This document shows positions 1-64,000 of a stretch of 64,000 nt of DNA, piece by piece. The notes beneath the pieces were generated by a model that saw only the letters and a program-made list of their open reading frames with translations, was not told the DNA's origin and did not search any database. Source of the stretch: Anaerolineaceae bacterium (GTDB taxonomy: Bacteria; Chloroflexota; Anaerolineae; Aggregatilineales; Phototrophicaceae); NCBI GenBank assembly GCA_002702065.1, contig NZXX01000004.1, positions 131,748-195,747 on the forward strand. The letters are read 5' to 3'. The first letter of the stretch is position 1; each line of letters starts with the position of its first letter. Both the position numbers and the translations under genes were made by a program.

Positions 1-359
1 GCATTGCTCAACCATATATACAAAAATGCACCAAAGACGCTTAACACTAGAATATATATTTCATCCATTAGGGCTTCGAAGTGTGTCATTCCTAACACTC
101 TTGCCAAAGCAATCAAAAATAAAGAAATAACTACACTCTCCCGAACGATTACAATAGAGCCATCTAATATATCCACCAAGCTTATACCGACAGCCATTAC
201 CAATCCACCAACCAAAGCATTAAAAAAAACTATTCTATATAGTGAATGTAAAAGACTAGCTCGTGACTGCCGTGTTCTCAATACAGGCCATTGAGCTGCT
301 TTAAAAAACCCACTAAATGGAAATGACAAAATATATGTAATTATTACTGCTAATAACAT
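1..359 (-). CDS. Partial membrane protein (N-terminal ~119 aa, runs off the left edge)
   Basis: My own reverse-strand translation from ATG at 359-357 reads MLLAVIITYILSFPFSGFFKAAQWPVLRT...LVGGLVMAVGISLVDIL...VISLFLIALARVLG... with no stop before position 1. It is hydrophobic and helix-like. It starts 24 nt after the stop of the 383..1303 gene, in the same low-GC block. It is missing from the ORF track because it is open-ended. Confidence 0.4.
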   Translation of the reverse strand, partial: MLLAVIITYILSFPFSGFFKAAQWPVLRTRQSRASLLHSLYRIVFFNALVGGLVMAVGISLVDILDGSIVIVRESVVISLFLIALARVLGMTHFEALMDEIYILVLSVFGAFLYIWLSN

Positions 360-382
360 TTTTCCGATAACACTTAACTCAT

Positions 383-1303
383 TCAATGATTTTCCCCTTT
401 CAATGAATTTAATCCTGCTAACACATAAACAATGGAGGTTATTACTAATATTACCAAAGAAAAATAGGCCCATTTATCCGGAGCCTCTGAATATGTCAAA
501 AAAACAAATGCCATCGGCACAAAGGCTCCAAAAGTCTCAGCTAAAATAAACCTGGCCCGTTTGCCATACTTTAACGAATACACTATAGACAAAAATATCC
601 AGAATAATAGCGTTGCAAGCCCGATAGCAACTACAATGGCAAAAAAGCTATGATTTGCTCGATAGATACGTGAAAAAAGGACAAAGAAGACTAAAAAGAA
701 ATTGATACTTAATACTATTATTTCTTGTTTGTGTGTTAATAATGGTGAGTTATCTTTCTTATGTTGACTTGACAACCATATTACTAAATAAAATAGTACG
801 ACTTGTCGTGTTGCAAAGCCAGATGGAACATCTTGAATATCTTCACCTAAATCTACCGGAAGCAAATTCTCTACTAAACTGGTTATCCAAGGATCATGTA
901 GAGGTTCGGCAATGGCACCGGGGCGAGAATAGGCAAAGGACGGCTTTAGGACATAATTGCCTAAAAGATATATCAATAATAATAATAAAATTGGCAAGCC
1001 ATATGCCATTAGTAAGCGAACATACCTAGGTTCAGTAGAATGTACGTTCTTTAGGTACAAGTTTGCAAGGATACCTGCCAAAATTATTCCTAGTAAATGA
1101 CAAAGTAAGGGATCAAAAAAAAAGGTGGCTTTATCAAGTAGCTCATGGCGCCAAAAAACAGGATAAGTGATATCCGAAAATCTATTATTGAAAAATATTA
1201 TAAGCAGAAATGCAGCTAAAAATGAACCATATATAATTGTTCTGGGCAAGTGCTCAGGGAGCAACCGAATTGGGGTTTGTAGCAAATGTTTCATATTTTC
1301 CAT
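383..1303 (-). CDS. PAP2-superfamily (acid phosphatase/lipid phosphatase-like) polytopic membrane protein, variant motifs
   Basis: 306 aa with multiple hydrophobic helices. PAP2 motif C1 is KPSFAYSRP (Kx6RP). C2 reads PSGF instead of PSGH. C3 reads SRIYRANH followed by SFFA, so the usual Asp is absent. Lies in a low-GC region. Confidence 0.6.
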   Translation of the reverse strand: MENMKHLLQTPIRLLPEHLPRTIIYGSFLAAFLLIIFFNNRFSDITYPVFWRHELLDKATFFFDPLLCHLLGIILAGILANLYLKNVHSTEPRYVRLLMAYGLPILLLLLIYLLGNYVLKPSFAYSRPGAIAEPLHDPWITSLVENLLPVDLGEDIQDVPSGFATRQVVLFYLVIWLSSQHKKDNSPLLTHKQEIIVLSINFFLVFFVLFSRIYRANHSFFAIVVAIGLATLLFWIFLSIVYSLKYGKRARFILAETFGAFVPMAFVFLTYSEAPDKWAYFSLVILVITSIVYVLAGLNSLKGENH

Positions 1304-1547
1304 TTGAACTCCAGTTTAGAATTCTTTAGGTTACTTTTTCGAGTTCATTATTACATTTAGAGTAAATCAAAAAGTAACATAATTGTCAAGATTACTTAAA
1401 CGACAAAAAAATAATAAAATATAATAATCTAAAAGATATCATTTCTAATTCCGGCTAAAAGAATGTGCTTTTCTCATTTCCGACTTGTAAGAAACCAGCC
1501 TATCGGTGACAATTTAACCTGAGCAAGCATGACGCGGGAGGACAGTC

Positions 1548-3359
1548 GTGATTGATAGCCCCTTGCCATCAAATGAAACCCTGGTGGCCTATAGTGATGC
1601 GCTGCCCTGGGAAACCATCGAGCAGCAAAAGGAGCTGTTCAATCAGGAAATCCAACGATTGTGCTTTGAAGGCCAGGGCGACGACGTTCCGCTGGAGCAC
1701 TTGTCGGCGGTGATCGGCGCCAGCGTCCGCAGCTACTTCGACCCGACCAACCCGGCCCACGCCCAGATCCTGCTGGCAGAAACCAACGGTCAGCAATATA
1801 TTCTGGGCAGTGCCGTCAGCCAGCGCTACCGCAGTGGCAAATCGCTGCTCGACAGCTTCACCCCGTATAATCTTAACCCGGCGGTGAACCATACCAACGT
1901 CCAGGACACCGATGACCATGTCGTACGGATGCGGCCACTCGGTGCCGAACTGGAGCTTGGGCTGGTCCACGCCAACGGCACATCACCCGCCGAGCCGGAG
2001 ATGCAGAACTTCATCCGCACCTACTATGACTATGCGCAGAAGCAGGGCATTTACCCGCGCCTGGACCGGGAAGCCTGTCAGTATCAGATCGAAGCGCATA
2101 TCGCGCCCAACATTGGCTACCACAAAACACGTGCCGCCTTACAGGGGGTGATGGCGACTCTGGCGGCTGCCAGCGAAGATACGGGCCTGCGCACGGCGAT
2201 TTTATCGGCTTACCCCACCCTCAGCGACTTCAAAATCAGCGATGACCCCAAAGTTCAGACGGCGGTCGACCTCATGCTGGACGTCAACAAGCAGGTTCCG
2301 GCCTATGCCGACAAGTTGCAGGCCGCACGCCAGCGCTACCATATCAGCGGCGACGCCCATCATGTCGAGGTTTTCCGCATTCAGGGCTGCCATATACACC
2401 TGGACCTGGCCGGGCGGTCCGAAGCACTGGGCTTATTCACGTTTTACACCATGCTGCGCAGCGCAACCGCCATTGCCAACGCGACCGTCCTGAAAGGTGG
2501 CCCGTTTCTCAATGGCACCTGTGACCCGGAACTGTTGTGTGTGCGCGAGCATGTGCGCCGCACCACGATTACCGGGCGCTATCTGGACCTGCCCCTCAGC
2601 CCACATCTGCGAGCGGGTGACCTCGACGATTTTGCCACCCTGCTGGAAACTGAACGCGTCAATGCGATGGCACGGGCTTTGCTGTATAACGACGACACGC
2701 CTGATGTCCCCGTCTCGGCGATGCACAACCCCATTGGTCGCATCCGCCCGGACCTCGCCAACAGCCACCGTATCTGCACAGTCGAAAGTACCGGGATGCC
2801 GGCGCACATCAGCGTGTCGCGCACGGCAGCCGTTCTCACCGACTTCTCATTCACCCATACCATTATCGAGCATTACTTCCGCCAGCATGGTTGCGATCTC
2901 GGCCCGATGTACGACAACCAGACGATGTGGTCGATCCTCGGCCCACTGGACCGCGCGACCTTCACCGCACAGCATGACGCGGGTGACCGCCAGGGAACCG
3001 ACATGGTGCTCAAAACCGCCACCGGCGACGAAATGACGCTGGGTGAATTTTACGAAATGAAGCGGCGCTTCATGCACCGGGCACTGTCCGAGATTATGGA
3101 CATTACCCCGCGCGACATCGACGACGTATACACCAGCCTCAACCGGATGATTGCCCCTCTCAGCGGCAATTCTGCCCAGACCATCGAACAATTTGTCAGC
3201 GACCCGAAGCTGCGCAGCACCGGCAACTGGGGCAAGATCCTGCGCGATGCCTTTGTCGAGGCTGGCGGCACACCGGGCAGCCATAACCCCGACGCCGTAT
3301 TAGAGGTTGTTAACAGTATCCACGAGGCGATGAAAACACGCTATCTTGTTCAAGTATAA
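1548..3359 (+). CDS. Glutamate-cysteine ligase family 2 (GCS2/YbdK)-like carboxylate-amine ligase, long form
   Basis: 603 aa with a GTG start preceded by GGGAGGA. GCS2-like segments seen by eye: RPLGAELELGLV, QYQIEAHI, GCHIHLDL, NPIGRIRPD, TVESTGMP. N- and C-terminal extensions relative to ~370-aa YbdK-type enzymes. The functional call is tentative. Confidence 0.55.
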   Translation: MIDSPLPSNETLVAYSDALPWETIEQQKELFNQEIQRLCFEGQGDDVPLEHLSAVIGASVRSYFDPTNPAHAQILLAETNGQQYILGSAVSQRYRSGKSLLDSFTPYNLNPAVNHTNVQDTDDHVVRMRPLGAELELGLVHANGTSPAEPEMQNFIRTYYDYAQKQGIYPRLDREACQYQIEAHIAPNIGYHKTRAALQGVMATLAAASEDTGLRTAILSAYPTLSDFKISDDPKVQTAVDLMLDVNKQVPAYADKLQAARQRYHISGDAHHVEVFRIQGCHIHLDLAGRSEALGLFTFYTMLRSATAIANATVLKGGPFLNGTCDPELLCVREHVRRTTITGRYLDLPLSPHLRAGDLDDFATLLETERVNAMARALLYNDDTPDVPVSAMHNPIGRIRPDLANSHRICTVESTGMPAHISVSRTAAVLTDFSFTHTIIEHYFRQHGCDLGPMYDNQTMWSILGPLDRATFTAQHDAGDRQGTDMVLKTATGDEMTLGEFYEMKRRFMHRALSEIMDITPRDIDDVYTSLNRMIAPLSGNSAQTIEQFVSDPKLRSTGNWGKILRDAFVEAGGTPGSHNPDAVLEVVNSIHEAMKTRYLVQV

Positions 3360-3362
3360 CTG

Positions 3363-3371
3363 TGGTATAAT
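3363..3371 (+). promoter_or_regulatory. Candidate extended -10 promoter element (TGGTATAAT) upstream of rnj
   Basis: Exact TGnTATAAT match in the AT-richer intergenic region, ~200 nt upstream of the RNase J start. No convincing -35 is needed for extended -10 promoters. The transcription start is not verified. Confidence 0.35.
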
Positions 3372-3573
3372 CATTACAGTCAATATAATTAGCTTGCAAT
3401 GCTTGGGCTTGACTTTGTTTCAGGGATGAAAGAACCCCTGTTTTTGAACCACACACCCCAACTTAATGCGCTCACCATTAGAGATTATTTATTACTTTCA
3501 TTGAGAACCGTTAATAATAGTTAGACGAAAGGAATGTACCTGGGAGCAATCCTGCTGCCAGGCAATTTGCTTT

Positions 3574-5232
3574 ATGGCAAAATCTGAACTCCGAATCATC
3601 CCACTGGGCGGGTTGGGGGAAATTGGCAAGAACATGACGGTGATCGAGATGGGCAATGATGCCATCATTATCGACACCGGGATTATGTTCCCCACCAATG
3701 ATATGTTGGGTGTCGATTACATAATCCCCGATTTCCGCTACCTCACCAACCGTGACGATCTGACCATTCACGGGATCATCTACACACATGGCCATGAAGA
3801 TCACACCGGGGCTGTCGCCCATGTGATCGATGCCCTGCCGGGTGTCCCGATCTACGCCACCCCGCTGACCGCTGCGCTGCTGACGGTCAAACTTCAGGAT
3901 GCGCGGGTCAAGGACAAGACGACCGTCAACGTGTTTGAGGCTGGCGACGTCTTCAAGCTGGGGCCCTTCAAAATCGAGAGCTACCACGTGTGCCACAGTA
4001 TCCCGGATTGTGTTGGCTTTGGCATCAACACACCCTATGGCCTGATCGTGCATACGGGCGACTACAAGTTCGACAACACACCGGTCGACGGGAAAAAGCC
4101 GGACTATGCCAAGCTGGCCGACTTCTCGCGGCGCGGCGTCCTGCTGCTGATGGGCGACAGCACCAATGCCGATCAACCCGGCTGGACTCCGTCCGAAAGC
4201 AATGTGTCCGCCGCCTTCGACGATGTCTTCCGTCAGGCAAAGGGCCGCATCATGATCGCCACGTTTGCGTCGCATCTGTCGCGCATTCAGCAGGTGGCGA
4301 GCTTTGCCGAAACCTACGGGCGGCATCTGGCCATTGCCGGACACAGCATGACCGAAAACGTCAAAATGGCCCGCAAGATGGGCATCCTCAATATTGACGA
4401 CAAAACCCTGATCGACCTGCACCGCATCAACAATTACCCGCCGCACAAAGTGGTCTTAATGGTCACCGGTACGCAGGGCGAACCATCGGCTGTGCTCGGT
4501 CGGCTGGCGATGGGCCAGCACCGGCATCTCGATGTCATGCAGGACGACACGATCGTCATTTCCGCGCATCCTATTCCGGGCAACGAGGAGATGGTCTATC
4601 GCATCATCAACAAGCTGTTCCAGCGCGGGGCTAACGTGATCTATGATCCGATTGCGCCGGTCCACGTGTCGGGCCATGCCAAGCAGGAAGAGATGAAGCT
4701 GATGCTCAACCTGACGCGCCCGCGCTATTTCCTGCCGGTTCATGGTGAACTGCGCCACCTGCGGGAACACGCCAAGCTGGCACAGCAGGCCGGTGTTGAC
4801 GAAAAGAACATCTTCGTCCTGGAAAATGGCTACACCCTCAGCATCAACAAGCATGGTATGCGCGTTGGCGAACGGGTGCCGGGTGGCTATGTCTTCGTGG
4901 ATGGCAGCGGCGTCGGCGATGTGGGCCGTGCCGTGATGCGCGACCGCGAAATCCTGGCGCGTGATGGCTTCCTGATTGTGGTAGTCAATGTGGATAAGAA
5001 AACCGGCTCAATCAAGGGCGACCCGGAGATTATTTCGCGCGGGTTTATCTACCTGCGGGAAGCCGACGACCTGATTGACATGGTGAAATCCACCGTGCAG
5101 TCGACGCTTGATCAGACGAGCCAGAGTCAGAATGGCAGACGTCGTGACCAGCTCCAGGACAACATCAGCAAGATGCTGTACAACGAAACCAAACGCCGTC
5201 CGATGGTATTCAGCATCATCAACGAGCGCTAG
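3574..5232 (+). CDS. rnj: Ribonuclease J
   Basis: 552 aa. The N-terminus MAKSELRIIPLGGLGEIGKNM is typical of RNase J. Metallo-beta-lactamase motif HGHEDHTGA, beta-CASP region and C-terminal domain are present. Confidence 0.95.
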   Translation: MAKSELRIIPLGGLGEIGKNMTVIEMGNDAIIIDTGIMFPTNDMLGVDYIIPDFRYLTNRDDLTIHGIIYTHGHEDHTGAVAHVIDALPGVPIYATPLTAALLTVKLQDARVKDKTTVNVFEAGDVFKLGPFKIESYHVCHSIPDCVGFGINTPYGLIVHTGDYKFDNTPVDGKKPDYAKLADFSRRGVLLLMGDSTNADQPGWTPSESNVSAAFDDVFRQAKGRIMIATFASHLSRIQQVASFAETYGRHLAIAGHSMTENVKMARKMGILNIDDKTLIDLHRINNYPPHKVVLMVTGTQGEPSAVLGRLAMGQHRHLDVMQDDTIVISAHPIPGNEEMVYRIINKLFQRGANVIYDPIAPVHVSGHAKQEEMKLMLNLTRPRYFLPVHGELRHLREHAKLAQQAGVDEKNIFVLENGYTLSINKHGMRVGERVPGGYVFVDGSGVGDVGRAVMRDREILARDGFLIVVVNVDKKTGSIKGDPEIISRGFIYLREADDLIDMVKSTVQSTLDQTSQSQNGRRRDQLQDNISKMLYNETKRRPMVFSIINER

Positions 5233-5246
5233 CACAACAGGGTAGA

Positions 5247-5281
5247 GGCAGGTCCGGTATAACCGCGACCAGCGACCTGCC
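5247..5281. terminator. Hairpin between convergent rnj and the transglutaminase-like gene
   Basis: GGCAGGTC ... GACCTGCC forms an 8-bp stem with a ~19-nt loop between two convergent stops. No strong U-run. Confidence 0.35.
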
Positions 5282-5293
5282 TGCTTTCCCTTC

Positions 5294-7795
5294 TTACCGT
5301 CGCCGCCAGGGCATGAACACCCGCTGAAGCCAGCGCTGCAAAATGCTGCCGCGCGCCTCATTCCACGCATCATCAACCGTATCCGCCTGCTGCTCGGCCT
5401 GGACCGGGTGCCGGTCGCCACGTCCATAGCGTTCGGTCGCGTACAGGTCGGTAATGGCCGTTACAGGCGGCTCCACCACCGGCAGTTCCTGTACCACGTG
5501 GTAGCGTCGCTCGGCAGGGGTTTCCGTCTCGGCAAATCGAATACCGATCAACGGCATAAAACGCTCCAGCCGCGCATAGGCCCGCGCAATCGGGCTGAGG
5601 CCACGCATCCCGCGCCATTCCCACCACCACCAGATAAACACCAGGATCGCCACAACCAGCAGCACCACCAGCACGGCCAGCAGCACTACCCCGACAATCG
5701 ACAGCAGCGTATCCAGCACACTGCGCGATTCCGGTGACTGCGGTTCGATGGGCGGTGGCACCGTCGGAACAATGACCGGTGTTGTGGTGGGTGTGGTCGT
5801 CGGGCTGGCGGTTGGCGTGGTGGTGGGCAGCTGACGCCCTTCATCCGCCGCTGAGGAGTCCGGGGCGGTCGCTTCCAGCGTCGGTGTGACGGTTGGCGAA
5901 GGTGTTGCCGTCGGTGTCGGGCTAAACTGCGGTGTCGGCGTCGGCTGCTGCACAACGGGCGTATCATCAACCCGGCTGAGCGGCGCCTGGGCAGCGGTGG
6001 GTTCAAACTCGACCCAGCCAAACCCAGGGAAATAGACCTCTACCCAGGTATGAGCATCACGCTCCGCGACGACAAACTGTTGCAAGTTGGAATCCCACGT
6101 GCCCTGTGCGAACCCGGCAGCCATCCGTGCCGGAATACCCAGCGAACGCAGCATCACGATCATGGCCGACGCATAGTAATTGCAGTAGCCTTCTTTGAGG
6201 TCGAACAGCAGCCAGTCAACGGGGTCCTGCCCGCGTGGCGGCTGGGGGATACTTTCGTTATAAAGGATATTCTGCCGCAGCCATGTTTCGACCGCTTTGG
6301 CCTGATCATAAGCGTTGGTCGCGCCGGCTTCCTGCACGATCAACCGCGCCAGGTCAGACGTGCGCTGCGTCACCGATGGCGAGACATACAGGTACAACTG
6401 CTGTACCCAGGGGGGATAACTCGTCGGGGCCTGACGCAGTTGGCTGGCCGTCGCGCTGCTCATCAGGCTGACCGCCGTGTAATCTTCGCCGCGTTCCAAC
6501 ACCTGCGCGGGTCGTACCACAGAAATATTCATGGCCTTGACGCCGCTGCCGCCGCCATCCGGGCCAGTGAAGCGGTCATCAGGGCCGATATAGCGCAGGT
6601 CCGTGCGTGTAGGCAGATCAACCGAAAGCACCTGCGGGGCTGTATAGATCAAGCGCGACGCTCGCAGCGCAAAGGTGAAGGTCTGCGACACGGGCACCCG
6701 CGCCCCATCCACATACGGCTCATGAATGACGTTCAACGGCGACTGCGGATCAGTCAGACGCGTATCCGCCGCAGGCAGCCAGCGCCCGGCTTCGTATGTA
6801 TCGAACACGCGCGAACGCCAGTAATAGCGTCTGCCCGGTGGCGCGGACACCAGCATGACGGTCTGTTCGCCCAGTTGAATGGCCCCCCCCAGTTGCAGCG
6901 AATCGCCGCCATAATAATCGGCGGTTGTCGGCCCCTGAAGATCACCGGACGCGAACAGGCGGTTCCAGAACTCGCTCAGTTGGGTCAGTGGTTCTTCGGC
7001 CAGGAATTCCTGAAAACGATCCAGCCGTTCTTGCAAGTTGGACGACGGCACCACCCATGCCAGCAGCAGGGCCAGCAGCGCAAACAACGCCCCCATCCGG
7101 TAAAATTGCTGGCGCAGACGGCGCGGCACCCGAATACCGTTGACATACCAGTCCCACTCGCGCGCGTCGAGGTTGGACCGCACGATCAGCAACAGGGCCA
7201 TAAACAGAAAGACGATCAGATAACCGTCGAGGTTATTTTCGCCCGCGTAGTAAATGCTGTTGGTGACCAGAATTAACCCTGGCGGCAGAATCGCACGCCA
7301 TACCCGGTCGATGCGGAACACGTGCCAGGCCGCGCTGTAACCCAGAAACCACAACAACGACGCAATCAATATCGTAAAGACCAGTTCGTCCTGATTAATG
7401 CCGCCGGTCATGGCGTCGAGCAGCCAGTTGAAGGTGCGCTGGAAAACGCTGTTGATGCCTTCCAGCATGTTGCCTGGCTCGTTCAGCGACGCAAAAAACA
7501 GCACAGACGCGCCGCCATAAATGCCGCTCATGATGAGCGCGAACAACTCGTTATACTGGCTGCGTGCCAGCAGCAGCCCAAAGAGGACGCTCAAAAACAG
7601 CACCGGCAGAACGGTCCCCAGCGCCAGCGGCCAGCCAGCGACGTTCAGCGCCAGCACCGGCATCAACAGCATGGTGAAGACGATCAGCAGTGCGGTGATA
7701 TCGCCGGATGAAAACAAACTGCGCACAGATAGACGCAGGCGGCGAAAATATTGTTCGTACCAGGGGTCCTGGCGGCGATGTGTGCTTGCTGCCAT
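5294..7795 (-). CDS. Transglutaminase-like membrane protein (DUF3488 / transglutaminase core / DUF4129-type architecture)
   Basis: 833 aa with a multi-TM N-terminus. Transglutaminase core EGYCNYYASAMIVMLRSLGIPARMAAGF ... DAHTWVEVYF. A Pro/Thr-rich linker is followed by a TM helix and a C-terminal tail. Confidence 0.9.
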   Translation of the reverse strand: MAASTHRRQDPWYEQYFRRLRLSVRSLFSSGDITALLIVFTMLLMPVLALNVAGWPLALGTVLPVLFLSVLFGLLLARSQYNELFALIMSGIYGGASVLFFASLNEPGNMLEGINSVFQRTFNWLLDAMTGGINQDELVFTILIASLLWFLGYSAAWHVFRIDRVWRAILPPGLILVTNSIYYAGENNLDGYLIVFLFMALLLIVRSNLDAREWDWYVNGIRVPRRLRQQFYRMGALFALLALLLAWVVPSSNLQERLDRFQEFLAEEPLTQLSEFWNRLFASGDLQGPTTADYYGGDSLQLGGAIQLGEQTVMLVSAPPGRRYYWRSRVFDTYEAGRWLPAADTRLTDPQSPLNVIHEPYVDGARVPVSQTFTFALRASRLIYTAPQVLSVDLPTRTDLRYIGPDDRFTGPDGGGSGVKAMNISVVRPAQVLERGEDYTAVSLMSSATASQLRQAPTSYPPWVQQLYLYVSPSVTQRTSDLARLIVQEAGATNAYDQAKAVETWLRQNILYNESIPQPPRGQDPVDWLLFDLKEGYCNYYASAMIVMLRSLGIPARMAAGFAQGTWDSNLQQFVVAERDAHTWVEVYFPGFGWVEFEPTAAQAPLSRVDDTPVVQQPTPTPQFSPTPTATPSPTVTPTLEATAPDSSAADEGRQLPTTTPTASPTTTPTTTPVIVPTVPPPIEPQSPESRSVLDTLLSIVGVVLLAVLVVLLVVAILVFIWWWWEWRGMRGLSPIARAYARLERFMPLIGIRFAETETPAERRYHVVQELPVVEPPVTAITDLYATERYGRGDRHPVQAEQQADTVDDAWNEARGSILQRWLQRVFMPWRRR

Positions 7796-7920
7796 ACCAT
7801 TACAATCCAGTTATCGCTTACAACAAAAGAGGGATAGTCGCTATCCTATCCCCTGAACATTGCCCATTGTAATCGCATCAACCAGCCCTGACAACGCACG
7901 ATTGCACTACGGCAGTTGAA

Positions 7921-9741
7921 TCAATAGCTCTTGACGGTCACCCGCAAAAGGCGCAGATGCCCGTTCTCGTCGACCTCCGGCGCAGGGATCGGAACCGGGT
8001 CCGCCCAGAAATAGACCGTCATGCGGATGTCATATTGGTTGGCAGCGGGGAATGGCAGGGCAAGTTCGCGTGTCTCGACATAATAGGTTCCCGGCTGCCA
8101 GCGGCTGGTTTCGGTTGGCGCAGACGGCGGCTCGTCAGGCTGGGGCGGGCTGTCGATCTGGTCGTAAACGGTTTGGCCGCGCACCAGATAGGTGCTGACG
8201 CTGTAATCCAGCTCCGGCACACGATCCACCGACCACCACAGCCGCAGCCGCACCGTTTCCCCCTCATGCCGGACGACCGAGCCATCGAGCACATTATCGC
8301 CGTTCAGCACGTCCACGCCATGAAAGCGCATCCCGTTGTCAAACAGAACCCCGGTTGAATCCGGCGGCGCTTCATACAGGCGGAACAAACACCCCGGCGG
8401 CCCGACAAACCGCCCGGCGACATAACCCGTTTGAAGTTCACTTTTTACAGGATTAGGCTGATCATCTGCGTTCAACACCCACAGACGGCGGATGCCCGCT
8501 GGCGACGTCACGGCATGGAGGCCGGCAGGGAAATACACCCGCTGGTAATAATCCCATTCTTCCGGCGTGCCACAGGCATTATCGGTATTGCCGAGCAGCG
8601 AATCGCCCGGTCGCATATGGTCCCGCAGCCAGCCGAAATTCTCCCCAAGTGGCGATAGCTGATCCCAAATCTGATACTGGCCATCAGTGCGCAGCGGAAA
8701 AAACAACATGACCGCCAGCACCAGCGATGCCGCCGTCCGCCCATAATGCGGCAGATAAGCCAGCCCGGACGCAACAAACAGGGCCAGTCCCGGCATCACC
8801 CACCAGGCATAGCGCGGTGAAAAAAAGCCCAGCACCGGGTTCAGCCCATACAACACCACCGGCACAACCACACCCCAGACAAACAGGGCGATCAGCAGCC
8901 GGTTCGCAACGCGACGATACAGCACCCAGGCACCGGCAATCACAAACAGGGCCAGCCACAGATAAAATGACAACCCGGTATAGTCCTGGAACAGCTGCAG
9001 CAGAGCTTCGGGTAATGGCGGCAGATTTAAGGTCTGTGTCGCTTCGACCCGTGCGGTCGCAATCTGCGCCTTTGCCAGAATCTCCGGCAAGACCAGCGCC
9101 GCCGCCAGAATGCCGGGCAGCCACCAGCGCCAGATCGCCCGCCCATACACAATCAGCGTCAGCAAACCGAACATCATAAACGCGCCGAAACTGGTCAGCG
9201 AGGTATAGAACATGGCAGCCAGCGCCAGCGCCAGCGGGACTGCCCGCCGCACCGATGGCCGGTCAAAATAGCGGACGGTCAGCCACAAGGCCAGCGGCAG
9301 CAGCGCCAGCATCAGGGCATAGCCGCGCACCTCCAGGCTGAGCAGCAGCCCATAGCCCAGCGCGCCATAAGCCAGCATACCCAGAATACCCGCCTCCACC
9401 CCTTGCCAGCGGCGCATCAACCGGAAGACAAACGTGGTGCCGATCAGAAACAGCAGTGCCGAGAGCGTGCGCAACGCCAATGGGTACGCGCTCGTCAGAC
9501 TGCGCCAACCCGCCAGCAGCAGATAGTAACCGGGCGGCCAATCGTAGGGCGTCCATTGAATAATCTGCTGGGGCGTGCCAAACGTCTGCCATGCCGACCA
9601 GATTTCATCCGTATTCATAGTCAGGTCGTCCAGCCAGATCAGGCGGCTGGCGGCGATCAGCAGCAGAACGATGGCGACAACCGGGATTCGACGCGAAGTC
9701 ATGGAAATATCAGAAACCTGTTGGATCACTGCGCGCAGCAT
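7921..9741 (-). CDS. GT-C fold glycosyltransferase (ArnT/PMT, GT39/GT83-like) membrane protein
   Basis: Polytopic membrane protein with a DE motif in the first loop (NTDEIWSAW) and a C-terminal soluble domain. I moved the start to the ATG at 9741 (MLRAVIQQ...) because the longest ORF (to 9849) would overlap the RNase P RNA gene. Confidence 0.75.
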   Translation of the reverse strand: MLRAVIQQVSDISMTSRRIPVVAIVLLLIAASRLIWLDDLTMNTDEIWSAWQTFGTPQQIIQWTPYDWPPGYYLLLAGWRSLTSAYPLALRTLSALLFLIGTTFVFRLMRRWQGVEAGILGMLAYGALGYGLLLSLEVRGYALMLALLPLALWLTVRYFDRPSVRRAVPLALALAAMFYTSLTSFGAFMMFGLLTLIVYGRAIWRWWLPGILAAALVLPEILAKAQIATARVEATQTLNLPPLPEALLQLFQDYTGLSFYLWLALFVIAGAWVLYRRVANRLLIALFVWGVVVPVVLYGLNPVLGFFSPRYAWWVMPGLALFVASGLAYLPHYGRTAASLVLAVMLFFPLRTDGQYQIWDQLSPLGENFGWLRDHMRPGDSLLGNTDNACGTPEEWDYYQRVYFPAGLHAVTSPAGIRRLWVLNADDQPNPVKSELQTGYVAGRFVGPPGCLFRLYEAPPDSTGVLFDNGMRFHGVDVLNGDNVLDGSVVRHEGETVRLRLWWSVDRVPELDYSVSTYLVRGQTVYDQIDSPPQPDEPPSAPTETSRWQPGTYYVETRELALPFPAANQYDIRMTVYFWADPVPIPAPEVDENGHLRLLRVTVKSY

Positions 9742-9784
9742 TATACCACCCTGCCCGCCGGGGTCACTATGACCTATAATAAGA

Positions 9785-10160
<376 letters not shown>

Positions 10161-10421
10161 CTATTCTGCCTCCTGACCCTTTTGTTGTTCCAGTTTATAA
10201 AGTCCCTTTTCTCCGGCCCGCCCTGCGCCAACCGGTCAGCACGACCACACAGATAGTCCACTCGGCTCATTTTCCCTCAGCTAGCTGGCTGATTTTCGTA
10301 CAACGCGCACCAATATCGTGATAGGTTAATCACAGAACTCAGCACCTGCTCAGGTGGGTGATCTTGTTAGGGGTGGCGGTTCTATTGAGAATTCTGAACA
10401 ACTTTAGATGTATTGAGGAGA

Positions 10422-11513
10422 ATGGCTATGGTTAAACTTAAACGGAACGTAATCGGCCTGATGGCAGCACTGACACTTGCGGTGGGCGTGCTGGCAACCC
10501 CGGTCCTGTTTGCGCAGGAAGATGAGGATACGGTCACTTGCTCCTCCGATCTGATTGTTATGCTGTATGTGGCTGAACGTTATTTTGATTATGCCAATAT
10601 TCATGGTATGGCCATGGACACCGACACCGAGGCGTTGGATTTGACCACGATTGATCGTGGCCAGTTTGCCCCGGCTTTCGACGCGATGATGCTGACAATG
10701 GGCGAAGACAGCATGACGGATGAGTCGGCTGCTTCTGACCTGGCAGACCTGATGGCAATGGACGAATCCGAACTCAATGATCAGCTGGCTGGCGATATGG
10801 ACACCAGCGACATGACCATGACGCCCCTCACCCCGGCAGTCGTTGAAGACGAACCCGAAGAATGTGCCCAGCTGCGCGCCGAACTGACCCACTTCTTTAC
10901 AGCGGTGATCGTACATGACATGTCGATGGAAGCCGACATGGGCGATATGGATATGCCGGACATGGAAGTGACCGAAGAAGCCACCGTTGAGGCGGACATG
11001 ACGGAAGCGGTCGACATGGACATGACCGAAGAAGTTGAAATGACTGCTGAGCCGACGATGGACATGGAAGCGACGGAAGAAATGGACGTCACACCGACGG
11101 CTGAGCCGACTTCCGAAGGTATGGACGCCGACATGACCGAAGAAGCGGCTATGGGCACCACCTATACCGCGCCGCTGTCCGGCCCGCAGGAAGTTCCCGG
11201 CCCGGGTGATGCGGACTCAACCGGAACGGCAACCGTCACCATCAATCAGGAAACCAATGAAGTCTGCTGGGATATTACCGTGATGAACGCCATGCTGCCC
11301 GCTACCGGGGCTCACATTCATGTCGGTGCCTTCGGTGAATCCGGTGATGTCGTCGTACCTCTGAGCGCACCCGATGCCAGCGGCGCAGCCAGCGGCTGCA
11401 CCACAGCGGATGCCTCGGTTGTTTCTGCCATTGTGGCGAACCCAGCGGGATACTACGTGAACATTCATACAACGGACTTCCCCAGCGGTGCCCTGCGCGG
11501 TCAGCTGAGCTAA
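10422..11513 (+). CDS. Secreted CHRD-domain protein with Met/Asp/Glu-rich repeat region
   Basis: The N-terminal signal-like segment is KLKRNVIGLMAALTLAVGVLATPVLFAQE. The C-terminal CHRD-like domain is LSGPQEVPGPGDADSTGTATVTINQETNEVCWDITV...GAHIHVGAFGESGDVVVPL...YVNIHTTDFPSGALRGQL. The start is ATG 10422 or 10428, after GAGGAG. Confidence 0.8.
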   Translation: MAMVKLKRNVIGLMAALTLAVGVLATPVLFAQEDEDTVTCSSDLIVMLYVAERYFDYANIHGMAMDTDTEALDLTTIDRGQFAPAFDAMMLTMGEDSMTDESAASDLADLMAMDESELNDQLAGDMDTSDMTMTPLTPAVVEDEPEECAQLRAELTHFFTAVIVHDMSMEADMGDMDMPDMEVTEEATVEADMTEAVDMDMTEEVEMTAEPTMDMEATEEMDVTPTAEPTSEGMDADMTEEAAMGTTYTAPLSGPQEVPGPGDADSTGTATVTINQETNEVCWDITVMNAMLPATGAHIHVGAFGESGDVVVPLSAPDASGAASGCTTADASVVSAIVANPAGYYVNIHTTDFPSGALRGQLS

Positions 11514-11543
11514 GCCCGAAACCAATCAAAACCATTCATGCAA

Positions 11544-11575
11544 ACACCCCTGTCACCGCGAAGGGGTGTTTTTGT
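11544..11575. terminator. Rho-independent terminator between convergent genes
   Basis: ACACCCCT-gtcaccgcga-AGGGGTGT followed by TTTTTGT, lying between the CHRD gene stop and the exonuclease gene stop. Confidence 0.65.
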
Positions 11576-11579
11576 ATCG

Positions 11580-12161
11580 CTAGGTAGCGGCAGCCATCGC
11601 GCGTACAAGTGCCAATGTCAGCCGAGCGTCACCCAGCGCGCTGTGGGTATCCTTCACGGGGATGCCGTAATGTCGCGCCGCCATCGCCAGTTTGTGCCAG
11701 CGTGCCCGCCCCCGCCCGCGCGAGGCATACGTAAAACGCGACATGGCGTAGGCTTCGGCAAACGCCTCCATCGCGCACCACCAGCGGCTGCACGTTTTCC
11801 ACTCCACTTTGGGCAGGCGGGCAAATTCAGCACTCTGATACATCATCCTGCGATCAAAGACCGCGTTATACACCACGAGGTTGCGCCCGCGCAGCAGCGC
11901 CTCAACCTGCTCGGTGATCTCGCCCCACCCCGGTGCCTCAGCCACCATGCTGTCGGTAATGCCATGAATGCGCGTTGCGTCGTATGGGATACGGCTGACC
12001 GGCTTGACCAGTGTATCCAGCAGCACGTTATCCGCTGAGTCCACTACGGCGATCTGCACGATTTCGGCCTGGTGGATGCCCGTCGTCTCCGTATCCAGCA
12101 CCAGATAATCACCCTGCTGAATCATCTGCTTAAAGGCCAACAGACTCTGATACGTACGCAT
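11580..12161 (-). CDS. DnaQ/epsilon-like DEDDh 3'-5' exonuclease
   Basis: Exo motifs are LVLDTETTG, VVYNAVFDRRM and HSALGDARLT. I prefer the ATG at 12161, which is preceded by GGGAGGG. The longest ORF (to 12251) would overlap the divergent gene start at 12226. Confidence 0.85.
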   Translation of the reverse strand: MRTYQSLLAFKQMIQQGDYLVLDTETTGIHQAEIVQIAVVDSADNVLLDTLVKPVSRIPYDATRIHGITDSMVAEAPGWGEITEQVEALLRGRNLVVYNAVFDRRMMYQSAEFARLPKVEWKTCSRWWCAMEAFAEAYAMSRFTYASRGRGRARWHKLAMAARHYGIPVKDTHSALGDARLTLALVRAMAAAT

Positions 12162-12225
12162 GATACCCTCCCAATCAACGTGGGTCGGTTTATAATAAAG
12201 GAAAAGCGGATCGAAAGGTACAGGC

Positions 12226-13662
12226 ATGTCTGTCAACAGCGCTTCAACCAATTATCGTTTAGGCCACATCGAGACGGCTCGCGCCGAATTTGAATCGGCC
12301 TACCCGAACTTCAATGGTGATGTCCTGGCAAACCTGCGCACCCGCGAATATGGCCGTCTGGATGAACAGGACCATGTCTATCTCGATTATACCGGCGGCA
12401 GCCTCTACAGCGTCTCCCAGCTTCAGCATCACATGACCCTGCTGGCGAGTGGCGTTTATGGCAACCCGCATTCCAGCAACCCCAGTTCGATGGCCGCCAC
12501 GCAGCTTGACGAAGCCGCCCGCGCCTATGTCATGCATTTCTTCAACGCCTCGCCCGACGAATACATGCTCATTTTTACGTCGAATGCCAGCGGTGCGCTC
12601 AAGCTGGTGGGCGAATCGTACCCCTTCGCCCCCGGCGGGCAATATGTCCTGACGTTTGACAATCACAATTCGGTCAACGGCATCCGCGAGTTTGCGCGTG
12701 CCAGAGGCGCCCGTGTAACGTACGCGCCCGTCATCCCGCCCGACCTGCGCATTGACGCCAACCGGCTGCGCGAACTGCTGGATTCGATTGATCCCTCGGC
12801 AAACAACCTGTTCGCCTTCCCGGCCCAGTCGAATTTCTCCGGTGTGCAGCACGATCTGTCATGGATCGCGAAAGCACAGGCCAAAGGCTGGGACGTGCTG
12901 CTGGATGCGGCGGCCTTCGCCCCGACAAACCGCCTTGATCTCAGTCGCCATCAGCCCGATTTTGTGTCGCTGTCATTCTACAAAATCTTTGGCTATCCGA
13001 CCGGCATTGGCGCGCTGATCGCCCGCAAAAGCGCCGTCGCCAAACTGCGCCGCCCCTGGTTCGCTGGCGGCACCATCACCGTCGCTTCGGTACAGGGGGA
13101 TGGTTATTATCTTGAAGATGATGAAGCGGCCTTTGAAGATGGCACCATCGACTATCTGAACCTGCCGGCTATCGAAATCGGCCTCAGGCACATCGAGCAG
13201 ATTGGCATCGACAGCATTCATAACCGGGTTACCGCCCTGACCGATTGGCTCCTCCGTCACCTGCTTGACCTGCGCCACAGCAGCGGCCAACCGCTTGTGC
13301 GCATTTATGGCCCGACCGAGAGCGTCCAGCGCGGCGGCACGATCTCGCTCAATCTTTATGACGCGGATGGCAGACTCATTGACTATGAGCTTGTCGAAGC
13401 CCAGGCCAATGCCATCAACATATCGCTGCGAACAGGCTGTTTTTGTAACCCCGGCGCGAGCGAACTGGCCCTCGGCATCACCAAAGAACACCTCGAGGGC
13501 TGTTTCAAAGACGAGGCACGCATGACCTACGAACAATTCATCACGGCGATGAGCGCCAAAATTGATGGCGCGGTGGGGGCCATTCGCGTTTCCGTCGGTC
13601 TGGCGACCACCTTCGATGATGTCTATCGCTTCATGGGCTTCATGGAGAGGTTCATCAGCTGA
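12226..13662 (+). CDS. Class V aminotransferase-fold protein (molybdenum cofactor sulfurase N-terminal / cysteine desulfurase-like)
   Basis: 478 aa. The PLP-lysine region is SLSFYKIFGYPTGIGALIARK. Overall it resembles MOCOS-type desulfurase domains without a MOSC domain. Confidence 0.8.
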   Translation: MSVNSASTNYRLGHIETARAEFESAYPNFNGDVLANLRTREYGRLDEQDHVYLDYTGGSLYSVSQLQHHMTLLASGVYGNPHSSNPSSMAATQLDEAARAYVMHFFNASPDEYMLIFTSNASGALKLVGESYPFAPGGQYVLTFDNHNSVNGIREFARARGARVTYAPVIPPDLRIDANRLRELLDSIDPSANNLFAFPAQSNFSGVQHDLSWIAKAQAKGWDVLLDAAAFAPTNRLDLSRHQPDFVSLSFYKIFGYPTGIGALIARKSAVAKLRRPWFAGGTITVASVQGDGYYLEDDEAAFEDGTIDYLNLPAIEIGLRHIEQIGIDSIHNRVTALTDWLLRHLLDLRHSSGQPLVRIYGPTESVQRGGTISLNLYDADGRLIDYELVEAQANAINISLRTGCFCNPGASELALGITKEHLEGCFKDEARMTYEQFITAMSAKIDGAVGAIRVSVGLATTFDDVYRFMGFMERFIS

Positions 13663-13671
13663 GCAAAGGTT

Positions 13672-13699
13672 TTGACAAAGCAGGAATATAATTTATAAT
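13672..13699 (+). promoter_or_regulatory. Sigma70-like promoter for the sugar ABC transporter operon
   Basis: TTGACA (13672-13677), a 16-nt spacer, then TATAAT (13694-13699), ~55 nt upstream of the first permease gene. Confidence 0.5.
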
Positions 13700-13753
13700 T
13701 CTTGCACCATAGGCACGATTCTTTTGATAGTCGTTTTTTAGAATGAGAATTTT

Positions 13754-14707
13754 ATGGGTGTTCATGATACAACCGCATCCGGTACCGTTTCGGGCCGCCG
13801 CCTGACTCTGAATCCGCTGGCATTGCTCGGCAACGTCTCTGAGGGACGTTACTGGGCTTACTGGCTGATCATCCCCAGCCTTATCCTCGTCGCAGCCGTT
13901 ATCCTCTACCCCGTCATCTCTGGCATTGGCCTCAGCTTTCAGGAAATGCGCCCCACCATGCCTGACCGCAACGGCTTTATCGGGCTGGAGCATTATCAGG
14001 ACCTGCTGACTGATACGGTCTTTCAAAAGGCTGTCCGCAATACGCTGGTTTGGGTGGTCGTCGGCGTCATTTCCCAGTTTATGATGGGGCTGATCACAGC
14101 GCTGGCACTCAATAAGGGCGGCATCCTGATGAAGATTGCCGGGGTGATTGTGCTGCTGCCCTGGATCATGCCCTCGGTTGTGGCAGGCAACATCTGGGCG
14201 CTCATGCTCGATTCCAGGCTGGGCGTCATCAACGATATTTTTGTCAAAATCGGCCTGCTGGAACAATACAAAGCCTGGTTTGCAGACCCCAATACCGCCT
14301 TGCCCGCCACACTGGTGATTTCGCTGTGGCGCGGTTTTCCGTTCTTCACGCTGCTGCTGCTGGCCGGGTTGCAGGCCATCGACGACGACCTGTACGAAGC
14401 CTCCTCGGTCGACGGGGCCAACCGCTGGGACCAGTTCTGGCGCATCACGCTGCCGCTGCTGCGCCCGGTGATCGTGGCAACCGTCGTGCTGCGGGTGATC
14501 GGGCTGGTCAACTCGCCGGACCTGCTGCTGCTGCTGACCAACGGCGGGCCGGGCCATGCCACCCAGGTGCTGTCACTATACGCCTTCCAGAAGGCCTACA
14601 CCGATTTCGACTTTGGCTACTCAGGCGCGATCTCTGTGGTGATGTTCCTCATCCTCATGGTCTTCACAGTCATCTATGTGCGCGTCACACGCGTGGCGGA
14701 GGATTAA
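13754..14707 (+). CDS. Carbohydrate ABC transporter permease (MalF/UgpA-like)
   Basis: 317 aa with six hydrophobic segments and an EAA-type loop, YEASSVDGANRWDQFWRITLPLLRP. Confidence 0.9.
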   Translation: MGVHDTTASGTVSGRRLTLNPLALLGNVSEGRYWAYWLIIPSLILVAAVILYPVISGIGLSFQEMRPTMPDRNGFIGLEHYQDLLTDTVFQKAVRNTLVWVVVGVISQFMMGLITALALNKGGILMKIAGVIVLLPWIMPSVVAGNIWALMLDSRLGVINDIFVKIGLLEQYKAWFADPNTALPATLVISLWRGFPFFTLLLLAGLQAIDDDLYEASSVDGANRWDQFWRITLPLLRPVIVATVVLRVIGLVNSPDLLLLLTNGGPGHATQVLSLYAFQKAYTDFDFGYSGAISVVMFLILMVFTVIYVRVTRVAED

Positions 14708-14708
14708 A

Positions 14709-15551
14709 ATGCTGTCGAAAAAAGCATCAGATCGTCTATGGAGCAGCCTGGCCTACGGCGTTATCCTGGCGGTGATTGTCTTCTCCATTGGCCCGATCCT
14801 GTGGACGATCATCACTTCATTAAAGCCGGAACAGGATATTGTCACGTCGCAGCTCCAGTACCTGCCGCGCAATATCACCTTTGATAACTACGTCGCCATC
14901 TGGACGCGGTCGGGCTATCCCCGGCTGATCGGCAACAGCGCCATCGTCACGATCATTACGCTCGTCATCTGCATCATCATCGGCACGCTGGCCGCCTATG
15001 GCTTCTCGCGCTATCAGTTCCGCGGGCGCAACCAGCTGCTGCTGCTCTATCTGGTCATCCGCATGTTCCCGGTGGTGCTGATGATCGTGCCGTTGTGGAT
15101 CATGATGCGCGGTTTCGGCCTGCTCAACACGCATTTTGGCCTCGGTATCGCCTATACGACGTTTCTGCTGCCCATCTGCATCTGGATGATGAAGGGTTTC
15201 TTCGACGCGATTCCGCCAGAACTGGAAGACGCCGCCCGCATCGACGGCTGCACACGGCTAAGCGCCCTGTTCCGGGTCGTGCTGCCGCTGGCGCGTGGTG
15301 GGCTGGTTGCGACGGCGGTGTTTATCGGCATTGCCGCCTGGAATGAATACTTGTTTGCGCTCATGTTCACCAACAGCCAGAGTTCGCAGACGTGGCCGGT
15401 CGGGCTGGCGCTGATGGTTGGCGAGTTCCAGCTGCCCTGGGGTGCGCTCAGCGCGGGTGGCGTGATCAGCATTATCCCGGTTATCATCCTGTTTGGCATC
15501 GTGCAGCAGTCGCTGGTACGCGGCCTGACAGCCGGTGCGGTAAAGGGTTAG
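14709..15551 (+). CDS. Carbohydrate ABC transporter permease (MalG/UgpE-like)
   Basis: The EAA loop is LEDAARIDGCTRLSALFRVVLPLARG. The start is set at ATG 14709, preceded by GGAGGA and 2 nt after the upstream stop. Confidence 0.9.
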   Translation: MLSKKASDRLWSSLAYGVILAVIVFSIGPILWTIITSLKPEQDIVTSQLQYLPRNITFDNYVAIWTRSGYPRLIGNSAIVTIITLVICIIIGTLAAYGFSRYQFRGRNQLLLLYLVIRMFPVVLMIVPLWIMMRGFGLLNTHFGLGIAYTTFLLPICIWMMKGFFDAIPPELEDAARIDGCTRLSALFRVVLPLARGGLVATAVFIGIAAWNEYLFALMFTNSQSSQTWPVGLALMVGEFQLPWGALSAGGVISIIPVIILFGIVQQSLVRGLTAGAVKG

Positions 15552-15626
15552 GGAATTCCTGCTGACGTTCAGCAGCTATTCGGTAATCGATATAGACGTT
15601 TTATGAAAAGTTTACGAGGAGAAGTT

Positions 15627-16892
15627 ATGTCTAAACAGATGAGTCGTCGCAATTTTCTGCGCGCAGCTGGCATGGGCACCGCCGGGCTGGCGCTGGCAAA
15701 TTATCTGCCGGCACTGGCACAGGACGATTTACAGGCTACGATCAATTACTGGCATCACTTCACCAGCGAAACCGAGTTTCTCGGCATGGAACGGGTGATG
15801 GCTCTGTTTGCAGAGAAATATCCGGGCGTCGAGGTCATCCAGGAAAATATCCCCAATGCGGACTTTATGGCGAAGTTCACGTCGGGTGTGCTGGCCGGTG
15901 AACGCGCCGACACCACCATGATCAGCGTCGCCCGCCTGCCAGATATGGTGGCGATGGATGGTCTGGTCCCCCTGACCGATCGCATCAACAACTGGGAGCT
16001 GAAAGAATACTTCCCGGACAATCGCTGGGAAGGCATCACCGTTGATGGTGAAATCTACGGTATCCCGGCCTTTACCTTTGTCGACTGGGGCTATTACCGC
16101 ACAGACTGGTTTGAAGAAGCCGGGATAGAGCCGCCGCAGACTTTTGACGAATTCCTGGAAGCCGCCATCGCTCTGACGGACCCTGAGCAGGGCCGCTACG
16201 GGTTCGGGATGCGCGCCGGTGACGGTGGTCAGGGCTTCATCATCGCCGTGATGGAAGCGTTCGGCACCCAGATCGTCGACGAAAATGGCGAACCAGCCAT
16301 CGACCGCGACACCGCTATCGAAGCGATCAAGTGGTATTCCGACCTGTACACCGTGCATAACGTTGTGCCGGAAAGTGCCCCCAGTGACAGCTACCGCCAG
16401 ATCATGGAAGGTTTCAAAACCGGCCAGACCGCGATGGTATGGCATCACACAGGCTCACTGACCGAAATCGCCGCCGCACTGGAACCGGGTGAGCAGTTCC
16501 TGCCCATTATCCGCCCGGCTGGCCCAGTCAATCACGTCGCCCGCCTCAGCTACCTGTACAATGGCGTGATGAAAGAAGACAACATCGACGCGGCCTGGGC
16601 ATGGGTCAGCTTCTGGGGTGAACTCGACCCGACAATCGCCTTCCTCGAAGAAACCGGTTACTTCCCGGCATCGCAAGAGGTGGCCGAAGACCCACGCATC
16701 ACTGAAAATGACCTGTACACACCGGCGCTCGATACGCTGGCATTCGGTGGCCCGGAACCCAACTTCGTGGGTTACTCCGGCTGGACCACCAGCGTTGTGC
16801 TGCCAGAGTTCCAGAAGGTTCTGGTCGGCGAAGCGACCGTCGAACAGGCGGTGGATGCGATGATCGCCGGGCTGGAAGAAACACTCGAATAG
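15627..16892 (+). CDS. Extracellular sugar-binding protein of ABC transporter (Tat-type signal)
   Basis: Twin-arginine signal MSKQMSRRNFLRAAGMGTAGLALA. The protein is family-1 SBP-like. The start is at ATG 15627, after GAGGAGA. Confidence 0.9.
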   Translation: MSKQMSRRNFLRAAGMGTAGLALANYLPALAQDDLQATINYWHHFTSETEFLGMERVMALFAEKYPGVEVIQENIPNADFMAKFTSGVLAGERADTTMISVARLPDMVAMDGLVPLTDRINNWELKEYFPDNRWEGITVDGEIYGIPAFTFVDWGYYRTDWFEEAGIEPPQTFDEFLEAAIALTDPEQGRYGFGMRAGDGGQGFIIAVMEAFGTQIVDENGEPAIDRDTAIEAIKWYSDLYTVHNVVPESAPSDSYRQIMEGFKTGQTAMVWHHTGSLTEIAAALEPGEQFLPIIRPAGPVNHVARLSYLYNGVMKEDNIDAAWAWVSFWGELDPTIAFLEETGYFPASQEVAEDPRITENDLYTPALDTLAFGGPEPNFVGYSGWTTSVVLPEFQKVLVGEATVEQAVDAMIAGLEETLE

Positions 16893-16908
16893 ATTTTTGC
16901 AGCATTTC

Positions 16909-16932
16909 CAGGGGCGATTCGTGAATCGCCCC
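16909..16932. repeat. GC-rich perfect palindrome (REP-like), copy 1
   Basis: AGGGGCGATTC-gt-GAATCGCCCCT lies between the convergent SBP and uxuA-like genes. A near-identical copy is at 28327..28352. Confidence 0.7.
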
Positions 16933-16959
16933 TACAAGTTATTGGATACCCTACCGAAG

Positions 16960-17934
16960 TCAACCCGCCGACTGCTTCCGGGCCGCCTCGATCAATCCGC
17001 GCATATAGCCAAACGCAAACACCTTACCCATCACCATATAACCGGGATGTTCGTTCGACTCGCCTTCGAGCGTGGGCGCATGATCAGGCCGGATCGGCCC
17101 ATCAAAGCCAGAGTCCAGATACGCCTGCATACAGGCCAGCATATCGGTCGGCCCTTCATCGTGGAACACTTCGCTAAAGCTGGGGATTTTGCTGCTGACA
17201 TCACGGAAGTGAGCAAAGAAAATTTTATTGCGCTCTCCAAAATAACGAATCGCTTCCGGGACATCACGCACATCGGCCATCGCCGCGAAGTTCCCCTGGC
17301 AGAATGTCAGGCCATTGTTGGGGCTGGGGACCAGTTCGATCACATGCTTAAACGCCTCGAAGCTGCGCATGATGCGGGCCATCCCGCGAATCGGTGACAA
17401 TGGCGGGTCATCCGGGTGGAGCGCCAGGAAAACGCCGGATTCCTCAGCGACGGGCACGACCCGCTTGAGGAAGTATTCGAACGCATCCCAAAGCTGATCT
17501 TCACCAACTTCGCCATATTCCGTCAGCGGCGCATTCTGCATCAGTTCATGTTTATAGCTGGTGACAAGCGCCCCACCCCGGCCCCGGTCCGCCAGGGACG
17601 TACGCAGCCAGCCAAAGCCCGCCATCCAGTTGTAGCACAGCACCGGGATACCGGCGGCCCCCATGTTGCGCACCGACTGGCAAAAGTGATCCAGGTCTTC
17701 ATCACGTCCTGGCAGCCCCAGCTTCACCCGATCGGTCACCGGCACACTTTCGAGCACGGTCAACTTCAGCCCGGCAGCCTCGACCCGCTGGCGCATCCGC
17801 AGCAGCGCCATAAAATCCCAGACCGGGCCGCTGTCGCCCTCCGGCCTGCCGGCGACAATATCGGCTACTCCAAGCTGGCTCGCCAGCCGCAGCGCCCCAT
17901 CTGTCAGTGGAACTGGATAAAATGCAATATTCAT
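16960..17934 (-). CDS. uxuA: Mannonate dehydratase-like (UxuA family, short form)
   Basis: 324 aa. It has the LALHPDDPPLSPIRGMARIM motif characteristic of UxuA and a TIM-barrel-like layout. It is shorter than E. coli UxuA, so the assignment is moderate. Confidence 0.65.
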   Translation of the reverse strand: MNIAFYPVPLTDGALRLASQLGVADIVAGRPEGDSGPVWDFMALLRMRQRVEAAGLKLTVLESVPVTDRVKLGLPGRDEDLDHFCQSVRNMGAAGIPVLCYNWMAGFGWLRTSLADRGRGGALVTSYKHELMQNAPLTEYGEVGEDQLWDAFEYFLKRVVPVAEESGVFLALHPDDPPLSPIRGMARIMRSFEAFKHVIELVPSPNNGLTFCQGNFAAMADVRDVPEAIRYFGERNKIFFAHFRDVSSKIPSFSEVFHDEGPTDMLACMQAYLDSGFDGPIRPDHAPTLEGESNEHPGYMVMGKVFAFGYMRGLIEAARKQSAG

Positions 17935-18071
17935 AAATCCATCCTTGTCAGGTGACTAAGCCATTATCCATTGGAGCATTTTCCGCTACCGATGTCAATG
18001 AATTTGCCCAACAAAAAACCCCGGCACACAACCGGGGTAGAATGGTTTCTGAAGTTATTGCGGCGGGCCGA

Positions 18072-18464
18072 TCAGGACTTCAGCAAAGCGTCCTCATCGA
18101 CACTCAGTGTGACCCGATCCTCGCTGACGCCCGCGATCTGGTCGTGGGTGATAAAACGATCCGACTTGAGGACACCCGCGTCGACTCGGACATAACCATA
18201 GCGACGCAGACGCTCGACCATCTCCGGTGGCAGATCATTGCCGGGTGCCAGCACCTGAGCAAAATCATCAATCCAGGTCCGGTTTTCGCTGGTTGGCTTC
18301 TGATCAGTGGTGGCTTCCACTGCCAGATTGGTCGGGTCTTCGTCGCCCATCTGGATAAATTCCACCGTACCCACTTTTTCGCCGTCCAGGTCGTAAACTT
18401 CCATACCTTCGCGGATTTTTGCCATCACCTGATTGGTAACGTTGTCCATTTGTTTGTCCTCCAT
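18072..18464 (-). CDS. Hypothetical acidic protein (possibly PRC-barrel/DUF2171-like)
   Basis: 130-aa ORF with coding-like composition. The segment MEVYDLDGEKVGTVEFIQMGD resembles PRC-barrel-type small proteins. No firm family call. Confidence 0.5.
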   Translation of the reverse strand: MEDKQMDNVTNQVMAKIREGMEVYDLDGEKVGTVEFIQMGDEDPTNLAVEATTDQKPTSENRTWIDDFAQVLAPGNDLPPEMVERLRRYGYVRVDAGVLKSDRFITHDQIAGVSEDRVTLSVDEDALLKS

Positions 18465-18643
18465 GAGAACTCGCTTTACCCTTCCAGTTTAAAAAACCAG
18501 CGGCGTTGACGCATCATACACATGGTTGGTTTCGGTATAGGCCACCTGAAAGAACCGCTTTTTAATCGGCCCTACACAATCCACACGGCAGCGCTATACT
18601 CCAATAAGTTGTAGCCCTGCTTCGCAATCATGAAAGATCACCC

Positions 18644-19570
18644 ATGGCTATCGCACTGCAAGTCGCTTATGACGTCATCCTGCCCATCTTCATCGTTGCC
18701 GCGCTCGGGTTCTGGTTTGGTCGACGCTTTCACCCGGACCCGCACAGCCTTTCCCGCACCGCCATTTATCTGTTCTCGCCAGCGCTGGTCTTCCAAAGCA
18801 CGGCCAATTCGACATTGCAGGCGGGCGAAATCGGCCAGATACTGGTCTTTGTGACGATTCTGTTCACACTGATTGCGATCATGGCGTATTTATTAGCCCG
18901 CACGCAGCACAGGCTGCAAGCTGCCACCCAGAGCGCCTTCGTCCTCAGCGTGCTACTGTCGAACTCCGGCAATTTTGGCCTGTCGTTTGTCGAGTTCGCC
19001 TTTGGGCAGGCCGGCATGCAAATCGCGGTGCTGGTGGTGGTGATGAACTCGATTATGAGCAACACCCTCGGCATCTACATCGCATCTGCGGGCACCGCCT
19101 CCATGCGCGAAGGGATCATCAATATCCTCAAGGTGCCCATTATTTACGCCACCATCCTGGGCTTAATCGTCAAATTCGGCGGCATCGAACTGCCGGTGCC
19201 CCTCACCCGCTCGGTCGGGCTCCTTAGCCAGACTGCCGTCCCCATCATGATTGTGCTGCTCGGCATCCAGCTTTCGCGCATTTCGTTCAAAGGCGAATTC
19301 CGGGCCATTTCGCAGGCGCTGGCGCTGGCCTCGATGGCGCGTTTGCTGATCGTCCCGGTCATTATTCTGGGCATCACCGCCTTTATGAGTATTCAGGGTC
19401 TGACGCGCAATGTCCTGCTGCTCCAGCTGAGTACGCCGACCGCCGTATATGCCACGCTGCTGGCAACCGAGTTCGGCAGCGACGCCCAGTTTGTCACCAT
19501 CAATGTGCTGGTATCGACCGTCGCCAGCCTGCTCACCCTCAGCCTGCTGATGGCCTTGTTTGTGGGATGA
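18644..19570 (+). CDS. AEC (auxin efflux carrier) family transporter
   Basis: 308 aa with ~10 TM segments. The N-terminus VILPIFIVAALGFWFGRRF is typical of the AEC family. Confidence 0.85.
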   Translation: MAIALQVAYDVILPIFIVAALGFWFGRRFHPDPHSLSRTAIYLFSPALVFQSTANSTLQAGEIGQILVFVTILFTLIAIMAYLLARTQHRLQAATQSAFVLSVLLSNSGNFGLSFVEFAFGQAGMQIAVLVVVMNSIMSNTLGIYIASAGTASMREGIINILKVPIIYATILGLIVKFGGIELPVPLTRSVGLLSQTAVPIMIVLLGIQLSRISFKGEFRAISQALALASMARLLIVPVIILGITAFMSIQGLTRNVLLLQLSTPTAVYATLLATEFGSDAQFVTINVLVSTVASLLTLSLLMALFVG

Positions 19571-19627
19571 AAATCGGCGGCACGTTATACTTCAGGTTGG
19601 GTAGCATCCGCAGCACAAGGAGACAAT

Positions 19628-20611
19628 ATGACCGATAAAATAAAGTGGGGCATCCTCAGCACCGGCAATATCGCCAAGCAGTTCGCACGTGGGCTGGCCG
19701 TATTGCCCGATGCCGAACTGGTGGCGGTTGGATCACGTTCGCAGGAATCGGCTGATGCGTTCGGGGATATGTTCAACGTCAAACGGCGCTATGCGTCCTA
19801 TGAAGCCCTGGTTGCCGATGAGGATGTCGATGCCATATACATCGGCACGCCCCATTCCTATCACAAAGAAAACACCCTGATGTGCCTGGCAGCGGGCAAG
19901 GCTGTTCTGTGCGAAAAGCCATTTGCCATCAATGCGCAGCAGGCCAGCGAAATGATCAACTTTGCCCGCGAGAAAAAGGTCTTCCTGATGGAAGCCATGT
20001 GGACACGCTTTGTGCCGATCTTTGTGCATCTGCGTGAACTGCTGGCGCAGCAGGTCATCGGCGACATTCGCATGATTCAGGTGGATTTTGGTTTCCGCAC
20101 CAAATTCAACCCGGAGGGCCGGTTGTTCAAGCCGGAACTGGGTGGCGGTGCCCTGCTCGACGTGGGTATTTACCCGGTGTCGCTGGCATCGATGATCTAC
20201 GGCGCGCCGGATCGCATTGTCAGCATGGCCCACCTGGGCGAAACCGGGATCGATGAAAACTCAGCCATGATCTTTGGTTACGACGGCGGCGCACTCGCGG
20301 TCTTGAGTACGGCTATCCGTACCAACACACCCCATCTGGCGATCATCAACGGCACTGACGGACGCATCACCATTCATTCGCGCTGGTGGGTGCCCACACG
20401 CATGACCGTCGAAATATTCGGCAAGGAAACCACCGAAATCGAGCTGCCGATGACCGGCAACGGGTATAATTACGAAGCTGCTGAAGTGGCCCGCTGCCTG
20501 CGCGAGGGCCTGCTGGAAAGCGATGTCATACCGCTGGACGAAACCCTGTCCATTATGCAGACACTGGATGAAATCCGCAGCCAGTGGCACCTAAAATATC
20601 CTATGGAATAA
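19628..20611 (+). CDS. Gfo/Idh/MocA family oxidoreductase (dihydrodiol/xylose dehydrogenase-like)
   Basis: N-terminal Rossmann segment KWGILSTGNIA and a CEKPFA motif. Confidence 0.9.
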   Translation: MTDKIKWGILSTGNIAKQFARGLAVLPDAELVAVGSRSQESADAFGDMFNVKRRYASYEALVADEDVDAIYIGTPHSYHKENTLMCLAAGKAVLCEKPFAINAQQASEMINFAREKKVFLMEAMWTRFVPIFVHLRELLAQQVIGDIRMIQVDFGFRTKFNPEGRLFKPELGGGALLDVGIYPVSLASMIYGAPDRIVSMAHLGETGIDENSAMIFGYDGGALAVLSTAIRTNTPHLAIINGTDGRITIHSRWWVPTRMTVEIFGKETTEIELPMTGNGYNYEAAEVARCLREGLLESDVIPLDETLSIMQTLDEIRSQWHLKYPME

Positions 20612-20622
20612 AGGATCATTCA

Positions 20623-21591
20623 ATGAAATACGGGCAAATCGAAGGGGTCAGCAAGCCTGTCTCGCGCATCGTGCAGGGGACGACTCCGATCAACTCCAAC
20701 GAACTGGATTTTAGCTTCAAACTGCTCGACGATGTGTTCGAGCGTGGCGTCACCACTTTTGATACCGCCCATGTCTATGGCCGGGGCGATAACGAACGCA
20801 CGGTTGGGCGATGGATCAGCGAGCGTGGTGTGCGCGACAAAGTGGTCATCATTGCCAAAGGGGCACATCTCAATCAGGACCGCAAACGCGTTACGCCGTT
20901 CGATATCGAATCGGATATTCACGATTCGCTGGCCCGCTTCAACACGGATTTTCTCGATATTTACCTGCTGCACCGCGACGATCCGGATGTTCCGGTGGGG
21001 CCAATCGTGGAAAAGCTGAATGAATATCATCAAAAAGGGGTCATCGGTGTTTTTGGTGGGTCGAACTGGACAGTCGAACGCATCAAGGAAGCCAACGCCT
21101 ATGCCAAGGCCCATAACCTGAAGCCCTTTACCATCAGCAGCCCCAACTTCAGTCTGGCAGATCAGGTCAAAGAACCCTGGTCCGGCTGTATTTCGATCAG
21201 CGGGCCGGGCAGATCAGCCGAGCGCAGCTGGTATCAGGAACAGCAGATGCCGTTGTTCACCTGGTCGAGCATGGCCGGTGGGTTTTTTAGCGGACGGTTC
21301 CGGCGCGACAACCTCGACAGCTTCAGCGAATACAATGATCGCATCGTGGTCGAAGCATACAATTCTGAAGACAACTTCCAGCGGCTGGACCGGGCAGAAT
21401 CGCTTGCCAAAGAAAAGGGTGTATCGCTGGCGCAGATCGCGGTGGCCTATATTTTTAACCAGCCACTGAACATCTTCTCGCTGATCGCCAGCCGCAGCGC
21501 TGAGGAACTTGAGCAGAATAACGCTGCGTTGGAGATGGAACTCTCGCAGGCGGAGCTGGATTGGCTGGACCTGCGCAGCGACAGCCGCTAA
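20623..21591 (+). CDS. Aldo/keto reductase
   Basis: The segments FDTAHVYGRGDNERTVG and YLLHRDDP are AKR-like. The start is at ATG 20623. Confidence 0.9.
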   Translation: MKYGQIEGVSKPVSRIVQGTTPINSNELDFSFKLLDDVFERGVTTFDTAHVYGRGDNERTVGRWISERGVRDKVVIIAKGAHLNQDRKRVTPFDIESDIHDSLARFNTDFLDIYLLHRDDPDVPVGPIVEKLNEYHQKGVIGVFGGSNWTVERIKEANAYAKAHNLKPFTISSPNFSLADQVKEPWSGCISISGPGRSAERSWYQEQQMPLFTWSSMAGGFFSGRFRRDNLDSFSEYNDRIVVEAYNSEDNFQRLDRAESLAKEKGVSLAQIAVAYIFNQPLNIFSLIASRSAEELEQNNAALEMELSQAELDWLDLRSDSR

Positions 21592-21706
21592 CAGCCAGGT
21601 CATCAAACCGCACCTTGTGTGGGGTTACGTCATTTTTTCCCGCGAATGGACACAACATGCAACCGGAGTCATACATTTAATGTACGACTCCGGTCGTGGG
21701 GAACTT

Positions 21707-22153
21707 CTACTGAGGCATATCGTCAATACTGTCCGGGCGAATGCGCTTGTAGATCTCTTGCGCGGTCGGCCCAAACACGAACTCGCCGACATAGATGGAA
21801 CGGATGGCGTCGGACAAAACATCCACCGGTATATTTTTTTCAAGATACCCGCGAATACCAACCGCCAGCGCCCGTCGCAGCAGCGCTTCATCCAGAAAGC
21901 CGCTCAAGATCAAAGCACGGATTTGAGGATACTCACCACAGATCCGCGCGGCCAGGTCGATGCCATCTTCTTTACCCAATGACACATCCATAACCAGCAC
22001 ATCCGGCAGCAGCATCTGACAGATACTGACTGCATCATTTCCATTCGATGCTGCACCAACGACTTCAATATCGTCGCAGGTATCCAAAAAGACTTCCAGC
22101 CCTCGACGAACAGCATCATTATCATCCACCAATAAGACGCGAATACATACCAC
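21707..22153 (-). CDS. Stand-alone response-regulator receiver domain (NarL-like, no HTH output)
   Basis: GTG start after GGGGAGA. Receiver motifs are RVLLVDDN, the phospho-acceptor region DVLVMDVSL, and LILSGF. The protein ends ~25 aa after the receiver, with no LuxR-type HTH. Confidence 0.8.
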   Translation of the reverse strand: MVCIRVLLVDDNDAVRRGLEVFLDTCDDIEVVGAASNGNDAVSICQMLLPDVLVMDVSLGKEDGIDLAARICGEYPQIRALILSGFLDEALLRRALAVGIRGYLEKNIPVDVLSDAIRSIYVGEFVFGPTAQEIYKRIRPDSIDDMPQ

Positions 22154-22460
22154 TACAGTCTCCCCTGGTTAGCAAATTCAAACATTGCGGCCCAACAAAT
22201 GAAATATTTGCCGCAATATTTGACGCGACAATAGCCTAATGGCCGAGCATATGAAGAATATTGGTGGTTGCTACAGAAATTGTCAGCGATGTATTAGAAT
22301 CTGGGCGTTGTAGCATGACCTGTTCAGGCAGATTAGACGTCAATGGCGCGATTCCCAGTGAATAGGGCTAATCTGTCTTTCATATTTGAGGGTCATGGTG
22401 GGCACATGAGCATGCGCCCCGGCAGCAGACGTGCATTTACATAAGTTAGGCTGCACCGCA

Positions 22461-22715
22461 CTAACGGCGAGTGTTGCGCTCACGGTCTTCATCCTCAACG
22501 ACGACCGCCAGTTCGTAGAGAGTCACATCCATTGGGAACTCGCGCACCATCTGCATGGCATCCTGAGCCCAGGTAATGAGGCCGGGATCAGTTTCATTGG
22601 GCACGCCGCTTAAGTAAAAAGCCACCCCGGCTTTCAGCATTTCAAAAGTGTCGTCATCCAGCGGCGCGATAATGGCCTTGATCTGATCAATGTGGCGTGC
22701 AATGTCGCTGACCAT
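22461..22715 (-). CDS. Hypothetical protein
   Basis: 84-aa ORF with plausible composition. No recognisable motif. Confidence 0.35.
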   Translation of the reverse strand: MVSDIARHIDQIKAIIAPLDDDTFEMLKAGVAFYLSGVPNETDPGLITWAQDAMQMVREFPMDVTLYELAVVVEDEDRERNTRR

Positions 22716-22933
22716 GATTCCCCTCGCTATACTTATGAGATGAGTCGTGAGTCTTTAGTCTACAGTCGCCCTCAGCAGACAGACTAAAGCGATTGATGCG
22801 GTGTAAACAGGGTAAACACAATTTATCCGTATTTTCATGGGCCTACTGTAACTGTTGACCCGCCGGACTCCAGATGATCGACTAACGACTGTTGGCTTAA
22901 GTGATGATGCACGCGGATAGAGGAATAACCATC

Positions 22934-24076
22934 ATGCAAATCATCAACGGCAAAATTATAACACCGGATGCGGTGCTGACCGATCACACAATAGTGCTGG
23001 AAGGCGACCGGATTCACGCGATTGTCCCGGCACATTCCGCACCATCGGACCCCGACAGGCTTGACGCACACGGACAATGGATTGTGCCCGGTTTCATCGA
23101 CGTGCATGTACACGGCGGCGACGGCAACGACACGATGGATGCCACCCCCACGGCTATTCAGGCGATGGGCCGTTTTTTTGCCCGGCACGGTGTCACCAGT
23201 TACTTCCCGACCACCATGAGCGCCCCGGCGGATGCCATCGCCCGTGCCATCAGCAATGTTGCATCGTGCCCCCAGCCGCAGGATGGCGCGCAGCATCTGG
23301 GCGTGCATGTCGAAGGGCCATATCTGAGCAAGGATTTCCCCGGCGCACAACTGCCCGATGTGCTGCGATTGCCCGACCCCAGCGAGTACCAATACTGGTT
23401 CGAAAGCGAAGTCGTCCGGCTGATTACCGTTGCCCCGGAACTCCCCGGCGCGCTCGGCCTGATCGATGAAGGGGTCCGCCAGGGTATCGAGTTTGCGATT
23501 GGTCACAGCGGGGCCAGCTACGAGCAGGTCATCACCGCAGCCGATCACGGCGCCCGGCAGGCCACCCACACCTATAACGGGATGCTCGGCCTGCACCACC
23601 GCAACCCCGGCACGTTGGGTGGTGTCCTGCTGGAAGATCGTATCTACGGCCAGATCATCAGCGATGGTATCCACACCCACCCGGCGATGGTCAAGCTGCT
23701 GGTGCGGGCCAAAGGCACCGACCGCGTCATCCTCATTACGGACGCGATCCGCGCGGCGGGCCTGCCGGATGGCGACTATGACCTCGGCGAACAACCCGTC
23801 ACCGTGCGCGATGGCGTCTGCCGTATTGCCAACGGCAGCCTGGCCGGGAGCACCGCCACGATGGATGGTGTGCTGCGCAATGTCATGCAGTTCACCGGGC
23901 TGACCCTGCCCGAAGCGATCCCTATGGCGACATCGGTCCCGGCAAAGGCCATGAATCTGGCGGGTCGCAAAGGCGTGTTGCAGCCCGGTGCCGACGCCGA
24001 TATTGTGCTGCTGAATGAGGCGATTGACGTTCAGGCAACCATTGTCTGCGGGCGAGTCGTTTACCAGTCGTCGTAA
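22934..24076 (+). CDS. nagA: N-acetylglucosamine-6-phosphate deacetylase
   Basis: GFIDVHVHGGDGNDTMD, HTYNGM and ISDGIHTHP motifs. The start is at ATG 22934 (MQIINGKII). Confidence 0.9.
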   Translation: MQIINGKIITPDAVLTDHTIVLEGDRIHAIVPAHSAPSDPDRLDAHGQWIVPGFIDVHVHGGDGNDTMDATPTAIQAMGRFFARHGVTSYFPTTMSAPADAIARAISNVASCPQPQDGAQHLGVHVEGPYLSKDFPGAQLPDVLRLPDPSEYQYWFESEVVRLITVAPELPGALGLIDEGVRQGIEFAIGHSGASYEQVITAADHGARQATHTYNGMLGLHHRNPGTLGGVLLEDRIYGQIISDGIHTHPAMVKLLVRAKGTDRVILITDAIRAAGLPDGDYDLGEQPVTVRDGVCRIANGSLAGSTATMDGVLRNVMQFTGLTLPEAIPMATSVPAKAMNLAGRKGVLQPGADADIVLLNEAIDVQATIVCGRVVYQSS

Positions 24077-24186
24077 ACGTCCGCCGCATATTAGAATTCC
24101 ATAGGAACTTGCGACCTGTCAGATTTTGTTAATCTTTATCACCTACAATAAGCAAGATAAAAGTTCCCATTGAAAGGTCAATTGAT

Positions 24187-24723
24187 ATGGCTACTGAAAT
24201 GGCAACGCTAGCGGGCGGCTGCTTCTGGTGTCTGGAAGCGGTCTACCAGCAGTTAGGCGGCGTTGAAAAGGTTGTCTCTGGGTATGCCGGGGGGCACGTG
24301 GCAAACCCCAGCTATCAGGCGGTGTGCAACGGCACAACCGGTCATGCCGAAGTGGTGCAGATTGCCTACGACCCGGACGTCGTGACCTATGGTGATCTGC
24401 TCGATGTGTTCTTCACCATTCACGACCCCACAACGCTCAACCGCCAGGGTAACGACATCGGCACGCAGTATCGCTCCGCTATTTATTATCACTCGCCGGA
24501 GCAGCAGCAAATAGCCGAGCAGAAGATCAAGACGCTGGCGAGCGAAGGCGTGTGGGATAACCCTATCGTCACCGAAATTACACCGCTGGACACGTTCTAC
24601 CCGGCGGAGGACTACCATCAGAATTACTTCGTCAACAACCCGAACCAGGGTTACTGCCGTGTCATTGTCGCACCGAAGGTCGCCAAGTTCCGGCAGAAGT
24701 ACCTCGCCCGTCTGAAGGCGTAA
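24187..24723 (+). CDS. msrA: Peptide-methionine (S)-S-oxide reductase
   Basis: GGCFWC active-site motif, plus GHAEVVQI and [11 protein letters not shown] segments. Confidence 0.95.
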
Positions 24724-24760
24724 ATCACGAGGAACCAGGCGGTGGTGATAACACTGCCGC

Positions 24761-25966
24761 CTATTCACCTATATGCCATATTTTTAACAAACCACTGCTT
24801 GCGCTCCATGAAGCAAAGTTACTTCCATCAGGACTAAAAGTTGCGTCAAACACATCCTCGTGAGTAACCTCAGAAATCAAGTTTCCTGTTTCAATATCCC
24901 AAACATTTACTCGATCATCATTCACAGAGATCAACAAAGTATTATCTGTGTTGATGGCACGCATGATTTCCTTTTGATCCAGTTCAAGTTCCAATACCCA
25001 TGTTTGGTCGGTCACAATATTAAATAGATGAACCGTGCTGTTATTTGTTATTTGAGCAAATACATCACCATAATGTCGTCGTGCAAAGTCAATATCTAAT
25101 GGGTTGTCATAAGTTTTCTGAACTGTAAAAGACTTTGTATCTATAACATGAAGACCAATCAGATCATCAATCGCCAGCAACTCGCCAGTATGATTGAGCG
25201 TCATATCCGTAATCGGTATCCCAACACTACTTTCGAAAATTTGCCCGTCATCTTGTGGGTTGTTGACAACCAAGCTCCAGACATGGACTTTTGCATCCGA
25301 ACCGCCAACATACAGTGTTCCACTATCAGGAGAAAACACAGTCACGAATGCATAAGCTTGCGCAATTGCCGAAACCCTTTCCCCGGTCTGCACGTCGACA
25401 ATAATCACTTGATTATTTTCAGAGACAGGAAATACGCTTCCATCAACAATTGCCAGAAACAGCCCATCGGAACTGAAGGTAATATCAGAAACCAAATTGC
25501 CATTCAACATGTTTGACCAGACCTGCTTCCCCGTCTCAACATTCCACAACCGCACCGTGCCATCCTCGCTGGCGGAGGCTAAATGCAGACCACTGGGTTG
25601 AAACTCAAGTAAGACTATTTGATCGGTATGTCCTCTAAGAGCAAACAACCTCTCAAAATTTGACATACTCCAAACCTCAATTGCATTATCCAGCCATTGC
25701 TGCCTTTCGTCCTCACTCCACAGGTCCATACTGGCTTCATAGCGTTTGAGTGTGACAAAATATTGACTATTTGGACTAAAAAGCACAGTTCTTAAGGACC
25801 GCGTGTCAATTTGCAGAGATGTCAGTGCCTCAGCTTCCAGTGCTTGTTGCGCTCGGATCAACGATGAAGCAACGTTATATTGATTTCCCAATATTCCAAA
25901 TAAAGCCAAGATGAGAAAAAGGAAACTAAATTTCCCATCTTCTTTCAACACTCTTAGCCCATTCAC
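24761..25966 (-). CDS. Membrane-anchored WD40-repeat (beta-propeller) protein
   Basis: 401 aa with a GTG start. The N-terminal hydrophobic helix is [15 protein letters not shown]. Repeated WD-like units include [30 protein letters not shown] and LLKIWHI. The DNA is clearly lower in GC than its flanks. Confidence 0.8.
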
Positions 25967-26121
25967 CTTTGCGTCTTTGCCTCTTTCGCCATCCCTTTGC
26001 GTTAATCAATTGTAGTTCTTTCTTCGCTTCATTCTACCGTTCTCTAGCGGCCTGTCACGTCTTTTGTTACACTGTGCTCAGCCTTTTTTGGATTAGGTTT
26101 CACGTTCCTGGAGAAAATATT

Positions 26122-27117
26122 ATGGCAAGACCTGTGACGTTGTTTACTGGCCAATGGGCAGATTTGCCGTTGGAAACACTGGCCGAAAAAGCGGCAAGCT
26201 GGGGTTATGATGGCCTCGAACTGGCCTGCTGGGGCGATCATTTTGAAGTCGACAAGGCGCTCTCCGATGATGGCTACACCCAGAGCCGCTGGGACATCCT
26301 CGACAAGTACAACCTGAAGTGCTTCGCCATCAGCAACCATCTCGTCGGCCAGGCCGTGTGCGACAACATTGACCAGCGCCACAAGAGCATTGTGCCGGAC
26401 TATGTGTGGGGCGACGGGGATGCGGAAGGTGTCCGCCAGCGCGCCGCCGAAGAAATGCAGAACACGGCCCGTGCGGCCAAAAAATTCGGCGTCAACGTGG
26501 TCAATGGCTTCACCGGCAGCTCGATCTGGCACATGATCTACCATTTCCCGCCCACCCCGCCGAGCATGATTGATGCCGGTTACAAGGATTTCGCCGACCG
26601 CTGGAACCCCATCCTCGACGTATTTGACGAAGTCGGTGTCCGTTTCGCGCTGGAAGTGCATCCGACCGAAATCGCCTACGACATCTATACCGCCGAACTG
26701 GCGCTGGAAGCACTGAATAACCGGACGGCGTTCGGCTTCAACTTCGACCCCAGCCATTTTGTGCACCAGTTCTTCGATCCAGTCAATTTCATCAACCGCT
26801 TCCCGGATCGCATTTATCATGTGCATGTGAAGGACTCCAAAGTCCGGCTGGGCGGCACCAGCAGCATCCTGTCCTCGCACCTGCAATTTGGCGATTACCG
26901 CCGCGGCTGGGACTTTGTTTCGCCGGGTCATGGCGATGTCGATCAGGAAGGCATTATCCGCGCGCTCAACCGCGTCGGCTACACCGGCCCGCTCTCGGTC
27001 GAGTGGGAAGACAGCGGCATGGACCGTGAACACGGCGCGTCGGAAGCCGTCGATTTCGTCAAGAAGTCCGACTTCAAATCATCCGATGTCGCGTTCGACG
27101 CGGCCTTTGCAGACTAG
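26122..27117 (+). CDS. Xylose isomerase-like TIM-barrel protein (sugar phosphate isomerase/epimerase family)
   Basis: [33 protein letters not shown] and SVEWED segments. The start is at ATG 26122, after GGAGAAAA. Confidence 0.85.
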
Positions 27118-27126
27118 GAGGCGAAC

Positions 27127-28314
27127 ATGAGCGACGAACGTGGATTCACGCGCATGGCTGCCGGGGCTGCCGACGGCGACGCCCCCACTCTCGGCATTGG
27201 CATGCTGGGTTATGCCTTCATGGGCAAAGCGCACTCGAACGCCTTCAGAACCATCCCATACATGATGTACCCGCCGGTTGCCATCCCGCGCATGGTGGCG
27301 GTGGCCGGACGCAATAAGGAAGCCGTCGAAGCCGCAGCAGCTCGTTTCGGCTACGAGAAGGCCTACACCAACTGGCAGGATATGGTCAACGATCCGGACA
27401 TCCAGGTCTTCGACAACGGCGGCCCGAATAACGCCCATGCCGAACCGACGATTGCCGCCGCCGAAGCGGGCAAACATGTCTTCTGTGAGAAGCCGCTGGC
27501 CCGTACCGCCGAAGAAGCCAAGACCATGCTGGACGCGGTGGAAAAAGCCGGGGTCAAGCACATGGTCGCCTATAACTACCGCTTCGTTCCGGCCATTGTG
27601 CAGGCCCGCAACCTGATCGCCAGCGGCGCACTGGGGCGCATCTTTCATTTCCGCGCGGTCTATTTGCAGGACTGGATCATCGACCCGGAATTCCCGATGA
27701 CGTGGCGCTTCACCAAAGAGGTCGCCGGCAGCGGTTCGCTGGGTGATCTGGGGTCGCACATCCTCGATCTGGGGCGCTTCCTGGTCGGCGAACCGACCAA
27801 AGTCATGGGCATGATGAAGACTTTCATCGAAGATCGTCCGGATGGCGAAGGCGGGCGTGCCAAAGTCGACGTGGATGACGCCGTTACCGCCCTGCTCGAA
27901 TTTGAGAATGGCGCGATGGGCACCATCGAGGCGACCCGCTTTGCCAACGGCCACCGCAACGGCAACATGTGGGAGATCAACGCCGAGAACGGCAGCATCA
28001 AGTTTAATCTGGAACGGTTGAACGAACTGGAAGTCTACTGGGCGGATGGCCGCAAGGAAACCCTCGGCTTCACCAATGTGCTCATCAGCGAGGGGTATCA
28101 TCCTTACTGGGAAAACTGGTGGCCTGCCGGGCACATGATCGGCTGGGAACACACCTTTGTCCACGAGTTCCATCACTTCTTTGATGCCATTGTGAACGAC
28201 AAGCCGGTTGCCCCCTACGGCGCGGATTTTGTCGATGGTTACCGCAACAACGTCATTTGCGACGCCATTGCCCAGTCGGCGCAGACCGGGCGCATGGTTG
28301 ATATTAAATACTAG
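27127..28314 (+). CDS. Gfo/Idh/MocA family oxidoreductase
   Basis: Rossmann segment IGMLGYAFMGKAH and a CEKPLA motif. It starts 9 nt after the TIM-barrel gene, so the two are probably co-transcribed. Confidence 0.9.
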   Translation: MSDERGFTRMAAGAADGDAPTLGIGMLGYAFMGKAHSNAFRTIPYMMYPPVAIPRMVAVAGRNKEAVEAAAARFGYEKAYTNWQDMVNDPDIQVFDNGGPNNAHAEPTIAAAEAGKHVFCEKPLARTAEEAKTMLDAVEKAGVKHMVAYNYRFVPAIVQARNLIASGALGRIFHFRAVYLQDWIIDPEFPMTWRFTKEVAGSGSLGDLGSHILDLGRFLVGEPTKVMGMMKTFIEDRPDGEGGRAKVDVDDAVTALLEFENGAMGTIEATRFANGHRNGNMWEINAENGSIKFNLERLNELEVYWADGRKETLGFTNVLISEGYHPYWENWWPAGHMIGWEHTFVHEFHHFFDAIVNDKPVAPYGADFVDGYRNNVICDAIAQSAQTGRMVDIKY

Positions 28315-28326
28315 ACATGTCATCCG

Positions 28327-28352
28327 TAGGGGCGATTCGCGAATCGCCCCTA
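28327..28352. repeat. GC-rich perfect palindrome (REP-like), copy 2
   Basis: TAGGGGCGATTC-gc-GAATCGCCCCTA lies between a convergent gene pair. It differs from the copy at 16909..16932 only at the centre and the flanks. Confidence 0.7.
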
Positions 28353-28363
28353 CCCTGTTGATC

Positions 28364-28858
28364 TTACCCGCGATAACTCTGTTTCAGATACGCGATTAAC
28401 CCACCGGCTTCAACAATCCCTGCGACCGATTCCGGCAAGCGCGGAAACGTAAAGGTTTGCCCGGCAGCCGTGACAACCCCCTGCTCCATATCCAGCGCAA
28501 TTGAATCGCCCGTTTCGACCAGCGGCAGCACCTGCGGGCATTGAATCACCAGCAAGCCGCTGTTGATGGCATTGCGATAATAGATGCGGGCAAACGACGC
28601 CGCGATCACCGCCTTCACCCCCGCCGCGACGAGGCAGGTCACAGCCTGTTCCCGGCTGCTGCCATTGCCCCAGTTGCGCCCGGCCACGATCACGTCACCC
28701 GGCTGCACCGCCTGTGCAAACTGCGGGTCGAGGTCTTCCAGCGCATACCGCGCCAGCTCTGCCGGGTCATGGCTGATGGTGTAGGTATACTTCCCGGCGA
28801 AGATCAGGTCGGTGTTGATATTGTCGCCATACGTCCAGACTCGATGTGTCGTCGCCAT
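28364..28858 (-). CDS. Homoaconitase / 3-isopropylmalate dehydratase small subunit
   Basis: YGDNINTDLI and GRNWGNGSSREQA motifs. The start is the ATG at 28858, overlapping the large-subunit stop by 1 nt (TGATG). The longer ORF (to 29044) is an artefact. Confidence 0.85.
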   Translation of the reverse strand: MATTHRVWTYGDNINTDLIFAGKYTYTISHDPAELARYALEDLDPQFAQAVQPGDVIVAGRNWGNGSSREQAVTCLVAAGVKAVIAASFARIYYRNAINSGLLVIQCPQVLPLVETGDSIALDMEQGVVTAAGQTFTFPRLPESVAGIVEAGGLIAYLKQSYRG

Positions 28859-30156
28859 CAGGCACGCTCCATGATTGCCGCCGGATGCGCGATGTACCCA
28901 GCGACGGCGCTGGCCGCTACCACAGCCGGGCTTGCCAGATAAATATCGGCATCGCGCTCGCCCATGCGCCCGCGAAAATTGCGGCTGGCACTGCTGATGC
29001 ACACTTCGCCAGGAGCCAGCACGCCCATATGATTGCCCATGCACGGCCCGCAGCCCGGTGTGCCAATCGTCGCCCCGGCAGCCAGCAGGTCCGCCACATA
29101 CCCGGCAGCGACCGCGTCTTCAAAAACTTTGGAGGACGCCGGAATCACCAGCAGGCGCGCCCGAACCTGATGTCCGCGCACCACATCCGCCGCCGCCGCG
29201 ATATCTTCCAGCCGCCCGTTGGTGCAGGTACCGATAAAGCCAAAATCAACATGCTGTGCCGCCAGTTCGGATACCCGTGCCGTGCGATCCACTTCATGGG
29301 GGCAGGACACCACCGGCTCAATCGCGCTCAGGTCGATCATGTGCGATTCGGCATAGGCCGCGTCGGCGTCGGGATACAGCGCCCGGTCACGGAAGTAGGC
29401 GATGCGCTCCTGCCAGCGATCCGGTCGATTGCGGCGCAGCTGCGTTTCGATCCAGTCCCAGGTCACAGCGTCCGGTGCGATGTAGGCGCTCTTGGCCCCC
29501 ATCTCGGCCATCATATTGGGCAGCACCGCCCGCATATCCGGCGATAGAGTCGCCACACCCGGCCCGTCGAACTCCACCGCCATATAATTCGCGCCTTCGG
29601 ATGATAACAACCCGATCAGGCTGATGGTCACATCCTTCGACGATACGCCCGGCGCAAGCTGCCCGGTCAGGGTGACACGCAGCGTTTCCGGCACTCGCAT
29701 CCATAGTTGGCCGGTTGCCCACAACGCCGCGACTTCGGTGCGTCCGATTCCCGCGCCAAATGCCCCCAGCCAGCCGGGATGCGTACTATGACTATCCGAA
29801 CCGAGCAGAATCATCCCCGGCCCGATGACACCTTCCTCACAGTGCACCTGATGGCAGATGCCGCGTCCGACTTCAAAAAAATTCTTTATCCCAAATGCGG
29901 CCACAAACTTCCGAATCTCGGCATGATTCTGGGCATGTTTCGGCGTAGGCGGCGGCACCGCATGATCAAGCGTAATCGCCAGCCGTTCCGGGTACTTGAT
30001 GCGCCCATGCGGCAGTTCGGAGAATATTTTATAGATGGCCGCCGTGTTGTCGTGGCTCATCACCACATCCGGCTCGATATCCAGCACCTCGCCCGGCTGC
30101 ACCTGATCGCGCCCGGCAGCGCGCGCCAGTATTTTTTCAGCAAATGTCGCGCCCAT
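28858..30156 (-). CDS. Homoaconitase / 3-isopropylmalate dehydratase large subunit (aconitase family)
   Basis: 432 aa with GSDSHSTH, IGTCTNGR and CGPCMG Fe-S ligand motifs. Confidence 0.9.
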   Translation of the reverse strand: MGATFAEKILARAAGRDQVQPGEVLDIEPDVVMSHDNTAAIYKIFSELPHGRIKYPERLAITLDHAVPPPTPKHAQNHAEIRKFVAAFGIKNFFEVGRGICHQVHCEEGVIGPGMILLGSDSHSTHPGWLGAFGAGIGRTEVAALWATGQLWMRVPETLRVTLTGQLAPGVSSKDVTISLIGLLSSEGANYMAVEFDGPGVATLSPDMRAVLPNMMAEMGAKSAYIAPDAVTWDWIETQLRRNRPDRWQERIAYFRDRALYPDADAAYAESHMIDLSAIEPVVSCPHEVDRTARVSELAAQHVDFGFIGTCTNGRLEDIAAAADVVRGHQVRARLLVIPASSKVFEDAVAAGYVADLLAAGATIGTPGCGPCMGNHMGVLAPGEVCISSASRNFRGRMGERDADIYLASPAVVAASAVAGYIAHPAAIMERA

Positions 30157-31307
30157 TACGATAGCCCGACCTCCGTTACCACCAGCGTCCCATGCAGCAC
30201 GGCATCGACATCTTCGATTGTGATACGCCGTTCATCTGCCAGTGCTTTGATCTGACGGGTCGCTTCGCGCAGGGTATCTTCGGACAACGCCAGCCCCAAA
30301 CTTGCCGCCCGGTCACGCACCGCGTTCCAGCCCACCAGCCGGTGCGCCAGATCAATGGAACGCCCGATGCCAAAATCCGCCGGGTCAATCGCTTCATAGC
30401 TGGTCGGGTTCTGCAAAACAGCGTTGGTGTGTACGCCCGCTTTATGGTGAAAGGCGGTGCGCCCGGTAATCGGCGTATTGAACGGAATCTCGATGCCGAC
30501 TTTTGCGGCAACAAGCTGCTCGACTTCGCGCAGCATGGTCAGGTCATATTTGCGCACCAGATCGCGATTGATCGTGTACAACCGTGCAATCAGCCCGCCG
30601 AGCGACGTGATGCCGTTGCGTTCGCCAATGCCCAGCACGGTGGTGTCGATATGAGTCGCACCAGCTTGTAGCGCACACAGCGCATTGGCGATGGCACAGC
30701 CGCTGTCGTTGTGCCCATGAAACTCGATGTCGCAATCGACCGCCTGACGCAAACTGCTGATCAGGTTATAGGTGCGCATCGGGTCCGCAATGCCGACTGT
30801 ATCCGCCACGCCAACGCGGTTGACCCCTTCCAGGTCCATCGCGCGGTATACGGTAAAAACATCGGCCAGATTACTGCGGAACGTATCTTCCGTGCTGAAA
30901 CGCGTTTCGATGCCCTGGCTTTTGAGCCAGACCACGATCTCGCGGCTGGTTTCGATGATCTCTTGCAGGCTGCGCCCATGACTGTACTGGCGCATGTAGG
31001 CCGATGTGCCGATATAAATATCGACTCCATCCACGCCACAATCCACTGCCAGCCGGGCCTCATCCATGCGCGCACGAATATGGGTAAGCAGGCGAAACTG
31101 ACGTGGCATCCGCGCAATCGCCCGCAGGTCTGCCTCGCTTTTCGGGCTGGCAATCGGCGTGGTCAGTTCCAGATATTCGACGCCGAACGCATCCAGCGCT
31201 GCCGCGATTTCCAGTTTGTCTTCCGTCGAGAAGTGTCCACCCTCGAATTGTTCACCTTCACGCAGGGTTGATTCGATGATATTGAACCCGGCAATTTGAT
31301 TTTGCAT
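30156..31307 (-). CDS. Homocitrate synthase (AAA lysine pathway type; LeuA/NifV family)
   Basis: IIESTLREGEQF, EFHGHNDSGCAIANA and VLGIGERNGIT motifs. From memory, it is close in length and layout to Thermus-type homocitrate synthase. The start is at ATG 31307 (MQNQIAGF). Confidence 0.85.
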   Translation of the reverse strand: MQNQIAGFNIIESTLREGEQFEGGHFSTEDKLEIAAALDAFGVEYLELTTPIASPKSEADLRAIARMPRQFRLLTHIRARMDEARLAVDCGVDGVDIYIGTSAYMRQYSHGRSLQEIIETSREIVVWLKSQGIETRFSTEDTFRSNLADVFTVYRAMDLEGVNRVGVADTVGIADPMRTYNLISSLRQAVDCDIEFHGHNDSGCAIANALCALQAGATHIDTTVLGIGERNGITSLGGLIARLYTINRDLVRKYDLTMLREVEQLVAAKVGIEIPFNTPITGRTAFHHKAGVHTNAVLQNPTSYEAIDPADFGIGRSIDLAHRLVGWNAVRDRAASLGLALSEDTLREATRQIKALADERRITIEDVDAVLHGTLVVTEVGLS

Positions 31308-31397
31308 GCATCCCTCTACTTTCGATCGTGGCAAAATAAAAGCCGCTTCCAGCAGTCCGGATAGCGGCAGGCAGCAGGCACAGCACACCTATCCAGA

Positions 31398-31448
31398 CTA
31401 TGGGTCCGGCTGCTTGCTGCACTTCGTCTTATTTTCAAAAATGGTCAT
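31398..31448 (-). CDS. Candidate lysine leader peptide 2 (16 aa, MTIFENKTKCSKQPDP)
   Basis: My own translation. GGAG lies 7 nt upstream of the AUG. There are three AAG Lys codons. The last sense codons (CCG GAC) form the 5' arm of the anti-antiterminator hairpin. Confidence 0.5.
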   Translation of the reverse strand: MTIFENKTKCSKQPDP

Positions 31449-31530
31449 TCACACGCTCCGAAAACAAAAAAACCTGCGCGGTAGTCCGGGCAGGTTCTGT
31501 TCTCTCGTCAGACAAACGAAAAAACCCGGA

Positions 31531-31584
31531 CTAGGTGTCGGGCCAGGTCTTCTTCGCCTTCTTGCTGAACATCGAACGAATCAT
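31531..31584 (-). CDS. Candidate lysine leader peptide 1 (17 aa, MIRSMFSKKAKKTWPDT)
   Basis: My own translation. There are four AAG Lys codons within five codons. The stop codon sits inside the first hairpin. The SD is weak. Confidence 0.45.
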   Translation of the reverse strand: MIRSMFSKKAKKTWPDT

Positions 31585-31826
31585 GATAGCCTGTTCTGTT
31601 CACTTTGAACGACAATAGCATACTCAACTATTGGTCAGGATGCTAGCAGCAATTTTATACAAAGTTTGTTGTGCAGTTTGCTGACTGCCCGTAAGGTACG
31701 CGAAAGTTTGAATGTGATAGGAATAATGCGAAATAATAAGCCGCTTTCAAACGGCCTGAACCTTGCGAAAAGCCAGACTATTTGTGACCGCGCCAGCCAT
31801 TCGCGCTTCAGCCATACTGGCGCTGT

Positions 31827-33773
31827 ATGTTGTCTCGAAAGGAGCACCTCTTGAAAATTTTCGTCCCTGGCCGCATCTGCCTCTTTGGTGAACACTCAGA
31901 CTGGGCCGGGGGTTATCGTCGCATTAATTCGGACATCGAAAAAGGACACGCCCTGATCGTTGGCACCAACCAGGGCATCTATGCAGACGTCGCCCCCCAC
32001 CCTGACAAACTCATCCTCACCTCCACTGCCCCTGATGGCACCATCAGCGAACCTTACGAAATCCCGATGGAACTGGATACGCTGCTGGAAGAAGCCCAGC
32101 GCGGCGGCTTCTGGAGCTATATCGCCGGGGTTGCCTATCAGGTGCTGACGCATTACCACGTGCGCGGGCTGGTCATCAACAATTATGCAACCGATATGCC
32201 GGTCAAGAAGGGCTTGTCGTCCAGCGCGGCGATCTGTGTGCTGACCGCGCGCGCCTTCAACCGGGTTTATGACCTGAAGATGACCACACGCGGCGAAATG
32301 GAAATGGCCTATCAGGGCGAGATCGTCACCCCATCGCGCTGCGGCAGGCTCGACCAGGGCTGTGCGTTCGGTGACCGCCCGGTATTGATGACCTTCGATG
32401 GTGACCGGCTGGAAACCCGCGAACTGCGCGTGACTGATGATGTTCATCTGGTCATCGTTGATCTGCACGCCCAGAAGAATACAATGGAAATTCTCGCCCG
32501 GCTCAACCGCGCCTACCCGTTTGCGGATAACGATATTGAACGCGGCGTCCAGAACCTGCTCGGCCCACTCAACAGCGAACTGCTGGACAAAGCCATTGAC
32601 GCGCTGGAAAACACCAACCCCCAGCAGCTCGGCGCGCTCATGGTTGAAGCCCAGGCGCTGTTCGACCAGTATGCCACACCCGCCTGCCCCGAAGAACTCA
32701 CGGCCCCGGTGCTGCACAAGGTGCTGAATTATGAGCCGATCAAACCCTATATCTGGGGCGGCAAGGGTGTTGGTTCGCAGGGGGATGGCACCGCCCAGTT
32801 CATCGCCCGCAGCGTAGAGGATCAGCAGACAATCATCGACATCATCGAGCGTGATCTGGGGATGTCGTGTCTCAAACTGACGATTCACGCCGGGGCGCAG
32901 GTGCGCAAGGCCGTGATCCCAGCCGCCGGTTTTGGCACGCGTCTATTCCCGGCGACCAAAGCCACCAAGAAGGAACTATTCCCGGTCGTGGACCGCGACG
33001 GCATTGCCAAGCCTGCCATCCTCATCATCGTCGAGGAAGCGCTCGAAGCCGGGCTGGATGAAGTCTATATCATCGTCCAGGAAGAGGACTTGCCGGATTT
33101 CCGCGAGTTCTTCAACGTGCAGGTGTCCATCGAAAATTACAACAAGCTTCCACCCCACTTTCAGGATTATTCGCGTCGCTTGCTGGAGATGGGCCGCAAA
33201 GTCAAGTTTATCGTGCAGGATAAGCAGCAGGGCCTGGGCCACGCCCTCTACATGGCGCACGAGGCCATCGGCAACGAGCCATTCCTGCTGATGCTGGGCG
33301 ACCACATCTACCGCAACAATGGCGACCGTTCCTGCGCCCGTCAACTGCTCGACGCCTATAACCAGCACGGCACCAGCGTCATTGGTTTACGGCGCACCCC
33401 GGAAGACCAGATCGCCAACTTCGGCACGGTGACAGGCCGCTGGATCGAACCGGGCGAACTGCTGCACATTACCGAGTTTGTGGAAAAACCGGCGCTGGAA
33501 TATGCCCGGATGAACTTGCGTGTCCCCAGCCTCGGCGATGACGAGTACCTGACCGTGTTCGGCCAGTACATCATCAAGCCGCAGATTTTCCAGTACCTTG
33601 AGGAACATATCGAAAACAATGTGCGCGAACGGGGTGAATTCCAGCTGACTTCGGCGCTGGACCGGCTGCGGCGCGAGGATGGCTTCATGGGGCTGATGAT
33701 GGACGGCCAGCGCTTCGACATCGGCCTGCCAGATTATTACCTCGAAACGCTGCGCAACTTTCGCGAAGGGTAA
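31827..33773 (+). CDS. Fusion protein: galactokinase-like GHMP sugar kinase (N) + GalU-like sugar-1-phosphate nucleotidyltransferase (C)
   Basis: The N-terminal half has GRICLFGEHSDWAGGY (galactokinase-type motif I) and PVKKGLSSSAAICV (GHMP motif II). The C-terminal half has KAVIPAAGFGTRLFPATKATKKELFPVVD and LLMLGDHIY, which are GalU/NTP-transferase-like. The true start may be the TTG at 31851, after AAGGAG. Confidence 0.85.
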   Translation: MLSRKEHLLKIFVPGRICLFGEHSDWAGGYRRINSDIEKGHALIVGTNQGIYADVAPHPDKLILTSTAPDGTISEPYEIPMELDTLLEEAQRGGFWSYIAGVAYQVLTHYHVRGLVINNYATDMPVKKGLSSSAAICVLTARAFNRVYDLKMTTRGEMEMAYQGEIVTPSRCGRLDQGCAFGDRPVLMTFDGDRLETRELRVTDDVHLVIVDLHAQKNTMEILARLNRAYPFADNDIERGVQNLLGPLNSELLDKAIDALENTNPQQLGALMVEAQALFDQYATPACPEELTAPVLHKVLNYEPIKPYIWGGKGVGSQGDGTAQFIARSVEDQQTIIDIIERDLGMSCLKLTIHAGAQVRKAVIPAAGFGTRLFPATKATKKELFPVVDRDGIAKPAILIIVEEALEAGLDEVYIIVQEEDLPDFREFFNVQVSIENYNKLPPHFQDYSRRLLEMGRKVKFIVQDKQQGLGHALYMAHEAIGNEPFLLMLGDHIYRNNGDRSCARQLLDAYNQHGTSVIGLRRTPEDQIANFGTVTGRWIEPGELLHITEFVEKPALEYARMNLRVPSLGDDEYLTVFGQYIIKPQIFQYLEEHIENNVRERGEFQLTSALDRLRREDGFMGLMMDGQRFDIGLPDYYLETLRNFREG

Positions 33774-33907
33774 TGGTTCTAGCGACAACCAGACAGGCAC
33801 ATTACAATTTACAGAATCATGTGGCGAGGGCGCATCACACTTGCGCCCTCATGCTTGATCACATGCTGTTTTTGCAGGCCACAAATTTCTTACGAAAGGA
33901 TTTTTTG

Positions 33908-35074
33908 ATGAAAATTACAGGCGTGCGCACACGCATCTACGAAACCCAGATGAACCGCTGGCTGGGCGACGCCAATAACCCCGGTGGCTGGAATCGCCTG
34001 ATCGCCGTGATCGTCAACATCGACACGGACGAGGGCATCAGCGGCATGTCGCTGGGCAGCGTGAGCGCCATCAACCACATTCACGGCATCGTCAACGGCC
34101 TGCTGGCTGGTCAGGACCCGCGTGGGGTACGCGGCCTGTGGCAGAAAATGAACGACGAAGCCTTCAAGGCAGGCAATCGGGGCATCGTCGGCGATGCGAT
34201 CTCGGCCATTGATGTCGCGCTGTGGGACCTGAAGGCCAAAGCCAACAACGAACCGCTGTGGAAGACGCTTGGTGCATCCGAACGACGCGTGCGGGCGTAT
34301 GCCAGCGGGCTGGATATGCCGCTTTCGGACGACGACCTGCGCACCTTCTATGAAGGCATGGCCGCCAAAGGCATCGCAGCGGGCAAGCTGAAAGTTGGCC
34401 TCAACCGCGAGGATGACCTGCGCCGCCTCGGCATCATGCACGACGCGCTGGCCACATCCGGCAAGCAGCCGCAGCTCATGATCGACTCGAATGAATACTG
34501 GTCGCCCAAGCAGGCGATCGCCCATATCCGCGAGATTGAACGCCATTACGAACTGCTGTGGGCCGAAGAACCCGCCCGCCGCTGGGACTATCGCGGACTG
34601 CGGCAGGTCTCGCAGAATGTGACAACCGCCGTCGCAACCGGCGAAAACCTTGATGAGTTGCAGGAATTCACCGATCTGGTGGCGAATGAAGCCGTCGATA
34701 TGATCAACGTGGGTGCAGGGTCCGGCGGCATCACCGGCATGTTGCAGATCGCCGACCTCGCCTACGCCTTCGACCTGCCCGTCACGCTGATGAACTGCGC
34801 CGCCAATTACACCGCGCATGTGGCTGCTGTCCTGCCCAATCACACGCACATGGAAGTGCTGAATGCCGGGCGCGCCTACGCCATGAAGGTCGACAATCAT
34901 ATCGAAGATGGCTGGATTATTCTGGGCGATAAACCGGGCCTGGGCATCGAATATGATGAGGCTTTGCTGGCCCCGCTGCTGGTCGATCAGCCATCACCAG
35001 CGCCGCGTTCTGGCCGCCGGGTTGGGGCTGCACTGTATCAGGTTCCGGCAGACCCATCCGAGCTCGAACACTAA
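33908..35074 (+). CDS. Enolase-superfamily enzyme (mandelate racemase/acid-sugar dehydratase subgroup)
   Basis: KxK motif (GKLKVG) and putative metal ligands in MIDSNE, WAEEP and ATGENL. The start is at ATG 33908 (MKITGVRTRIYE). Confidence 0.85.
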   Translation: MKITGVRTRIYETQMNRWLGDANNPGGWNRLIAVIVNIDTDEGISGMSLGSVSAINHIHGIVNGLLAGQDPRGVRGLWQKMNDEAFKAGNRGIVGDAISAIDVALWDLKAKANNEPLWKTLGASERRVRAYASGLDMPLSDDDLRTFYEGMAAKGIAAGKLKVGLNREDDLRRLGIMHDALATSGKQPQLMIDSNEYWSPKQAIAHIREIERHYELLWAEEPARRWDYRGLRQVSQNVTTAVATGENLDELQEFTDLVANEAVDMINVGAGSGGITGMLQIADLAYAFDLPVTLMNCAANYTAHVAAVLPNHTHMEVLNAGRAYAMKVDNHIEDGWIILGDKPGLGIEYDEALLAPLLVDQPSPAPRSGRRVGAALYQVPADPSELEH

Positions 35075-35193
35075 TCCGCCAGGCACTCTTGGAGAAACCG
35101 TAACAACGGTTATACTTACCGGTTGTCGGGGTAAAAATCATACCCGCCAGTGGTTTGTTTCGTCACCAGAATCAGGATTGAGGAGTTGCTCCC

Positions 35194-36201
35194 ATGCACA
35201 AGACAGCGTTTGTCGGCTGTGCCCACATTCACACCTCCGGCTTCATCAAGCGCGTGAACGACCGTTCCGATGTCAGTGCCAAATACGTCTGGGACCATGA
35301 CGTCGACCGGGCCGAAAAACGTGCTCAGGAACTGGGCGCGGCGCGGGTCGCGGAACTCAGCGAAATCTGGAATGACCCGGAAGTCGAGTCGGTGGTTATC
35401 TGCGCCGAAACCCGGCTGCACGAAAACCTGGTCAAGTACGCCGCCGCATCCAAAAAGCACATGTTTGTCGAAAAGCCGCTGGGCATGGGCGCGAAGGATG
35501 CCTACGAAATGGCCCGCGTCATTGACGATGCCGGGGTGCTGTTCCAGACTGGCTATTTCATGCGGGGTAGTTCGGTGCATCAATTCCTGCGCCAGCAAAT
35601 TCAGAACGGCAGCTTCGGTAAAATCACGCGGCTGCGCCACACCAACTTTCATTCCGGCTCGCTGGGCGACTGGTTCACCCCGGAGTGGCTGTGGATGACC
35701 GACCTTGAACAAGCGGGAATCGGCGGTTTTGGTGATCTCGGTACACACTCGCTCGATATCATGATGTGGCTGCTGGGCGACGTCAAACGCGTCACCGCAG
35801 AGATCGCTGCCGTCACCGGTATCTACGGCGACCTCGACGAAACCGGCGAAGCGCTGCTCAAGTTTGAAAACGGTGTCATCGGCAGTCTGGGCGGGGGTTG
35901 GGTCGATGTCGCCCATCCGGTTGGCGTCATCCTTAGCGGTACGGAAGGCCATGCGTATGTCGTCAACCGCGACACGCTGTATTTCAAGAGTGAGCATGTC
36001 GACGGGGCCGATGGCGAATCGCCCTGGACCGACCTGCCGGAAGCCTGGCCGCACGCCTTTGAATTGTTCTTTGACGCGGTCAACGGTAAAGATGGCGTCT
36101 CACTGGTCAGGCCGCAGGAAGCTGCCGCCCGCAGTGCCGTCATGGAAGCTTTGTATCAGGCGGCCAATGAACAAACCTGGGTCGAACCGGTTAAGGAATA
36201 A
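35194..36201 (+). CDS. Gfo/Idh/MocA family oxidoreductase
   Basis: 335 aa. The N-terminus is FVGCAHIHTSGF, with a VEKPLG motif. Confidence 0.85.
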   Translation: MHKTAFVGCAHIHTSGFIKRVNDRSDVSAKYVWDHDVDRAEKRAQELGAARVAELSEIWNDPEVESVVICAETRLHENLVKYAAASKKHMFVEKPLGMGAKDAYEMARVIDDAGVLFQTGYFMRGSSVHQFLRQQIQNGSFGKITRLRHTNFHSGSLGDWFTPEWLWMTDLEQAGIGGFGDLGTHSLDIMMWLLGDVKRVTAEIAAVTGIYGDLDETGEALLKFENGVIGSLGGGWVDVAHPVGVILSGTEGHAYVVNRDTLYFKSEHVDGADGESPWTDLPEAWPHAFELFFDAVNGKDGVSLVRPQEAAARSAVMEALYQAANEQTWVEPVKE

Positions 36202-36361
36202 ATGCAAAGCCTGCGAGGCTTTCACCAGCGCGTCAGCGATCAGTCATCAGCGATCAGAATGCGGACTGTGCAAGCTTGCAGCCATCCACTGAACACTGAG
36301 GACTTTTGAACTGTTTTTATTCAATGCATAAATGCACAGTACCAAATAGGAGATTTTTATC

Positions 36362-37411
36362 ATGACTTTGAAAGTTGGCGTTATCGGTGTCGGCGGCATC
36401 GCCCGTGTCCACATGCCGGGTTGGGCGGCCTCCGAGCACGCGGAAGCCATTGCCGGGTGCGACCTCGATGAAGCCGTGCTGCAAAAATGGGGCAAAGAGC
36501 ATGGCATCACGCGTCTGACCACCAAGGCGGAAGACCTGTTTAGCGACCCCGACATCGACATCATCGACATCATCACCCCCAACATGTACCACGCACCGCT
36601 GGCGATTGCCGCGATGGAAGCGGGCAAAGACGTCATCTGCGAAAAGCCGCTGGCACCCACCCCGGATGATATTCGCCGGATGATCGAAGCCCGTGACCGC
36701 ACCGGCAAGATGTTGATGACCGCGCAGCACTTCCGCTTCAAAGGCAACTCACGTGCGATGAAAGCGGAAATTGACGCGGGCGCACTGGGCGATGTGTATC
36801 ACGCTCGAAGCTGGATGCTGCGCCGCGATGGTCTGCCCATTCGCCCCGGTTTCCTGCTGAAGCAGCACAGCGGCGGCGGCGCCACCATCGACATTGGCGT
36901 GCATATCCTTGACCTGACGCTGTGGATGATGGGCAATCCCAAGCCGATTTCCGTGACCGGCGTGGCCCGCACCGAACTGGGCAAGCTGCCCGGCGCCTTC
37001 ACCCGCTGGGGCGACGTACCGGATTTCATGGATGTTGAAGAAACGGCCCTCGCCTTTGTCCGCTTTGAAAACGGCGCGACGATGGTGCTGGAAGTCAGCT
37101 GGATGATTCACCACGATACCCAGGGCGAAGACATGCAGATGTGGCTGTATGGCACCAAAGGCGGCAGCCACTGGCCCGTCTGCAATATCTACTCCACCAA
37201 CTACGAAACACGCCAGCAGTATAACCTGACGCTGCAAAAAACCGCCGACATCATGGAGCCGCACGCGCTCGAATGTGTCGAGTTTGCCAGAGCAGTGGCC
37301 GAGGGCGCGCCGTCGCCGGTACCAGCGGAGCAGTCCCTTCAGGTGCTGACGATTCTGGATGGCATTTATCGCAGCCAGCAAACTGGCGGCGAAGTTCGTC
37401 TCGATTCATAA
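36362..37411 (+). CDS. Gfo/Idh/MocA family oxidoreductase (paralogue A)
   Basis: MTLKVGVIGVGGIARVH Rossmann segment and a CEKPLA motif. Confidence 0.9.
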   Translation: MTLKVGVIGVGGIARVHMPGWAASEHAEAIAGCDLDEAVLQKWGKEHGITRLTTKAEDLFSDPDIDIIDIITPNMYHAPLAIAAMEAGKDVICEKPLAPTPDDIRRMIEARDRTGKMLMTAQHFRFKGNSRAMKAEIDAGALGDVYHARSWMLRRDGLPIRPGFLLKQHSGGGATIDIGVHILDLTLWMMGNPKPISVTGVARTELGKLPGAFTRWGDVPDFMDVEETALAFVRFENGATMVLEVSWMIHHDTQGEDMQMWLYGTKGGSHWPVCNIYSTNYETRQQYNLTLQKTADIMEPHALECVEFARAVAEGAPSPVPAEQSLQVLTILDGIYRSQQTGGEVRLDS

Positions 37412-37427
37412 GGAGCTAGAAACATTT

Positions 37428-38480
37428 ATGACTCTGAAAGTCGGCATCATCGGTGTCGGCGGAATCGTCCGTGCCCACATGCCCGGCTGGGCGGCGTCCG
37501 ACCTTGCGGAAGTGGTCGCTGGCAGCGACATTAACGAGGCCACGCTGCAAAAATGGGGGCGGGATCACGGCGTCCAGAAACTTTACAGCCAGGCCGAGGA
37601 CATCATCAATGACCCCGGCATCGACATTATCGATGTGTGCACGCCCAATCGCTATCATGCCCCGCTGACTATCGCGGCGCTGCGGGCCGGCAAGCATGTC
37701 ATCTGCGAAAAGCCGCTGGCCCCCACCCCCGGCGAAATCCGGGAGATGATCGCGGCGCGTGATGCGTCCGGCAAAATGCTGATGACCGCGCAGCACTTCC
37801 GCTTCAAAGGCAACTCGCGGGCGCTGAAAGCGGAAATCGAGTGTGGGGCGCTGGGCGACATCTATCATGCCCGCAGCTGGATGCTGCGCCGGGCCGCCTA
37901 CTTGCCGGGGCCAGGCTTTGTGCTCAAGCAGCACAGCGGCGGCGGCGCCACCATCGACATTGGCGTGCATATCCTCGACCTGACGCTGTGGATGCTGGGC
38001 AACCCGAAACCGGTCGCCGTCAGCGGCGTGGCCCGCAGCGACCTGGCCCATCTGCCGGGACAGTTCAGCATCTGGTCGCCCAATCCGGTTCCGCCTGATT
38101 GGGATGTCGAGGAATTCGCGGCGGCGTTTGTCCGCTTTGAGAACGGCGCGACATTGGTGCTCGAAGTCAGCTGGCTGCTGCACCACGATACACCGGGGGA
38201 AGACATGCAGATGTGGCTGTATGGCACCAGAGGCGGCAGTCACTGGCCGGGCTGCAACATCTACACCACCAACTATGAAACGCGCCAGCAGTATAACCTG
38301 ACGCTGCAAAAAACCGCCGACATCATGGAGCCGCACGCGCTCGAATGTGTCGAGTTTGCGCAGGCGATTGTCGATGGCGCCCCCTCACCCGTACCAGCGG
38401 AGCATTCGCTGCAAGTACTGACGATTCTCGACGGCATTTATCGCAGCCAGGAATCCGGCCATGAGGTCAGTCTGCTTTAG
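37428..38480 (+). CDS. Gfo/Idh/MocA family oxidoreductase (paralogue B, tandem duplicate of 36362..37411)
   Basis: MTLKVGIIGVGGIVRAH Rossmann segment and a CEKPLA motif. It is collinear with the upstream gene and very similar to it. The start is at ATG 37428, after AAGGAG. Confidence 0.9.
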   Translation: MTLKVGIIGVGGIVRAHMPGWAASDLAEVVAGSDINEATLQKWGRDHGVQKLYSQAEDIINDPGIDIIDVCTPNRYHAPLTIAALRAGKHVICEKPLAPTPGEIREMIAARDASGKMLMTAQHFRFKGNSRALKAEIECGALGDIYHARSWMLRRAAYLPGPGFVLKQHSGGGATIDIGVHILDLTLWMLGNPKPVAVSGVARSDLAHLPGQFSIWSPNPVPPDWDVEEFAAAFVRFENGATLVLEVSWLLHHDTPGEDMQMWLYGTRGGSHWPGCNIYTTNYETRQQYNLTLQKTADIMEPHALECVEFAQAIVDGAPSPVPAEHSLQVLTILDGIYRSQESGHEVSLL

Positions 38481-38507
38481 GCCTCTGCGCTGCACAACGA
38501 TGCACAA

Positions 38508-38531
38508 AAGGGCGCGTTGCTGCGCCCTTTA
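38508..38531 (+). terminator. Possible terminator hairpin after the oxidoreductase pair
   Basis: AAGGGCGC-gttgct-GCGCCCTT followed by a short T-tract (TAT). Confidence 0.4.
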
Positions 38532-38593
38532 TCCAGATGAACCCGCCTGTCTGAAGAAACACCACCACCTGAACGTTGCGAAAAAGGGAGTTT

Positions 38594-40492
38594 ATGACAG
38601 AGGATACCTATTGGCCCACGCCACGTGGCACGTATGAAGAACGCCGGCAGCTGTATCTGGATTATTGTGCGGTGCAGTCACCGGGTGGCCGAACAGGCTT
38701 TTTCAGCCAGATCGCCCGCCTGGAACTGGGACAGGCTGTGGACGAAAGGCCATTCCGCGAAGCGCTGGATTATCTCTACAGCAACAGCGATTGTAACGAC
38801 TTCACGATGGGTGGGCTGCTGCGTATCCTGTATCAATACCGCGAGAGTCCGCATATCTCACGGGAGCTGATCGCAGACATCGAAAAAGCGGTGCTGTGGT
38901 TCAAATACTGGTGGGACGAACCCAACCCGGACAAGCGCTGCTACTGGACAGAAAATCATCAGATTATCTTTCATGCCGACGAACTGCTGGCCGGGCAGTT
39001 GTTCCCCGATGCAATTTTTGAGAACGACGGCAAAGACGGTCAGTATCATATTGACCATGCGCTGCATTACATCCGCCGCTGGCTGGATTTTCGTATTCGT
39101 TTTGGCATCAGCGAGTGGCTTTCCAACAACTATTTTGAAGAAGATTTGCTCGCGCTGGTCAACCTGCACGACTTCGCACAGCAGCCCGATATCCGGCACC
39201 AGGCGAAATTGCTGATCGACACGCTGATGTTCGAGATGGCGCTGCACACCTATCGCGGCGTGATGGGCTGCTCACATGGCCGCACCTATCCACGATTGAT
39301 CAAAGGCGCCCGCGGCGAGGATGCCAGCAACACCGCCAAGCTGATGTTTGGTATGGGCATGTACAACAGCCCGAATATGATGGGAACCATGGTTCTAGCG
39401 ACCAGTGCCTATCGCTGCCCCGAAGTCATCGTGCAGATCGCCGCTGATCTGGACACGCCACGCCTGTTCCGCGAACGCCACAGCCTGAATATCGACGATG
39501 CGTATCTGTATGGCCTGTCATATGACAATCTCGATGACTGTCACCTGTACTGGAGCATTCAGGATTTTCTACATCCTACCATCGTGAACCTGTCCGAACG
39601 GCTGGGCAAAACCTATCACATCCGCCAGCATGAAGATTTTCAGGGCAACTTCAAGAAGCTGTTTCAGGGCCAGATCGACCAGCACGGCAGGATCATCAAC
39701 CCGCACATGGACTGCCATGCGATGACCGAAGTCCATATCCAGACGTACCGCACCGGCGATTACCTGCTCAGCAGCGCGCAGGATTATCGCTCCGGCAGTC
39801 CGGGCTACCAGCAGCACCCCTGGCAGGCGACACTCGGCATCGACGCGATGGTCTTCACCAATCACCCCGGCGCTGACGACGAACACAGCCGCCCGAACTT
39901 CTGGGCCGGGAACAGCATCCTGCCCCGCGTGGTCCAAAAAGAAAATGTGCTGGTGGCGCTGCACCGCATCCCGCACGACGACCCCTTCCCCTTCAGCCAC
40001 GCCTATTTCCCCAAAGCGGCCTTTGACGACATCGTCGAACGCGGTGGCTGGGTGTTCGGGCGCAAAGATGATGGCTATATTGCGATCTATGCCGGGCCGG
40101 ATTACCAGTGGCTGGCAGACCGTCACGACGAGGCGCACCCCATTAACGAGCTGCGGGCCAGTTCGCCGCACCACGCCTGGGTGGTCGAGATGGGCCGGGC
40201 CGCACAATGGGGCACATTCGCGGCCTTTGTCGACGCCATTGCCAGGGCCAGCCTGACGATCCGGGTCGATGATTTAAATATCCACTACGACTCGCCGTCA
40301 CAGGGGCCAATTGAATTTTCGTGGGATGGCCTTCTGTGGATCATGGGCCGTGAAGTCCTGCTACACAATTATCCACGCTTTGATAACCCGTACTGTCAGG
40401 CGGAATTCGGAGCGCGGCAATACACCATCCAGCATGGTGACCGGCTACATACGCTGGATTTTGACGCCGGGGTGTTGGTCGAATCCACCTAA
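38594..40492 (+). CDS. Large cytoplasmic protein of unknown function (possibly alpha/alpha-toroid + beta-sandwich, heparinase II/III-like fold)
   Basis: 632 aa counted from ATG 38594, which follows AAGGGAG. No signal peptide or TM segment. It is rich in Trp, Tyr and His. Segments YWTENHQIIFHADE, EWLSNNYFEEDL and SPGYQQHPWQATLG are reminiscent of lyase-like folds, but this is unconfirmed. Confidence 0.7.
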   Translation: MTEDTYWPTPRGTYEERRQLYLDYCAVQSPGGRTGFFSQIARLELGQAVDERPFREALDYLYSNSDCNDFTMGGLLRILYQYRESPHISRELIADIEKAVLWFKYWWDEPNPDKRCYWTENHQIIFHADELLAGQLFPDAIFENDGKDGQYHIDHALHYIRRWLDFRIRFGISEWLSNNYFEEDLLALVNLHDFAQQPDIRHQAKLLIDTLMFEMALHTYRGVMGCSHGRTYPRLIKGARGEDASNTAKLMFGMGMYNSPNMMGTMVLATSAYRCPEVIVQIAADLDTPRLFRERHSLNIDDAYLYGLSYDNLDDCHLYWSIQDFLHPTIVNLSERLGKTYHIRQHEDFQGNFKKLFQGQIDQHGRIINPHMDCHAMTEVHIQTYRTGDYLLSSAQDYRSGSPGYQQHPWQATLGIDAMVFTNHPGADDEHSRPNFWAGNSILPRVVQKENVLVALHRIPHDDPFPFSHAYFPKAAFDDIVERGGWVFGRKDDGYIAIYAGPDYQWLADRHDEAHPINELRASSPHHAWVVEMGRAAQWGTFAAFVDAIARASLTIRVDDLNIHYDSPSQGPIEFSWDGLLWIMGREVLLHNYPRFDNPYCQAEFGARQYTIQHGDRLHTLDFDAGVLVEST

Positions 40493-40509
40493 CCGCCGTG
40501 ACGAATGAT

Positions 40510-41256
40510 TTAAGCCATCACCTCGACCTGCGCCGCCAGCCCGAAATGATCTGATGGGTACAGCTTCGGGTCATCAGGTGCGGCCTGATCCGCCATCACG
40601 TGGCAGCCGGAAACGCGCATCGATCGGGCCGTATAAAAGATATAGTCAATCGTCCACGCCCAATCCGGCAGCTGATCTGCCACCAGCGGCGTTGGAAAAG
40701 TTACCGGCTGCTGCTGGTGAACATCATAATAAGCGGATTGCAGCCTGTCTAACGCGGCGGCAATCGTCGTCGACTCTGGCTGGGCGTTCATGTCGCCGGT
40801 CAGCAGCCATCGATCTGGCGCACGCTCGAACATCCACGTCAGTAATGCCTGCATCTGGGGCAGACGAATCGATTCATCTTCCTGCGGGCGGTGATGCAGG
40901 TGCGTGTTGGCAATGTTCACCGACTTACCATCAACATTGACCACAATCCGCTGGGCGATGCGCTGCCCTTCCGGCAGTTCAAGGCGCTCATGTGCCAGTG
41001 CGGGCAGCCGCGACAATATCGCAATGCCCTCCACCGGCTGATCACCCCATTTCGGCTGAAGGTAAACGTCGTAGGGCTGCTGCGGCGTGTGTTGGTTCAG
41101 GGCATCAGCAATCATGTGAGCCTGATGAATCTCCAGCCAGACCTCCTGCAAGCCGATGACATCCGCCTGTTCATCATGCAGTGAATCCACGACCAGCGGA
41201 AACCGTTCGTCCCAGCGGTCCTGATTATGCCGCAGGTTCAGTGTTGCGATCTTCAT
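40510..41256 (-). CDS. Endonuclease/exonuclease/phosphatase (EEP) family protein
   Basis: Segments are MKIATLNLRHN, ADVIGLQEV, IANTHLHH and a C-terminal YPSDHFGL. Confidence 0.85.
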   Translation of the reverse strand: MKIATLNLRHNQDRWDERFPLVVDSLHDEQADVIGLQEVWLEIHQAHMIADALNQHTPQQPYDVYLQPKWGDQPVEGIAILSRLPALAHERLELPEGQRIAQRIVVNVDGKSVNIANTHLHHRPQEDESIRLPQMQALLTWMFERAPDRWLLTGDMNAQPESTTIAAALDRLQSAYYDVHQQQPVTFPTPLVADQLPDWAWTIDYIFYTARSMRVSGCHVMADQAAPDDPKLYPSDHFGLAAQVEVMA

Positions 41257-41282
41257 ACGCGCCTTCGCTCAGTTAGGCCAAT

Positions 41283-41308
41283 AAAAAACCCCGGTGGGTG
41301 CCGGGGTC
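41283..41308 (-). terminator. Rho-independent terminator of the ABC exporter operon
   Basis: The minus strand reads ACCCCGG-caccca-CCGGGGT followed by TTTTTTAT, just after the stop at 41327. Confidence 0.65.
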
Positions 41309-41326
41309 CTATTCTACCGCATCAGC

Positions 41327-43171
41327 CTAATCGCCAGCAGCCGGTTGTGGGGCCATGCCATTGTGGCTGTCGCCATACGGGTCATACTGTTTTTCCAGTT
41401 CGTCGCGGAACTGTTTGGTGTACAACCGGTAGTAATGGCCACGCTGGCGCAGCAATTCCTGATGCGTGCCGATTTCCTCGATCTGCCCGGCCTGAAGCAC
41501 CAGAATACGGTCTGCCCGCTTGATGGTCGAGAGCCGGTGCGCGATGACAAAGCTGGTGGAGCGTTTCATCAGGGTGTCCATACCCTGCTGGATCAGCGCC
41601 TCAGTCAGTGTATCAACCGAGCTGGTCGCCTCATCCATGATGAAGATGTCCGGCTTTGCCAGCACCGCCCGTGCCAGGCTGATCAGCTGTTTCTGGCCAA
41701 CGGAGAGCAGCGTACCGCCCTCGCCGACCTGCGCGTCGTAGCCTTCGTCCAGTGTTTCGATAAACCCGTGCGCGCCGGCCAGCTTGGCGGCCTCGACGAT
41801 TTCCTCATCGGTTGCTTCCAGCCGCCCATAGCGGATATTTTCCTTGATCGTGCCGGAAAACAGGTGCGGTGTTTGCAGCACCATGCCGATGCGCGACTGG
41901 ATACCTTGCAGGGTGAACTCGGTATAGTCGCGCCCACCGATGCGGATCGCGCCGTTCTTCGGTTCGTAGAAGCGGCAGATCAGGTTGACGATGGTGGATT
42001 TACCGGCACCGGTCGGCCCAACAATGGCGATGGTTTCGCCCTGCCGAACCTTCAGCGAAAAGTCACGCAGCACCGGGTTATCCGCTTCATAGTAGAAGTC
42101 GACATGATCGAACTCGATTTCCTGCGCAATCGTGCCAGGATCATATGCGCCGGAGCGATCCACAATTTCCGGGTCCGTATCAATCAGCGAAAAGGTGCGC
42201 TCCGCCGACGCGATGGCCTGCTGCATCGACGCATAAACACGCGCCAGGTCCTGAATCGGCCACAGCATGAAGGTGATGTAGGCGATAAATGCCTGAATAC
42301 CACCAATGGTCATGCCGCCCACCTGTGCCAGCTGCCCACCGCGCAGCACGATAATGGCCAGCGCCACCGCACTAATCAACTGCACGGACGGCAGAAACAA
42401 CGCAGACAGAAAGGCCGCCCGGTAGGACGCCTGATACATTTCCCCGGTCAGTTCACTGAACTCATCCAGGTTCGCTTTTTCGCGCCGCAGCGCCTTGATC
42501 ACGCGCACACCGGTGATATTCTCGTTATATGACCCGGTGATCTTCGAGTTGATCTTGCGGGCCAGCCGGAACTGTACGATGATCTTCTGCTTGAACCAGG
42601 CCGACAGTATCACCAGAACCGGGATAATCGGCACCACGATCAGCGCAAGCTGCCAGTTGATCAGCAGCATGAAGAAGATGCCGGTCGCAATGTTCATCAC
42701 GGCCCACGTGGAATCCAGCAGACCCCATGTTACCAGTTCGGCGATACGCTCCGTATCGGAGGTCAGCCGCGACATGATCCAGCCAACCGGCGTGCGATCA
42801 AAGTAGCTGAAGGACAGGTTCTGCAAGTGGTTAAACAGCTTCTGGCGCAGGTCGTATTGAACGCGATGCCCCAGAACACCCGCGAGCCGGATGAACGAAA
42901 ACACACCAAAGGCAAACAACAGGGCGATGCCGATATAAAGCCCCAGCAGGCCTCTGAGTGCTTCGGTGTCCTGGGGGATGATGGCTTCATCAATGATGCG
43001 CTTGGTCAGCAGCGTAAAGTAGGATTCCAGAAAGGATACGGTCGCAATCGCGAGCAAAAACCCCGCCACCCACTTCCAGTGTGGCCGCACCAGACCGAAG
43101 ATCCGAACCAACGTCCGGCCATCAAATTTTGAGTCAAATTCCTCTTCATCGAAGTAGCTGGTATCAGGCAC
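41327..43171 (-). CDS. ABC exporter, fused permease/ATPase (heterodimer partner B, consensus catalytic Glu, degenerate signature)
   Basis: Walker A is GPTGAGKST. The signature is LSVGQKQ rather than LSGGQ. Walker B is IFIMDEATSSVD. The GTG start at 43171 follows AAGGAGG and overlaps the upstream stop by 8 nt. Confidence 0.9.
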   Translation of the reverse strand: MPDTSYFDEEEFDSKFDGRTLVRIFGLVRPHWKWVAGFLLAIATVSFLESYFTLLTKRIIDEAIIPQDTEALRGLLGLYIGIALLFAFGVFSFIRLAGVLGHRVQYDLRQKLFNHLQNLSFSYFDRTPVGWIMSRLTSDTERIAELVTWGLLDSTWAVMNIATGIFFMLLINWQLALIVVPIIPVLVILSAWFKQKIIVQFRLARKINSKITGSYNENITGVRVIKALRREKANLDEFSELTGEMYQASYRAAFLSALFLPSVQLISAVALAIIVLRGGQLAQVGGMTIGGIQAFIAYITFMLWPIQDLARVYASMQQAIASAERTFSLIDTDPEIVDRSGAYDPGTIAQEIEFDHVDFYYEADNPVLRDFSLKVRQGETIAIVGPTGAGKSTIVNLICRFYEPKNGAIRIGGRDYTEFTLQGIQSRIGMVLQTPHLFSGTIKENIRYGRLEATDEEIVEAAKLAGAHGFIETLDEGYDAQVGEGGTLLSVGQKQLISLARAVLAKPDIFIMDEATSSVDTLTEALIQQGMDTLMKRSTSFVIAHRLSTIKRADRILVLQAGQIEEIGTHQELLRQRGHYYRLYTKQFRDELEKQYDPYGDSHNGMAPQPAAGD

Positions 43172-45032
43172 TCGCCACCTCCTTTTCCAGTTCGTCCTCG
43201 ATGCGCGCCTGCACATCAAAGACCTGCCGGTAAATGCCCGGCTGAGTCATCAGTTCATCATGCGTACCACGCTGTACAATGCGGCCCTTATCCATAACCA
43301 GAATCAGGTCGGCGGCCATCAGGCTTTGTACACGGTGCGCAATGACAAAAGTGGTGCGGTTCTTCATCAGGCGTTTAAGTGCCGAACGAATTTCCGCCTC
43401 GGTTTCGGTATCAACAGATGAAGTCGAATCATCCAGAATCAGAATACGCGGATTCTTCAGCAGCGTCCGCGCCAGCGCCACACGCTGTTTCTGACCACCG
43501 GACAGGGTCACACCGCGTTCACCGACCAGCGTGTCATAGGCCTTCGGGAAGGTCATGATCACGTCATGGACGGCAGCAGCACGGGCCGCTATCTCGACTT
43601 CTTCGTCGGTCACGTCGCGGCTGACACCATAGGTGATGTTCTCCCGAATGGTGCGCGAAAACAGAAACGGCTCCTGCTCGATAATGCCAATCTGGCTGCG
43701 CAGATAACCGCGTGCATAATCATGCAGCTCTACCCCATCAATCGTCATGCTGCCCGACGTGTACTCATAAAACCGGGGCAGCAGATTGACCAGGGACGTC
43801 TTGCCCGACCCGGTTGAACCCAGCAGCGCGATCATCTGGCCCGGCTCACAGCGGAAGCTGATGTCGTGCAGCACCGGCGTGTCGTCTTCGTATTCAAAAC
43901 CAACCTGATCAAAGACCACTTCGCCGCGCAGATCATTTTCGGGCCACAAGCCTTTTTCCATCGGTTCGCGATCTTCGCGGATAATTTCCATCACACGACC
44001 ATACGACACCAGCCCGGTCGACATCTGCACGATCAACCGGCCCAGCTCACGCATTGGCCAGATGATACGAGTCACCATACCCGTATAAGCGATGAACGCA
44101 CCGATCGAAATCTGCCCGTCAATCACCATCAACGCACCCACCATAAAGCCAGCCACCTGCTGAATAAACCCAATGGTGTCCGACATTGGCCAGTACATCG
44201 CCATCATCGTCAGCAATTGACGCCCCAGCGTAAATCGTTTCCAGTTTTCCTTGTCGAACTTGTCGATTTCGTATTCCTGGCGCGCAAACGCCTTGACCAC
44301 ACGCACACCTGTCAGGTTTTCCTGCATCGTGGTCGAGAGCACGGCGTCCTGATCCTGAAACAGCTTGTAAATCTTTTCGACCTTGCGGAAGAAAAAGAAG
44401 GACATGATCACCATAATCGGGATGGCGATGATTGAAAACAGCGCCAACGGCACGTCGATAAACAGCAGTGCCGTAAAGTTGACAATGAAAAATGTGACGA
44501 TACGCCCCATGCCGATCACCTGATCAGCCAGAAAGCGGCGAATCGCATCCACATCCGATGTACACCGTTGAATCAATTCACCCGTCTGCATCCGGTCATG
44601 ATAGGTGAAGGTCAGCCGCTGCAAGTGATCGTACAGGTAGTTACGCAGCCGGCGCGCAACCCCTTCGCCGGTACGAGCCGCCAGCTTACCGCTCACAAAG
44701 CTGAACATCCCTTCGATCAGGGCCAGGCCGATAAAGCCCAGCGCGATCGCCACCAGAATACCGGTGGTATCCGGTTGATCGCCGCTGCTCAGCAGGTCAC
44801 GCCCAACTTGTTCCGGCATCAAATAGCCCGGCTGATCCTGAAACTGAACCAGCACTGTATCGACAAAGTACGCCAGCAGCAGAAATGTCGAGGTCTTGGC
44901 GATCGTCGCCACGCCCAAACTCAGAATAGCGCCAAGATATTTTAGTCGGAAACCGGTCAGGATACGCAGGATGCCCCGCAAGCGATTTTCGCTCAGCGCG
45001 TCCTTAAGATCGTATTCTGGTATTACGACCAT
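43164..45032 (-). CDS. ABC exporter, fused permease/ATPase (heterodimer partner A, degenerate Walker B)
   Basis: Walker A is GSTGSGKTS. The signature is LSGGQKQRVALAR. Walker B is ILILDDSTSSVD, with Asp in place of the catalytic Glu. The start is at ATG 45032, after GGAGG. Confidence 0.9.
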   Translation of the reverse strand: MVVIPEYDLKDALSENRLRGILRILTGFRLKYLGAILSLGVATIAKTSTFLLLAYFVDTVLVQFQDQPGYLMPEQVGRDLLSSGDQPDTTGILVAIALGFIGLALIEGMFSFVSGKLAARTGEGVARRLRNYLYDHLQRLTFTYHDRMQTGELIQRCTSDVDAIRRFLADQVIGMGRIVTFFIVNFTALLFIDVPLALFSIIAIPIMVIMSFFFFRKVEKIYKLFQDQDAVLSTTMQENLTGVRVVKAFARQEYEIDKFDKENWKRFTLGRQLLTMMAMYWPMSDTIGFIQQVAGFMVGALMVIDGQISIGAFIAYTGMVTRIIWPMRELGRLIVQMSTGLVSYGRVMEIIREDREPMEKGLWPENDLRGEVVFDQVGFEYEDDTPVLHDISFRCEPGQMIALLGSTGSGKTSLVNLLPRFYEYTSGSMTIDGVELHDYARGYLRSQIGIIEQEPFLFSRTIRENITYGVSRDVTDEEVEIAARAAAVHDVIMTFPKAYDTLVGERGVTLSGGQKQRVALARTLLKNPRILILDDSTSSVDTETEAEIRSALKRLMKNRTTFVIAHRVQSLMAADLILVMDKGRIVQRGTHDELMTQPGIYRQVFDVQARIEDELEKEVASA

Positions 45033-45310
45033 GCAATTGGCCTCCATACAGCAGACAACAAAATGCTGGAGTCACGATTCTCCAGCCATGGATTTTCATT
45101 ATACGCCGACTCTCGTCAAACCTGATAGACCCAGGTCAGACAGCCGTCGCGGTTCCTCCCGCGCCGCAGCCTCAAATGTATCATAAAGGGTCATAAAGGT
45201 CAACAACATGTTTGAACGTATAAATAATGCCCACAAGGTTGATTACGCTCAACACGCAAAAAAGTTCATTAATAGTCGGCCACACCCCCAAAAATCAATA
45301 TTTATCCCAA

Positions 45311-45343
45311 CAAAAAAGGGCAGCGTCTGGTTCGGCGCTGCCC
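45311..45343 (-). terminator. Rho-independent terminator after tdh
   Basis: The minus strand reads GGGCAGCG-ccgaaccaga-CGCTGCCC followed by TTTTTTGTT, ~30 nt after the stop at 45373. Confidence 0.7.
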
Positions 45344-45372
45344 CATGATCGATCAGACATCCATCAGCCGGT

Positions 45373-46404
45373 TTATCCGCCTTGATAATGCTGGCGAATG
45401 GTCGGGATCAGATATTCCCGGAAGGCGCGTTCTGCATCATAGTCCGGTGCCCACTCCCAGTCCTGCCGGGCGGCGCGGTCATCAATCTCGCGCGGCCAGC
45501 TATCGACAATGTTCTGGCGACCGGGCGTGGGCGCATAGCCGATCTGCGCACCGGGGAATTCTTCCTGAACGATGGTGGCGATTTCCTCAGCAGACAGGCT
45601 AAAGCTGGTGACGTTATAGACCAGCTGCGACAGTTGGTCGCGCGGGGCCGCCGCCAGCGACAGCAGTGCTTTCATCGCGTCCGGCATCGCCATAAAGGGA
45701 ATTTCCGTATCGGGCCGGACAAACGACTCGTAGGGTTCACCCTTGGCCGCTGCGTGCAGCATCTCCGGCGCATAGTCGCTGGTGCCACCTGTGGGCATGG
45801 TCAGCGCGCTAATCAAACCGGGGAAACGAACACAGCGAAAATCGACGCCGGATTCTTCGGGGGTTGTCGCCAGTTGACGGTAATGATTGGCATAGTAACG
45901 GCCCAGATGCTCGCAATAGAGTTTATTGCAGCCATAGATCGTCGTCGGCATGGTGTAGGCATATTCTTCCAGCGGCGCGGCGGCGGCTTTGGTCGCCAGG
46001 TCCGGCATGCCATAAACGGCGATACTGCTGGGAAAGATAAATTTGACGGGTTCACCGCGCCAGCGAGATTGTTCGACGGCCAGTTGCAGCAGGTTGATGG
46101 TGCCCTGCACGTTGACCCGATGCGCTGCCGCCGGGCGAAATTCCGAATGGGTGCTGAGCAGCGCCGCCAGATGAAAGATCGCCTCGATTTCATATTCGCT
46201 CATCAATGTATCGAGCAGGTTTTCATCGAGAATGTCGCCGACAATCGTGGTATCGACCAGCGGCTCCATGTGGCTGTCCAGGCCGCGAATATCCAGTACC
46301 ACCACCGGCGGCTGATCCTTCATGGCGTACAGCTCACGGATCAGGCCGTGCCCAACCTCGCCGTTTGCACCAGTAATCAGAGTTACTTTGGGTCGCATTG
46401 TCAT
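45373..46404 (-). CDS. tdh: NAD-dependent epimerase/dehydratase-fold enzyme, probable SDR-type L-threonine 3-dehydrogenase
   Basis: Rossmann segment VTLITGANGEVG in an extended-SDR layout. It shares an operon with glycine C-acetyltransferase, and that context supports the Tdh call. Confidence 0.7.
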   Translation of the reverse strand: MTMRPKVTLITGANGEVGHGLIRELYAMKDQPPVVVLDIRGLDSHMEPLVDTTIVGDILDENLLDTLMSEYEIEAIFHLAALLSTHSEFRPAAAHRVNVQGTINLLQLAVEQSRWRGEPVKFIFPSSIAVYGMPDLATKAAAAPLEEYAYTMPTTIYGCNKLYCEHLGRYYANHYRQLATTPEESGVDFRCVRFPGLISALTMPTGGTSDYAPEMLHAAAKGEPYESFVRPDTEIPFMAMPDAMKALLSLAAAPRDQLSQLVYNVTSFSLSAEEIATIVQEEFPGAQIGYAPTPGRQNIVDSWPREIDDRAARQDWEWAPDYDAERAFREYLIPTIRQHYQGG

Positions 46405-46416
46405 TTTATCCTGTCG

Positions 46417-47061
46417 TTACACCAGTACTGCGCGCACTTTTTCCGCAAGGGCTTCACCCAGTTTGATATGCGCTTCGGGGGTGAAATGAATGCCATCCAC
46501 CGGGCTGGACTCGATGACATCGCCCGCGTTCAGAAACGGCAACCCATAATCATTGGCTACTTTTTCATACTGGGGCGCCAACTGCCGCGATTTCTCAATC
46601 GCTCCGGCAAACATGTCCGCAAACTTGGGCGGGATCGGGTCGGTGGTCGGCGGCGGGCACACCAGCAGCACCCCCGGCGGCGTATCTTCCGGCCCACACA
46701 TCGACCGCAGAATCGTATCGACCAGAAAACCCGCGCCGCTGGCAATATCATACGCCGACAGGCCAAAGCGATGCTTCAGGTCATTGGTGCCCAGCATCAG
46801 CACCACCAGATCAATCGGGCGATGTGTCATCAGGCAGGGCGGCAGATAGGCGTAACCATTGCGGTGAGGTGACAGCGGATCATCCCAAACGGTTGTCCGT
46901 CCACCAAGCCCTTCTTCTATCACCCAGTAATCCTCACCCAGCCGGTCGCGCAGCACCCCGGCCCAGCGGGTGTGGGCATCATACCGCCGGGCGCCATTAA
47001 ACGTTGGCGTCGGGATCGACCCCCAGGTGTTGGAGTCACCGTAGCATAAAATGGTTTTCAT
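46417..47061 (-). CDS. SGNH/GDSL-family hydrolase
   Basis: Block I is ILCYGDSNTWG, block III is LGTND, and block V is VDGIHFTPEAH. The start overlaps the kbl stop (ATGA). Confidence 0.85.
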   Translation of the reverse strand: MKTILCYGDSNTWGSIPTPTFNGARRYDAHTRWAGVLRDRLGEDYWVIEEGLGGRTTVWDDPLSPHRNGYAYLPPCLMTHRPIDLVVLMLGTNDLKHRFGLSAYDIASGAGFLVDTILRSMCGPEDTPPGVLLVCPPPTTDPIPPKFADMFAGAIEKSRQLAPQYEKVANDYGLPFLNAGDVIESSPVDGIHFTPEAHIKLGEALAEKVRAVLV

Positions 47062-48251
47062 GCGATCACTCCCAGCGCCTTGCCGACGGATTCGAAAGCC
47101 GCCAGCGCCTGTTCCAGATCATCCTGCGAGTGCGCCGCTGTATTCATGACGCGGATGCGCGCCTTGCCCTGCGGCACGGTCGGGAAGCCAATCGCCATCG
47201 CAAATACGCCCGCCTCGAACAGCTTGCGGCTGAACTGCTGCGCCAGCGGTGCTTCACCCAGCATCACCGGCACAATCGGCGTCTGGCTGTGACCGGTATC
47301 AAAACCCATGTTGCGCAGTTCTGTCTTGAAAAATTCCGCATTCGACCACAGCCGCTTCACCAGTTCGTCGGAGCTTTCCAGCATATCAACCGCTTCGAGG
47401 CAGGCCGCTGCATCCGGCACCGTCATGGCGCTGGAAAACAGGAAGGGCCGCCCCCGCTGCCGCAGCCAGTCGATGATAACCTGTGTCCCGGCGACAATGC
47501 CGCCCACCGCGCCAAAGGCCTTGCTCATCGTGCCGACTTCAATATCGACTTTGCCGTGCAGGTCAAAATGATCGACAATGCCACGTCCACCATGCCCAAG
47601 CACACCTTCGCCATGCGCGTCATCAACCATCAGCAGAATGTCGTGCTCACGCGCCACTTCGTACAGGTCTGGCAGCGGCGCGATGTCGCCATCCATGCTG
47701 AACACACCGTCCGTAATAATGATGCGCCGTCCGTATTCCGTTGTCTCGGCAATTTTGCGGCGCAGGTCATCGACGTTGTTGTGCTCATACGCGACGATTT
47801 GCGCCCGGCTGAGGCGGCAGCCATCAATGATGCTGGCATGATTCAACTGGTCGGAAAAGATAATATCCCCCCGCCCCACCAACGCCGGAATGGTGGCCAG
47901 GTTCGCCGTAAAACCACTCTGAAACGTGATCACGGCCTCCGCGCCTTTGAATTCGGCCAGCCGGGCCTCAAGCTGGTTATGCACCGTCATCGTCCCGGCA
48001 ATGGTCCGCACCGCACCGGGGCCGATGCCATACTGGTCGATAGCGCGCTTGGCGGCTTCGCGCAGGCGTGGATGATTGGCAAGGCCCAGATAATTGTTGG
48101 CGCAAAAATTCAGGACATCCTCGCCATCCACCCGGATGCGCCCATCCATCGGGCTTTCGATGGTGCGGATGGTGTTGAATAACCCCTGCTCCTTCAGTTC
48201 GGCCAGTTGTTCAGATAAATATGCCGTCTTTGTATCGGTCATGGCGTACAC
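47058..48251 (-). CDS. kbl: Glycine C-acetyltransferase (2-amino-3-ketobutyrate CoA ligase)
   Basis: Segments are FCANNYLGLANHP, MVDDAHGEGVLG and the PLP-lysine region GTMSKAFGAVGG. Confidence 0.9.
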   Translation of the reverse strand: MYAMTDTKTAYLSEQLAELKEQGLFNTIRTIESPMDGRIRVDGEDVLNFCANNYLGLANHPRLREAAKRAIDQYGIGPGAVRTIAGTMTVHNQLEARLAEFKGAEAVITFQSGFTANLATIPALVGRGDIIFSDQLNHASIIDGCRLSRAQIVAYEHNNVDDLRRKIAETTEYGRRIIITDGVFSMDGDIAPLPDLYEVAREHDILLMVDDAHGEGVLGHGGRGIVDHFDLHGKVDIEVGTMSKAFGAVGGIVAGTQVIIDWLRQRGRPFLFSSAMTVPDAAACLEAVDMLESSDELVKRLWSNAEFFKTELRNMGFDTGHSQTPIVPVMLGEAPLAQQFSRKLFEAGVFAMAIGFPTVPQGKARIRVMNTAAHSQDDLEQALAAFESVGKALGVIA

Positions 48252-48365
48252 CTCACAGATGGTTCAAACGGCGGCGATTGTACCACGCACGTCTACTTGC
48301 CGCATGACCAGCCATCACCTATGATTTATGATTGGTGGCTAAAGTCTCAGAATAGAGGGCTGTGC

Positions 48366-49151
48366 ATGTCTTCGCTGGAAATTATTCTATTGCAGTATGT
48401 CATTCCCATTGTGATTATTCTGGTGATCGCGTGGGCTCTTCACCGTCTGTCAGCGCGGATTGTGCGGCGGGTGGTTGGGCTGACAGGCTATGCGCCAGAA
48501 CGGATGCGCCCGCACGAAGAACGCAAGCGCACGCTCAACGACCTGTTTGCCAGTGCCATCAGTTTTACCGGTTTTCTGATCGCGGCGGTGTTGATCCTCG
48601 GCCTGTTTGTGGATACCACCACGCTGATCTGGATGATCGGCCTGTTCAGCGCGGCGTTTGGTCTGGGGGCCCGCCCTTTGATCAGCGACTATCTGACGGG
48701 CGTGGGCTTCATCTTTGAAGACACGTACAACGTCGGCGAAAAAATCGAGATGCTGGGGGTCGAGGGCGTGGTTGAGAAGATCAACCTGCGCACCACGCTT
48801 GTGCGTGCGCCCAGCGGCGAACTGTACACCATCCCCAACGGCGAAATCCGTATCATCCGCAATTTCAGCCGGGGGCGCTTCTCGACGGCCAACATCACAC
48901 TCAAAGTCAACGCGGCAGATCTGGGCCGGGCGATTGAACTACTGGAAGAACTGGGGCAGGAAGCCGTCACCCTGCTGCCCAATCTGCTGGAACCCTGGCA
49001 GGTCGTCAGCGAAACCGGCACCATCGGCGGCAGCGCCGAACTCACCCTGCTGACCAAAGCCCGCTTCGGCAAAGCCGCCGAGATGCGCCCGCGTTTACTC
49101 GCTCTGGTGCAGGAACGCCTGTCCAATGCGGATATTCACCTTGCCGGATAA
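48366..49151 (+). CDS. Small-conductance mechanosensitive channel (MscS family)
   Basis: Three N-terminal TM helices, then GVGFIFEDTYNVGEKIEMLGVEGVVEKINLRTTLVRAPSGELYTIPNGEI, which is typical of the MscS beta domain. Confidence 0.85.
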   Translation: MSSLEIILLQYVIPIVIILVIAWALHRLSARIVRRVVGLTGYAPERMRPHEERKRTLNDLFASAISFTGFLIAAVLILGLFVDTTTLIWMIGLFSAAFGLGARPLISDYLTGVGFIFEDTYNVGEKIEMLGVEGVVEKINLRTTLVRAPSGELYTIPNGEIRIIRNFSRGRFSTANITLKVNAADLGRAIELLEELGQEAVTLLPNLLEPWQVVSETGTIGGSAELTLLTKARFGKAAEMRPRLLALVQERLSNADIHLAG

Positions 49152-50192
49152 TCAGCCGGGCCGGTGATTAATCAAAACTGGCTGGCCTGTCCGGGCGGAT
49201 TCATAAACACCCAACACCACGGCCAGCGCGGCGCGGCCTTCCGTCCCGTTGACAAATGGTTCGCGGTCTTCGCGGATAGCTGCCAGAAAGTCGTTGAATA
49301 CATGCGGGTGACTGGTGCCATAGACACTTAACGGGTCAACCTGATTTTCGCTGAGGATTTCCGCCTCGCGCTCCAGCTCGCCTTCGATCTTCCACATCTC
49401 TTTGCGGTTGAGCGCCACCCCACCGATCTTGACCGAGCCGCGTTCACCCAGCAGCGTCACCGACCCTTCGAGGTCGGTCGGGTAGGTAATCGTGGTCGCC
49501 TCGATGGAACCCAGCGCACCGCTGGCAAAGCGCAGCGCCACCACCACCGTATCTTCCGCTTCCATCTCGTGCGCCAGCGTCGCGCTGTAGGCAAACACGC
49601 TTTCGACGGGTTCACCCATCAGCCAGACCAGCGCGTCCACGTGATGAATGGACTGGTTCATCAGCGCGCCGCCGTCCATTGCCCAGGTGCCATGCCAGCC
49701 GTCGTTATAATATTCCTGCGTCCGATACCAGCGCACCGTCGCGTTACCGAGCAGCCGCCGACCCAGCTTGCCAGCCTGCACCGCCGCCCGCAAATCCTGA
49801 ATCGGCGGGTTGTAGCGGTTCTGAAACGCCACACACAGCTTGACGTGATTGGCTTTTGCCTCAGCGATCATGGCGTCCGCGTCGGCCAATGAGAGCGCCA
49901 TCGGTTTCTCGACAATGATGTGTTTGCCTGCGCGGGCCGCGTCGATTGCCATCTGCGCGTGCATCCCGGATGGTGTGCAGATGCTGACCACATCAATATC
50001 CGGGCGGCGCAGCATCTCCTGATAATCCAGATGCGGTTCCGCCCCATAATCATCCGCAAACCGGTAGGCACGTTCTTCGATGACATCCACCACCGCTGTT
50101 AATTCAGCGCCGGGCAGGCCCTGAATCGCCCTGGCGTGATGCGGCGCAATCCGCCCGCAGCCAATCAACCCAAACCGTAATGACTTCGACAT
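49152..50192 (-). CDS. Gfo/Idh/MocA family oxidoreductase
   Basis: RFGLIGCGRIAPHH Rossmann segment and a VEKPMA motif. The start is ATG 50192 or 50201. Confidence 0.9.
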   Translation of the reverse strand: MSKSLRFGLIGCGRIAPHHARAIQGLPGAELTAVVDVIEERAYRFADDYGAEPHLDYQEMLRRPDIDVVSICTPSGMHAQMAIDAARAGKHIIVEKPMALSLADADAMIAEAKANHVKLCVAFQNRYNPPIQDLRAAVQAGKLGRRLLGNATVRWYRTQEYYNDGWHGTWAMDGGALMNQSIHHVDALVWLMGEPVESVFAYSATLAHEMEAEDTVVVALRFASGALGSIEATTITYPTDLEGSVTLLGERGSVKIGGVALNRKEMWKIEGELEREAEILSENQVDPLSVYGTSHPHVFNDFLAAIREDREPFVNGTEGRAALAVVLGVYESARTGQPVLINHRPG

Positions 50193-50383
50193 AACTTCCA
50201 TTTTCCTGCAAGGCACTACCGGCCCCTGCATGTCATGTTATCGGATAAATTCCGCCTCCATTCTAAGCGACCAGCCCACACAGAACAATATCCGCCGGGC
50301 ATACCACCGCCCCGTGCACGAGGATTCCGCCGTGAGAGGCTTACACTGGTTTGAGATTGTAGTTTCGTTTGACATCCGCAAAA

Positions 50384-50902
50384 TTAACGATCCGCTGCCG
50401 GTATGGCCTTCTCCACCCATCGCGCCGGTTTCACCGCAGCGGTATAGGCACCCAGCACCGTTCCGAAAAAGAAAGTATGGGCCACAACGCCATGCCACAC
50501 TTGATGAAGCTCCAAAAATTGCGGGAAGTATAGGGGCGCCGTCCAGTAAAAGTTCGTCACCCACAGCAGCAGGCCATAGAGCGAGCCGTAAAATAGCAGC
50601 ATGCCCCTGGTGTTGCCGATCTGCCGGATCGCGGCCAGGATGACAAAAAATGCCACACCATATCCGGCGGATAGAATCGCGTGGATCAGCAGGCCGACTA
50701 CCAGCACATTCACCAGTGGGTATACGGCATCAAGCGCCACCGTGCCCAGCCCAATCGAGGCAAACAAGCGGATGGGTGTCAGCCAATTGCCGCCCAGCAA
50801 AACCGTAACCACTATTTGCGCAGCGGCAAAAACAGCACCGGCGATCAGCCCGCCGATAACACCATGCAAGATCAATTTTCGAATTGGATAGTGTCGGATC
50901 AT
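50384..50902 (-). CDS. Small integral membrane protein, unknown function
   Basis: 172 aa with 4-5 hydrophobic helices. No recognisable catalytic motif. Confidence 0.55.
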   Translation of the reverse strand: MIRHYPIRKLILHGVIGGLIAGAVFAAAQIVVTVLLGGNWLTPIRLFASIGLGTVALDAVYPLVNVLVVGLLIHAILSAGYGVAFFVILAAIRQIGNTRGMLLFYGSLYGLLLWVTNFYWTAPLYFPQFLELHQVWHGVVAHTFFFGTVLGAYTAAVKPARWVEKAIPAADR

Positions 50903-51084
50903 CAGAATGCCTCCCAGTCGCTGGTATTTTCACCCTATCGATGGCGCGCTAGAAGAATGTATGAGACAGCTCAGAATCTGATGGGGAGGTTTGTAAAGGA
51001 GACTTAGTGGTTTGTTAAACGATATGAGTTATAATGAAAACGCAACCAAACGAAAGCAAATGAAATTTCATAAAGGAAACTCAG

Positions 51085-53148
51085 ATGCCTCAAAATTTGT
51101 GGAATGATGCCGACGCAGCCAAGCTGCCGGACCTGGAGGGGCTGGTTTATCGCAGCAATATCCTTGGGCAGGACCGGGCCGTGGTCAACATCTACGGCGG
51201 CAACACCAGCGCCAAGCTGATGATGACCGACCATGTGGGACGCGAAGTCGAGGTGCTGGCGGTCAAGGCATCCGGCTCGGATGTCGCCACCATCAAGGAA
51301 CACCAGTTTGCCCTGCTCAAGATGGATGAAATTGAACCACTGTTCCAGCGCGACGAGATGACCGACGAGGAAATGGTCGCCTATCTGGAACGCACCTGGT
51401 TCGAGCAGGGCCGCCCACGCCAGAGTATCGAAACCCTGCTGCATGCCTTCGTGCCGCACAAACACGTTGACCACACCCACCCGGACGCTGTCATCAGCCT
51501 GATGTGTGTCGACAACGCCGAGGAAGAAGCGCGCAAGGTCTACGGGGACCGCATGGCGTATGTGCCCTACATCCGCCCCGGCTTCACCCTCAGCCAGTGG
51601 ATCGGCGGCAAGGTGCGCGATAACCCCAATATCGAATGTGTGGTCATGGGCAAGCACGGGCTGGTGACATGGGGGCCGGACAGCAAAACCAGCTATGAAA
51701 ATACCATTCGTATTATTCAGGAAACCGAAGATTACATTGCAGACCGCAAAAAGGGCAAAAAGGTTTTTGGTGATCTGAAAGTCGCGGGCCTCAGCGAAGC
51801 CGAACGGCTGGACATCGTGGCCGACGTGCTGCCGGTGATTCGTGGCGCAGTATCCAGCCGCAAGACCGCTATTCTGCAATACGACGGCAGCGACGAAGTC
51901 CTCAACATGGTGGGTGGCAGCAAAACCGGCGATGTCAGCCAGATCGGCGCGGCCTGCCCGGACCACCTCGTCCACGTCAAGCGCCAGCCGCTGTATATCG
52001 ACTGGACACGGGACGAAGGTGCGGACAAGCTCAAGGACAAAATTCGCCAGGGCGTCGAGGATTACGAATCGCGCTATGTGGACTACTTCAACGAGAACAA
52101 GAATGAAGGCGACGAACTGCGCGATGCCGCCCCGCGTGTCATCCTGATCCCCGGCCTGGGCATGGTCAACACCGGCAAGGACATCACAAACGCCGATGTC
52201 AGCCGTCAGCTTTATCACCGCGCCATCAACGTCATCGGCGACAGCGAAGCTCTCGGCGGTTTTGTCAGCCTGACCGCCAACGAAGCCTACAACATCGAAT
52301 ACTGGCCGCTGGAGCTGTACAAGCTCAAACTGGCCCCGCCCGACCGCGATTTTGCCGGAAAGGTCGCCCTGATCACCGGCGCAGCCAGCGGCATCGGGCG
52401 TTCAACCGCTTATCGGCTGGCGCAAGACGGCGCCCATGTCGTGATCGCCGACATCAACACTGAAGCCGGGGAAGAAGTCGCCGCCGATATGCAGAAAACA
52501 TTCGGCAAGGGCCGCGCCATGTTCGTGCATACCAACGTCACCAGCGAAGAAGCGGTGCAAAATGCGCTGCGCCAGACCGTGCTGAAATATGGCGGGCTGG
52601 ATGTCCTCGTCAACAATGCCGGCATCGCGGGCGGCGCACCCATCGACGAAACCACCCTGGCCATGTTCCAGCGCAACATCGACATTCTGGTCACGGGCTA
52701 CTTCCTGATGGCCCGCGAAGCCTTCAAGGTGATGAAAGCACAGGGTATCGGCGGGACGATGGTCTTTGTCGGCAGCAAGAACAGCATCGCCGCCGGTAAA
52801 GGCGCAGCCGCCTACAGCGCCGCCAAAGCCGCCGAAGTTCACATGGCCCGTTGCCTGGCCGAAGAAGGTGGCGCGCTCGGCATTCGCGTCAATTCTGTGC
52901 TGCCGGACGCCGTTATTCAGGGCAGCAGCATCTGGGGCAGCGAGTGGAAAGAGGCCCGCGCCAAGCAGTATGGCGTCAAGGTCGAGGAGCTGGGCCAGTT
53001 CTACGCCCAACGCAACGTCCTCAAAGCGGAAATCTACCCGGAAGACATCGCCGAAGCCATTGCTTTTCTGGCCGGGCCGCGCAGCAGCAAGACCACTGGC
53101 ACCATGCTGCCGGTCGATGGCGGCGTGACCAACGGCTACGTCCGTTAA
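51085..53148 (+). CDS. Bifunctional class II aldolase/adducin-domain + short-chain dehydrogenase protein (rhamnulose-1-phosphate aldolase/lactaldehyde dehydrogenase-like)
   Basis: 687 aa. The C-terminal SDR has ITGAASGIGRSTA and AAYSAAKAAE. The N-terminal ~420 aa is typical of the fused aldolase family. Confidence 0.85.
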   Translation: MPQNLWNDADAAKLPDLEGLVYRSNILGQDRAVVNIYGGNTSAKLMMTDHVGREVEVLAVKASGSDVATIKEHQFALLKMDEIEPLFQRDEMTDEEMVAYLERTWFEQGRPRQSIETLLHAFVPHKHVDHTHPDAVISLMCVDNAEEEARKVYGDRMAYVPYIRPGFTLSQWIGGKVRDNPNIECVVMGKHGLVTWGPDSKTSYENTIRIIQETEDYIADRKKGKKVFGDLKVAGLSEAERLDIVADVLPVIRGAVSSRKTAILQYDGSDEVLNMVGGSKTGDVSQIGAACPDHLVHVKRQPLYIDWTRDEGADKLKDKIRQGVEDYESRYVDYFNENKNEGDELRDAAPRVILIPGLGMVNTGKDITNADVSRQLYHRAINVIGDSEALGGFVSLTANEAYNIEYWPLELYKLKLAPPDRDFAGKVALITGAASGIGRSTAYRLAQDGAHVVIADINTEAGEEVAADMQKTFGKGRAMFVHTNVTSEEAVQNALRQTVLKYGGLDVLVNNAGIAGGAPIDETTLAMFQRNIDILVTGYFLMAREAFKVMKAQGIGGTMVFVGSKNSIAAGKGAAAYSAAKAAEVHMARCLAEEGGALGIRVNSVLPDAVIQGSSIWGSEWKEARAKQYGVKVEELGQFYAQRNVLKAEIYPEDIAEAIAFLAGPRSSKTTGTMLPVDGGVTNGYVR

Positions 53149-53169
53149 GACAGCAGCACGATGGATCCC

Positions 53170-53199
53170 AGGGCGCATATCGACATGCGCCCTTTTCTT
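53170..53199 (+). terminator. Rho-independent terminator
   Basis: AGGGCGCAT-atcgac-ATGCGCCCT followed by TTTCTT, 22 nt after the stop at 53148. Confidence 0.7.
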
Positions 53200-53261
53200 G
53201 TCTGGCACAACCCGCCCACTCTGCCTATAATAGCGGCGGCGCTCATCAAGAGAAGACAAAC

Positions 53262-54659
53262 ATGACCTATACACACGACACCTTCCTCAGCCCTTTCACA
53301 TGGCGCTATGGTTCTGATGAGATGCGCCATATCTGGTCAGAAGCGAACAAGCGGCGCACATGGCGGCAAATCTGGGTTGCATTGGCGCAGGCCCAGCGGC
53401 AAGCCGGGCTGGTGAGTGCGGAGCAGGTGGCCGACCTGCAAACGCGGGTTGATGACGTGGACATCGACCGTGCCCACGAAATCGAAGCCGAGATTCACCA
53501 TGACCTGATGGCGGAAGTCCGCACCTTTGCCGAACAGTGCCCGGTGGGCGGCGGCATCATTCATCTGGGCGCAACCAGCATGGATGTGGAGGACAACGCC
53601 GAAGTGCTGCGCATACGCCAGAGCCTGGACCTGCTGCTGGCCCGGTTGGCCGAACTGCTGGGTACGTTTGCCGGGAAAATCGAGGCTGAAGCCGAGCATG
53701 TCTGCATGGCCTTCACCCACATCCAGCCTGCCGAACCCACCACCATTGGCTACCGGCTGGCGATGTATGCCCAGGATTTGCTCACGGATTATGTGGATTT
53801 GCAGCATATCCGGGCGGAACTGCGCGGCAAGGGGTTCAAGGGCGCGGTCGGCACATCAGCATCCTACGCCGAACTGCTGGCCGGGACGGACCTGACCCCG
53901 GCAGCGATGGAAGCGCATATTATGCAGTCGCTTGAACTGGAACCCTTTCTGATTGCCACTCAGACCTACACCCGCCGTCAGGACTGGGCCGTGCTCAGTG
54001 CGCTGGCCGGGATGGGCGCGACCATCTACAAGCTTGCGTTTGATCTGCGCCTGCTGCAATCGCCACCATTCGGCGAATGGGCGGAGCCTTTTGGCAAACA
54101 TCAGGTCGGTTCGTCGGCTATGCCGTTCAAGCGGAACCCGATCAATGCCGAAAATATCGACAGCCTGGCGCGTTATCTGGCGGAACTGCCCCGGACCGCC
54201 TGGGACAACGCCGCCCATAACCTGCTGGAACGCACCCTCGATGACTCCGCCAACCGCCGTGTGATATTGCCGGAAGCCTTCCTGGCCGCGGAAGAAGTGC
54301 TGCGGCGGGCGCAACGCATCGTCGCCGGGCTGCGCATTGACGAAGCCGCCATCCAGCGCAACCTGGGCATTTACGGCACCTTCGCGGCGACCGAGCGCGT
54401 GTTGATGGCCGCGGTACGTGCCGGGGGCGACCGGCAGGTGCTGCACGAAGTTATCCGCCAGCACAGCCTGAACGCCTGGGACGCCCTGCGGCAGAACCAG
54501 CCCAACCCGCTGGTCGACGCCCTGTGTGCAGCCACCGAACTGACGGCGCTGCTGCCAGTTGAGGAAATCCGCACGCTGATGCAGGCGGAAAGCTATGTCG
54601 GCGATGCGCCAGAACGCGCGTACAAACTGGCCGAGCAAATCCGAATCACGCTTGAATAG
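53262..54659 (+). CDS. purB: Adenylosuccinate lyase
   Basis: The start MTYTHDTFLSPFTWRYGSDEMRHIWSE is typical of PurB. The fumarate-lyase signature is GSSAMPFKRNP. The longer ORF from 52851 overlaps the preceding gene and is rejected. Confidence 0.95.
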   Translation: MTYTHDTFLSPFTWRYGSDEMRHIWSEANKRRTWRQIWVALAQAQRQAGLVSAEQVADLQTRVDDVDIDRAHEIEAEIHHDLMAEVRTFAEQCPVGGGIIHLGATSMDVEDNAEVLRIRQSLDLLLARLAELLGTFAGKIEAEAEHVCMAFTHIQPAEPTTIGYRLAMYAQDLLTDYVDLQHIRAELRGKGFKGAVGTSASYAELLAGTDLTPAAMEAHIMQSLELEPFLIATQTYTRRQDWAVLSALAGMGATIYKLAFDLRLLQSPPFGEWAEPFGKHQVGSSAMPFKRNPINAENIDSLARYLAELPRTAWDNAAHNLLERTLDDSANRRVILPEAFLAAEEVLRRAQRIVAGLRIDEAAIQRNLGIYGTFAATERVLMAAVRAGGDRQVLHEVIRQHSLNAWDALRQNQPNPLVDALCAATELTALLPVEEIRTLMQAESYVGDAPERAYKLAEQIRITLE

Positions 54660-54726
54660 CAATTTTCCGGCTTGCCGCTGGCCGGTTCTCAGGCCATAAT
54701 AGATCAAACTGGCAGGGAGTTGTTTC

Positions 54727-55311
54727 ATGCCCAAAATCACGGTTATCACATCCGAAACCGGCCATAATCTGCACGCACTGCTCGACGCTCACCAGACTCA
54801 AAACCTCAAAGATGGTGAAATCACATTAGTCGTTTCCAGCGACGAGAATGCGCTGCGTGCCGCCCAGAAAGCCGGAATCGACACACTGGCCAAACCGGAC
54901 GATGATGCGGAATTGCTGAAGCAAGTCGCCACCCACAAACCGGATTTGATTGTCGCGTTGGACACGCCACATGGTCTGAACGCGGACTTCCTGAAAAAGT
55001 TCTCGCACCAGATCATCGCGGTTTACCCGGCGCTGGCGGGTCAGTTTACAGATTACAAACCCATCGACTCGGCATTTAAGGCCTTCCAGAAAAACGAAAT
55101 CAAATGGACCGGCTGTCATGTCCATTATGTGGACAGCGGCGAAACCATGCGCCAGTTGGTGGTACCCATCGAACCCAAGGAATCCATGCAGCGGTTCGCG
55201 GCGCGAATGCGCAAAGGCGAAAACTGGCTTTTGCTCAAGGGCGTTAAACAATATCTCTATGAGCTTCGCAATCGAAATAAGCGGAGTACAACCAGTCAGT
55301 CAGAGACTTAG
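54727..55311 (+). CDS. PurN-like formyltransferase-fold protein with non-canonical active-site residues
   Basis: 194 aa and collinear with GAR transformylase (ITVITSETGHNLHALLDA; WTGCHVHYVD). The usual LNIHPSLLP motif reads IAVYPALAG here. Confidence 0.7.
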   Translation: MPKITVITSETGHNLHALLDAHQTQNLKDGEITLVVSSDENALRAAQKAGIDTLAKPDDDAELLKQVATHKPDLIVALDTPHGLNADFLKKFSHQIIAVYPALAGQFTDYKPIDSAFKAFQKNEIKWTGCHVHYVDSGETMRQLVVPIEPKESMQRFAARMRKGENWLLLKGVKQYLYELRNRNKRSTTSQSET

Positions 55312-55333
55312 CCACCCATTGGGTGGCTTTTTT
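55310..55333 (+). terminator. Rho-independent terminator immediately upstream of pyrB
   Basis: GCCACCC-att-GGGTGGC followed by TTTTTT. It overlaps the stop codon of the PurN-like gene, 30 nt before the pyrB ATG. Confidence 0.7.
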
Positions 55334-55362
55334 ATGAATAGGGCTCAAACCCAGGAGAAACA

Positions 55363-56421
55363 ATGACCACACAGAATGTCCGGCAGGCGCGTGACTATGC
55401 AAAAATCTACAGCCCACCTGTCATCAATGGCGATTTTGTGAGCAAGCACATCATCACCGTCGATCAGTTCAGCCGCAAGGATTTGCAGATCATCTTCGAT
55501 GCGGCGGCCTCACTGAAGAAACGGTCCCGCCAGCATGACCGGGGGCTGATCGAGGTGTGCAGCGGCAAGGTGATGGCGACGCTGTTCTTCGAGGCCAGCA
55601 CCCGAACCGATATGTCCTTCCAGACAGCCATGCGGCGGTTGGGCGGCGAAGTTGTGGCGGCCAGCAACGGCGTGCAGTTTTCGTCAGTCTACAAAGGCGA
55701 AGACCTGGCCGACACCGTGCGTGCTGTGGGCTGCTATGCCGACATCATCGTCCTGCGTCACCCGGAAGTCGGCTCAACTTACGAAGCGGCCTATTATCTG
55801 GATATGCTGAGCGAGAAGATTGGCCGCCAGCCCGTTATCATCAGCGGTGGCGATGGCATCGGCGAACACCCGTCACAGGCGCTGCTGGATATGTTCACGA
55901 TTGTCGACTTCAAAAAGTCGCTGGATAACCTGAGCATTACGATGGTCGGTGACCTGAAGCATGGGCGCACGGTGCATTCGCTCGCCAAGCTGGCGGCCCG
56001 CTTGGAAGGCAGCGGCGTCACCGTCAACCTCGTCTCCCCGGCCTCGCTGACCATGCCCGCCGACATTATTGACCGGATGCGCGAAAAAGGCATTCAGGTC
56101 CACGAAACGGACAACCTCAGCGATGTACTGGGCAACAGCGACGTAATTTACTGGACGCGGGTTCAGGAAGAACGGTTTACCGATAAGGCCGACTACGAAG
56201 CGATCAAGGATGGGTTTATCATGACGCCGCCCCTGCTGGAGCAGGCCAAAGCCGATGCCATCCTGATGCACCCGCTGCCACGCAAGAATGAAATGGGGAC
56301 GCCGGATGACCATGACGTGCTGGACGCAGACCCGCGCAGCGTCTATTTCCAGCAGATGGAAAATGGCATGTTCGTGCGGATGGCCCTGCTGACGAAGGTG
56401 CTGCGGGGGGTTTATGTCTAG
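55363..56421 (+). CDS. pyrB: Aspartate carbamoyltransferase catalytic subunit
   Basis: FFEASTRTDMSF, HGRTVHSL and HPLPR motifs. Confidence 0.95.
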   Translation: MTTQNVRQARDYAKIYSPPVINGDFVSKHIITVDQFSRKDLQIIFDAAASLKKRSRQHDRGLIEVCSGKVMATLFFEASTRTDMSFQTAMRRLGGEVVAASNGVQFSSVYKGEDLADTVRAVGCYADIIVLRHPEVGSTYEAAYYLDMLSEKIGRQPVIISGGDGIGEHPSQALLDMFTIVDFKKSLDNLSITMVGDLKHGRTVHSLAKLAARLEGSGVTVNLVSPASLTMPADIIDRMREKGIQVHETDNLSDVLGNSDVIYWTRVQEERFTDKADYEAIKDGFIMTPPLLEQAKADAILMHPLPRKNEMGTPDDHDVLDADPRSVYFQQMENGMFVRMALLTKVLRGVYV

Positions 56422-56442
56422 GCAGCTAGAACGGTTCGTGTT

Positions 56443-56462
56443 GGACGCAGCACGCTGCGTCC
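56443..56462. repeat. GC-rich perfect palindrome between pyrB and pyrC
   Basis: GGACGCAGC-ac-GCTGCGTCC, followed by CTACA like the 16909/28327 palindromes (CCCTAC flank). Confidence 0.55.
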
Positions 56463-56483
56463 CTACAGTGGGTATCGGTTGAT

Positions 56484-57548
56484 ATGGACGTAAAAATCCC
56501 GGCGATGCTCGATCCGCATGTCCACCTGCGCGGCATGGATTGGTCCCACAAGGCGACGTTTGCCAGCGAAACTGCAGCGGCGCTGGCCGGGGGGTATTGG
56601 GCGGTGTTCGATATGCCCAACACCCCACCCTCCACCATCAACCCAACAGCGCTGCAACGTAAGCTGGATGAATTCGGCGAACAGGCGGTGTGTGACTGGG
56701 GCGTCTATTACGGCGCGTCCATGTCGGAAAACTGGCGCATCTACGACGCGGTTGCCGACCAGACCTGCGGGCTGAAAATCTACAACAATCAAACGACCGG
56801 CGTCCTGCTGATCGAGGATCAGGCGGTGCGGGCGCAGCACTACGCTGCATGGCCATCGCACAAGATCATCGCGGTTCATGCCGAGGGCGAAACCGTCCGC
56901 GATATTCTGGCGCTGGTGCGGCAGCACGGCAAACGGACACATTTCTGCCACATCAGTACCGCCGAAGAAATCCGCTACCTCACCGACGCCAAAGAGGAAG
57001 GCCTGCCGGTCACGCTAGGCGTCTGCCCGCATCACCTGTACCTGACCGAAGACGATGTGGCAACGCTGGGACCGCTGGGCATGATGAAGCCGGAACTCAA
57101 GTCCAAAGCGGATCAGGCCGCGTTGTGGGCCGCGCTCGAAGCGGGCATTGTCGATATCGTCGAGTCCGATCATGCGCCGCACACACTGGAGGAAAAATTC
57201 TCCGGCAAACCGACCTATGGCGTGCCCGGCCTCGAAACGACCCTGCCCCTGCTGGCGCTGGCCGTGCATGAAGGCCGGTTGAATACCGCGCACATGATCG
57301 ACCTGATCGCCGAAAATCCGCGCCGCATCTGGGGGCTGAACGCTCCACCGGAGACCTATACCATCGTTGATATGGACGCCCGTTACACGATCACGCGGGA
57401 CAACCTGCACACAAAGTGCGGCTGGTCGCCCTTTGAGGGGATGGAGGTCTATGGCCGGGTGAAATCGGTGGTCATTCGCGGACAGCAGGTGTTCGACGGC
57501 GAGAAGGTTCTCGCCCAGCCAGGCTCAGGGCACAACCTGTATGGCTAG
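56484..57548 (+). CDS. pyrC: Dihydroorotase
   Basis: DPHVHLRG metal-binding motif, ESDHAPH, and MMKPELK (candidate carbamylated Lys region). 354 aa. Confidence 0.9.
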   Translation: MDVKIPAMLDPHVHLRGMDWSHKATFASETAAALAGGYWAVFDMPNTPPSTINPTALQRKLDEFGEQAVCDWGVYYGASMSENWRIYDAVADQTCGLKIYNNQTTGVLLIEDQAVRAQHYAAWPSHKIIAVHAEGETVRDILALVRQHGKRTHFCHISTAEEIRYLTDAKEEGLPVTLGVCPHHLYLTEDDVATLGPLGMMKPELKSKADQAALWAALEAGIVDIVESDHAPHTLEEKFSGKPTYGVPGLETTLPLLALAVHEGRLNTAHMIDLIAENPRRIWGLNAPPETYTIVDMDARYTITRDNLHTKCGWSPFEGMEVYGRVKSVVIRGQQVFDGEKVLAQPGSGHNLYG

Positions 57549-58653
57549 TACGGCCTTCCTGTGGCTGAACCAGGCCGGTTACGCGGCGCTGCGTCCTTTG
57601 ATTTTCCGCAGCTCGGCACAGCATGCCCATGAGCGCATTATGGCTCTGCTGCGCACACTGGATCAGCAGGCGTGGATGACAGGTGTCCTGAGGCAGTTCA
57701 ACCAGTGGGCCTTTGACCCGCAGCCGGTTCAGGTCGGCGGTGTCACATTGCCCTACCCACTCATGCTGGCGGCGGGCTTCGTCAAGGGGGATGGCTTCGC
57801 CGATGAAGATGTCGCGCTGGTCGCGATGTCGCAAGGCCGCAACATCATCCCCGGCTGGCGCAGCATGCCCGCGCTGGTCGGCCCGGTGGAGTTTGGTTCG
57901 TTCACCCGCTGGCCGCGCCTGGGCAACCCCGGCACGGTGATGTGGCGCGATGCGGGGACGCGATCAACGCAAAACCGCGTCGGTCTGCGCAACCCCGGCG
58001 CACGGGCAGCCGCCGCTTTTCTAGCCCAAAACAAAGCTCATCTACCGCCCATATTCGGCATCAATATCGCGGTTAGCCCTGGCGTGGATGACCCGGCCCA
58101 GCAGCAGCAGGAAGTCCTCGAAGCGCTCGATTACTTCCACACAGCTGGTATCACCCCGGCGTGGTTCACCCTGAACATCAGCTGTCCCAACACCGAAGAT
58201 GACCCCGGCGGCCACCAGACCGAAGCCCACACGCGCAGCCTGTGCGCCGCCGTTGCCGGGCAGGTTCAGACGCCGCTGTGGGTCAAGATCAGCCCCGGTC
58301 TGGCCGACGAACAATATGCTATTCTGATGCGCGTCTTCGCCGAAACGGGCGTACAGGCCGTCATCGCCACCAACACCATCAGCCAGCCTGTGCCGGGCCA
58401 GCCAGCCGTCACCGCCGGTGTGGGCGGGGGCCGGTTGCATGAACAGGCGCTTGCAGCAACAATACGTTTACAGCAGGAAAAAACACGCCATCAGTACCCG
58501 GTCGATGTCATCGCCTGCGGCGGCATGCTGGACAGCGCCAGCTACCGGGCCTTTGCCCAGGCGGGCGCGCAGGCCGCGCAGTACTGGTCTGCCCTGATCT
58601 ATCGCGGGCCGTTGGCAGCAGCACTCATCATAAACGAGGATACCCATGCTTGA
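57541..58653 (+). CDS. pyrD: Dihydroorotate dehydrogenase
   Basis: LMLAAGF, NRVGLRNPG and LNISCPNT motifs. It overlaps the pyrC stop by 8 nt. Confidence 0.9.
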   Translation: MASTAFLWLNQAGYAALRPLIFRSSAQHAHERIMALLRTLDQQAWMTGVLRQFNQWAFDPQPVQVGGVTLPYPLMLAAGFVKGDGFADEDVALVAMSQGRNIIPGWRSMPALVGPVEFGSFTRWPRLGNPGTVMWRDAGTRSTQNRVGLRNPGARAAAAFLAQNKAHLPPIFGINIAVSPGVDDPAQQQQEVLEALDYFHTAGITPAWFTLNISCPNTEDDPGGHQTEAHTRSLCAAVAGQVQTPLWVKISPGLADEQYAILMRVFAETGVQAVIATNTISQPVPGQPAVTAGVGGGRLHEQALAATIRLQQEKTRHQYPVDVIACGGMLDSASYRAFAQAGAQAAQYWSALIYRGPLAAALIINEDTHA

Positions 58654-59293
58654 CGCACAAATTGCCAGAGCCTTGCTGCAAATCGAGGCGGTTGGCTTTT
58701 CACCCTACAACCCGATTACTTTCAAGTCCGGCATTCTATCGCCCGTCTATGTGGACAACCGGCGGCTGATCTACTGGCCGGAACAATGGCGGCTCGTGGT
58801 CGAGGGCTTCCGCCAACTGGTCGAACGGGAACAACTGGCCTTCGACGTCATCGCCGGGATCGCGACCGGCGGCGTGCCGCACAGTTCGGCGCTGGCCTAT
58901 GCCATGCAGCGGCCTTCGATCTATATTCGCAGCGAATCCAAAGGCCATGGCAAACAGAACCGCATCGAAGGCGGCGCGGTCGAGGGCAAACGGATCCTGC
59001 TGGTGGAAGACATGATCACCACCGGCGGCAGCAGCCTGAGCGGTGTGGCGGCCCTGCGCGACGCCGGGGCGATTGTCGAGCACTGCCTGACGATCACGAC
59101 CTATGGCTTCCCCATGTCGCGGCAGGCCTTCGAAGCAGCCAACGTCAGACTGCACGCGCTGGCCGAGTTTAAGATCATCGTTAAGGAAGCGCAGAACGCC
59201 GGGCAGTTTGGCGAGGCCGAACGCGCCCTCATCGAAGATTGGCTGGATGACCCGCATCAATGGGCAGAAAGGCAGGAAGATGTCCATCCTTGA
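58646..59293 (+). CDS. pyrE: Orotate phosphoribosyltransferase
   Basis: The PRPP-binding motif is ILLVEDMITTGGS. It overlaps the pyrD stop by 8 nt. Confidence 0.95.
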   Translation: MLDAQIARALLQIEAVGFSPYNPITFKSGILSPVYVDNRRLIYWPEQWRLVVEGFRQLVEREQLAFDVIAGIATGGVPHSSALAYAMQRPSIYIRSESKGHGKQNRIEGGAVEGKRILLVEDMITTGGSSLSGVAALRDAGAIVEHCLTITTYGFPMSRQAFEAANVRLHALAEFKIIVKEAQNAGQFGEAERALIEDWLDDPHQWAERQEDVHP

Positions 59294-60077
59294 AAAGTAT
59301 AACCGGCGTGTGGAAGTCGCCAACTCGCTGCTGTGCGTCGGGCTGGACAGCGCCTTCGAGCGTATCCCCGAACCGTACATCAATCATGAATATCCGTTGT
59401 TTACGTTCAACCGCTGGATTATCGAGCAGACCCACGCCTATGCCAGCGCCTTCAAGCCCAATATGGCCTTCTACGAAGCACGCGGCGACCGGGGCATGCG
59501 TTCGCTGCGCATGACGCTGGAATATCTGCAATTGCATCACCCGGATATTCTGACGATTTGCGACGCCAAACGCGGCGACGTGCCTTCAACCAGCGAAGCT
59601 TATGCCAGTGCGATTTTTGACTGGTTTGGCTTCGACGCGGTGACACTCAACCCGTATCTGGGCAAAGACGCGTTGCAGCCCTTCCTCTCCCGCGAGGACA
59701 AAGTCTGCATTATCCTGTGCCGCACCTCAAATCCCGGCTCTGGCGAACTTCAGGACATGCTCGTCAACGGTCAACCACTGTGGCAAACCGTCGCCCATAA
59801 GGTAGCCAACGAGTGGAACGACAAGCAGAATTGTATGGTGGTAGTGGGGGCGACTTACCCCGATGAGCTAAAGCAGGTCCGCCAGCAGATTGGCGACATG
59901 ACCATACTGCTGCCGGGCATCGGCATGCAGGGCGGTGAGGTTGAACAGGCAGTCCGGGCCGGGGTGAGCGACAGCGGCAACGGCCTGATCGTCAACGCCT
60001 CCCGCAGCATCATCTTTACCGATGACCCCGAAGCCGCCGCCCGTAGCCTGCGCGACGAAATCAATCTGTATCGTTAG
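59280..60077 (+). CDS. pyrF: Orotidine 5'-phosphate decarboxylase (type 2)
   Basis: The start is MSILEKYNRRVEVANSLLCVGLD, with an ICDAKRGDV motif. The ATG at 59280 overlaps the pyrE end by 14 nt. The longer ORF from 59103 is rejected. Confidence 0.9.
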   Translation: MSILEKYNRRVEVANSLLCVGLDSAFERIPEPYINHEYPLFTFNRWIIEQTHAYASAFKPNMAFYEARGDRGMRSLRMTLEYLQLHHPDILTICDAKRGDVPSTSEAYASAIFDWFGFDAVTLNPYLGKDALQPFLSREDKVCIILCRTSNPGSGELQDMLVNGQPLWQTVAHKVANEWNDKQNCMVVVGATYPDELKQVRQQIGDMTILLPGIGMQGGEVEQAVRAGVSDSGNGLIVNASRSIIFTDDPEAAARSLRDEINLYR

Positions 60078-60513
60078 GCCCACGCATCGAATAGGGTCGC
60101 ATGAGGCCGTGCGCCGTCAGCCACGCCTCGTCCGGCCCTTCCCAGCCATACCGCCCGAAATCGACCCGCCCGCGTGAATCGAAAACAACTCCCTCCGCCT
60201 CCAGCCGGGTACGTTGCTGGTCCGCGTCGAAACTGCCTTGCGGCAGGCTGATCATGCCCTGGCTGTTAATCACGCGATGCCAGGGAATGGATGGCTGAGT
60301 TGAGTCGGGCGGGTTGTTCAGGTCATCGCTCATACAGCGGCGCATGGCGTACCCCACCCAGCGCGGCGCAATACGCTCGTAGCTCGGCACATCCATCCCA
60401 TCGGGCGCGGGAATCATGGCCGCGATCTGACCGTATGCCAGCACCTGTCCCGCCGGAATCTGCCAGACGATTCGCCAGACGGTGCGGTCGTAGGTTGTCC
60501 GGTTGACAGGCAT
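60061..60513 (-). CDS. Alkyltransferase-like protein (ATL; MGMT DNA-binding domain with Trp replacing the acceptor Cys)
   Basis: PWHRVINSQG replaces the PCHRV motif. The C-terminal TRLEAEGVVFDSRGRVDFGRYGW resembles E. coli YbaZ. Confidence 0.8.
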   Translation of the reverse strand: MPVNRTTYDRTVWRIVWQIPAGQVLAYGQIAAMIPAPDGMDVPSYERIAPRWVGYAMRRCMSDDLNNPPDSTQPSIPWHRVINSQGMISLPQGSFDADQQRTRLEAEGVVFDSRGRVDFGRYGWEGPDEAWLTAHGLMRPYSMRGPNDTD

Positions 60514-60518
60514 GAGGC

Positions 60519-60980
60519 TTAAAACAGGCTGAGCTGCTGCGGTTCATCCGGCGATGGCGGCGGCGTTTTCATCGAGTGCGGACGCAGCAAACTGCGTTCT
60601 TGCAGCCAGTCATCATCCGGTCCATCCCAGCCAAAGACGTCAAAATCGATCAGGTCCTTGCTGTCGAACCGAACGCCCTCGGCTTCCAGGCGGGTACGCT
60701 GCCGGGTGGCTGGTGCGCTGCCTTCTTCCAGGCTGATGCCGCCTTTACTGTTGATGACGCGGTGCCAGGGTACTGTCGGCTCGTCGCGGAACGTCACCGC
60801 ATTCATGGCATTACCCACCCAGCGCGGCCCGATACGCTGGTAAACATCCGGTTCAATGCCCTCGGGAACAGGGATCATCACGGCGATCTGCCCGAAGGTC
60901 ACGACATGACCCGCCGGCACCTGCCGCACGATGTCCCATACTGTCTGATAGTACGCTGCCTGATCGGGTGGCATCTGCAT
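60519..60980 (-). CDS. Alkyltransferase-like protein (ATL), tandem paralogue
   Basis: PWHRVINSKG motif and TRLEAEGVRFDSKDLIDFDVFGW. It lies 5 nt upstream of the other ATL gene. Confidence 0.8.
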   Translation of the reverse strand: MQMPPDQAAYYQTVWDIVRQVPAGHVVTFGQIAVMIPVPEGIEPDVYQRIGPRWVGNAMNAVTFRDEPTVPWHRVINSKGGISLEEGSAPATRQRTRLEAEGVRFDSKDLIDFDVFGWDGPDDDWLQERSLLRPHSMKTPPPSPDEPQQLSLF

Positions 60981-60991
60981 AGGGACGTTTC

Positions 60992-61753
60992 CTATTGCTC
61001 GCTCAGGGATGCCGCCGCGTCCTGATCCAGCAGCCAGACCAGTTCGCCATCAACTGGCTGGACAAGCTGTGACGGCAGTTCATACGGCTGATGCGGGCCT
61101 TCCAGCACCTTGACCAACGCGCCGGCCTTGGCGGCACCCGACACCAGAAAAGCCACATGGGATGCGTCATTAATCACGGGAAATGTCAGCGAAATACGCC
61201 AGGTATCCAGCTGCGGCACCGGATTCGCCACGACAGCCCGTTCGCGCTCCTTCAGCGCCAGCGTGCCGGGGAACAACGACGCGGTATGCCCATCATCGCC
61301 CAGACCAAGCAGCACCAGGTCAAAGCGAATCTTGCCGCCTGTGCGGGCAAAAAATCGGCGCAGTTCCTGTTCATACTCCGCAGCCGCCTGCGCCGGGTTC
61401 AGTTCGCCCTGAATCCGATGGACATTGCTGCGCGGCAGCGCAACCTGATCGAGCAGCGCCTCACGCGCCATGCGGTAATTGCTGTCGGCATGTTCCGGCG
61501 GGACGTTGCGCTCGTCCCCCCAGAAGATATGCACCTTCGCCCAACCGGGGTGTTGGGCACGCTCCGGCGAAGCCAGCAGTTCGTACAAAGCGCGGGGCGT
61601 ACTGCCACCAGACAGCGCCACCGCAAAGTAATCATGGTCCTCGACGGCCTGATCGTAGCAGCCGAGTACGTAATCAGCCGCCGCCTCGATCAGCGCATCG
61701 TGATCTTTGTAAACGCGGATTTGACCCATCTGTCTTTTCCTCGTCACTAACAA
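60992..61753 (-). CDS. pgl: 6-phosphogluconolactonase
   Basis: VALSGGSTP motif in a NagB/RpiA/CoA-transferase-like fold. The start overlaps the zwf stop. Confidence 0.9.
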   Translation of the reverse strand: MLVTRKRQMGQIRVYKDHDALIEAAADYVLGCYDQAVEDHDYFAVALSGGSTPRALYELLASPERAQHPGWAKVHIFWGDERNVPPEHADSNYRMAREALLDQVALPRSNVHRIQGELNPAQAAAEYEQELRRFFARTGGKIRFDLVLLGLGDDGHTASLFPGTLALKERERAVVANPVPQLDTWRISLTFPVINDASHVAFLVSGAAKAGALVKVLEGPHQPYELPSQLVQPVDGELVWLLDQDAAASLSEQ

Positions 61754-63198
61754 TCATCGTGAAGGCAGCCCACGCGCCATACCCGGCCATCATCACCCAG
61801 CAGTTCATCGGCAGCCTGTGGCCCTTCGGACCCCAGCTTGTAAGTCGATGGCTCTGCCGCCCCATCCGATTCCCATCCTTCGATAATCGGGTCCATCAGT
61901 TCCCACGCCGCTTCGATACCATCGCTGCGCGAGAACAGGGACGCATCGCCCAGCAGCGCATCGAGCAGCAGCCGTTCATAAGCCTCCGGGATAGCCGACT
62001 TGCCGAACGAATCCGCATAGTGGAATTCCATATCCACCGAACGCGAGTTATGCGCCGTATCCGGTTCTTTTGCCTCGAAGGTCAGGTGAATGCCTTCGTC
62101 CGGCTGAACACAAATCGACAGGCTGTTCGACTTAAAGTCGCTGATATGGTCGTTGTCGAACATGCGGTGCGGGGGCTGCCGGAACACCACGTTGATTTCC
62201 GTCACTTTGCGGCTGAGGCCCTTGCCGGAACGCAGGTAGAACGGCACACCCTGCCAGCGCCAGTTATCAATATGCAGCTTGATGGCGCCATAGGTCGGCG
62301 TGTGCGAGTGCGGGTCCACCCCTTTGGTGTCCAGATAGCCCTCATACTGCGCCGCCACCGTATCCAGGATGTCAATGGGCCGGACCGATTTTAGCAGCTT
62401 GACCTTTTCGTTGCGCATCAGGTCGGCATCAAATGATGGCGGCGGCTCCATCGCGATCAGCGTCAGCAGCTGCAGCAGATGATTCTGGAACATATCACGG
62501 AACACGCCGGAGCTGTCGTAGTAGTCGCCCCGGTGTCCCACGTCGACGGTTTCAGAAGCGGTAATCTGCACGCTGTCCACGTAATTGCGATTCCAGACCG
62601 GCTCGAAGATGGCGTTGGCAAACCGCAGAAACATGATATTCTGCGCGGTTTCCTTACCCAGATAATGGTCGATGCGATATACCTGACTCTCGTCGAAAAC
62701 CTCGTGGACCTCGCGGTTCAGCTCCTGCGCCGATTCAAGGTCTGTGCCAAACGGCTTTTCGATGACAATACGGCACCAGCCATCTTCCGACTTTGCCATG
62801 TCCATCGCGCCGATATTCTGCACAATCGGCGCATACAGGTCCGGCGCGACCGACAGGTAATACATGCGGTTGGCAGCGCCGCCTTCCTTCTCCTGAATAA
62901 ACTCCTGAAGCTGGGCCATGTCCTTCTTTTTGCTGGCATCACCCGGTTCGTACCACAAAAACTGAGAGAACTCGTCCCAGTCTTTTTGATCGAAGGAACT
63001 TTCGGAGAATTCCTCCACGCCCTCGCGCATCCGCTCGCGCCATTCTTCGTGGCTGAACTTCGTACGTGAGTTGCCAACGATATTGATCTGTTCTGGCAGG
63101 CGATCCTTGCGGTACAGGTTATAAAGCGCAGGCACCAGTTTACGTTTGGTCAGATCGCCCGATGCACCAAAGATAACGATAGTCGTCGTATCACTCAT
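61747..63198 (-). CDS. zwf: Glucose-6-phosphate 1-dehydrogenase
   Basis: IFGASGDLTKRKL and RIDHYLGKE signature motifs. Confidence 0.95.
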   Translation of the reverse strand: MSDTTTIVIFGASGDLTKRKLVPALYNLYRKDRLPEQINIVGNSRTKFSHEEWRERMREGVEEFSESSFDQKDWDEFSQFLWYEPGDASKKKDMAQLQEFIQEKEGGAANRMYYLSVAPDLYAPIVQNIGAMDMAKSEDGWCRIVIEKPFGTDLESAQELNREVHEVFDESQVYRIDHYLGKETAQNIMFLRFANAIFEPVWNRNYVDSVQITASETVDVGHRGDYYDSSGVFRDMFQNHLLQLLTLIAMEPPPSFDADLMRNEKVKLLKSVRPIDILDTVAAQYEGYLDTKGVDPHSHTPTYGAIKLHIDNWRWQGVPFYLRSGKGLSRKVTEINVVFRQPPHRMFDNDHISDFKSNSLSICVQPDEGIHLTFEAKEPDTAHNSRSVDMEFHYADSFGKSAIPEAYERLLLDALLGDASLFSRSDGIEAAWELMDPIIEGWESDGAAEPSTYKLGSEGPQAADELLGDDGRVWRVGCLHDDC

Positions 63199-63233
63199 TT
63201 GCGTCTTCCTCGATGATTACAACAGAAACGGTT

Positions 63234-63965
63234 TCATCCACGCTGCATGGAACGAATGCCACCGGCACTGGCAATAATGACCGCAGTCGCCAGGTTCAGA
63301 AACAGCCCATGCTCGACAATACCAGCGCGTGCTTTCATCCGGTCGGCCAGGTGCTGTGCGTCATCAATCGGCCCAAAATTGCAATCCAGAATCAGATTGC
63401 CCTGGTCCGTCTCATACACCTTGCCATTGCGTTCGCGCAGGGTCACCTGTGCGCCCAGCGATTGCAGATAGGCCGCCTGCGACTGCCAGCCAAAGGGTAT
63501 GACTTCGACGGGTACGGCCCAGGTTGTGCCCAGCCGGTCTACCAGCTTGGATTCATCAACCACGATGATTTCACGCTTGCTGGCCTGGGCCACGATTTTT
63601 TCGCGCAGCAGCGCGCCGCCCCCGCCTTTGATGAGGTTCAGCTGGGGATCAACTTCGTCTGCCCCGTCAATGGTCAGGTCGATCTCTGGCTGTTCGTTGA
63701 GGGTCGTCAGCGGAATCCCAAGCTGACGCGCTTCCTGCTCGATGTGCAGGGATGCCGGAATGCCGACAATATCGGTCAGCTGCCCGGTTTGCACCAGTTC
63801 GCCGATGCGCCGCACCGCCCAGAGCGCTGTACTGCCCTCGCCTAACCCAACCACCATACCCGATTCGACAAATTCAACGGCCCGGTAGGCCGCCTGCTGT
63901 TTCAGCAGCCCTACTGCATCTGTCACAGAATTATCCCTTACTGAGTTGAGCAAAACGGGGCGCAT
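63234..63965 (-). CDS. rpiA: Ribose-5-phosphate isomerase A
   Basis: GLGEGSTA, DGADEVD and KGGGGALLREK motifs. Confidence 0.9.
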   Translation of the reverse strand: MRPVLLNSVRDNSVTDAVGLLKQQAAYRAVEFVESGMVVGLGEGSTALWAVRRIGELVQTGQLTDIVGIPASLHIEQEARQLGIPLTTLNEQPEIDLTIDGADEVDPQLNLIKGGGGALLREKIVAQASKREIIVVDESKLVDRLGTTWAVPVEVIPFGWQSQAAYLQSLGAQVTLRERNGKVYETDQGNLILDCNFGPIDDAQHLADRMKARAGIVEHGLFLNLATAVIIASAGGIRSMQRG

Positions 63966-64000
63966 GATCGCTGCGCCCCATCGTAGGTGTTTCCCGGAAC

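Follow-up and report, generated by a model that had tools for sequence, protein, structure and literature searches.

Two predicted lysine leader-peptide attenuators in series upstream of a homocitrate synthase operon in Chloroflexota

The homocitrate synthase gene hcs of an Anaerolineaceae bacterium (contig NZXX01000004.1) is preceded on the minus strand by a leader of about 300 nt that contains two mini-ORFs, L1 and L2. A sequence-only reading of the surrounding 64,000 nucleotides, here called the window, had taken these mini-ORFs for the sensors of two lysine attenuators arranged one behind the other. The locus raises the question of what the leader does and whether both of its halves contribute. 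The hcs product scored 424.7 bits against the NCBIfam homocitrate synthase profile TIGR02146, above the cut-off of 413.55, and hcs is followed by genes for the large and small subunits of homoaconitase, beyond which the genes are on the plus strand and convergent (Table 1). Together, hcs, hacA and hacB specify the first steps of lysine synthesis via alpha-aminoadipate, and the end product of the operon is lysine. From the anatomy of the leader and its relatives, we conclude, with a probability of about 0.78, that the hcs–hacA–hacB leader carries two lysine-tuned, ribosome-mediated leader-peptide transcription attenuators in series.

Table 1. Features of the hcs leader and operon, with positions in the window and, where calculated, folding energies (kcal/mol) and z-scores
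Feature	Position	Strand	Description	Energy	z
Promoter-like element, conserved	31617..31646	-	upstream of L1		
L1 mini-ORF	31584..31531	-	ATG 31584, TAG 31533..31531; peptide MIRSMFSKKAKKTWPDT		
Module 1 segment 1, CCCGAC	31542..31537	-	L1 Pro-Asp codons; partner is segment 2		
Module 1 segment 2	31516..31533	-	UAGUCCGGG (31533..31525) then UUUUUUCGU; starts at L1 stop codon		
Module 1 segment 3, CCCGGACUA	31490..31482	-	complementary to segment 2		
Module 1 antiterminator	31482..31534	-	2:3 helix CUAGUCCGGG : CCCGGACUA; spacer between the arms forms a small hairpin	-23.9	-5.1
Terminator T1	31459..31497	-	GAACCUGCCCGGACUACCGCGCAGGUUU + U-run; hairpin 31497..31470, U-run to ~31459	-15.5	-4.9
L2 Shine-Dalgarno, GGAG	31458..31455	-	directly 3' of T1 U-run, 7 nt before L2 AUG		
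L2 mini-ORF	31448..31398	-	ATG 31448, TAG 31400..31398; peptide MTIFENKTKCSKQPDP		
Module 2 segment 1, CCGGAC	31409..31404	-	competitor for segment 2		
Module 2 segment 2, AGUCUGGAUAG	31399..31389	-	partner of segment 1 or 3		
Module 2 segment 3, CUAUCCGGACU	31364..31354	-	partner of segment 2		
Module 2 antiterminator	31353..31401	-	long 2:3 hairpin, AGUCUGGAUAG with CUAUCCGGACU	-21.8	-3.7
Terminator T2	31333..31368	-	GCCGCUAUCCGGACUGCUGGAAGCGGC + UUUUAUUUU; hairpin 31368..31342, UUUUAUUUU to 31333	-16.6	-4.4
hcs, homocitrate synthase	30156..31307	-	ATG 31307, begins MQNQIAGFNIIESTLREGEQ		
hacA, homoaconitase large subunit	28858..30156	-	NCBIfam TIGR01343/NF001614		
hacB, homoaconitase small subunit	28364..~28861	-	NCBIfam TIGR02087; Pfam Aconitase_C		
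Operon hcs–hacA–hacB	28364..31307	-	predicted target of leader		

When the minus strand was re-read, the coordinates and peptide first given for L1 were right to the base, as were its four AAG Lys codons (codons 8, 9, 11 and 12), and the corresponding description of L2, with three AAG codons (7, 9 and 13) and a GGAG ahead of its start, was likewise confirmed. The segments that had been assigned to the alternative 1:2, 2:3 and 3:4 pairings are present in both modules. In module 1, segment 2 has either segment 1 or segment 3 as its partner, and pairing of its U-run with the GCGAAGAAG Lys codons is also possible. A third terminator had been proposed alongside T1 and T2, but it is doubtful, as this U-run makes the 1:2 hairpin of module 1 more likely to resemble a pause site than a terminator. 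Only about 10 nt, which hold the L2 Shine-Dalgarno, separate the U-run of T1 from L2, and neither a promoter nor a gene was found between the modules. Between the end of T2 and the hcs ATG there are about 25 nt.

The conserved promoter-like element upstream of L1 consists of a -35-like CTAGCA (31646..31641; TTGGCA in relatives) and a -10-like TATGCT (31622..31617) separated by an 18-nt spacer. An alignment of 23 leaders showed invariant T-A-T..T-A...T columns and, 18 nt further upstream, a yTGGnn block, and both blocks persist in two loci where the upstream gene is a different one (L162 and L169). We preferred this element to a match at 31750..31723 returned by a sigma-70 promoter scanner, which is not conserved. 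Transcription is predicted to start near 31610, and the conservation of the element is consistent with transcription of both mini-ORFs.

Short ORFs and hairpins are common, and a long intergenic region could by chance hold terminator-like hairpins that are unrelated to one another together with small ORFs. A simple terminator scanner, run over 1.2 kb, returned three terminator-like sites, little more than the 1.3 ± 1.0 in shuffled sequence; it detected T2 in part and missed T1, because the T1 stem is bulged. Both terminators were recovered by RNAfold, in line with the folding check proposed in the sequence-only reading, and by a covariance model. The z-scores of the terminators and antiterminators ranged from -3.7 to -5.1, and not one of 200 dinucleotide shuffles matched T1, T2 or either antiterminator, though shuffle z-scores for the 1:2 and 2:3 duplexes were uninformative for a GC-rich group of single-module leaders. 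Complete two-module leaders were found upstream of hcs in 20 related Anaerolineae/Phototrophicaceae genomes and metagenomic contigs, along with two more that are cut by contig ends, and the hcs orthologues behind two-module leaders are 84–91% identical. A further 13 distinct relatives have a single-module leader upstream of their hcs orthologue. Mini-ORFs are present in 34 of the 34 loci analysed and the whole layout is kept in 33 distinct independent loci, which, with the z-scores and the covariation described below, effectively refutes a chance resemblance.

The relatives also keep what the sequence-only reading had singled out as decisive, as Lys codons and complementary segments are both retained in the 20 complete two-module leaders. 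These leaders preserve the in-frame Lys codons, the position of the stop codon relative to segment 2 and both terminators. Orthologues of L1 with the pattern ..KKAKK..PD. occur in all complete two-module loci and in the single-module loci of the module 1 type, and K-x-K-xx-K mini-ORFs orthologous to L2 are present in the two-module loci. In the aligned two-module leaders, a purine-rich GGAG, AGGA or GGGG occupies the place of the L2 Shine-Dalgarno, and 37 of the 54 modules have an SD-like tetramer ahead of them. A covariance model of module 1 matched 24 related loci. In the window it scored 119 bits for module 1 and 23 bits for module 2 (E = 0.015), with no other match in the 64 kb. In more distant genomes the end of an upstream coding region and hcs are only about 20 nt apart, and the gene has no leader immediately ahead of it; the terminators first called in these loci, some 195 nt from hcs, lie inside that coding region and were rejected as false positives.

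What the modules sense is indicated by their codons. Lys makes up 19.4% of leader codons and 3.2% of codons in neighbouring genes, a 6-fold enrichment that is significant against the latter frequency for both L1 (binomial P = 0.0017) and L2 (P = 0.013). AAG triplets number 172 in frame and 9 and 13 (22 in all) in the other two frames, and the leader Lys codons are almost exclusively AAG (99:7). Among the residues of the leader peptides, Lys alone is conserved, and the N-termini vary freely. The stop codons themselves differ (TAG 26, TGA 21 and TAA 7), yet they stand next to segment 2, either abutting it or falling within it, and in 46 of the 54 modules the last Lys codon lies 3–7 codons before the stop. 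Conservation of Lys alone, in-frame AAG and a stop codon that tracks segment 2 are properties of translated regulatory ORFs.

These same features bear on the idea that the terminators are truly conditional while the signal is something other than Lys-tRNA and the ribosome, namely a protein, a small-molecule-binding RNA or general translation efficiency. A palindrome of 20 bp, conserved and lying upstream of the promoter-like element, shows that a protein regulator probably acts at the locus as well, and, as set out below, equilibrium folding with a ribosome mask discriminates poorly for module 1. A known RNA sensor was sought in Rfam. A permissive cmscan of positions 30800..32300 against all 4227 families returned only Leu_leader, at 18.5 bits (gathering threshold 50, E = 0.76), and a scan of 20 distant loci at the gathering threshold returned no riboswitch, T-box or known leader. 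The lysine riboswitch (L-box, RF00168), the T-box and the Rfam amino-acid leaders were thus rejected, none having a near-threshold match. With lysine as the product of the operon, Lys as the enriched and sole conserved residue, and frame and stop position both constrained, we regard a different signal as quite improbable.

Lysine-dependent switching by a ribosome was modelled by masking the bases that it would cover. Both antiterminators are more stable than the terminators, and the 1:2 and 3:4 hairpins are jointly more stable than the antiterminator alone. For module 2 of the window, terminator probability rose from 0.04 when the ribosome was stalled at the last Lys codon to 0.99 when it stood at the stop codon. 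Antiterminator 1 was the minimum-energy fold with the ribosome on the last Lys codon and was absent with the ribosome at the stop codon. When the transcripts were cut off ahead of segment 4, stalling left more of the terminator's 5' arm in pairs than did a ribosome at the stop codon in 31 of 31 modules. This result is in part trivial, since a larger mask takes away possible pairing partners. At equilibrium, mask folding gave no discrimination for module 1 or for many of the single modules, because their terminators are very stable, and it was not counted as support for module 1. Even with the ribosome on the last Lys codon, the equilibrium fold of module 1 still favours the terminator in many genomes, so that the model requires the structure to be trapped kinetically during transcription.

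Conservation of pairing was then assessed in alignments. Some 3' arms were shifted in the MAFFT alignments A2 and A3, and module 1 was re-aligned with the covariance model (A4). The pairings of the terminated (1:2 plus 3:4) and antiterminated (2:3) forms were about 90% pairable, compared with 18–61% for slid controls, and for 2:3 in both modules the figures were 90% and 18–49%. In the module 1 family, 94.7% and 90.1% were paired; the conserved 2:3 pairing stood at 90.1% (22 sequences), and the 1:2 helix was paired in 89% of cells (A4 columns 34-39 with 51-57). The T1 helix was 97.8% paired in 22 sequences, with double changes at three pairs. For module 2, 2:3 was 90.4% paired compared with 18–40% for slid controls, and the terminated form was 90% paired with 10 double-change cells, a number reached in none of 500 shuffles. 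T2 has compensatory changes at four pairs, and RNAalifold independently predicted the 1:2 hairpin of module 2.

Segment 2 prefers the segment 3 of its own module to that of the other (-17.6 versus -10.5 and -19.2 versus -14.6 kcal/mol). An alignment-free comparison of cognate with non-cognate duplexes, using 2000 permutations, was significant for 3:4 in both modules (0/2000 each), but for 2:3 it separated module 2 (2/2000) from module 1 (210/2000). Segments 2 and 3 thus co-evolve significantly in module 2 only. In module 1 the core (GUCCGGG / CCCGG) is invariant, which leaves the 2:3 helix almost without covariation support; GUCCGGG and the U-run that follows it are nearly invariant across the module 1-type group. 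The covariation expected under the sequence-only reading was therefore found for the terminators and for the module 2 antiterminator, and the unvarying core of module 1 gave no signal.

Modules 1 and 2 share 71 identities over 128 columns (z = 4.4), and module 2 has the look of an ancient duplicate of module 1 that has since diverged. The 1B clade and loci L010 and L014 lack module 2, and the HCS tree suggests that it was secondarily lost in some lineages and is hence dispensable. In L004, L006, L007, L083 and L165 its 2:3 pairing is short or weak, and in these genomes it may have lost strength or be in decay. These losses and the weak pairing in the first four of these loci, like the missing 2:3 covariation of module 1, are what would be expected if a single module worked as an attenuator and the other, left over from a tandem duplication, were a relic in decay that had persisted by chance or only for constitutive partial termination. 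Against this, in-frame Lys codons, an SD-like start, a stop codon by segment 2 and a strong terminator are kept by both modules in 20 leaders, although identity among the HCS proteins has fallen to 84%, and neutral sequence is not expected to retain all of these features. The terminator arms co-vary in both modules, as the permutations showed, and invariance of the non-coding core of module 1 across the same HCS divergence implies purifying selection. A relic is accordingly unlikely, though it is the rival that we take most seriously, and two working modules remain the preferred reading.

If, as we infer, the mini-ORFs are translated, ribosomes stall within them and the leader responds to lysine, each module would be expected to work as follows. 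RNA polymerase would transcribe the mini-ORF and a ribosome would translate it. When Lys-tRNA is scarce, the ribosome would stall on the AAG codons, the last of which is 3–6 codons before the stop, and cover segment 1 with its Pro-Asp codons. Segment 2 would be left free to pair with segment 3. The antiterminator so formed would sequester the terminator's 5' arm, and polymerase would read on. When lysine is plentiful, the ribosome would come to the stop codon and cover segment 2; were there no translation, the 1:2 hairpin would form. In either case 3:4 would fold and transcription would end at the U-run. Polymerase would have to get past both terminators, T1 first, and right after T1 a new ribosome would load at the L2 Shine-Dalgarno. 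As the two terminators are met in sequence, read-through would approximate the product of two decisions and serial modules would, if this is true, give lower basal expression and a steeper response to lysine.

Whether the modules go beyond mere redundancy and form a graded two-threshold device is more speculative, and we think it improbable. Module 1, with two adjacent Lys-Lys pairs and a hairpin plus U-run that may serve as a pause or third stop site, and module 2, with isolated Lys codons, might respond to different levels of Lys-tRNA shortage. The AAG bias of the leaders might make the switch depend on a single tRNA-Lys isoacceptor. By analogy, the T1-terminated RNA (about 145 nt and supposedly abundant) or the L1 peptide might have a role in trans, as does the rhizobial trp attenuator RNA rnTrpL (PMC12612679).

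The arrangement is well supported as a two-stage variant of classical attenuation, as judged from sequence. Like the leader-peptide attenuators of E. coli and Salmonella (trp, his, leu, thr, ilv and pheA; Trp, His, Leu and Thr leaders in Rfam), each module has a short, predicted translated ORF rich in codons for the end product, 1:2, 2:3 and 3:4 alternatives, regulatory codons that come shortly before segment 1, a stop codon at segment 2, and an intrinsic terminator before the first structural gene. The classical attenuators have one module each, whereas here there are two complete modules, the amino acid is lysine and the host belongs to Chloroflexota/Anaerolineae. Nearly all documented cases of leader-peptide attenuation, a textbook mechanism, come from Proteobacteria and Actinobacteria. 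According to a survey of 2010, it had not been shown outside these phyla, and the same survey reported histidine leader peptides in Firmicutes (PMC2965389). Our literature search, which was limited and is not proof of absence, found no earlier lysine leader in Chloroflexi and no earlier tandem of leader-peptide attenuators for the same amino acid. A counterpart in function is a lysine leader-peptide attenuator reportedly described by Tsubouchi et al. in J Biol Chem in 2005 for the AAA lysine cluster of Thermus thermophilus. That leader reportedly has in common with ours the pathway, the first gene (homocitrate synthase), lysine as effector and the principle of a mini-ORF with Lys codons and alternative structures. 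It differs in its host, Thermus being a member of Deinococcota, and reportedly in having one mini-ORF and one attenuator instead of the two predicted in Chloroflexota.

Tandem arrangements are known for other sensors, such as the tandem TPP riboswitches and multi-T-box leaders of Firmicutes and Actinobacteria. They too place two complete, independent units, each a sensor for the same ligand plus a terminator, in a row, and are expected to multiply read-through and sharpen the response. They sense through an RNA aptamer or through an RNA that binds tRNA, whereas here the sensor is predicted to be a translating ribosome, with a second ribosome loading between the terminators. Two ORFs in one leader are also found in Salmonella mgtCBR, where they are said to be unrelated to each other and to answer different signals (ATP, and proline or charged tRNA-Pro); those of the hcs leader appear instead to be homologous copies reading one amino acid, each with a canonical intrinsic terminator. 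The likeness lies in the length of the leader and its two short ORFs, translation of which is expected to influence stem-loop formation (PMC3641672), the alternative stem-loops controlling whether transcription enters the coding region. The Rfam leaders have no significant sequence or covariance-model similarity to the Chloroflexota leader, and this motif, absent from Rfam, is ready for annotators to use as a covariance model. It adds a well-conserved candidate family of lysine attenuators in Chloroflexota, in a clade whose members are known only as metagenome-assembled genomes. It also adds a natural, evolutionarily maintained tandem of homologous attenuators predicted to sense the ribosome, a counterpart of tandem riboswitches and T-boxes. 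With one- and two-module leaders on orthologous operons, and apparent secondary losses among them, these loci offer a natural series for asking whether serial attenuators sharpen or deepen a response.

A minus-strand reading of 31200..31800 matched exactly what the sequence-only reading had described in front of the homocitrate synthase gene hcs, namely the positions and peptides of the Lys-rich mini-ORFs L1 and L2, their AAG codons and the GGAG 7 nt 5' of the L2 AUG. The proposed hcs–homoaconitase operon also stands, as hcs, the first structural gene, scores 424.7 bits against TIGR02146 (homocitrate synthase), above the curated cut-off, and genes for the large and small homoaconitase subunits were identified 3' of it (Pfam was also run). 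As the genes beyond these are convergent, on the plus strand, the operon is hcs–hacA–hacB. The gene 5' of the leader is divergent, and thus the 520 nt intergenic region is a property of two divergent promoters and contains no end of a minus-strand gene that would require a terminator. This neighbour encodes a 648 aa fusion of a GHMP-type sugar kinase and a GalU-like nucleotidyltransferase, a function unrelated to lysine, yet the neighbourhood is conserved, with the gene also divergent from hcs in 9 of 12 additional contigs. Elsewhere in the window, a gene for a 401 aa WD40 beta-propeller protein, unrelated to the attenuator finding, lies in sugar metabolism surroundings (GFO/IDH/MocA oxidoreductases, a xylose-isomerase-like TIM barrel protein and an amidohydrolase).

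Features of the hcs leader and its surroundings, and Lys-rich mini-ORFs in two metagenomic contigs
Feature	Position	Strand	Details
Palindrome (20 bp)	31675..31656	minus	TGCACAA-N6-TTyGTGCA; about 10 nt upstream of -35-like element; 23 leaders
-35-like element	31646..31641	minus	yTGGnn (CTAGCA in the window); 18 nt upstream of -10-like element; 23 leaders
-10-like element	31622..31617	minus	TATGCT; T, A and T invariant in 23 leaders
L1	31584 (ATG) to 31533..31531 (TAG)	minus	MIRSMFSKKAKKTWPDT; AAG at 4 of 5 consecutive codons
1:2 hairpin, module 1			-15.3 kcal/mol, z = -1.65
Region of conserved U6 run	31516..31560	minus	U6 3' of module-1 1:2 hairpin
Antiterminator, module 1			-23.9 kcal/mol, z = -5.1
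Terminator T1			-15.5 kcal/mol, z = -4.9
Leu_leader match (sub-threshold)	31466..31567	minus	spans all of module 1
L2	31448 (ATG) to 31400..31398 (TAG)	minus	MTIFENKTKCSKQPDP; three AAG
1:2 hairpin, module 2			-8.0 kcal/mol, z = -2.55
Antiterminator, module 2			-21.8 kcal/mol, z = -3.7
Terminator T2			-16.6 kcal/mol, z = -4.4
hcs start codon	31307 (ATG)	minus
Kinase–nucleotidyltransferase gene	31827..33773	plus	divergent from hcs
WD40 protein gene	24761..25966	minus
Lys-rich mini-ORF region in L153	L153:2269-2389		MLTTFAKQIKRNNKPGIRSG; about 110-250 nt upstream of hcs; then strong terminator, eight U
Lys-rich mini-ORF region in L158	L158:2128-2248		MMIISVQQLKCAKKPDQMSG; about 110-250 nt upstream of hcs; then strong terminator, eight U

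Each mini-ORF opens a module of four segments, in which the 1:2 hairpin, the 2:3 antiterminator and the 3:4 terminator are alternatives. When the elements were folded singly, with z-scores from shuffles (n = 200 for terminators and antiterminators), the terminators and antiterminators of both modules were equalled by 0/200 shuffles. Each antiterminator starts at the stop codon, reaches the terminator loop and is more stable than its terminator, but the 1:2 and 3:4 helices jointly exceed it, which are the energetics expected of a classical attenuator. Both terminators are present in the minimum-energy fold of the entire 335 nt leader (z = -3.5). The energy of the module-1 1:2 hairpin counts an extension in which the GCGAAGAAG Lys codons pair with the U6 run 3' of segment 2. 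This hairpin and its U6 may make RNA polymerase pause and so couple transcription to translation, or may be the "third terminator" of the sequence-only reading, and the pairing may contribute to the strong bias for AAG over AAA. An Rfam search of the leader returned no match save Leu_leader (18.5 bits, E = 0.76; gathering score 50), which probably reflects common attenuator architecture and not homology.

Comparison of 23 leaders revealed promoter-like elements and a palindrome upstream of L1, retained even at loci with another upstream gene. Transcription likely starts near 31610, about 26 nt 5' of the L1 AUG, in agreement with the earlier assumption. The palindrome, perfect in three loci (L163, L164 and L166) and degenerate in the window (TGCACAACAAACTTTGTATA), suggests a putative operator through which a DNA-binding regulator would act on hcs besides attenuation.

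When the HCS protein was used to query species-representative genomes, 80 loci were returned, all from Anaerolineae, Phototrophicaceae or Aggregatilineales MAGs, and a metagenome scan added 80 more. A script seeking a Lys-rich mini-ORF followed by a hairpin and U-run sorted the loci into three groups. Loci of the nearest relatives, with HCS 84-90% identical, carry both modules in unchanged order (L001, L002, L003, L005, L006, L007, L082 and L083) or partial leaders (L004 and L081). The next tier (80-84%; L008-L018, L020, L022, L084 and L085) has a single, module-1-like module. In remoter relatives (below about 80%; L019, L023-L080 and L086-L091, with hcs at about 3001 or 2501), another coding region ends about 20 nt 5' of hcs, which has no leader of its own; any regulatory element of these larger clusters would be outside the fetched flanks. 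A protein database search, meant to enlarge the two-module group, added 12 contigs from independent samples, 11 with two modules and one with a single module. This brings the count to 20 complete two-module leaders, the window included, alongside two partial ones and 13 distinct single-module leaders (L009 duplicates L008, and L085 duplicates L018). Finally, L153 and L158, in which hcs is only 55% identical, have a Lys-rich mini-ORF and terminator 5' of hcs, and we conclude that lysine leaders before hcs are found more widely than in this clade.

The mini-ORFs bear signs of translation. Among the first 31 modules collected, Lys accounts for 19.4% of leader codons versus 3.2% in eight neighbouring genes, and AAG:AAA is 99:7 versus 56:45. 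Across all 54 modules, AAG triplets number 172 in the ORF frame versus 9 and 13 in the other two, a count that carries some selection bias because ORFs were picked by Lys content; the ratio is beyond what that bias could yield. The stop codon varies in identity (TAG 26, TGA 21, TAA 7) and is constant in position, at or beside segment 2 and 3-7 codons after the last Lys codon in 46/54 modules. Outside the Lys residues and the last codons, which make up segment 1, the peptides are not conserved.

A covariance model of module 1, R1, yielded a structure-aware alignment, A4, of 22 sequences (module 1 and single modules). In A4, pairing reaches 94.7% for 1:2 plus 3:4 (slid controls 29-61%), with double changes at five pairs, and 90.1% for the 2:3 helix (24-49%). 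Module-2 sequences are more variable; RNAalifold independently predicted their 1:2 hairpin and T2, the terminated form is 90% paired with 10 double-change cells (reached by 0/500 shuffles), and 2:3 is 90.4% paired (18-40%). In an alignment-free test, comparing duplex energies of own segments with segments from other genomes, the terminator arms co-evolve in modules 1 and 2 (0/2000 permutations each), as do segments 2 and 3 in module 2 (2/2000), and no such co-evolution of segments 2 and 3 was detectable in module 1 (210/2000). Covariation therefore backs both proposed terminators and the module-2 2:3 helix; as the module-1 2:3 core, GUCCGGG / CCCGG, is invariant, support there is from conservation, not covariation. 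Within a genome, segment 2 favours its own segment 3 over that of the other module (-17.6 versus -10.5 and -19.2 versus -14.6 kcal/mol), and the two modules are thus insulated from each other.

R1 matched the window's module 2 over its full length (23.2 bits, E = 0.015), and direct alignment of the two modules gave 71 identities in 128 columns (z = 4.4). As single modules and module 1 share an upstream promoter block and a KKAKK / CCUGCCCGG signature, the orthologue of the single module is module 1, and module 2 is the additional copy. In a neighbour-joining HCS tree, a quick distance tree only, the two-module genomes are paraphyletic, with single-module lineages (the 1B clade plus L010; L014) nested among them. 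This pattern is most simply read as a single old duplication, after which module 2 was lost at least twice, in these lineages. Such orthologous operons with one or two modules, the former here comprising the next-tier loci and L171, are natural comparison material.

The ribosome was modelled as a mask on the mRNA extending 13 nt beyond the A-site codon. Under this mask, the terminator of the window's module 2 had a probability of 0.04 with the ribosome stalled at the last Lys codon and of 0.99 with it at the stop codon. At equilibrium, the terminator is still favoured despite the mask in module 1 and many single modules, and the model must therefore be kinetic, as is likewise needed for trp attenuation. 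In transcripts ending before segment 4, the terminator 5' arm was paired to a greater extent with the ribosome stalled than with it at the stop codon in 31/31 modules, a test that is partly trivial because the longer mask takes away pairing partners; for the window, the stalled-state fold was exactly the 2:3 antiterminator.

Each module has all the features of a leader-peptide attenuator that can be checked in sequence. The anatomy of two serial lysine attenuators upstream of hcs is confirmed, and conservation and structure support the interpretation; on this comparative evidence, both modules probably function as lysine attenuators in series (probability roughly 0.78), and in some lineages one of them is possibly weak or decaying. 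In Thermus thermophilus, the AAA cluster has reportedly been shown to undergo lysine-specific attenuation. The two short ORFs of the Salmonella mgtCBR leader answer different signals. Our literature search returned as tandem cases only this leader with its two short ORFs (PMC3641672), ermB, whose translational attenuation involves two leader peptides (PMC8274638), and synthetic tandem attenuators. According to a 2010 genome-wide survey, no leader peptide had been demonstrated beyond Proteobacteria and Actinobacteria, to which it added Firmicutes (PMC2965389). The same search returned no report of Chloroflexota lysine leaders or of natural tandem leader-peptide attenuators for the same amino acid, which does not prove their absence. 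The attenuator logic is ordinary; what sets this leader apart is the duplication in series, which a clade of uncultured Chloroflexota has maintained.
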